Made by a program: the position numbers and the translations under genes
The notes under the pieces: generated by a model
Told to the model about the DNA's origin: nothing
What the model saw: only the letters and a program-made list of their open reading frames with translations
Database searches by the model: none
From: Hormiphora californensis
Taxonomy: Eukaryota > Animalia > Ctenophora
NCBI GenBank assembly: GCA_020137815.1
Contig: CM035358.1
Location: 3,286,001-3,350,000, forward strand
DNA: 64,000 bases
Direction: 5' to 3'
Shown: positions 1-64,000 of the stretch, one piece after another
Layout of the letters: each line of letters starts with the position of its first letter
How positions within the stretch are numbered: the first letter of the stretch is position 1

Positions 1-780
1 AGAAGAGTAAACAGATTTTGTAACACATTATTTATTTCTACTTAAAGGAATATGGCAGGATCGATATTCGATACGTACTAGCTATGCCAAACAGTGGTCT
101 ACTCATAATAAAGAGAACTCTAACTTGTTAGTTTAAATAGCTACAGCTCTCACTTATTATAGGGTCCTGCTTGACAAGTGGGGAAATTAAAAAGGGAAAC
201 ATCTCAGCAGCTCGGATCGCTGCAGTAGGGCGACTCTGAAAAGCGGCAGTGGCCAAGTGATCTATTTATACGACTGACCATGACCTCTCACTTCCCGCCC
301 CTCTTCCCACCTTGGCACCCTCCCCCACTACTGCAGCTGCGACCGTCAGTAATTGTCCCACGATGCAGAGGGATGGGTACTGATGGAGTCCCCTAGACGT
401 CTAACGCAGCCTCTTATCAGGATAAAGAGAGAGAGAAAGAGAGAGAGATAGTGAGAGAGATAGAGAGAGAGAGAAAAGATAGGGAGTGGGACATTTAGGT
501 GCCCCGATTGTCTATGATCATAATTAACACTGTATCGCATATATGAAGGGGGCATATAACTTCTTCACTGGTAGGGCGTGACATAAACCGCAATATAACA
601 TGGACCTGCAGACACTGTGCCCGATTCAAATTGAGAGAAAATGACAGCCCTCCCTTAGAGGGGAGGGGGGAAGATGGTCTCGGGAGGTCTGAACGATCCA
701 CAACTTGTAAAGTTGCCATGTTTCAAATATTCGCCCACACCCGAATATGACGTCATCAAATGGAAACAATGTCTCAGCTA

Positions 781-916
<136 letters not shown>

Positions 917-1944
917 TTTAGTACCGGCCCGTGCCATACTGATCTTGACAATGATCCAGGCACTAAGGATGGTGAGAGTGAATTATGAAGGAGCAGTGCT
1001 GAGTCTGACCGTAAGTGGAGGAGCACGCAAGGAGTGGACATGACAGTAATTCAATGCGCCTCCTCTATAAATGCTACGGGTTGTGGGGGTTTTTGGAGGT
1101 TACCCCCCCCCTTTATTTTTTATTACGATGCCAAATTTTTTTCCCCCCCCTTTTCCCCCCTTTTGGGCCCCCCCCCTAATTCGGGTAAAAGAAAAAAGAT
1201 GGAGGGATGGGAAAGGGAGGATTAGGAAAAAGGCCCCCCTTTTTGGGAAAAAAAAAAGAAAAAAGAAGGGGGAAAAAAAAAAAAAGGGAAAGGGGGGGGG
1301 GGGGCTTTTAATGCCCGGGATTTTGCCCATAAAATGACGAATGGGGGGGTTAAAAATGGGGGGCTAAATAAAACCCCCCCCCTTCCCCTTAAAAAATTTC
1401 CCCCCCTTTTTTCCCTTTAAATTTCCCCTCCCGCCCCACAATTGAAAGGGAAATTTTCGCCCCCAAGAGGGGAGTTTCGGGGCCCGGCCCCAAAAAGGGA
1501 CTTTTTTTCCCCCCCCCCCCCCCTTTTTTTTTTCAAAAAAAATTTTTCCCCCTTTCTTTTTTCCTCTCCCCCCTTTTTTTTCCTTCTCGTTCTTCTTTTT
1601 TCCCCTCCCCTCTCCTTTGGTCTTTCCTAGTTTTCTTTTTTTTTTCCCCCTTCCCCTTTTTTGTCCGGGGGCCCCCTCTTTTTGGGGGCCTAAGGGGGGA
1701 ATTTTTGGGAATCAGCCCCTAAGTGGGGAGGAAAGGAGGAAATGACCCGAATTAATTAGGGCCCCCCCCAAAATTAAATTTTTTTTTTAAAGGGGGTTTT
1801 TAATTTTCCCCCCCGGGGGAAAAAGGTTTTAAAGGTTCCAGACCTGAGGTTGATTTTTTGGGGGAAAAAAAAGGCGAGGGGGGGGGCCCCTCCCCCCCGT
1901 GCGGGAAATTACAAAAAATTTTACTGTGAATGATTCGGCCTTTA

Positions 1945-4900
1945 ACAGAAGCTGCTAGACAATGGAGAAGAGGACAAAATGACGTCGAAAGATACCCATT
2001 GTTACAGCCTAGCACTCCTTTATACGTCATTTGCTACATTGTTCCAGCTTGTAGCGAAAAGGAAAAAAACTACGCTCCGTTCTGACCCACTAATTACGTA
2101 ACAGGTAAAATACTAGGTGGGATGTGGGGGGTAGGAGCTACAACACTGAGAATGTCATTTTTTCTGGGTTACAACTGTAATTTTGTATACATAATTTTAC
2201 TAAATCTTCTTTGAGCACAATGGGGGGACTCAAAAATTTCAAGGTCTCGGGGGGGGAGTATAATTGGGTTGCCATGGTACTAGAGGTCGTATAGTTGTGG
2301 GGCAAAAACCCTTGGGTTGCAAAATGTGTGTCAATTAGAGGGGTTATGACTCAGTATAATAATTCCTCCCAGGACCTAGAGATCTCTCTATTCTTCGATC
2401 CCTCAATGAAGGGTTTGGGTTTCACGTCATTACAGTAACGTTGGCACTGCCTAACATTTTTTATAACATCAGGCAGTTTTCTCAGGAAAAAAAACAAAAA
2501 CATTTACTACTGGCATCGATGCAATTATTAACTGTAAAGAATGGAAACAAAGGTAAAAAAAGGAAAAAAAAAAAAAAAAAAAAGGGGCCCAACTAAAAAA
2601 CGACTTTAAAATTTCCCCCTTAATTTTTTTCCTTTTTTTCTATTTTTTTCCTAATTGGGAATCGAAAAAACGTGGAAACTGGGTTCATTTAAAAATTGGT
2701 TTTTGGGGGTCGGGGCCCTCCTTTCTTTGGGTTTTCTGTTTTCTTTCTTTTTTGTCCTCTTTTGTTTTTTTAATTTCCCGGGTTTCCCGGGTTTTTTTTT
2801 TTTTCTTTGGGCCTTCTAATTTTTCTTGCCCCTTTTTTCTTTGGTTTTCTCTTTCTTCCCTTGTCCTCCTCTCCCCTGTCCTCTCTCTCCACCATATATA
2901 TAGCCCCTTTCCCTCTTATTATTCTCCTCCTCCTTTACCCCTGATAGGCTTAATGGCCAATGGGACAGATTCTGGTATCTATGACATGGCCAAGTTGTCG
3001 GGAGGAGTATTGGACAGATCACCAATAAGGAATGTAGTAGATATAAGGGTCACAAATTAAAAAGGAGGGACGGTATAAAAGCAAGGGTTTTACATTTTTC
3101 CACACACACAGAAGAAAGTTCCCCCTTCTCCCTCCTGTTTTGGAGTATTGGGTTTTCCCCCGGGGAGGGTAAATTTGCAGTGACGAATTGGGGGAGTTGC
3201 GTAGGGAAGAGGGTTCGTTTGTTTGGGACATGAAATTTTAAAAGAAGCAATAAGCCCCTCAAGTGGTCTTCAACTTGAAAAATACCCAGAAAATTGAGCA
3301 ATCCAGACCTAAACACAAGTCTAATATGGTAGAAATGGGCATTGTAAGGATAGCTGCAGTCGATCTATAAATACTGCCGATACTCTCCACCCCCCTAAAC
3401 AGATTTCTGCAAATGGTTATCGAGTTAGGCACGCACCCCTGAAACATTGGTGATCTGTCTATGTGTGCAGGGGCCATATAGTTGGGTACTAGAGGGTATA
3501 GAGAGAGAGAGAGCTAGGGGAGGGAGAGAGAGAGAGATCTGAGATCACGACCAAGATCCTCCTACGCCAGGGTTTGTGGTGTCGGAGTTTAGGGACTCGT
3601 CAGAAGAAACCCAGGAATGGAGACACTACCCGGGGAGACATCTAAAAAGGGGACCGACACCAAACATCAATCATGTGACCGACCCCAAAACTCGGGCCAA
3701 CAACTTCACTCAATTCAGTGTTCAGCTAAAATCCAGAACAATCTGCTAAAGTGCTCTAGACTTAAAACCAAGGGATCTAGAGGTCAGAGATTAGAAGAAT
3801 TGAGAAAGACCAATGGGGGGTGGGGGTAGGTAATGTGCAATGCAGAACAAGCGTACAAAAAGAGTATGTAGGAGTATGTGTGTGTGTGGTTTAAAATAAT
3901 GGTTTGAACACAACCTGGCATAGGATATATTGTTAGGTTAAATTGAAACAAGACAAGGCACAGCAAAAGAGGATCCTTAAAATTTGGGGGGGGGGGGGGA
4001 AAAAAAAAGTTCCCCCCAAAAACCTTTGTTCCCCCTTTGGCCCTTTAATTTGGGTTAAAAGGCGCTAGCAATGGAGAAGAGGAAAAATGACGTCAAAAAG
4101 TCCCATTTTTAAGCAGATCTTTTGTCATTTGCACATTGTTAAAGAGCGAAAAGGGGAAAAGCAAAACTCGGCCAGTACGACCCACTATAGTTAGTACGGG
4201 TGGGAGCGGGGTCCCGTGGGGGGTAGGAGTTAAAAACCCACGTGAGGAGTCATTTTATCGGGTGTTAAAAACTTGTGATTTGATACAGTAATTTTTGAAC
4301 CCTCTGAGCAACAATGGGGGGACGTCTTTGGGCCAAGAGTCACCGGGGGGGGATCAAATTGGGTTGAATGGTAACTGGGGCCAGTTTAGTTGTTCAAAAC
4401 CTTTGGTTTTGCCAACGGTGTAAATTGGGGGTTTAGATCAGTATATTCCTCCCAGGACCTGGATCTTCATGATCTTTTTCCCCTCAAATGAAGGCTTGGT
4501 TTTTGGCCATTTTGAGCTGAGTAGACGAGGTCGCGCAGCGCCCAATCGATTACATCTAGGCCCCCGGGCGCGTTATTGATTTAGGCAACTTTTTCAAAGC
4601 CTGGCGGCAAGGAACTAGAACCGATTTGCTTTCGTTTTTTTGCTCTGGCGAAAATTGTCTCTATTTTAGGAAAATACCGGAATTCAGCATTTGAGGAATA
4701 GGGGTAAAATTGACGTAAACATGAGCAATTTTAAGCCCTGGCGAAAGCTCCACTCGGCTGGGAAATTGCGGGTTTGGGGAATCGTCATGGCCTTGGGATT
4801 TGGGGGAAAAATCCCCGCGAACACAAAGTCCCCAATTGGGCGGTAATTTGGGTTTTTGTAGTGTATGTCGGCAAAAAAAATCCCTGTAAAACCAGTATAT

Positions 4901-6610
4901 GCGCGCGATTTGTAGTCCCACCCCTTTGAAAAGTGTTTTAATCGCGCGCCGGGTTTTGGGTCCAAGGGGGGGGTTTCTTCGGGAGGAAAATAGGTTGCAA
5001 GGACCCCTTTGGTTTCCGTCATTTTATCAGTAATAATCTCGATAGTCCCAAAACGTGTTAGTAACACAGGCAGTTGTCTCTACGGAAACAAAACAAAAGC
5101 AGTTTACTATAACTGAGCAGTGAGGCCAATTAAGAAAGAATGGAAAAAAAAAGGTAAAGGGAAGGGGGCCAACAAAAACAAAACTACTAAAACCCAAAAC
5201 CTAAAATAAAAAAAACAAAACACTAAAACTCAAAACACTAAAAAACACTAGGTATTGGGAAATGTACTTAAACAGTGACTGCAAATTTCACGCCCAACAT
5301 TGGAGGGGGGAAAGGATATTCCCCCTTGACCCTTTTTCCTGTTTCCCTTTTCTATCGGGTTTTTTCTGTATCCCTCTCTTCTTCTCTTTTTGTGTTGTCT
5401 GTGGTGCCTCTCTGTTTTGATGATCTGATTAGGGGTGGGGTTGGTTGGAAATAACAAGGACAAAAAAAAGGGGGCGGGGGGTTAGGATATGGTGAGAAAA
5501 GGGGGAGAGGGAGCGAAACTGACGTGGGAGGGAAATGGGTGGTCGTTCCCCTTGCAGTCTCTTTTCTCTTTTCCCCCTCTCCTCCTCTCCCTCCTTTCCC
5601 ACCAATTCTCTTTCCCCCCCTTTAATCTATCTCTTCTCTCTTTATCGTGATGGCGCGGCCGGGGGAAGTCCTGGTATTATGACAGGGCCCAAGTTTGGGG
5701 GGGGGGGGAGTAGGGCCCAGATCACCAAAAAGGGAAAAGTAGTAGTAAAATTTGCGTCAAAATTTAACAAGGAGGGGGGGGGGGGTAAAGAGAGGTTACT
5801 TTGTTCCCCCAAAAACACGGAAGAGGGTTCCAGTCTCCCCCCCCTTTTGGAGATTGGGGTTGCCCGGGAGGGTGGGATTGCAGGAGAATTGGGGGGTTTT
5901 TGTAAAGGGGGGTTTTGCTGTTTTTGGGCATTAAATTTTCAAAGTATAGCAACTAGAGTCCCTCAACTGGTCTTCAACTTGAAAAAAAATCCAGAAAACG
6001 AGCATCGTTCCCGCTTTATCAGGAGAAAGGGATTTTGATAGCTGCGTCATTATAATACTCCCATACTTCCCCCCCCCTAAAATTTCTGAAAAATGGTGTC
6101 GAGTTAGGCAGCCCCCCCTGAAATTTTGGGTGTTGTTATTGTGCGGGGGCCCATATTTTGGGTACTAGGGTTGGAGAGAGCTAGGGGGAGGGAGAGAGAT
6201 GGGAGATCTGAGATCACTACCAAGATCCCTCCTACGCAGGGTGTCGGAGTTTAGGGATCTGCGTCAGAAGACAGACGGGAGACACTACCCCGGGAGACAT
6301 CTAAAAAGGGACCGACAACAACATCAATCACTTGAACCCGACCCAAAATCACAACTATCGGGCCAAATCATCAATTCAGTGTTCCTGCCTGCAGCTATAC
6401 TCCCACCATCTGCTCAAGTTGCTCTAGATTCAAACAAGGGATCTAGAGAGAATTGAGAAACCAACTGGGGTGGGGGTAATTTGCATATGCAGAAACAGCG
6501 TACAAAGAGTATGTGTAGGAGTATCATGTGTGTGTGGTTTAAATAATGTTTGCACCACCTGGATATATGGATCATATTGTTTAGGTAAATTGAAACCAAG
6601 ACAAGGCAAA
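1945..6610. repeat. Degraded tandem segmental duplication (copy A ~1945-3970, copy B ~4060-6610)
   Basis: Collinear matches include gctagacaatggagaagagga (1953 / 4064), ttcctcccaggacct (2363 / 4446), ctgagatcac..ccaagatcc (3539 / 6208) and ggatctagag (3773 / 6439). Both copies are error-rich. Confidence 0.8.
4503..5006 (+). mobile_element. Degraded copy of the composite non-autonomous DNA element at 25874-26416
   Basis: ttggccat..gaggtcgcgcagcg..acatctaggcc..caaggaacta..cagcatttgaggaatag..ggggaatcgtcatggcctt is collinear with 25874-26416. It is absent from the paralogous site at ~2415. Confidence 0.8.
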
Positions 6611-7377
6611 TTGCAGAGAGAATTGAATTGTTCATACGGAGCACGGAAACAGTGTCAAGCGACTCAAAGAGAGAATGGATGTGGTAGATCTATACAGCTA
6701 TCTACTGGATGTGGTAGCAAGATCTATACAGCTATCGACTGGAGAGATATTGTAGTTGGAAGTGCTGGAACAATAGATCAGTCTCACTACCTGCAGTAGG
6801 TTCATGTCCGGCTCTATATTTATACACTGCTCCAGTAGTAGTGCGTCATGTTGTGCAACACTTGGTAATATAGTGCCAATTAGTTAGTTTAGTAATAATT
6901 ACCGAGAGAGAGAGGCGCTATAGGTGAGGTGAGGTCATGACCCCTTTCAAAAACGGTGCGTAATACTAAAGGGACAGCTGCAGTATGGGGAACAATGGGA
7001 GGCCCCACTATGCTGCAGCTGGGGGTAGATTATCGCCAATTTAAGGACAGCAGGCCCCCTCTATAGCTTGCCAAAAAGCCATTCGGTAATCCATAGCATG
7101 ATATCGTTCAAAACAATGATCATTTGGTAATCTATAGCTGTACTCTATCGAAACACAATGACGTACAGAGAAGAGGGAGACCCCAGGGAGACTAACGTGC
7201 TAAACTTGTGACCTCTCCTGATTCCCTCTCTCTCTACTGGATTTCTGCTCCTTTATACAAACATAACTAGGAAACACAACATCCGGAAAAACAGGGAAAT
7301 CAAACGATAATTGCTACTCAGCAAGCAAATCTAAACAAGTGTCATTTTAATTGTGATAAACTAGTTTTCTCTCTCTC

Positions 7378-7443
<66 letters not shown>

Positions 7444-7671
7444 TCTCTCTCTCTCTCTCACTCTAAACAGTTACAGTCTATCCATGGTTCATGCAAAACG
7501 CGGGCCCGCCACATTATTACGAACATATTATACTGAGTGAGAGTAGTAATAAGCAGTGCAAATGTTTAAAATAGTACCTGCAGGCTGCAGACTCTCCTGA
7601 TGCCCATCGTCTAGGCGTAAATTTGAGAAAGAATGTCCCAGGAGCTAATTAGGACAAGGTGGAGAGAGAGG

Positions 7672-7744
<73 letters not shown>

Positions 7745-8683
7745 AGAGAGTACCACAAGCTTGAAAACATAAGTGCAATGTATTAAAAACTAATCAATTA
7801 GTTAATCCCAGTGGTCTCCTAATTAGAAAGGATCACGCCTAAACCCGGAAACAATAAATCTCGCCCCCTCCTGGGACCTGAAAGAAACAGGTTTTACAAG
7901 ACACAGAAAGATCCCGCGAGCGAAAATAGTTATAGCCAGCAACTACATACATGCGGCCCTGCATGTGTAACCGGCCCATAGTTGAATCAACGCTAGACCA
8001 AGATAGTACAGAGTTAAATTCGTTCCAACAGACAATGGAATACGGATTATTAAAAGGGGGGTTGGGCCAGAAGTCGTAATTTGGCTGGACTTAGATTTGT
8101 TATGTTCAAACGGAGCGCACGGAAAGAGGGTCGAGCAAGGCAATCTCAAGGTTCGATATGCCAAGCATCAAACGAGTGTCATGGCAGGGAACTCCAAATT
8201 AGGCTATCCAAAGAAAATTGCCTTTATGAACAACCAACAGCTAGTGAATTCTTAACACTCCAGAAGTTTAAATAGTTTTTGTAATATTTATAGTTGCTAA
8301 GTGTGAAGACGTCAATGTGATCATGACAAGCAGAGACCTGATGATAGAGAGAGATAGAAAGTATGTTCCCTCCTAAAATATCTATATATTTACCATTCCA
8401 ATATATAAGCGTGAGTAGTTGAAAGTTATAAACGGTCAATTGACTGGATATTCCCACACACCAGACGTGAGATAGAAGGTACGTCACATTGCTTGTGCCC
8501 CCTACTACTAGACACTGTTTAGTGAGAACGAGACAGAGTGAGAGAACGATAGAGAGAAAGAGAGATAGAGAGGTAGAGTGAGAGGCCAGGATGGGAAAGT
8601 ATGTGAGAGTGAGAAAATTTGTAAGGGAGCGGTTTTCCAGTGGACATTGGCCAGACGTGAACAAGCTAAACACATTGGAGAGG

Positions 8684-8799
<116 letters not shown>

Positions 8800-8838
8800 T
8801 AGATAGATAGATAGAGCGAGAGAGAGAGATGGGGGGGA

Positions 8839-8897
<59 letters not shown>

Positions 8898-9128
8898 TTG
8901 TGAATACTAGCTGAAGACGTAATTGCAAATGCAGACGTGTAGTAGTATGCGGATGGGACAAAAACTTATGAATACTGGGAAAACTCAGTTGTAACTCACA
9001 AGCTATTAACGTAACATTATCGTCACTACAGAGCTCTACAACACTTTCCCAGTGATATCTCGACAGAGTAGAACCACCAGTGAACAATCATCTCAACTAC
9101 TCTCCCCCCGGTTTTAGTGACCTCACAT

Positions 9129-9334
9129 TATATGAGGTATAAACTCTGGCCACTGGCGCGTTATTTCAGATAACTTTCTCCCAGCGCGCCGCTGGGAGAA
9201 GTTAGCTGAAGTTTATCCGCCGCTGGCGGATAAACTGGTTTAAATCACGACGACGATCCCGAGGCGGAGCCGAGGGAGAGGCGGAGGGGTTTAAACCTAT
9301 AACGTGCCAGTGGTCAGAGTTTATAGGTTATATA
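9129..9334. mobile_element. Small palindromic non-autonomous element (MITE-like) with internal hairpins
   Basis: Inverted arms tataaactctggccactggcgcgtta (9138) and taacgtgccagtggtcagagtttata (ends 9325). Internal palindromes: ttctcccagcgcgccgctgggagaa and gtttatccgccgctggcggataaac. TATA flanks. Confidence 0.7.
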
Positions 9335-9832
9335 CCCTGCTTTAGTTGTTTATTTCAAGTATTACACACCAACAAGAGAGAGAACACTAATCAAAACACT
9401 CAAAGAGGACTGAGAAATAGTTAAAACACCTCACAATTGAGTGTACACTGTTTGGTAACAGTTACTAAGCAGTTGCTAAGGAAAGAGAGTGAAAGAAATA
9501 GCCTGATAAGGGGCATGTCACACATAACACAGAGGAAGAGATAGTGAGACAAAAGGGGAGATAAAGAGAGAGTAATTGACGGAATGTGTCCTTTCTTTCT
9601 CTCCAATGTAGTGTGTAAGTGTTGCACATAGTGTTCCCTCTGTATTTCAGTAAGAACTGATCATTTACACACACTTTGAATGTTCAAAATAAATAACCTG
9701 CCAGTGGGAAATAATCTGCCGCTGGACTGGCTGTTTATTGAGAGCGCGCTAGTGGGACTGGCGGGTTATTTAAGTTAGCAGGGTATATATCTACCTCACC
9801 ATACAGTGTGCATAGAAATATTCCAGGGAGAT

Positions 9833-9926
<94 letters not shown>

Positions 9927-10674
9927 AGAGGGTGAGTGAGAGAGAGAGAAAGAGAGATGACCCTCCCTCACAGAATAACCCGAATATCTTATAGTGCTCC
10001 ATGTCTAGGAAACTAACAACAAGTGGGATCAGTTATCTGGACCTGGATTACACGATGGGACATCGATAATAGCAAATGGCCGATTGGTCGTGGAAATATT
10101 CCCCCTATGCTTGGGTATGAACGAGAATCACCATGGATAATTTGTAGGTACGAACTAAGGGGTTTCCTGCTTGATTCTTAGAAAAACAACTTACTTGCCA
10201 AGAAAAACTGCCACCATTATAGTTTTCATGTTTTTAGGATGAGCAATGAGCATGGGATGAGCATCTGTGCAACCCAATATGGGGTATCAACAGAACTTCT
10301 TCTCCTTCACTGAAGTACAAAAGGTTATGTTAGGTTGGTGCGGTATCAAATAAAAAGCAATAAACTAATGAATAACGATGAAATTTGTCAGGAAATGGCG
10401 TACCTTGGATATGACAAATGGTAGTTGTCAGGAACCAGTACGAGCTGGTATTATCAGACCCAGTTGTAGGGTAGTACATAACACTTCCTCTATCGGTGCA
10501 GTAGGGGAACATTGTCCTTTTAGATACCATCTCTGTATAACGCTACAAAACACAGGTGATGTTAGATGTTAGGACTTAGGAGGGGTGGGTAATTGGGACA
10601 GTTTGGAAAACTCGTGAATTTCAAGAAAAGATTAAACATCTAAAACACACACAATACATTCAAGACTCCACTGT

Positions 10675-18961
<8,287 letters not shown>

Positions 18962-19925
18962 GTTTTCAGTGTGTCAGTTACTAAGTGTGAGCTCCCCCTC
19001 TCTCTCCGTCCTGCTTTTAAAACCCCATCACATGGGAATCCACCACCCCCTGATTCTGCCCCCTCCTAGATCACATTCCAGCCCCCTTCAATCGGCTATT
19101 TCATCGTGGGGGCGTGGTTCCGAGGTGGGATTCTCGTGTGATTAAAAACACGTCGATTTCTCAAGTGCTATTAAGTTGAATAACAACAACTCTAGCTGCG
19201 ATAACTCCATTTGGGGCGTGATCTTCATTACACATTACACAACAATTCTCCAGCTTGTATAACAATTAGATCTATCTCTCTGTGGAGGTGGAGCTTTGTT
19301 ATGTTCTAACCCTCCTTTACAGGTTCGAGCAAGGCAAGTGGAGCTAGTTCGCTTCTGTATTTCTAGTTTGTATCTTCCTGAAAGTAATGAGTGAATGAAA
19401 CTGAAACCATTCGGCATCGTAAATGGGCGGGATTGTGAGAAAATCATCAATAACCACAATTTAAAACTGAGTTAACTAATAAAATAAATTTAGTTACAAC
19501 AAATTGGTAGGCACAAAAAGGGCACACAAATATTGAATATTGTCACCCAAGAACAGCTAAAACACTTTCAGTTCTCCCTAACATCTTTCTTACTCTAGAA
19601 CTCTCTAGTCTTCTATTCCTCATAAAATGTAGTTTCAACAATTACTGACAGTTAAAATGTCAAAGATTTCGTCGTCACAATTATGTCATGTTCAATTTAC
19701 AAGAAAACATTTATATCAGCTTTGAGGGCAGCCTCTACACTTTACTGTCTCTTCTTGTCTCTTTACCATCATTCCATATTTCCTAAACTCCATGAAATGA
19801 ATTATGTCGTTCAAGAAACTGGCAATTCTAAAAAATCCTGCTTATTCCCAACAGGCAGCTCTAGAATATCCTTCCTGTTCTCTCAAGAAAATCCAGGGTG
19901 CATCATTGTCCTTTGCTGTCTCTTT

Positions 19926-21635
19926 CTATTCTTTACAGATATCATCATCACTCCTTGTATCAAGGGATGCCAGCACGACACTAGCACTATACTTGCTGTT
20001 AATGGAAGTATTGGACATCACTGACTCGCCCATACCACTCTGGTGATCGCTCATAGCAACCCCTGAATCTCCCTCATTAGGCAGTCCACCATTGGCGAGG
20101 GCTGGTGTGCTCTTACTCAAATCCTTCCCCTCCTTCTTACTCTTTCCTGTCAGCTTCGCTTTGAACTTCTTGAACCTGAACTTCTTCTTCTTCTTCCCTC
20201 CATCAAGAGAGGTGGTAGAGGTAGCGGGGAAGGCAGAGAGGTTGTTAGTCGAGCCAGAATAGTTATCATCTCCGTCTGAGAACACAGCACTCTCACTGAT
20301 TAGAGGGGCTGGTTGGGGCGTTGGGGGTGGCATGGCGGCTGCTGTGTTAGGTGTTGTAGGGTTGGTGAGGAGGATCATTGGCACTGCTGAGGCGTGATCC
20401 TCCTTAGTAACCACCTCATCCTCCCTAGTAACCACTGCATCCTCCCTAGCAACCACCTCATCCTCCTTAGCAACCACCTCATCCTCCCTAGTAACCACAT
20501 CATCCTCCCTAGTAACCACATCATCCTCCTTAGCAACCACCTGATCCTCCCTAGCAACCACATTCTCAGCCACTCTGTTGACCTCCTCATCTTCTGGTGT
20601 CATGGGTGGAGCAGTTGGTTGTTCTACTGCTACAGGTTCTACTGCTGCTGCAGGTATCTCAGGTTCTAACACCTGTTCCACAATGACAGCAGCAGCAGGT
20701 TCAGTAATGACAGGTTCAACAGCAGCAGGTTTGACAGGTTCCACAGCAGCAGCAGGTTCAACCTGCCTCTCAGGTTCTTCTGTCACTATGACAACGGGAG
20801 GTATAGGTGTGACAACATCCTGTATCACACTAGGTACTGGTGTATCAATATCCCCCTCATCTAGTTCAGGTTCACTTCCTACTACTAAACTAGCAGGAGG
20901 TTCCGGTTCTAAGTCCTGCAACTGTGCCACTCTATCATCAGCTGCTATCACTGTTTCAGGAGTCTCTGATAGACTGACCCCAGTAGATGATACAACTGAT
21001 TCTGAAGCAAGGTGTCCTTCCAGATCATTCAGGACTGCCTCCTCATCAAGTTGGGTAGAGTACTGACTGGCCAGATCACTCCATTTAGCTTGTTCTACAA
21101 CCGAGCTAGTGTCGTCTATTGGGGCTGATAGGGAACCATAACCCTGATCCGCTTCATTCACCCCCTGGATCGGGCTTCCTTCCTGTGGGGAAATATTGGG
21201 GATTAGGATTTTTATCTTTTGATAAGTTTAAAAATAGCGCAAGTACAGCTGGGAGACCCATTATACCGTATTGGGAGGATATGAAAATATGAAAACTGAA
21301 CTTTTCTTGATTAGAACAAGGTAACTACTTGTCTCGCCGGCTATAATAAGAGGGGCTAGCAGCCAGTTGTTAGCGAGAGGGGAAGGGCAGGGGCTCTGGA
21401 GAGGAGAACATGAATGGTATGGGGAGGCGAGAGAGGGGAGGGTAGGGCTGGAGAAGAAAGGATGGCAGGATAGGATGGGAGAGAAAAAATGAACAGATCA
21501 GGGGTTATCGATCTTCTAGAAACATACCGCTTCACACTCCTCCCCAACATCTTTATCTCCGTTGAAGGTGGGACGTCTGAAGCAGCACAACGTGTAGAGA
21601 CACGGTGAGAATGAGAGGATTGAATCTGTTGCCAT
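19926..21635 (-). CDS. Acidic, Pro/Glu/Ala-rich disordered protein with N-terminal Cys cluster (LCCFRR), 7-aa VV(A/T)(R/K)ED(E/D) repeats and a MARCKS-like basic domain (2 exons, ~454 aa)
   Basis: Exon 21635-21528 (MATDSILSFSPCLYTLCCFRRPTFNGDKDVGEECEA|gtatgt) splices in phase 0 to 21182-19926 (cag|EGSPIQG...). The basic stretch KKKKKFRFKKFKAKLTGKSKK is at ~20132-20195. Confidence 0.8.
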
Positions 21636-21873
21636 GGTGACGTCACTGTTTACATAATGATGGGGCAGCTGCTGGTGAGAGGGGGATTTTGATTAAACTT
21701 GGGGGGTTTATTGATCCAAATAGAGATGGAGGAGAGATTGTTGGCAAACACATTTGGCAGGGCAATGAATGGGATTGTTGTGACACATTCTGACAAAGGA
21801 AGGGAGAAACATAGCAGCATGAACAACAGAGAATATAATAATGGGCATACTGAGAGATGGAAGGAGGGAGAGA

Positions 21874-21923
<50 letters not shown>

Positions 21924-22405
21924 ATTTTATTGAATTTAGGATCACACTGCATGTGTCTGTCAACAGATATGAATCAAACCTATCACTCTCCCCCTCTCGC
22001 TTTCTCTCTCACTTCTCTCTCTCTTTCTATCTATCTCTATCTCTATCTCTCACGCATGATGACAAAATCTGACAAAGCCTTGCAATACCTACGGCGCCTA
22101 AAATTTCACAAACATGTTTCACACACTACAGCAAGAATAGTTTGGAATGTGTACTCCTAGAGCAGCGTGTGGTAACATCTGTTGCGGGGCGGGGACTACG
22201 GAGAGGGGAGAGAGACGGAAAGAAATAGAGGCACCAGGAGGGAGACGGGAATTGAAGAGTGCTTGTTCTGGAACGAGACTCGAGAGCTATAGGACTGGAG
22301 AAGGAACGGGAAACTGATTAGAAGTCGACACTCGAAAAACTCGGAAATGTAGAGCTCGGCTTTTCTCAGTTAATATTTGTCATTAGTTAACTTCTCTTGC
22401 TATTT

Positions 22406-22456
<51 letters not shown>

Positions 22457-22501
22457 TCTCTTCTCTCTCTCTCTCCTCTCTACTCTCTCTCTTCTCTCTC
22501 T

Positions 22502-22535
<34 letters not shown>

Positions 22536-22538
22536 TCT

Positions 22539-22627
<89 letters not shown>

Positions 22628-24487
22628 CCACTACACGCACCACTCCCGCATGGGGCCGTAAGGTCCCATGCGTGAGCAGGGTTAAATCCCCCGAGCCCGG
22701 ATCCTGTTGGATCTGAGGGCCCGGAGGGCCTGCGGAGTAAAGGTAGGTAGAACAATGTACATAGGGGTAAGTTGAACAATGTACATATGGGTTAAAGTAA
22801 GGGAAAAACATTTAAAGGGGAGTTAAAGCTCATGGTGGCGGAGCATAAGACCTCCTAAGCTATCTGGAAAGAAGCCCAACCTTCTGGAACGGAGCCTAAG
22901 AAGAGACAACTTATCAGGAACTGAAGAAGCAAACCGTCTGAATCTAGGGAAATCTAGGGGCAAGCAGGAACGGGTATAAAGGGTAAAAAGAAGAAATGAC
23001 AATAATAGGGGGGACAGCTCGGGAGGTATATTACATGTCGAGAACTTTCCGGAGCGTGTTCATCGAGTTAAAGAGGACTGACTTTTGAAGCTGTGAAGGG
23101 TAAATTTGGCGGGTTATAGCAGTCAGGTACTTCTCCAGTCGGGGGCTGACTCCGCCAAGAGCTCCAATCACGATAGGGATGACCGTGGCCTTTTTAAGAT
23201 CCCAAATTCGTGTGAGCTCCCTCCGTAGTTCTTGGTACTTCTCGATCTTCTCCATCTCCCTGTCCGAGACTGACCTGTCCTTTGGTACAGCGACATCGAT
23301 CAGAAGCGCTTCCTTCTTTAGTTTGTCTAGAAGGACCAAGTCAGGTTTACATGCCTCGATGGGGTTATCCGTCTGAATGTGGAAATCCCAGAGGATCTTG
23401 CAGTTCTCATTCTCGAGCACTTTCTCTGCATAGTGGCTCCACCACTTTGATTCAGTAGGAAATCCGTGGTCCTTGCATATTCCCCAGTGCAGGGCAGCAG
23501 CTACTCGATCGTGTCGGAGTTTATAGTCTCCGTTGGCAAGTTTCGTGCATCCGTTTAGGATGTGTTCCACCGACTCGTTGTATTGGTTACAGATCCGGCA
23601 CTTCTCAGTCACTTCATTCTCTTTCTGTATGGCAGCTCTCAACCAGTTCGTGCGAATGGCTTGATCCTGGGCAGCAAAGACATCGGCTTCGGTGTATCTG
23701 CTGAGGCTCTCTTTGTTGAGCCAGGCCCAGGTCGCGTCAGGGTCGCATCCCCCTTCTTCAAGTTGCTTCAGGAATCTTCCATGTAAGACTTTGTTTTTCC
23801 ATTTCTCTATAAGTTCCGTCTGTAGTCTTTCCTTCAGGGCTTCTGCGTCTTCTGGAGGTCCAGTTAGCATATCTTCAGACTGCATCGCCGTGTGGAGGGC
23901 ACGGATCTTGGGGTCCGTGGAATTGGTGAAGAATGTCACGAGTCCTGTCTCTTCCTTCACAATGACATCTTCAATCCGTTGGAGACCCCTTCCTCCCAGT
24001 TTCCTGCTAACATACAGCCGGTCAATGTCACTGTTGCTCTTGATGACTCCTCTTCTCAGGATCTTCCTAGTCATCATGTCTAGTCCACTGGCTTCGGAAG
24101 TGGACCAGTCCAGTATTCCGGCACCGTAACGGATCACAGGTATTGCCCATGTGTTGATTGCTGTGATGAGGTTCTTGCCTTGCAGGCTCGAGGAGAGTAG
24201 TTTCTTGACTCTTCGGGTGTATTCGGCTTTGACCTTAGCTTTCATTTCTTGATGAAGAATACGGTCAACCTCCAGGATGCCGAGGTACTTATAGCCTCCA
24301 TCTTCCACCTCGGGTATTCTGTCTCCACTTGGTAGGCTTATTCCCTGCATCCGACTTCTGACTCCGTCCACAATGTCTAGAGCTCCGCACTTGGATAGAC
24401 CAAAGGACATGTTGATGTCAGTGCTAAACTTCTCAGTGACTGCTAAGAGCTGCTGAAGGTCCTCTTTTGAGCTGGCGTACAGCTTAA

Positions 24488-25790
24488 GGGTACACCTGGC
24501 GTTTTTCATCATCGAGTGCCCAACCAAATGACTTCACCAGGGCTTAGTTCATACAAAATGGACCTCAAATATGCAATTTTAGCCCTAAAGTCGAATTCAT
24601 ATTTTTGCTACAGCCTATTTTCAAAGTGGCGTTTTTTCAATTTTTGTCGGAATTTTTAACCTCAGGACCACTTTTTTTGAGATAGAAACATTAAATTCTT
24701 GGAATTTGAAGAGAATATAAAGGTGAATAAGCCCAAAGAAGGATTTTTGAAATGGAGCTTATTTCTGGCCATGAGAACGGTTTACTTTTTTGCTTCTTTG
24801 ACACGCTGGCTGAGAATGTTCCCATGCTTCATTAGAGATGAAAATCTGGAAATAGTTGCTCAAAACGATTATCTATGTGGCCCAAAAATTTTGGAACTTT
24901 CCCGCCAAAGATGTGGTGTACAGAGCTTGTTTTGTGAAACCCGTCTTTTTTAAAAAGAGGGATATTCCCTGTATCTCAAAAACGGATGATCGTAGAGACC
25001 TGCGACCAAGCTTAATCGATTCAGAAGGTCCGATTTTGGGGGGGTCTTCTGAGATACATTTTGCTCCTACTCCAACCGTTTTTGCTAAAATTGCAAAAAA
25101 CCAATTCTATGAAAAGGGGGAACAACTCTAATCCAGTAGCCTGCTTCGGGCTGATTTCCCCCTTACTTGCTGATACCTTTTTCGCAATTACAGCAAAAAC
25201 GGTTGGAGTAGGAGCAAAATGTCTCTCAGAAGACCCCCCCAAAATCGGACCTTCTGAATCGATTAAGCTTGGTCGCAGGTCTCTACGATCATCCGTTTTT
25301 GAGATACAGGGAATTTCCCTCTTTTTCAAAAAGACGGGTTTCACAAAACAAGCTCTGTAAACCACATCTTTGGCGGGAAAGTTCCAAAATTTTTGGGCCA
25401 CATAGATAATCGTTTTGAGCAACTATTTCCAGATTTTCATCTCTAATGAAGCATGGGAACATTCTCAGCCAGCGTGTCAAAGAAGCAAAAAAGTAAACCG
25501 TTCTCATGGCCAGAAATAAGCTCCATTTCAAAAATCCTTCTTTGGGCTTATTCACCTTTATATTCCCTTCAAATTCCAAGAATTTAATGTTTCTATCTCA
25601 AAAAAAGTGGTCCTGAGGTTAAAAATTCCGACAAAAATTGAAAAAACGCCACTTTGAAAATAGGCTGTAGCAAAAATATGAATTCGACTTCAAGGCTAAA
25701 ATTGCATATTTGAGGTCCATTTTGTATGAACTAAACCCTGGTGAAGTCATTTGGTTGGGCACTCGATGATGAAAAACGCCAGGTGTACCC
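24488..25790. mobile_element. Palindromic non-autonomous DNA transposon with TTAA TSD and GG..CC ends (Kolobok-like)
   Basis: Near-perfect inverted arms of ~600 bp (GGGTACACCTGGCG...CGCCAGGTGTACCC) around an ~80-bp spacer. TTAA at 24484-24487 and 25791-25794. RR..YY termini with TTAA fit Kolobok better than piggyBac (CC..GG). Confidence 0.88.
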
Positions 25791-25873
25791 TTAAGATCGT
25801 CCATGTATAGGCGGTGGTTAATACTAATATCTGGATCTGGAGCTACTGGGTTAGATATGGTGTAGCCTCTTCC

Positions 25874-26416
25874 TTGGCCACATTGATGCCTGAGTGAGAT
25901 CGAGGTCGCGCAGCGACCGAGATCGATCTCACATCTAGGCCTCCGGCGCGTTATTGATTTTAGAGCAAACTTTTTCAAAGACCTGGCTGCAAGGAACTAC
26001 TGAACCGATTTGCATCTCGTTTGTTGCTCCTGGCAGATAATTGTCTCTATTTTTACGGAAAATACCCGCGAATTTCAGCATTTGAGGAATAGTGGGTCAA
26101 AATTGACACGAAACATGAGCAATTCTTTAAAGACCTGGCTGCAAGCTCCTACTCGGTCCTGGGACAATCTGCGGGTACTGGGGGAATCGTCATGGCCTTG
26201 TGAGTATGGGAAAATACCCGCCGATTCATCACGATGCGAAATGAGACCACAATTTACCTTTGAGTAGTGCTAGGTCAGCTAAAAAGGTCTCCAAAAACGG
26301 TCTATCACGCGCGATTTGTTGAAAACGTGCTTTATTTCGCGCGCACGTGAGTTCTTGCTCTCAACGGACCGGGATCCTATTATTCGCGGAGCGAGAATAG
26401 GATGCGATGGATCCAA
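25874..26416 (+). mobile_element. Composite non-autonomous element: a 101-bp TTGG..CCAA element carrying a 440-bp TA-duplicating element (25938-26377)
   Basis: TSD GCCTCTTCC at 25865-25873 and 26417-26425. Comparison with the empty 101-bp copy at 62072-62172 shows the inner piece sits at a duplicated TA (25936-37 / 26378-79). Its imperfect TIRs are GGCCTCCGGCGCGTT / AACGGACCGGGATCC. Confidence 0.88.
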
Positions 26417-29149
26417 GCCTCTTCCTTGGGCAGCTAGGAGCATGGACAGGGGGATCAGGCCTATAATAAAGTGAATAGGGGAGACGGAGTCTCCTTGGAA
26501 GAGGCCTCTCTTGATGTGTATTTTACCTAAGTCTGACCCAGATTGGACGATGTTGACAATACACTGCTGGAATGATGACTCGAATAGTCGGATTATCTGA
26601 GGGTTTATCCCGCACATCTCCATTGACTTAAGGATCCAGGAGTGGGGGATCGAGTCGTATGCCTTCTGGTAGTCTATGAAAGCCATATACAAGGAAGACT
26701 TTGAGCGTTTGCAATGACGTAGGATAAGTTTGTCAATTGCTAGTTGTTCTTTACATCCTCGACTCTTTTTGCGGCACCCCTTCTGCTCTTCCGGAAAGAG
26801 CCCGTTTACATCGAGGTGCTGGTAGATGTCTTCTGATAATATTCCTGTATACAGCTTCCAGAGGTTCGGAAGGCAGGTTATGGTCTAAAGTTCCCCGGGT
26901 TTGACATACCCTTCTTGGGGTCTTTAATCAGGAGGAAGGTCCTGCCTTCAGTCATCCATGCCGGGACTTGACTCGTAAGTGAGACTTTCATTGAGTAGCT
27001 CAGCTATCCGACCATGGAGGCAAGTCGTGTGTTTAATCCTAGAAGGCGTGGAGACCATCTATACACTGGGGTTGACCAGTTGGTCATTCCTTTCACCCGA
27101 GCTGCAACTCTTTCCGTGGTGATCTGAAACTCTTTCCTGTTGGCTGACTGTTCAAAGTTCTCCTGGGCTCCGTCTAAACCATTCTGCTTCAGTGTTTATG
27201 ACCAGCCTCGTTTTCCCAGATATTTTTCCAGAAGTTAAGCGTCCTGGTCTCGGTCTTCTGGAGTACAATCGAGTGGCGTGGGTCCGATCCACGTTTCTCA
27301 CAGTTTCCGGTAAAAGTTTCTTGGTTGTTCCTGGAACCGTTGTTGTCAACGAATGTCTGCCTGCTTCTTCTTGTATCTCTTAATCTTTCCGGCCTTCGCT
27401 AGCAGTCTCTGCTTCACTTCTCTATACTTGTTTATAGCCCTTCTTGGGCAGCACGGGGTTATCTTCTATAGATAAATCTATAGTTTGGAAACTTGTGGGT
27501 GGCTCCTCTGCTCATTTCGGTCAGCCTGGAGAGGTCTAGGAGCGAAGCTTGGCGACACTCTCTTCGAGTCGTCGCAGCCACATAGGTTGTTTATTCCTTC
27601 TGGGGGTGTGGTTGGTGGGTTCGCTTGGTGCCTTAACGCCCATCTGTTCTCGACTCGACCACAATGGGCTACGGCCATCAGCTAGCGTGTTCAGTTGCGG
27701 TAAGGTTCTGGAGTTTCAAGGACTTATTACCGGGCGAGTCGGGTCAATTGCCACTCGTAGTTTCCCCCAGGGGACCTGTCTCAGGTCGGTGACTTTGATA
27801 GAGCTTGGTTCCTCAGTAGTTTCTTGAACTGCTCCCTGATTTCCGGGTTCGGTGATGGCCCTTCCTCTTCCACTGGGGTTGTGGGGGGTTCATGGTTTCT
27901 GGGGGTGGGTTTGTCCTCTACCAAGCCTGTCGTGCCGATTCAACTGCTTCACGGTCGGCTACGGCCGCTGTTCTGATTTCCATCAGCTTCTGTGGTGAAG
28001 GAGTCCCGACTGGTTATATACTCCGGTTGGGATCTAAGCTGGTCATCAGTCTTGGAAGGGTAGGTTGTCTTTGACCACCTTTCCTCCACTCGGTTCCATA
28101 CTCCTCTTTTGTCAGGTTGTGAGTACGAGTGGATGAACACGAGCGTAATGTTCATTTCTGTGGTCCATTTCGTTCGTGGCGCTCTAGTTGGGGGTGGTGG
28201 TGGGGGATCGGCGGTGTCCCCATTTGCCGAGGTACTCGGACCCGCAGTGTTATCATTCACCGTGAGATCCACTTCCGGGAGTATATTTAGGCCAGATGCT
28301 GCTAGCCCTGCTAGCATTCGCTGATCAGCCATCTCCTGCGGTGTTACCATGTGTCCAGATTTCTCTATTGATCTGAACTGGCTTGAGAGTTTGGCCTTTT
28401 ATGTGGTGTCGTGTCCTTGTCGATTCCCATAGCCGTGTCGAGCCTCTTCCAGGATCCGGATGATCCTGGGTTGCCTGCTGTGTAGCAGTAACCCCAAGTC
28501 TATGTTCTCTTGCTTGAACCAGGAACCTTCCTTGGTTTACGGTGTTTAGTACTCATGTCCGAATAAGATGAGTAGTTTTTTGGGGTGAGTTTCAAACCAA
28601 TCACTGTGTATACATAAGTCCCAATCGGTTTGGTTAGAAGAAGAGCCGGTTTGGGGGGTCTTAACACTGCCACCCGTTTTGGGCACAGCGGTAACGGCAT
28701 CCCACCGCCACATTTGAGATCCGTTCGTGGATGTTTTACTTATACCCGGCCATCCGTGCAGCTTTTCAGCACGAACCGACACTTTTCGCGTACGGTGTGT
28801 ACTTATGTCTATAATGGTGGATCTGGAACGGGGACATATATATGTGAAGCATGATCTTAACTGGATGGGGTAAAAACAGGGAGGGAAAGACCAAAAAAGA
28901 GGAAAAATAAATGATCGGCAAGGGGAGAAAAAAGAAGAAAGGTAGGCGAACGAATGGGTGGAGGAGAGAAAGAGATAGAAATCGAGAAACAAGAGAAGAA
29001 AAATAAGAGGGAATTCGGCAGTAGTCTCTAGACAACAAAAGAAAAACGCAAAGAGAAGATGGACAGCGAAAAAGGCCAAAAAAAGATAGTAGTATGACAC
29101 TAGGGGATGGGTTGAGGGACCAGGCAAACTAAATCCTCCCAGGAACAGT

Positions 29150-30230
29150 GTAACTATCCTCTCATAACGGTGCAACTATCCTCTGTGAGCGGGGTTACAC
29201 TATCCTCTCCGGCGCGGGGTACGGTGTAACTATCTCTCAGGACCGGGGCAACTATCCTTGTGGATCGGGGTAAACTATCCTCTCAGGCGCGGGGTATACT
29301 ATTCTCGTCTGATGCGGGGCAACTAATCCTCTCCTGGAACGGGGCACGATCCTCCTTGGAGGCGGGTAACCTATCTTCTCAGGCCGGGGTAAGGGTTAAT
29401 ACTATCCTCTCCGGAACGGGGCAACTATCTCTGTGGAGCGGGGTAAACTATCCTCTCAGTGGTGGGGTAATGGCTATACTATCCTCTCCGGAACGGGCAC
29501 TATCCTCTGTGGAGCGGGTAATATCTCTCAGGTGTGGGGTAAGGGCTAATTCCTCTATCTCCGGAACGGGGCACTATCCTCTGTGGACGGGTAAACTTTC
29601 CTCTCAGGTGTTGGGTAAAGGGTATACTAGCTCTCCGAACGGGGCAACTATCCCTGTGGAGGCGGGGTAAACTATCCTTTCTCAGGCGCGGGGTAAGGGT
29701 CTTCATACTATCCTCTCCGGAATCGGGGCACTATCTCTGTGAAGCGGGTACACTATCCGCTCAGTGTGGTGTAAGGGCTATACTATCCTCTCCGGAACGG
29801 GGCAACTTAATCCTGTGAGCGGGGTAAACTATCCTCTCAGGTGTTGGGTAAAGAGTGCTATACTATCCTCTCCGGACGGGGCAACTATCCCTGTGGAGCG
29901 GGTAAAACTATCCTCTCAGTGTGGGGTAAAGGGTAACTATCCTCTCCGGAAAGGGGCAACTATCCTCTGTGGAGCGGGGTAAACATCACATCTCAGGCGC
30001 GGGTAAGGGGTATACTATCCTCTCCGTAACGGGGCACTATCCTCTGTGGAGCGGGGGAAAACTATCCTCTTCAGCGCGGTAGGGGTATACTATTCCTCCC
30101 CGGAACGGGGCACTATCTCTGTGGTCGGGGTAAACTATCTCCTCAGGCGCGGGTAAGGGTTATACTATTCTCCCTCTCCGGAACGGGGCAACTATCCGCT
30201 GTGGGGCGGGCAAACTATCCTCTCCGGACG
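29150..30230. repeat. Minisatellite in the retrotransposon 5' UTR (~75-78-bp unit of three ACTATCCTCT-initiated sub-repeats, ~13-14 copies)
   Basis: Recurrent actatcctctccggaacggggca-actatcctctgtggagcggggtaa-actatcctctcaggcgcggggtaagggt, with many indels. Confidence 0.9.
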
Positions 30231-30517
30231 GGGAAAATGATCCGCTCCGAAGTAGAAACCCTATCTGGAGCGGTACCCTATTAATGGGAGTTTAGGGGGT
30301 TAGTAGATTAGTATCAGGATTGGTTAGTGGTTAGTAGATAAAGGGGCATTGGAGGTCCACAGGTGGCTGGAAGGTGCCTATTCCACGGGTAAACCCTAAG
30401 CCGGGGAAGGCGGGTAGGAACGTAATAGTTGGCGATGATACACTGTGGGCCGCCTAGCCAAGAAGATCTTTTTGTGTTTTGTATTTTATGATTTTTTTCC
30501 GTATTTTTTGATACACA

Positions 30518-30648
30518 GCCCACGCTTAGCCACGGCCACACGGACCTGAAAAATCGATCAAGGGGAAAAGGGGAATGGGGAAAAGGTACTCCGTGTGACC
30601 CTGTTGCCCGGGGGAAACCGATAGGAGGTGGTGGCAGGTGGACCAACT

Positions 30649-30654
<6 letters not shown>
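30518..30654 (-). ncRNA. HDV-like self-cleaving ribozyme at the retrotransposon 5' end
   Basis: Minus strand: P1 GGGGGGA/UUCCCCC; P2 GCCACC / G(C)GUGG(G)C (imperfect); P3 ACC/GGU; L3 UCCUAUC; P1.1 CC/GG; G-CAA-C junction as in genomic HDV; P4 GGUCACACGGA/UCCGUGUGGCC; J4/2 GG-C-UAA with the catalytic C at 30529. Confidence 0.82.
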
Positions 30655-30689
<35 letters not shown>

Positions 30690-31444
30690 CTCGGTTGTAA
30701 TTAATTTATAAAATCTTTCAGATTTTTTCGAAAAATTGATAATCAAATTCAAGCAACAGATGAAAAATTGGGAAGATTTCTTTCTTTTTACATCACCAAG
30801 CTAACTCAAGAACTAACAGTAAAACCTGGAGTGTGTAAAGGTCACTAATATAACACACTGGGTGTGTGTTTATAGTGATCTCGAAAGCATTGAGTGTTGA
30901 GAGATGAGAAGTGAGGGAACAAGCAGTCTGGAATTTGATGTTGATCAATGCAATGTGATGATGAAAAAGTAAGGATTTAATATATGGGCAGTTAGAAAGT
31001 AAATCGAGACTTTGGTATCAACTAAAGCATAAAACGTTGACAGAAAGAAAAGATATTAAATTTCATTACGAGGAATTTTAGTGTGTGCATGTGATGACGT
31101 CTGACGATAGAGAAGAAGGATGAGGGGTAAAGAAAGAAGGATGAGGGGGAAGGAGCAGCCCAAAGGCGACCACTACTATACTGTTAATGAGGTGTCAAGA
31201 GTCTTCTAGCATCTAGCATCCTAGCTGTACCTATATGTGGAACTGTGGGATATATTGAATCATGGTGTCGCTGTGACGTACTACCACATAGTGACAATAG
31301 AATAGCCGAATTATTTTATATTAGAGAGGGAAAGACAAAGATAAAGAGAGTGAGAGAGAGAGAGAGAGATATTTAGCATCTATCGAGAGAGCGAGACAGA
31401 TACGCGAGAGACAGAGATATATATAGTCGCGATCGAGCGCCTTC

Positions 31445-31490
<46 letters not shown>

Positions 31491-31742
31491 CGCTCGCGCT
31501 CTCGCTCGCATCGCGTCCTCGCGCTCGCCCTACTGCCTGCCCTTTCCTCTTTTTCCCCCTTCAACATCACTCATATATTGAACCGTCCTACAAAACACAG
31601 ACCCACACTACTTTTAATGTGTGGATGGTGACTCAGAATTATGAACAACGAAACCTAAAGAGGACTTTCCTTTCTCAGCTAATGCACTGTTAAATGGGGA
31701 CAAAGGATATTTTATTTACTCTAAATCATCTATAGAGGCCAG

Positions 31743-31836
31743 TCCAATCTATAAACTCTCGTTTAGATTTGGTTTAGATTTTGTTCTACATTTAGTAAAT
31801 GCAATGTAGAGCCAAAACTAGAGTTTATAGATTGGA
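31743..31836. mobile_element. Short MITE-like inverted repeat
   Basis: 17-bp perfect arms TCCAATCTATAAACTCT / AGAGTTTATAGATTGGA. No clear TSD. Confidence 0.5.
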
Positions 31837-33828
31837 ACCGTCCATACTCGTATCGAGGCAGTATCAACTATCATATGGGGAGTTAGTGTAAAGCATATTG
31901 GGCTATAAATCAACAAGGCCCTCGATTAATCAGTCTCAATCAACAGTAATAAGGAGGCCCTCGAATTCTTGGAATAAGATGTTGTTTTTCGTTTCATTTA
32001 AGAAAACAAGTCATCATGGGAAGAGGAGAGATCTAACATGCAACTATTCTACTACTACTACATCTGCATCCCCCCCCTCTTTACCTCCAATATTTTCTAT
32101 CCCTCTCTGATCTATCCCTCTCTCTCTCTCTTAACTCTTTGACTTTAGCCGTGCGGCTTAGCTATTGGGAAATGGACCCAAACCTAACCCTGAGTCGCCC
32201 CCTTCATTATAACATTGTTACTTCCTTCCTTCCCTTTCTACACTTACAGAAAAGAAGGATCAGTTTACTAAAACTGTAAAAAGGGGTGGATAGTTTACCA
32301 CTGAACCAGCATATTTTGTCGCAAAAAGCAACATCCGGTCGCCAGATAGAAAGACATACTCTGAGGGCACTCTAAGGCTTTTAGAGCGCAGAAACTATCC
32401 CAACAAATGCAATATATTCAAGGTTCACGCGTTAGACACGAAACATATACCTATGTATAATTATGTAGCCAGGTCAATATATGGATAAAAACTTGCCGGT
32501 ACTACACTGAACTCAGAACTGGGTCCCCCTCTCTCTATCTCTCTCACACACACTCTCTATCCCTCTTACTCTATATATCTTTCCCGCAAAGGAATAAACG
32601 TGATCGGATAACCATATGATACAAGGTTATAATTTCCAACATCTATTATATACGGCAGCTGAAGGGTATACAGGGTGATTCTAAATCACGTGCATATTAC
32701 CTCCATCAGGCCTGTAAATAATATGTTCAGAGCTGATAACTACAGCTGTATACAAGCCACAATAAGGGGGCACAGTGCGAGGTATACAGTCTATCAAACC
32801 TAACAAGGAGTTTGGTTGCCTTGTGCTCGACCCTGTCTCACCGGAGGAGGGTTAGAACATAAGAAGGCTAATAGGACACAGAAACGTTCACTATAACAAA
32901 CTAAACCAATTGTAGTTAGAGTGTGGGGCCAAGAATAGCCCCCACACAATGTAACTGCGAACAAAGATTAACTCAAAGAGTTCTATTGCTAACAAGTGGG
33001 GGGGGGAGAAAAAGAAAAAGAAGAGATAGAGAGAGAGAAGAGAGAGGAGAGGAAGGGGGAAGGGGGAAGGGGAGAGAGAGGGGAGAGAAAAGAGAGAGAG
33101 GGGGTGGGTCACTCTATTGTCTTCTAAAGCAAAAAGGCCCGCATGAAGTACTGCTACGGTGCCGCTACGTCTCTAAACTACTACAGTCACAACGGGTGCT
33201 TTTCCCCTCTCTCAGTCTCCCCTCTCCGTCAAACTTTTTGTCTCCACAGTCTATAATTAAAATTGGGAGAGGTTTAAGGGCAATAGTAAAGTAGTAGGGG
33301 GTTAAAAAGGGGGGTTTTTGGGAAGGGAGGGGTGAATGCCCCCCTTCCCCCCGGGAGCTTTACAACAATAGTTCCCGTGGAGGTATAATTTAAAAGAAAG
33401 AGAAAAGAAGACAAAGAAATTTCAAATGCAATTGGTGTATTATATTTTGCATTTATGCAATTGGTGTATTATATTTTGTGAAAATATATAAATCATAAAA
33501 ATAGATCTTTTAAAAGCATTTTAAGATAGAGCAGCATAAGTAGGTATGTATGGTCACCCATATATCTTTAGCATGTACTACTTAATATTATTCTGGGCCA
33601 TATTTCGTCACCATAATGTAGTACTCTTGCTGCATACACATATAAAAATTACTGAGGGCCCGGGATGGGACCCGGTTTAAAGGGGGAGAATGATTTGGGG
33701 GAAACGAGGGGAGGGAAAAGAAAGATAGAGAGAAAAGAGAGGAGAGAGAGAGAGGAAGAGGAAGAGAGAGAGAGAGAGAGAGAGGGGATAGGAGGGGAAA
33801 AGAGAGAGAGAAAAGGGAAGAGGGAAGA

Positions 33829-33862
<34 letters not shown>

Positions 33863-35089
33863 CTGATACAGTGAGGTTTAGGTGAGAGGATGGAGATTGT
33901 CTAATTCAAGCTATTGTCTTCAATTTATTCAAAAAATTCTTCCCGTAATTCAAAATAGACCCAACTACAGTATGACACTACTCCACCCTTTTCTCAACTT
34001 ACAATGCCCCTTTACTTCTTTATTATTTTAATAAAGGGGGTCGAGAGCGAGTAGTGAACATCAAACTGGGCACGAGGTGCTAAAACGCGTTACTAAAGAG
34101 AGAGGGTGATCAAAAAAAGCAGATCAATTGCTCTTGCACTTCTAGAAGACAATAAAATTTAACCCCCGTCTCATCGCTACTCTCTACAAATTACTAGGTT
34201 TACTAATAATCAGATACAAAAAGGGTTCAAATATAAAAGAATTAAAGAAGGTGAAACCCAAAACCCCCATTTCAATTTTTAAATTGTTCTCAAGAAACCC
34301 GTTCTGTGAGTACGAATGATAGAGTTTTGGGCCCCTGGGTCAACCTTCAAATTAAAAAACTTCAAAGAGTTGAAAGAGATATGAAAAAGGGAAAAAGAGA
34401 GGAGAAGGAAAAGAGAGAAAAGGAGAGGGGAGAGATAGAGAGAGAGGAGAGAGAGAGGAAGAAAGAGAGAGGGGAAGAGAAGAGAGAGGAGAGGAGAGAG
34501 AAGAGAGAAGGGGGGAAAAAAAGGGGGAGAGGGAGAGAAAGGAGAAGAGGAGGAAAGGAGAGAGAGGGGGAAACAAAAAAGAGTCCACTTACCGCCGCCT
34601 ATGGTACACAAATTTCAGTGTAGCCTCAAAGTGTCTCCCTGGAGCAAACCCCACGTATCATGTGACCACCCCCAGAACAAACCCCCCCCTCCTTTTTCTC
34701 TATTCTGGTTTTCTTTTCAAACAAGTGACCCGGAAAAAAGGAGCTAGTGAAGAAGATAGGGAAGAAAAAAAGAGTGAGAAAAGAGGAGAGAATATAGGAA
34801 AGGGGGAAAAAGAGAGGAAAAGGAAAGAAAAGAGGAGAGAAAAGGAGAGAGAGAGAGAGAAAAGGGAAAAAAAAAAATTAAAACTGGAGATTCTTGACAA
34901 AAATTTCGTTAACTTATCATCCCCCCTAACACTAAAAAGGGGTGCAGAAAAATGGATCTCAGGAGATTGAAAAATAAAGGAAAAATGAGATATCTCGTGA
35001 GACATTGAAAAAAAACTGAGACGTAAATTGAGAAAATAAATAAAAACAGAAGAGATAACACACTGCACCCAAAAGTAAAAATCGATCGG

Positions 35090-36550
35090 GAAAAGGGCCC
35101 CCGTTTTGGGCCCTTTAAACTCCCATTAAATTTTTTTAAAAATTAAAGAAAAAGGGGGGGGGGGGGTTTTAAAAAGAAAAAAAAAAAGGGGGGGGGAAAA
35201 AAAAAAAAATTTTTGAGGGGGGGGGGGGGGGGTTTTTTTTGGGGGGAAAAAAAAAAAAGGGGGAAAAGGGGGGGGGGGGCCCCCAAAAAGGGGGGGACCC
35301 CCCAAAAAAAAAAAAGAAAAAAAAAAGGGGGGGAAAAAAAAAATTTTTTCCCCATTTTTTTTTTAAAAAGGGGCCCAGGAAAAATTTGGGGGGGGTTTTT
35401 AAAAAGGGGAAAAAAAAATTTTTTAATTTTTTTAAAAAAAAAAAGGGGGAAAAAGGGGGAAAAAAAAAGGGGGGGGGAAAAAAAAAAAAAAGAAAAAAAG
35501 GGAAAAAAAAAAAAAAAAAAGGGGGGGGGGAAAAAAGAGGGGGGGGGGAAAAAAAAAAAAAATTTTTGGGGGGGGGAAAAAAAAAAAGGGGGCTTAAAAA
35601 AAAAAAAAAAAAAGGAAAAACCCCCCCAAAAAATAATGGGGGGGGGGAAAAAAAAGGGACCAAAAAAAAAAAAAGGAAAAAAAAAATTTTTTTAAAAAAA
35701 AAAAGGAAAAAAAAAAATTAAAAAAAAAAAAAAAGGGGGGGGGGCCCAAAAAAAGGGGGGAAAAAAAAAAAGGACAAAAAAAAATTTTTAAAAAAAAAAA
35801 TTTTTTTAAAAAATAAAAAATTTTTGGTTTTTGGGGGGGGTTTTTGCCCCTTGGGTTTAAAAAAAAAAAAAGGGAAAATTTTTTTTTAAAAAAACCCCTT
35901 TTTTTTTCCCCCCCCCCCCGGGGAAAAAAAACCGGGGGAAAAAAAACCCAAATTTGGGCCCCCCCAAAAAAAACCCCCCCGGGCCCCCCCCCCGGGGGGC
36001 CCCCAAAACCCCCCCCCCTTTTTTTTTTTTTTAAAAAATTTTTTTTTCCCCTTATTTTTTAAAAAAAATTTTTTTTTTTTCCCCTTGTTTTTTTTAAAAA
36101 ACCCCCGAGGGAAAAAAAATTTTTAAATGCCCTTTTTTAAAAAAAAAAAACCCCCCCCCCCCCCCCAAAAAAAATTTTGGGGGGGGGAAAAAAAGGGGGA
36201 AAAAACCCCCGGGGGGGAAAAAACCTTTGAAAAAAAAAAAAAAAAAAGGGGGGGGAAAAAAAAAAAAAAAAAGGGGGGGGGGGAAAAAATTTTTTGGGGT
36301 TTTAAAAAAAAAAAATTTTAAAAACCGGGGGGAAAGGGCCAAAAATGTTTTTAAAAGGGGGAAGGGGGGGGTTTTTTTTTTAAAAAAAGGGGGGAAAAAA
36401 AAAAATTTTTAAATTTTTTAAAAATTTTAATTTTAAAAACCTTTTTAAAAGAAAAAGGGGGAAAAAGGGGTTTTTTTAAAAAAAAAAAAAAAAATTTTTT
36501 TAATTTTTTAAACGGGGGAAAAAAAAAAAAATTTTTTTTTTCCCCTTGGT
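35090..36550. other. Homopolymer-run sequence, probably failed consensus or assembly artefact
   Basis: Almost only A, G, C or T runs. Similar stretches occur at ~1080-1920, 2550-2850, 41100-41900 and 49350-50000. Confidence 0.8.
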
Positions 36551-37295
36551 TAAAACTTCGCCATGTGTTAGTTTCCTACATTCTTCTTCAATTTTAATGG
36601 AAAACAAGTGAAATTTTGAAGGTGACCCCAATATGGCTACCCACAACAAACCTCGTTTGAAAACTGCCTCCTCCCCTCGAAAAGTCTACTATACCGGCCC
36701 CGAGGGATAAAGTTAAACGATTGGCTGTAGTTGAAGATGCTCCTGATGATTCTCGAGACATGACATCTCTCTGCAACCGTTTAACCTGATGGGAGAGAGG
36801 AACTTTTGACAGTCGAGCATGGACTGACAGATGGGGGGGGGGGGAGGTGTCTAGTCAACCATGAAATTGGAAAGGGACCAGGGTAAAGGGGGGGGGGGGT
36901 ATAGGGTGTTACACGGCTGAAGAAAGAGAGGTCTCGATAGATATCCTATGTACATTGAATGTACATTGAATGTACATTGTAGTAAAATGTACAATTTGTA
37001 CATTGCACATGGCCATGAAATCTGGACGTCTCTCCCTTCAGATGGAGACATTGAAAACACAGACTTTGAAAAGGTTAAATAAATTTATATGGTTTCAGCA
37101 CACACAGGATTAAGAAAATCAAATTTCTTCACAATTGTGAAGTTAAAGATATCTCTCTCTTGTGACAGTTCAGTATAGTTTTCAACACAGCTGGGGTTAA
37201 AAGTGTCCATCACAAGGTAGTTATATCGTAGTGACGTCACAAGGTCTCATGACGTCATAATGTGATGATTTGACACGGTGATGGAAGTGGTAGTT

Positions 37296-45789
<8,494 letters not shown>

Positions 45790-45790
45790 T

Positions 45791-46262
45791 ACCTAGATCT
45801 GTGTATAGAGAGTGGTTAGTTAGAGGCATGATCTAGATATATGTATAGAGAGTGGTTAGTTAGAGGCATGATCTAGATCTGTATAGAGAGTGGTTAGTTA
45901 GAGGCATGATCTAGATCTGTGTATAGAGAGTGGTTAGTTAGGGGCATGATCTAGATCTGTATAGAGTGGTTAGTTAGGGGCATGATCTAGATCTGTATAG
46001 AGAGTGGTTAGTTAGAGGCATGATCTAGATCTGTGTATAGAGAGTGGTTAGTTAGGGGCATGATCTAGATCTGTATAGAGAGTGGTTAGTTAGGGGCATG
46101 ATCTAGATCTGTATAGAGTGGTTAGTTAGAGGCATGATCTAGATCTATGTATAGAGAGTGGTTAGTTAGAGGCATGATCTAGATTTATGTATAGAAAGTG
46201 GTTAGTTAGAGGCATGATCTAGATCTGTAAAGAGAGTGGGGCCATGATCTAATTTCTAGATC
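45791..46262. repeat. ~35-39-bp minisatellite directly upstream of the SR start codon (~12 copies)
   Basis: Unit atgatctagatct(gt)gtatagagagtggttagttagaggc. On the sense strand this reads ATGCCTCTAACTAACCACTCTCTATACAGATCTAGATC. Confidence 0.95.
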
Positions 46263-46437
46263 TGTACAAAGTGTCAATTGTTGGTTGGGAATGGGACATG
46301 GGTAATGTAGAAAATGAAACACAAAAGATTAGATAATGGATAAAAACAAAGAAAACACGTATGAAAATGGGGTGGGGGGCGTGACAAGTATATAGTTGTG
46401 ATATATAGCCGGATATTAAAGTACATAAAATAAAGTT

Positions 46438-46552
46438 CAGGAACCGACCGAATTAAGTAAACAACCAATCAGAACTCGTTATTTTAATTTAGGTCACGTG
46501 ACTGGTTATCAGCCAATCAGGGACCAGTATTTCCTGATTCGGTCGGTTCCTG
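46438..46552. mobile_element. 115-bp hAT-like MITE
   Basis: TIRs CAGGAACCGACCGAAT / ATTCGGTCGGTTCCTG. 8-bp TSD ATAAAGTT / ATAAAGAT (7/8 match). Confidence 0.85.
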
Positions 46553-47093
46553 ATAAAGATATTGTGGGCCGGAGACACACACTCTCTTTCCCATCTCTGG
46601 AAGGACACACTTATAACACACACACACACATGCAAATTAAGGGTACAATCAAACACAAAATACACATGTCATGAGAGGGACATGGTAACACACGTTATTA
46701 GGCAACAACAAAGGGTGGGGTCTATCATTCTCTATACGTCTTTTAAAGGGGGGTAAAGATGAATCTTCTTTCTCTCCCAATTTACATATTTTACATTAAT
46801 ATAATAGCTTAAATAATTTAAATCAATTGATTGTGATAATAAATAATCAACAAATACATTTCCGGCTTTTCAAGGTGGCGTGAACTCTTTTCATCTTCTC
46901 ACGTATCATTCAAATATCACTCCCTCTTAGATATCACTCTCTCTTCCTCTCTCACTCTCTCCCTCACACAAAAGTGATAGACACACAGATACAAAGATAG
47001 CTTCTTTTTTCTTTCTCTTTCTCTCACACATACAGCGTACACAAAATGAATCTGATATATATAGTGTTTCGCACACCTAACTGTTCTCTAACG

Positions 47094-48536
47094 TTAGGTA
47101 TGGTCCATGGGTTGTATTGCCGGTATCTTATCCCCAGATCCACCCTCCGCTGAGGGTGATAACTCAGGTTTCAAACTTCCCGACATACTGATAGATCCAC
47201 CTCGAGTACACGACCTCCGTAACCTCCTTCTGTAACCACCATTCTGAAACTCCTTAACACTATCAGGTCTAACTGTCCAATAATGGCCCTTCCCGCTCTC
47301 CGCTCTCCCTGCCTTCATGAAGCAATCGTTCAAGGAGAGATTGTGTCTGATACTGTTCCTCCATCCCTGCCCCTCTAACCGGTAGTAGGGGTATTTATCC
47401 ATGATAAACCGATAAATGTCCCCGAGTAGGAGCCTCTTTGTGTCTGAGTTTAGGATGGCCATAGCGATCATAGCGGGGTAGGAGATGGTGGGTTTCTTGA
47501 AGTTGTTACGTTGTGATGGTGGCAGCGTGTTTGTGTTACTGGACAACACGTCCTCTAGCTCCAGGGCTAGTTTATCTTTAGCACCTGAGGGAGGGGGTTG
47601 GAAATAAATAAATTTAGCACCTGAGAAATGGGTGGGTTGAAAATAAACATATTAGTAGTATTATTCAGCCTTGAGAGTTCAGGATATCAAACTTATTGTC
47701 AGTACTTGAAATCAGAATAGCAAATATTATATCTTACCACCGAATGTTATGATAGCATCATCATTAGACCCGCCTCCCCCTCCATCCCCTCTCCTAGCCT
47801 CCTCCTCAGCCCGTCCCATAGCCCCCAATTCCAACTGGTTAGTCAGTAGAGTGATCTGGGTCGAACTAAGCCCCTGGAGTATCTCAGCTCCATTCAACTC
47901 CCCATCAGCACTAATCTTCTGCAACTTCTCCAATATATCCTCCGCTGATAGACTCCCTGTTGTATCCTGTTTATCCTGATCTCCCACCACGATTTGCTGG
48001 TGTGTGGGTGACACTGCAGTGGTTGGGGGAGTGATGTTGAGGATCTCGCTGGATATCTGGAGGACATCATTCAGCTCGTTGGTGTACTCAGAAAATGAAG
48101 CAATGATAGATGACGGTGAGGTGGTTGTGGGGACTGTGGTTGTTGTGACTGGAGGTGATGTTGTGTGTTGTACAGTGGGTGGTGGTGGTGGTGGTGGTGA
48201 TGGTTCCGGTGGTTTTGGGACGGTGTAGTTTGGTGACAAGTTGATTATCTGAGCTTGTTGCTGTTGCTCCTGTTTCTGGATTTCCTTCATTTGGGCTTGT
48301 TGTGCTTTGTGTATTTGTCGTTGCATGGTGCTGGGCCGTTTTGTTCTACCCTTAGGAGGAGGGTCCGCTGCTGCTGTGTTCAGAGAGGATGGGTTGGGGT
48401 GGAGGTTGTTTGAGTAGAGTTGGAGGAGAGATTCACCCAGGGCTTGGGATGATAAGTCAGGGAGGTCCGTGCATTTTGGAGCTGAGGGAAGAGGGGGTTG
48501 TGTTGGCACGTTATTGTCATTGCGCTGCTTTGTCAT
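47094..48536 (-). CDS. FoxQ2: Forkhead transcription factor, FoxQ2-like (2 exons, ~429 aa)
   Basis: Exons 48536-47738 and 47584-47094 (phase 1). Forkhead domain KPTISYPAMIAMAILNS..LLLGDIYRFIM..WRNSIRHNLSLNDCFMKAGRAESGKGHYW..F.NGGYRRR. The KAGR..GKGHYW and G.(F/Y)RRR motifs are FoxQ2-type. Confidence 0.8.
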
Positions 48537-48909
48537 CGTTGGTTGTCAGTTTCAGCAGTCCTCATTTGTCAGTTGTTGTCGATATTTTGGGCAGTTTGCC
48601 TGTAGTTTGTCATATTTCCTATCTCTCTCTCTCCCTGTCAAATGTCAATGTCCCCTCTGTCCAGTCAGGTCCATCAGTCAGGTACCTCTATTCCAATTAT
48701 TAAAGATAACATCTGCAGTTCTGACAGTGTTACTACAGGCAGTTAGTAATGTTCTAAGGTTGTCAGAGGGCAACACTGCTTGATGTGTATCCAGAATGGC
48801 CTCCTCAAGTAGGCTTGCGTGAGGCTTAAAACCATCATAGTACAGCTGACTGTAGGGGGAGAGGGTTGTAAGGAATTGGGGTCACTATTGGTATATCGGA
48901 GTAGTAAGA

Positions 48910-49048
48910 AGGGAACAGGGTTAAGATTGATTGGTGGGGGGCAGCGAACAGGGTTAAGATTGATTGGGGGCAGCGAACAGGGTTAAGATTGATTGGGGAC
49001 CGGGCAGTGAACAGGGTTAAGATTGATTGGGGGGGGGGGACAGCGAAC
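48910..49048. repeat. ~29-35-bp tandem repeat (GAACAGGGTTAAGATTGATTGG..) x4
   Basis: Read directly. It lies upstream of the Fox coding region. Confidence 0.85.
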
Positions 49049-49866
49049 CTGATAATAAGCTGATAAAGAAACTGCTTTTCACTTGCTGCCGTCATCTCTC
49101 ATTGAAGAGCTAAAACACAGCGATAATATTAGTATGGGGAACATATCCCAATGTGCAATAACGAAAGCAGCAAAACCCTTATAAAAGTTACTGGGCATCA
49201 ATACGATGGAGAAGGAAAGAAAGGAATGTATGAATGTTGCAACAACAATCACAAAACAATCCCCCTACTGCTGCATTGTAACTTGACCCGTGTCACAGTA
49301 TTCTCTTTGTCTCTTGACTCCCTCTCTCTCTCACTCCTTTTCGTTTGAGGGTTTTTTTTGGTTCGATTTTAAAATTTTTTTTTGTTCACTGCCAAATGGT
49401 TTTATGGGTTTTTTTCATTCAATCTTTTTTTTTTTAAAACCTTTCCTTTTCTAATTTTAAAGACCCCCCCTTTTTTAAATGTTTTTACCAAACCCCCCAA
49501 AAAAAAAAATAAAGAAAAAAAGTTGAGGGGAAGTAAAAAAACATTTTGTACCGCAAAATGTAATTAAAACTTAAAAAAGGGATTCCCAAAAAAAGGGAAA
49601 AAGGGGGGGAAAAAGGGAAAAAAGGGGGGAAAAAAAGGGGGGAAAAAAAGGGAAAAGAAAAAAAAGGAAAAAAGGGGAAAAGGGGGAAAAAAAAGATTTT
49701 TTGGGGGGGGGAAAAAAAAAGGGGGAAAAAAAGGAAAGGAAAGGGGGAAAGGGGGAAAGGGGGGAAAAGGAAAAAAATTTAGTTTAAAAAGGGGGGAAAA
49801 AATCGAAGGGGGAACAAAAGGAAAAACAGTTTTTGGGGGGGGCCCCCCCCCCGGGGGGGGGGGGGG

Positions 49867-49918
<52 letters not shown>

Positions 49919-50272
49919 CCCCCCAACCCCAAAAAAAAAAAATTAAAAAAATTTTTTAAAAAAAAAAAAAAAGGGGGAACCCCGGGGGTTTTAAAAAAAA
50001 TAAGATATGAGAGAGAGAGAGAGAGAGAATAACCAGAAGCACCCGCCAAACAGAACCCGTACACGCACTCCTTCTCCCTCACACTGAACAGTGAACACTC
50101 CCGATTTCTTTACCTTGATCTTGTGCAATGCAATATATATCTCTCTTCCCTCCTCTCTCTCTTCTCTGAGGTAAAACAAAGAAAGTAAACTAGGAAATCC
50201 ATAGAAAGCTAGTACTAATGGAGAGAGATCAGGAGGAGAGAGAGAAGAGAGAGAGGGAGAGAGAGAGAGAGT

Positions 50273-50315
<43 letters not shown>

Positions 50316-51003
50316 AAAAGAGACATTTTGTACTAGATGGATGCTTGTGAAATGGACAGAAAAAGTAAAAGGTTGTTTCTTTGAATGAAACAAATAATTA
50401 AAAAAAATGTGTTGGACTTTTTTACGTCAGGTAGATAGATAGAGGGAGAAAAAGGAAAGCGAAAGAGAAAGAAAAGGTAATTATAGAGAGGGTGAGAATA
50501 CTCTATTCACGTGTAAGATACAAGGTGGTATATCTCGTGTAACTAATTGGTCCAATCAACTTTTACACCCACACTGCACTGTTTTAGCACACCTGTAGTT
50601 TCCATGCAAAATAACTGAAGCAAATTTGGAGATAAGTTTGATCAGCCAAAACAAACTGACAGCAGTAGGAAAGATAATACACGTTGTTCTCCTTTCTATC
50701 GGTTAACCTGCCACAGAGTCATACAGGAACCTAAAGAGTGGTTGAGAGGTTAGAGGGTGGTTAGAGGGGGGTTAAGGGACAGGGTGAGAGGTTTGAGGGA
50801 GGGTGGGAGGAAAGGGGGACAGGGTGAAACGAATTGGTGGGTTTAAGAAAAGGAAATCAATAAAACAACTCAACACTTTGTATATTTCTTTTTTTTCTCT
50901 TTTTTTATCGTTAAAAATTGAGGAAAACATGTCAGATAACATCACTGCAAATACAGTCTCTCCCACTCCCATCAAAATGTTCATTCAACACCCATTCAGA
51001 GTT

Positions 51004-52797
51004 TTAGGCACTCAGGAAAAAGTTGGCAGGGATCTGTCCTGCATTTTTCATCTCAGCAAACTTTGCCAGAGCCTGATTATAGTCTCCTTGAGCGGCGGTT
51101 AGAAGCTGAATACAAGCCTCTCTGGTCATCTTGGTTGCAGCTCCCACCCTACCAATTAGTGCCTCTTGTTCGGGAGTGTATCCAGGGGTAGGAGCGGCAA
51201 CTCCACTTGTCGAGGGTGCGGCAGTACCAGGAACTGATTCGATCTTCTTGATAAGATCATTGTCAGTCCTAATAACCGATAACTGGTCGTTAGTGATGAG
51301 ATAGGAGCTGGTCTCAGGAACCGGACACAGTATGAAGGTACGGGAGAAGGACCGATATTCTGTGTTACAATCCATCACACCGGTCAGGACAGCTGTAACA
51401 AAGTTATCCTCCAGAGTCGAGGTATCAATACACAGAGAGTGGGAAATGTGTTTTGTATCTCCCATCTCATTCACCTCACTGACGACCTTGTCTCGACCAA
51501 CAATCAGCCGGGATTCCCTCAGTTCAGCCTTTGTGACATGTCTGAAATTCCTGTTTTTCTTGCTCAGCTCCAGCGGCATTTTGATTGGGAATTTTGGTTT
51601 TCCCTCATTACCAGACCGAGTCCTCCAGGAACATGCGATGAGAGAAAAGACATTTCTCGTGGTATGCATGGACTAGATTCGCCCTGTTTCCCTTCCCTGC
51701 ATCGTGTATCTCAATGTACTTGAGGAAGAACCTCTCAAGGGCTTGTCGAGGCAGTGAATCCAGTAGGATGGTTGATTGTTTTGTGGCGGGTAACTTCACC
51801 TCATCTTCCTCGTCTTCAAAGGTAATCTTCTCAGGAAGGGGTAGATCATCCAGGTGGATTAGTTTGGGGAAGAGGCGTCGGATACCTGCTATGTACTTAG
51901 CTTCCTCCATCAACTTCTTCGCAGGGTTCTCTTCAGTGACAGGTGAGTGAGGTTAGGACAGTTTTCTGACAGGGCCTTCAGGTCACTTTCAGAGTTCATC
52001 ACGTTGTACTCGAACGAAACCCGGGTTACATTCTTTGCAGCTGATAGGATGGATCTGATACAACCAGTGTGTTTCAACATGTTTCTAGAGAAATCTATCT
52101 CCTCCAGACTATCGGCACACTTCTCTTTGATCAGCTCTCCGATAACATTAGATATGACAAACAGTTGGGCCCGGATACCAATGAGATCCTTATCTCTGTT
52201 GAACTCAGATAGGTCGAGTTTTTTATCCACCACACTGTATCGGCCCTCCAGAACAGTGCAAATCTTTGCTTTTAGTTCATCCCCTGATAGTTCAGACTCC
52301 GGTCCTTGACTTGGTCTGGCGAAAAGGTTGATCGTGTGGTCTTTTAGTGTGAGTTTTCCGGACTGCTTCATTATCGCATCTTTAGCACGGTGATTCTTGA
52401 CCCAGAAAACCAGTTTGTTCTTTTCCAGCTTGATATTCTTGGGATCGATATTCTCGTTAGTTGTCTGATCGAGCATTCGGAAGAAATGGGTTTGGTCGAA
52501 CTTTTGAGCATCGTGTACAACTATCTTCCACCAAGCCGAATTGTTCCCAAACTTCCCCTTGTTCCCTCCAGGACGACGATGGTAGCCGGGGTTGTATCGG
52601 GGTCTGCTCTGGTAACCTGAGGGTCCTCCACCTCCCATATCAGCATCACCATCTCTATCCGTGTTACCTCCTCGCATACTCCTGTTCCGCTGAACTTGTT
52701 TAGGATTTGAACTGGGCCATGACTTTCTGTTCCCCCCGTTTCCCCCAGCTGGAGCACCAAGTCTGTTCTTGTCGAATCCTGGACGGTCTGAATACAT
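51004..52797 (-). CDS. NXF1: Nuclear RNA export factor 1 (TAP): RG-rich N-terminus, RRM, LRR, NTF2-like and UBA domains; intronless, two apparent frameshifts
   Basis: Three consecutive ORFs give WWKIVV (RRM), LDLSEF..EEIDFSRN (LRR), IRRLFPKLIHLD, AYH..FS, RSFSRTF..ITNDQL (NTF2) and TKMT..L....DYNQAL..F....QIP (TAP-C). Single indels near 51930 and 51640 are probably consensus errors. Confidence 0.9.
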
Positions 52798-52804
52798 GTT
52801 TCCT

Positions 52805-53648
52805 GGAACAAAGTGAGTTTTATGTTAGTCTCATATCAATTAAACAGTTAAAAACGAAAGAAGTTGCTGGCTGTTTTGAAGTGCTCGGTTGCTCACAGCT
52901 CAACGAACGAGTTTTTTGCAATAAATGTGATTCAAGTCATAAAATTATTGACGTGTGAAGATCTACTCATACTCATGACAAATTCAGGCAACAGAATAGC
53001 CTGAGACGGCGGTCTTTGAGGTTCTCGGGCGGGGGACAAGAAAAATTTAAAAATTTAAAAGTTTCGAGAAAAAAAAACAACGCAGGTTTTTGGTTCAAAA
53101 AGCTCTTTTGGCGTGCGCTGCAATCTCTAAGTGCGCGCGTTTCATTGCGCGTGCAGCTTTTGACAAAAAACGAGTTTCCAAATTTTGCGTTTTACACACC
53201 AGTTAAAGTGCGTTTCAAACGACTTGACCTGGGATTCCTGGAAATTCAGGATTTCCCCTTTGTAAATACACGCGCGATGCGCCGAATTCCAAGAATTACG
53301 GGTCAAGTCGCTTGAAACGGACTTTACACCAGCGTCCCCCTGATATCAGGGGGACGCTCCCTGATATCAGGGCACGGCGCGTTCCTGCATGCCCGGCCAT
53401 CATGTGCAGATGGTTCTGTGGGAACCATGTGACACTGCTGCGCGTGACGTAAATTGTATGGAAAGTGGAGCTAACGCGCACGTCAGCACTCACTTGCTTG
53501 CCGACCTTGGCAACTGCCGAGCGTGGGAACTGATGCCTGGGAATCTCTAACTGGTGCCTTAAAAAAAACTTTTTTACAGTTAACGATTTTTGCCGTTTTG
53601 TCTTTTGCTGCACTTAATTCTCATAAACAGCTAATTCTGGACTATTTT
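52805..53648. promoter_or_regulatory. Putative bidirectional promoter between NXF1 and LRGUK
   Basis: The start codons are head-to-head and ~860 bp apart, and the region is CpG-rich. It has twin palindromes CCCTGATATCAGGG (~53338, 53359) and an RFX-like half site CCTTGGCAAC at 53505-53514. Confidence 0.5.
53204..53326. mobile_element. 123-bp MITE-like element
   Basis: 26-bp TIRs TAAAGTGCGTTTCAAACGACTTGACC / GGTCAAGTCGCTTGAAACGGACTTTA (24/26). Flanks CACCAGT / CACCAGC may be a 7-bp TSD. Confidence 0.65.
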
Positions 53649-53654
53649 AGGACG

Positions 53655-55547
53655 ATGGCTGAAGACTCTGACCAAGATAGTGACATTTCCACGGATTCCT
53701 TGCAAAATGAGCCCGGTGAATTGACCGAGAAAGTCGTTGGAAAATGTCTCTCGAATCGGGGGTACTCTGCAGACGGAACAATGCTCGTTTACTTAGATCT
53801 TTGTTTAGAGAACAAAAGTCTTACCAACGTAGCACTACTGGAAAACTACCGATTTATCCAGAATCTTGATCTGTCTAACAACAAGCTCCGAAACATCAGT
53901 GTAATTTCAAACCTCAAATACCTTCTCAACCTCAATGCCTCTAACAACCAACTTCAGTCTCTTCCCTGTTTGGAACACCCATTCAACCTCCTCTCAGCAA
54001 ACTTTTCCTACAACAACATCCACGACATAGGAATGATTGGTCAGGTCCCCAGTCTTCTCACTCTAAACCTAGATAGCAACCAGATTCAACATATTCATGG
54101 GCTGGACGGTTGCTCTAGTTTAAAGGAGCTCAGTTTAAATCACAACAAAATCTCCACAATCACAGGACTGGACCGGCTTCATTTGCACGTTCTTCACTTG
54201 AACAACAATAATATTGTCAAGATCACCGGGCTAGATGAGTTAGGAAAACTCCAATCCCTTCATCTCGCTTACAACAGTATCCGTTCTCTACGGGGCCTCT
54301 CTGGTAAAATGGTCCTGTCTGAGTTACGTCTGGAAGGAAATGACATCATTGACCTACTTGAGATTAAACAACTCCAGAGTACACCACTCCTTCGTCGCCT
54401 CACTCTAACTGGTAACCCGCTAACCTGTCTCCCGGACTACCGATCCCATCTCCTGTTCTACCTCCGCCAGTTGTCGCATCTTGACGAGTGCAGGATCCTC
54501 CCTGAAGAGAAGATAGCCGCGGTGAACAAGTTCGAGCCTCCACTGGAAGTTATAGCCGCCCAGAACCATGTCATGCACCTTGTTAAGAACCTGGTTCACC
54601 CCATCCACATTAAGGCGAGTGTGATCAGCGACCAAACTACTGTGTACCCCGTTCTCGTCCTCACCGGACCCCACGGGAGTGGCAAGAACGAGTTAGCTAA
54701 GCGGCTAGTCGCACAGTCCGGGCAGACATTCCGGCTGATCAAGTTGTACTCTACAAAGAAGGTGAGCGAGATGGATCAGTCTCTAATTCCAGTATCACGT
54801 GATCAATACGAAGATATGACGTCATCGGGACAGTTCATTGCTTCCTACGAGGTCGGATCTGTTAGTTATGCTGTTAGTGGAGAACACATTGAGCAAGCTG
54901 CGGCTGATGGGGTGGCATGTGTGATCTGCTGTGAGTTGGAGGGAGTGTTGTCTCTAAAGAGAACTGCATACCAACCCCGCGTGGTCCTTCTCTCTCCCCT
55001 GGATACCGTCAAACACGAGGAGAGGATGAGGGTGAGGGAGAGGTACACCGAACCCCAGATCTCCTTGTCTCTAAAACGTACCGAGATGTACAACAAATAC
55101 CACTCTGATCACCATGGATTGTTTGATCTGGCTATCAACAGCTCAGATGTCGACCAGGCATTCACCAAACTAATCCAACTAGTCGAGTACTACTCCGGTC
55201 AAAGATCTGGTGTTGGACCGGGCCAGTCTGAGGTTATCAAATCAGCCCCAGAACTATCCTTCCGACAATGGAGCTGCGGGTCAATGTCATCTTTTGAGAA
55301 CCAGGCACGATTCCCAAACAAGGAGTCCGTTGTTAAGAGTGCTGTGAAGGGTGTCACTCATCCAGTTACACCAGCCCAGCGTGCTGCATCTCGCAGTTCC
55401 TCCTCCTATGTGTATCCAGATACAGGGGATTTGTCTTGTCTGAGTAACACGGAGTTCTCTTCCTCGACTGAGTTGTCTGCCACTGCCAGGTCGCTAGTTC
55501 AACTGAGGAATGTGGCCGTACCTCCCCTCACTCACCGCACCATGTGA
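53655..55547 (+). CDS. LRGUK: Leucine-rich repeat and guanylate kinase domain protein, intronless
   Basis: SDS22-like LRRs (LDLSNNKL, LSLNHNKISTITGL), an LRRcap (NPL..LPDYR..L..LD), then a GK domain (LVLTGPHGSGK). The likely start MAEDSD at 53655 follows a ttttag acceptor. Confidence 0.9.
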   Translation: MAEDSDQDSDISTDSLQNEPGELTEKVVGKCLSNRGYSADGTMLVYLDLCLENKSLTNVALLENYRFIQNLDLSNNKLRNISVISNLKYLLNLNASNNQLQSLPCLEHPFNLLSANFSYNNIHDIGMIGQVPSLLTLNLDSNQIQHIHGLDGCSSLKELSLNHNKISTITGLDRLHLHVLHLNNNNIVKITGLDELGKLQSLHLAYNSIRSLRGLSGKMVLSELRLEGNDIIDLLEIKQLQSTPLLRRLTLTGNPLTCLPDYRSHLLFYLRQLSHLDECRILPEEKIAAVNKFEPPLEVIAAQNHVMHLVKNLVHPIHIKASVISDQTTVYPVLVLTGPHGSGKNELAKRLVAQSGQTFRLIKLYSTKKVSEMDQSLIPVSRDQYEDMTSSGQFIASYEVGSVSYAVSGEHIEQAAADGVACVICCELEGVLSLKRTAYQPRVVLLSPLDTVKHEERMRVRERYTEPQISLSLKRTEMYNKYHSDHHGLFDLAINSSDVDQAFTKLIQLVEYYSGQRSGVGPGQSEVIKSAPELSFRQWSCGSMSSFENQARFPNKESVVKSAVKGVTHPVTPAQRAASRSSSSYVYPDTGDLSCLSNTEFSSSTELSATARSLVQLRNVAVPPLTHRTM

Positions 55548-55882
55548 TTTTAGAAGAACTTATTAGCTGAGGGTGGATCGAGGGTCGAAGAAAAGGACTG
55601 AGAAATAGAAAAGAGAGTGGATAGAGATAAGATCAGACAGTTTGAAATTGGACCATGCGGTGTCACTGAGTGTGTAAATAAACTGTAAACATGTTTATAA
55701 CAAGTGAACTTTTATTAAAATGATCAGATTTATTCCATTATTCTCTGTCTACACTCTACATCATTATATATTATTACCCACTTAACCTCTCTTCTAGGAT
55801 CCCATCTCTTACCTACTGTATTTCATCTTCCCAAACTAATATTATCCCCTCCACTCCCCTCTAGGTAGAACAAAATGTCAGT

Positions 55883-57334
55883 ATGGCACTCAGTACTCTA
55901 AGGCTACGTGAGACTCAGCTCTCCCACTCCCGACAGCTCCCCAAACCAGCCCGACCCTCACCTCAAGACCTCAATGAGGTACTTTCACTCAGTCGAAACC
56001 TCCGGACTCTAAAAGTCTCGGAGGCCCCGGACTTCTTCTCAAAGAAACCCGTTCTACCACAAATATCACCTGGTATCAAATTCACGGATGTTGATACCCC
56101 CGTTCTCGATGCAGAGCTGGAGAGTGTTTGTGCGGCTGTGGATGAGAGCAGTATCATTCGATTCCTCCAGAAGTCCCAGATCAAGTTGAATGTTCTGGTA
56201 CACTGGTGGTGGGATGATATCAACTCTCTCCAGTTTCTAAACTGGTGGTTTACCAAGTTCTCCTATGAAATGCGATGTGATTGGTTTAAATTGGAGTGCA
56301 GTATCCTGTTGGAGGAGATATCTGCTGTGATCAAGACAACTGTGCCCAACAGGAAGGTTATGGAATTCCTACTAAAAATCCTCCATGAGCACCCTGATCA
56401 GTTTTGTGATGAGGACGAGGGTTCCTGTCTACCCAACATGATTGAGGTCCTGGTTTCTAATGATAAGAACAGATATTGTGCACTTCTCTCTGACGTAAAG
56501 ATGAAAAGTGCTAAACAGGAACGGATCCTAGCTCTCAGAAGTCATTTTATCATCAGTTTGTGTTATGCAGCGATCAAGTTCTACAAGAAGCTACAGACAG
56601 AGGGTGTTCATGACAAGACACGGCCGGTATCACGTGGAGGCCGTGTGACGTCAGCCTCTCTAACGCGTGAGCCGTCACGCGTGATGACCGCTGGAATGAT
56701 GATGATGAGCAGAGAAAGGACAATTGATATTCCCGTGATTAGTCCCGCTGGTTCACGTCCCACTACTGCACAGAATACAGCACGACTAGAACAGCACAAC
56801 ATTAAACGTGCGTTTGATTGTGTGAGTTGCGGGTACGGTGTAGTACTTGGCTACCTTTTTGAACAGGGACACATAACAACAGAGATATGCGATGATCAGG
56901 GAAGAAGTCTGGTGTTTGTAGCAGTACTGCACAAGCAACACTCCATTCTAAATAATCTGATTGAAGCAGGGGCTAATGTTGACCAAGTTGCTGACAATGG
57001 AAATACTCCACTTCATGTAGCTGCCTCTGCTGGCAACTCAATAGCTCTGAATATCCTATTAAAGGGTGGTGCTGACCCACGGCTTTTCAATCCTGAGAGC
57101 AATGGAGCAACTCCTCTTCACCTAGCGGTGCTGAGTGACAGTTTGGACTGTGTTGTGTTGTTGTTGGGGGGAGGAGCGGACCCACTTTCCAAGATGGGCT
57201 GTCCGGCGGACACTAGCGTGGTAGACCTTGCCCAGCAGCTTGGGAACAGTGACATTGTGAGACTGTTGATCGGGGCCATGCCTGTCCGTCCTGATAGTGC
57301 ATTGTGTACCGAGGGAGGGTATAGTATGGAGTGA
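55883..57334 (+). CDS. Uncharacterised protein with C-terminal ankyrin repeats (483 aa), intronless
   Basis: Ankyrin motifs GRSLVFVAV, NGNTPLHVAAS..GADP and NGATPLHLAV..GADP. I do not recognise the N-terminal region. Confidence 0.85.
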   Translation: MALSTLRLRETQLSHSRQLPKPARPSPQDLNEVLSLSRNLRTLKVSEAPDFFSKKPVLPQISPGIKFTDVDTPVLDAELESVCAAVDESSIIRFLQKSQIKLNVLVHWWWDDINSLQFLNWWFTKFSYEMRCDWFKLECSILLEEISAVIKTTVPNRKVMEFLLKILHEHPDQFCDEDEGSCLPNMIEVLVSNDKNRYCALLSDVKMKSAKQERILALRSHFIISLCYAAIKFYKKLQTEGVHDKTRPVSRGGRVTSASLTREPSRVMTAGMMMMSRERTIDIPVISPAGSRPTTAQNTARLEQHNIKRAFDCVSCGYGVVLGYLFEQGHITTEICDDQGRSLVFVAVLHKQHSILNNLIEAGANVDQVADNGNTPLHVAASAGNSIALNILLKGGADPRLFNPESNGATPLHLAVLSDSLDCVVLLLGGGADPLSKMGCPADTSVVDLAQQLGNSDIVRLLIGAMPVRPDSALCTEGGYSME

Positions 57335-57667
57335 GAGAGAGAGGCTGGATCTCTCTATTGAATGTCAGGGGAACTATGTTATGATATTGCTTGTTACTGG
57401 AGTGTTGTTGGGAAAATATTACTCGCTGTGTTTTTTGTTGTGCTGTGTGCCGTTCTACTCTATTGAGCAACTTTTTGTAACGCGCGAGTGTTGTACTGTG
57501 ATCTCCCTCGCGCGCCTTTACACCCCGTTGCCCCAGTAACCCTGCCTTCAGTGTGTGTAATATTTTCTCTGTCTCTGCTCCCAATTAAATCCCGGGGCCT
57601 CCCCTATTTCCTTCCTGTTCCCCTACCCCATTAGCCACTAATTAAACCCCTCCCCTCTCTATTAGTC

Positions 57668-58913
57668 ATGAATGTGGAACTGTACGGCAAGATCAAGGAC
57701 CATGATTTCCATATGGTGAAGCTGGCCCTGGATACTATTGACAGGGACCACACTGGAGCCCTTGCCTCCAACGTTCACAGCCTCACTGATACAGACTGGG
57801 AATCCTTCCTCGACAAAACTAAAAATGAGTTTAGGGGAGAAATGTGGGGCTTCAAATGTGGCTCAATGACCTTTGTGGATGGGCAGTTGATTGGAAATGG
57901 GGATGACTTTATGCGATGGGCAAAGGAGAAGTTTGGACTGATCGATTTCCGGCCACCCGCATTCTACGAGGGTCTATCAAACCAGGCCTACAAATCATAT
58001 CTTGAGAACCCTGATAGAGATGTGGTATATGTTGACTTGGTGCACGATAAATCCCCCATGGGCCGAATGATATTTGAGTTGTACCGAGATATCGTCCCTG
58101 ATACCGTCGGTAACTTTGTGAAACTACTGACAGCCAAATCAGAGAAGAAATACATTGGATCTCTCCTGCACAGGATTGTGAAGAGCGGATGGGTACAAGG
58201 TAAATATCAAATATCTCTCTTTTACTTCAACCCACTTTGAGTGAAATGCAGCTAATAACAACACAGCAATATCTAGATTGGTAATTAGTTCGGTACCACA
58301 AACAACCTCCATCTCAACACTAAACATCTTGCAGGTGGTGACATAGTAAATGGTAGTGGTGGTAACTCAGACTCAGCAGCCGGAGGAAAATTCCCTGACG
58401 AGAACTTTGCCATTAAACACGATCGGGCAGGAATTATAGGCATGGCTAATGATGGTAGGTATCTCATTCTATTTCTACATTTCTCTCCCACTCCTTTCTC
58501 TCTTCCCCTCACCCCCCCCCCCCACCCCCCCCCCCTCACCATTAGAGCACTCTAAACCCCATCTCCCCATTCCTCCAGCCCCCCATCTAACCCCCATCTC
58601 CCCATTCCTCCAGTCCCCATCTAACCCCCATCTCCCCATTCTTCCAGCCCCCCATCTAACCCCCATCTCACCCTTCCTCCCGGCCCCCTCTAACCCCCAT
58701 CTCCCCCTTCCTCCAGGTCCCCACACGAACGGCTCACAGTTCTACATCACATTTGGTCCCGCCCCCTGGATGGATCACACCTATGTAGCGTTTGGTTGTC
58801 TTATCGAGGGACAGCACATTCTGAGGGACTTGGAAAACATTGAAACAGTGAACGAGCGACCTAAGAGGCCCCTAACGGTCCATGATTGTGGGCTGCTAAA
58901 AGATGCCTTGTGA
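57668..58913 (+). CDS. PPIL6: Cyclophilin-like PPIL6 (radial spoke RSP12-like), 3 exons
   Basis: Exons 57668-58199, 58335-58454, 58717-58913. A thioredoxin-like N-terminus is followed by a cyclophilin domain (HRIVKSGWVQGGD, FPDENF, MANDGPHTNGSQFYIT, WMD..YVAFG..IEG). Confidence 0.88.
58549..58716 (+). repeat. ~33-35-bp tandem repeat of the intron 3' end (CTAAC..pyrimidine tract..CCAG) x5 in PPIL6 intron 2
   Basis: Unit ccccatctaacccccatctccccattcctccag. The last copy supplies the in-frame acceptor. Confidence 0.9.
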
Positions 58914-58986
58914 GGGGTGTCCCAGGAACTAAATATCTTGTGAGAATAAGGGAGAGAGGGACTGATTTTATAAAAACAGAACATGA

Positions 58987-61606
<2,620 letters not shown>

Positions 61607-62071
61607 GGCGACAGGACAAACAAAACAAAGATCGGAACAGGAATATTGATTTTGAGAAAAACAAGATCACGGGCTGATGGAGAGACAGGATGAGGAAGGT
61701 AAATACTTCAGGGTAAATACTTCAGGGTATTTGGATAATATAGTTCTATAGACTGATAATATAGTTCTATAGACTGAGAAAGGAAACACAAACAGAGCAA
61801 CCTCTGGAGAGTCTAATCAGTGCGGGGAGAACCTGCAGTGACATTGCTTTTGTTAGCTGTCTCTCAGAACTAAGAAGGCTTGTAAAATATTAGGATCTTT
61901 GCTCGGTGATACAATTTAGGTCACAACAAAAGCACACTGTATAACAGTGTACACAACAAAACAAAGCAGGTCATTGGCAAGGTGCCACCTGCAGTACACT
62001 GGTGCAGTACAACTTGTACACTGGTGCAGTACAACTTGTACACTGGTGAATTACACCACGTAGTGTACTAC

Positions 62072-62172
62072 TTGGCCACATTGATGCCTGAGTGAGATCG
62101 AGGTCGCGCAGCGACCGAGATCGATCTCACATCTATTATTCGCGGAGCGAGAATAGGATGCGATGGATCCAA
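62072..62172 (+). mobile_element. 101-bp TTGG..CCAA mini-element (empty form of the composite at 25874)
   Basis: Identical to the outer parts of 25874-26416. TSD GTGTACTAC at 62063-62071 and 62173-62181. Confidence 0.88.
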
Positions 62173-63471
62173 GTGTACTACTGCATCGCAATTATACTGG
62201 CCTGGGTAAGGGAACAATACCTGGATCACACTGACACAACACAGAATATATTTATTGTGTGTGTTCTCCTGGGTTCGGTGCGGTGTATTGAAACACATGA
62301 CCAGGTTGTTGAGAGTAACAAGGACTAGGAGGGAATGATATAGGACTAGAGAGGCAGGGGACTAGAGATAGGACTGGAGAGAGGGGATGAGGAGGTCGAA
62401 CAAAGAAGCAATTATTCACTGCCTTACAGTGTTGGCAGTGTATAATTGATCATTGCATGATAATTACTAGAACACAAACAGTTTACAATGCACACATGTA
62501 GGACAATACAATGTACATGGAGCGAGGGACTAGGGAGCTATTTTCTCCCACTACAAAAAGACCCTGAGACAGCCGGGAAATGTCTTCCTACTAGAAGCAG
62601 ATGTAACATGAGAGAGAGGGGGACAGCTGGGGAATGAATGATAGATAGTGGAAGTAATAAGATACAAGTTACACTGTTACAGTCCTGATATGGTACAACT
62701 ACAACAACTGCAGTGGGGAGATGGGAAGTACAAATGGGAAAGTAAATATTATGTTCCTTCTATGATTGCCCTCACTGTGTGATTTCTCTCACATCACAGC
62801 TTCCAAGGATTATATTTCATTCGGACATAACATAATCCTATAATAGCATGTAACACCTTGTGGCATGCTGTAGGTAGCATGTGACATTGCGTGACGGGAG
62901 GTGTGTAGCTGGGGAGGATGTCTTTAGGATGTCTTTAGCCAAAATAGTCCGCAGAAAGAGAGAGAGAGAGAGAGAGGGACTGAGAGAGAAAAAAGAAGAG
63001 AGAAATAAAGAGGGCTACATATTGTGTGTGTGACAGGAAGTGACAATTAGATGTGTGATACAGTGACAGGTGTTACAGCTAGTAAATGTTACAGCATAAC
63101 ACTAGCAGGGGTGAGTGTAACACGACAGAGTACAGACAAATGAAACAACAGTACATGTAACACGACAGAGTACAGACAAATCAGACAACAGTACATGTAA
63201 TACGAGACAGAGTACAGACAACAAGGACAAGGGACTCAGACAGGAAGGGAGCCATATTTAAGAGAACAAGAATGTTCAAGTTTCCATTTGATCCGTGATG
63301 ATGGCCGATATTTGGCCCCAGTTCCAGCCGGTAAAACCAATAAAAACACGTCATATAAAGTGTTGCAAATAATTTAGATTTTTTCAACCGCTCTACGCGT
63401 CAAACACCGCCAGTACAATGTACAATACACAGAGCCTACTACGCACGGTGGGAGCTAGCCCCCTCTCGGAA

Positions 63472-63585
63472 CCCTCTCCCCTAGTGCTGGAGAGAGGGTG
63501 GGAGAGCCCCCTCTCCCCTAGTGCTGGAGAGAGGGTGGGAGAGCCCCCTCTCCCCTAGTGTTGGAGAGAGGGTGGGAGAGAGGGG
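63472..63585. repeat. ~37-bp tandem repeat x3 (CCCTCTCCCCTAGTGCTGGAGAGAGGGTGGGAGAGCC)
   Basis: Read directly. Other short tandem repeats lie at ~63117-63220 (~41 bp) and ~61996-62048 (22 bp). Confidence 0.8.
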
Positions 63586-64000
63586 AACACACCATGTACA
63601 CACTATTTAAACAACTGGTGTATCATAGTTGAGGAACAGCAGGGAGAGGGATAAAATCATCATTCTCAACCCTACTTCCCTCATTCTCTCTTTCATCATC
63701 TTCATCATCATTGTCGCAACTGGGGCGAAATACGTTTGGGGGATGTGGAGTAAAAAGCCTAAAAAAATACAAATTGCTCAAGAAGAAGCATTCTCTCACA
63801 CTCAATTAGGGAAGTTAATTGGGGGGATTGTTACAAATCAAAAAAAGGGGGGCCAATATCCCCATGTTGGTGATGGGGGACACACAGGTGGTAAAAATAA
63901 CGCGTGCCAGTTAACGCGTGACAGTTAACGCGTGACAAGTGTCCACGTGACGCATATTAGTACGCCAGTTCATCAACTTCACTCTCGCTCTCATCCTCAT

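Follow-up and report, generated by a model that had tools for sequence, protein, structure and literature searches.

Does a ctenophore genome encode a protein that joins the palmitoylated N-terminus of GAP43 to the basic effector domain of MARCKS? This was proposed in a preliminary description of a gene in a 64,000-nucleotide stretch of Hormiphora californensis DNA (contig CM035358.1; hereafter the window), where the product was read as a deeply diverged homologue or motif hybrid of the two vertebrate proteins, or as a convergent counterpart. The position (19926–21635), minus strand, length of 454 aa, composition, N-terminal CLYTLCCFRR and single basic-aromatic island were all found to be as described there. 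We asked whether the gene is used, what it is related to, and which functions its motifs can bear.

Structure and transcription of the gene

The gene was found to be real, spliced and transcribed. It consists of two coding exons separated by one intron on the minus strand and has a product of 454 aa (Table 1). The RNA sample comprised contigs of seven public runs of bulk environmental RNA (denoted X with a number); parts of the gene were covered by six of the seven runs, from four studies, and exon 1 by one of the seven (X2). The predicted exon 1–2 junction was spanned by a single oligo-dT contig of X2, in which exactly 345 nt were skipped with CT..AC borders on the plus strand, the shorter side of the contig being 71 letters. 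A gene model of Pleurobrachia bachei (P0001; sb/3479689, EukProt EP00116_P019427) independently joins the same two exons, and use of exon 1 is thus supported both by this contig and by the model.

According to the list of open reading frames, a stop codon lies in frame 5′ of the ATG. Upstream of the main ATG, the 5′ UTR carries an out-of-frame ORF and an ATG-stop. The upstream ORF (21643–21753, minus strand) ends 8 nt 5′ of the main ATG; the X2 contig has a 1-nt insertion that would shift it, so that it is probably not conserved. Neither AATAAA nor ATTAAA was present in 18901–19925.

Table 1. Features of the 454-aa gene and of its neighbour, with window coordinates
Feature	Position	Strand	Support
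5′ UTR, at least this length	21636..21757	-	X2 RNA contig starts at 21757
Exon 1, coding, 36 aa, Ala2	21635-21528	-	36/36 identical in P0001
Predicted S-acylation anchor: Cys12, Cys17/Cys18 amid hydrophobic residues, Arg20-Arg21	21573..21602	-	sequence
Intron, 345 nt, phase 0, GT..AG	21527-21183	-	skipped by one X2 RNA contig
Exon 2, coding, 418 aa and stop	21182-19926	-	pieces under RNA contigs of 6/7 runs
Acidic block, aa 37-118, with YGSL and WSDL motifs; weakly predicted helix at about aa 61-100	20937..21182	-	79/82 identical in P0001
Variable E/P/V/A-rich linker, aa 119-243	20562..20936	-	aa 119-235: 84/123 columns identical in P0001; RNA contigs with in-frame insertions
Eight tandem 21-nt / 7-aa repeats VVx[RK]EDx, aa 244-299, number variable	20394..20561	-	sequence, RNA contig, P0001
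Basic-aromatic island, aa 366-386	20133..20195	-	21/21 identical in P0001
C-terminal tail, aa 408-454, opening with DSGxxxS kept in both sequences	19929..20069	-	alignment with P0001
3′ UTR, at least this length	19622..19925	-	RNA contigs of X1, X3, X5, X6
Neighbour gene, first six exons, signal peptide and C-type-lectin-like domain	17233..18961	-	five introns bridged by RNA contigs; WIGL and QPD in translation

The lectin-type gene that had been placed about 1 kb downstream on the same strand was found there, with its start codon 965 nt beyond the stop codon of the 454-aa gene. It runs on below 17233 to at least 12140, and Pfam Lectin_C matched weakly (E 0.12) in one of four pieces. None of the listed RNA contigs bridges the two genes, RNA gaps between genes proving nothing, and adjacency is what is left of the neural or secretory gene pair suggested before.

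Farther down in the lectin-like gene, apparent exons of a further lectin-type domain were seen amid long simple repeats, and the introns at 12280–13880 and 14370–15360 contain large foldback-like inverted-repeat inserts around simple-repeat cores. A 123-nt X7 contig with a depth of about 2240 matches 58 nt of an exon of this gene (17900–17957) at less than 90% and possibly derives from a paralogue or repeat. On the other side of the 454-aa gene, reverse-transcriptase ORF pieces of a non-LTR retrotransposon (23031–24533 and 25619–26884, minus strand; Pfam gave only a weak zf-RVT match) are split by an inverted-repeat insert at about 24490–25990, perhaps a non-autonomous element nested there; both element types are tentative readings of the sequence. 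A dense run of intron-poor conserved genes occupies 47097–58237 (forkhead, NXF1/TAP export factor, LRR-guanylate kinase, ankyrin/FAM220-like and cyclophilin-like), within which the NXF1 coding sequence (51007–52824) extends across three overlapping reading frames, pointing to small introns or frameshifts.

Relatives of the predicted protein

P0001 was the sole full-length relative among 1.84 billion representatives. It is identical in 376 of 460 columns, has the same exon 1, the same patch and the same end, and is unannotated; we take it to be the orthologue. The non-bilaterian origin suspected earlier from the DNA alone thus agrees with a ctenophore as the only source of a relative, which would place the window in Pleurobrachia or a close cydippid. 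A full HMMER search of the 1.84 billion representatives gave eight matches at E ≤ 0.001, namely P0001, six weak matches from unrelated organisms centred on the repeat array, and an unnamed 364-aa protein (P0004); vertebrate matches were absent. P0004, which matches aa 338–391 with 29.6 bits per repeat over four repeats, was rejected as summed chance. It has a signal-like N-terminus, its four repeats may resemble the ribosomal L7/L12 C-terminal domain, and it is unrelated to the 454-aa protein.

Word-index searches with exon 2 and with aa 1–100 and 325–438 of P0001, covering near lengths only in 5.8 billion clusters, returned P0001 alone. Sequence searches of PDB gave no match for the basic patch or for P0001, the ESM Atlas no usable match for P0001, and the JGI metagenomes 589 pattern matches with no relative among them. 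In Pfam, no MARCKS, Neuromodulin or BASP1 match was obtained at E up to 10 with P0001 and five pieces, and no MARCKS family match at E up to 0.1 with both window exons; weak matches to dehydrin, SR-25 and Soc were rejected as composition. A literature search found nothing on the gene, on 3479689 together with Pleurobrachia, or of relevance on ctenophores together with MARCKS; a supplement of the Pleurobrachia genome paper may annotate the model. Within the libraries searched, the gene ranks as an orphan of roughly genus level, known so far from Pleurobrachia-type ctenophores only.

Two constrained end blocks and a variable middle

The protein has a calculated pI of 4.15, a net charge of −53 and a mass of 48 kDa, and is rich in V (11.9%), E (10.8%), A (10.1%), S (9.5%), P (8.6%) and D (8.4%), with only nine aromatic residues (F/W/Y) outside aa 1–25 and the basic patch. 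It is likely to be disordered. FoldIndex, however, scored only 53% of the chain as disordered (values below 0); the structure model had a mean pLDDT of 41, a pTM of 0.15 and no confident part, and since it was built on a two-sequence alignment its low pLDDT is weak evidence of disorder. Weak helices were modelled at about aa 61–100 (pLDDT block means of about 46–62), in the heptad array and in the tail. No convincing signal peptide or transmembrane segment was detected by scanning the 454-aa sequence, of which the top 19-residue hydropathy window (1.44) is proline-rich.

Besides the identities to P0001 given in Table 1, 41 of 64 positions were identical in the repeats, 64 of 66 in aa 300–365, 23 of 24 in aa 387–410 and 28 of 44 in the tail. 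The linker, with 84 of 110 aligned positions identical, differs from the invariant exon 1 (p 0.0003). A similar division was seen among 29 listed coding variants of the RNA contigs, which were synonymous in 12 of 13 cases in aa 300–454 and in 3 of 16 in aa 119–299; this tally covers the variants among the rows listed, with 19 further rows outside it, and is inflated within the repeat array, where units may misalign. Taken together, the block identities and the variant pattern suggest constraint on both long end blocks, between which the middle would be a free spacer.

The preliminary description had overlooked the eight tandem 7-aa repeats (aa 244–299) in this middle part. Their number varies, with eight units in the window protein, six in P0001 and five in an X1 contig that is without 63 nt of the array. 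This gap was rejected as a splice, as its ends are AT..TC and its length equals three repeat units. The array was modelled as one long low-confidence helix. Similar heptads were found by the HMMER search in unrelated proteins from a fungus, a snail and an archaeon and in unnamed records, and a Pfam match to the grass antifreeze roll (E 0.0009, below the cut-off) was rejected as composition.

The tail of P0001 is odd. Its last 44 residues (aa 395–438) show 16 differences from the window version (19929–20060), and 15 of these are the residue found in P0001's own aa 42–85, interleaved 1–3 residues at a time (p 0.0008). At least two base changes are needed for 11 of the 16, compared with 8 of 40 differences elsewhere. 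Contigs overlapping the tail, from five runs of four studies, match the window version, and all five of their listed variants are synonymous; a P0001-like tail might escape placement. Ordinary drift and DNA conversion do not yield such a pattern (44 of 123 bases are alike in register). An old duplication of the N-terminal part at the C-terminus is unsupported in the window protein alone, where the likeness amounts to 10 of 41 residues and was reached by 126 of 1000 shuffles. Either the record is faulty at the P0001 tail, or a genuine N/C repeat has changed unusually fast; nothing below rests on this pattern. The DSGxxxS at the opening of the tail corresponds to a degron pattern of the beta-TrCP type.

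The cysteine motif and the basic patch

CLYTLCCFRR occupies aa 12–21. Among 200,000 random N-termini, 57 had a CC with two basic residues after it, a pattern picked post hoc, and the pair with its two arginines is therefore probably under selection. Cysteine pairs flanked by hydrophobic and basic residues are a general S-acylation signal. Residue 2 is alanine, so there is no Gly2 myristoylation site.

The patch (aa 366–386) contains 13 K/R, three F and no D/E. None of 2000 shuffles of the whole protein produced a 21-residue window as strongly charged (net +13), the best giving 8. That the PKC serines of the MARCKS core are largely missing was noted from the start; the central serines are indeed absent, but T381 and S384, at the distal end of the patch, fit the PKC consensus [ST]-x-[KR], which occurs nowhere else in the protein, PKC-type sites being trivially likely beside lysines. 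By a score of the basic-hydrophobic (BH) type, computed with provisional scale values, the patch peaks at 1.35, the MARCKS peptide at 1.19 and five other window ORFs at 0.49–0.74, the threshold being 0.6 (PMC6960411). The cited passages of that source describe BH sites as binding by charge density, independently of sequence, and as potential lipid sites only, which may bind proteins instead.

Both motifs were thus found in the other ctenophore, that is, in one relative. A special conservation of the motifs was not borne out, since the patch, identical in 21 of 21 positions, is not better conserved than its flanks (87 of 89).

What the protein may do

The motifs can be read together as those of a cytosolic, S-acylated, membrane-tethered acidic chain, the patch of which would grip an acidic lipid such as PIP2 reversibly and be loosened by calmodulin or phosphorylation. 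We consider this the most likely reading, at somewhat less than even confidence. With no signal peptide or transmembrane segment the protein would be cytosolic; S-acylation of Cys17 and Cys18, and possibly of Cys12, would keep the N-terminus on the inner side of the cell membrane; and the patch, 348 residues from this anchor, would associate with acidic lipid through its charge and insert its three Phe. Ca2+/calmodulin or phosphorylation of T381 and S384, which would lower the net charge over aa 366–390 from +12 to about +8, may loosen it. This switch would be weaker than that of MARCKS because the phosphosites lie at the edge of the patch. The variable linker and heptad array would act as a spacer, and the conserved acidic blocks would bind partners. 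Against the tether speaks that the conserved acidic sequence, some 230 residues in all (aa 1–118 and 300–410), exceeds what tethering to lipid would require, so that the chief role may be the binding of protein partners; that the patch, known from one relative only, is no more conserved than its flanks; and that it fits a nuclear localization signal (NLS) equally well.

The same acidic blocks lead to the alternative of a disordered scaffold, in which aa 37–118, aa 300–365 and the tail bind proteins by way of short motifs, and the patch binds actin, microtubules or something acidic, be it a partner or other parts of the same chain, instead of lipid. The near-identity of the blocks (79 of 82 and 64 of 66), the weak helices predicted at aa 61–100 and in the tail, the YGSL, WSDL and DSGxxxS patterns and the capacity of basic-hydrophobic sites to bind proteins (PMC6960411, in the passages cited) are consistent with it. 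However, short motifs of this kind are expected by chance in 454 residues, the invariant N-terminal CC and RR would be left unexplained, and a scaffold is compatible with the membrane tether rather than exclusive of it. We consider a scaffold unlikely, though a serious contender.

Rather more doubtful is a nuclear acidic protein with cysteines that are not acylated, in which the patch would be an NLS or a nucleic-acid binder. The patch does fit the monopartite pattern K[KR]x[KR], at 366, 367, 369 and 374, the chain is large, acidic and probably disordered, and according to the cited part of PMC4607481 the effector domain of MARCKS also acts as an NLS. The three Phe among the lysines and the length of 21 residues would nevertheless go beyond what an NLS needs, and the cysteine motif is invariant in P0001.

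The protein could also be a structural component of a ctenophore-specific organelle or cortex, for example of colloblasts, tentacle or cilia-bearing cells, with heptads that polymerise or form a helix and with the anchors secondary. The eight VVx[RK]EDx repeats, modelled as a long helix of low confidence, and the restriction of the gene to the genus point in this direction, but the repeat number varies (8, 6, 5), the listed variants of the array are mostly non-synonymous, and similar heptads occur in the unrelated fungal, snail, archaeal and unnamed proteins. We regard this as very unlikely.

That the protein truly descends from GAP43 and MARCKS, as a deeply diverged homologue or a fusion, is hardly credible. 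The patch did align with the MARCKS effector domain (sequence from the cited part of PMC4607481) with a local score of 49, which 128 of 5000 full shuffles also attained, but 561 of 5000 shuffles reached it with the five leading lysines kept, no Pfam MARCKS, Neuromodulin or BASP1 match was found at E up to 10 and no vertebrate match among the 1.84 billion representatives, Gly2 and an IQ motif are missing, and GAP43 and MARCKS are described as unrelated in sequence to each other. By sequence comparison the likeness of the patch to the effector domain appears to be mostly composition, the homologue reading seems largely refuted already, and the label of a GAP43/MARCKS hybrid looks like an over-reading.

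To return to the membrane tether, a more specific claim would be that ctenophores independently invented a PIP2/calmodulin buffer, palmitoylated and disordered, with a role in shaping the cortex of neurons or other cells that bear processes. One regulatory device would then have had separate origins in ctenophores and vertebrates; we hold this to be distinctly unlikely. If acylation and PIP2/calmodulin switching were true, above all in neurons, the gene would offer a case of molecular convergence for the debate on a separate origin of the ctenophore nervous system; for the present it is an orphan at genus level, unannotated and made of generic motifs.

Comparison with known systems

In the cited passages, GAP43, MARCKS and BASP1 are mutually unrelated by sequence; what unites them is their acidity, their acylation and a single basic effector domain (PMC6478813, PMC2175130). 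The layout resembles this GMC class (GAP43, MARCKS, CAP23/BASP1) in the sense of a class of properties and not of sequence. The features shared with the class as described there are an acidic pI, a sequence of low complexity, a single stretch that is exclusively basic, an N-terminal site plausible for acylation and Ser/Thr in a PKC-type context inside the basic stretch. The pI of 4.15 is close to the 4.46–4.64 given for the three proteins (PMC6478813), and a single window of +13 stands in a chain of net charge −53. The differences are the lack of sequence homology, the size (about 48 kDa compared with 23–32 kDa), the 348 residues between anchor and patch, and the tandem heptad array. The class is further characterised by intrinsic disorder, attachment to membranes by fatty acylation, a basic domain that binds PIP2, calmodulin and actin and is phosphorylated by PKC, and abundance in nerve endings.

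With MARCKS and MARCKSL1 the patch shares a start of five lysines, 13 K/R and interspersed Phe, but it has three Phe where MARCKS has five and two Ser/Thr at its edge where MARCKS has four Ser through the core. MARCKS is further marked by Gly2 myristoylation among the features described in the cited text (PMC5964646), whereas the 454-aa protein has no Gly2 and no Pfam MARCKS match, the family profile comprising MH2 and the effector domain. The adjacent cysteine pair followed by two arginines is shared with GAP43, in which the cited passage gives the palmitoylated Cys3/4, Arg6/7 and Lys9 (PMC4214776); here the cysteines lie at 17/18. GAP43 also carries an IQ motif and Ser41 (PMC4214776, PMC7494789, in the parts cited), whereas the 454-aa protein contains no [IVL]Qxxx[RK], no Neuromodulin/IQ Pfam match and no equivalent of that Ser41. 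BASP1/CAP23 has an N-myristoylated Gly2 with an adjacent basic domain; here residue 2 is Ala and the patch lies at 366–386.

Patches of the MARCKS type that bind PIP2 are described in the cited passages for adducin/Drosophila Hts, outside vertebrates (PMC4265757), and, as basic domains outside MARCKS, for DGK-zeta and AKAP12 (PMC4607481). Adducin/Hts, DGK-zeta and AKAP12 carry folded domains or other signatures, and none was matched in the Pfam, PDB and HMMER searches. Plant PCaP1 may be a further analogue. The motif is not vertebrate-only, as the PIP2-binding domain of Drosophila Hts shows, and since patches of this type already work outside vertebrates, meeting one in a ctenophore is less surprising. 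Binding by charge density, independent of sequence, makes convergence easy, and the likeness to GAP43 and MARCKS probably reflects convergence on generic motifs rather than descent.
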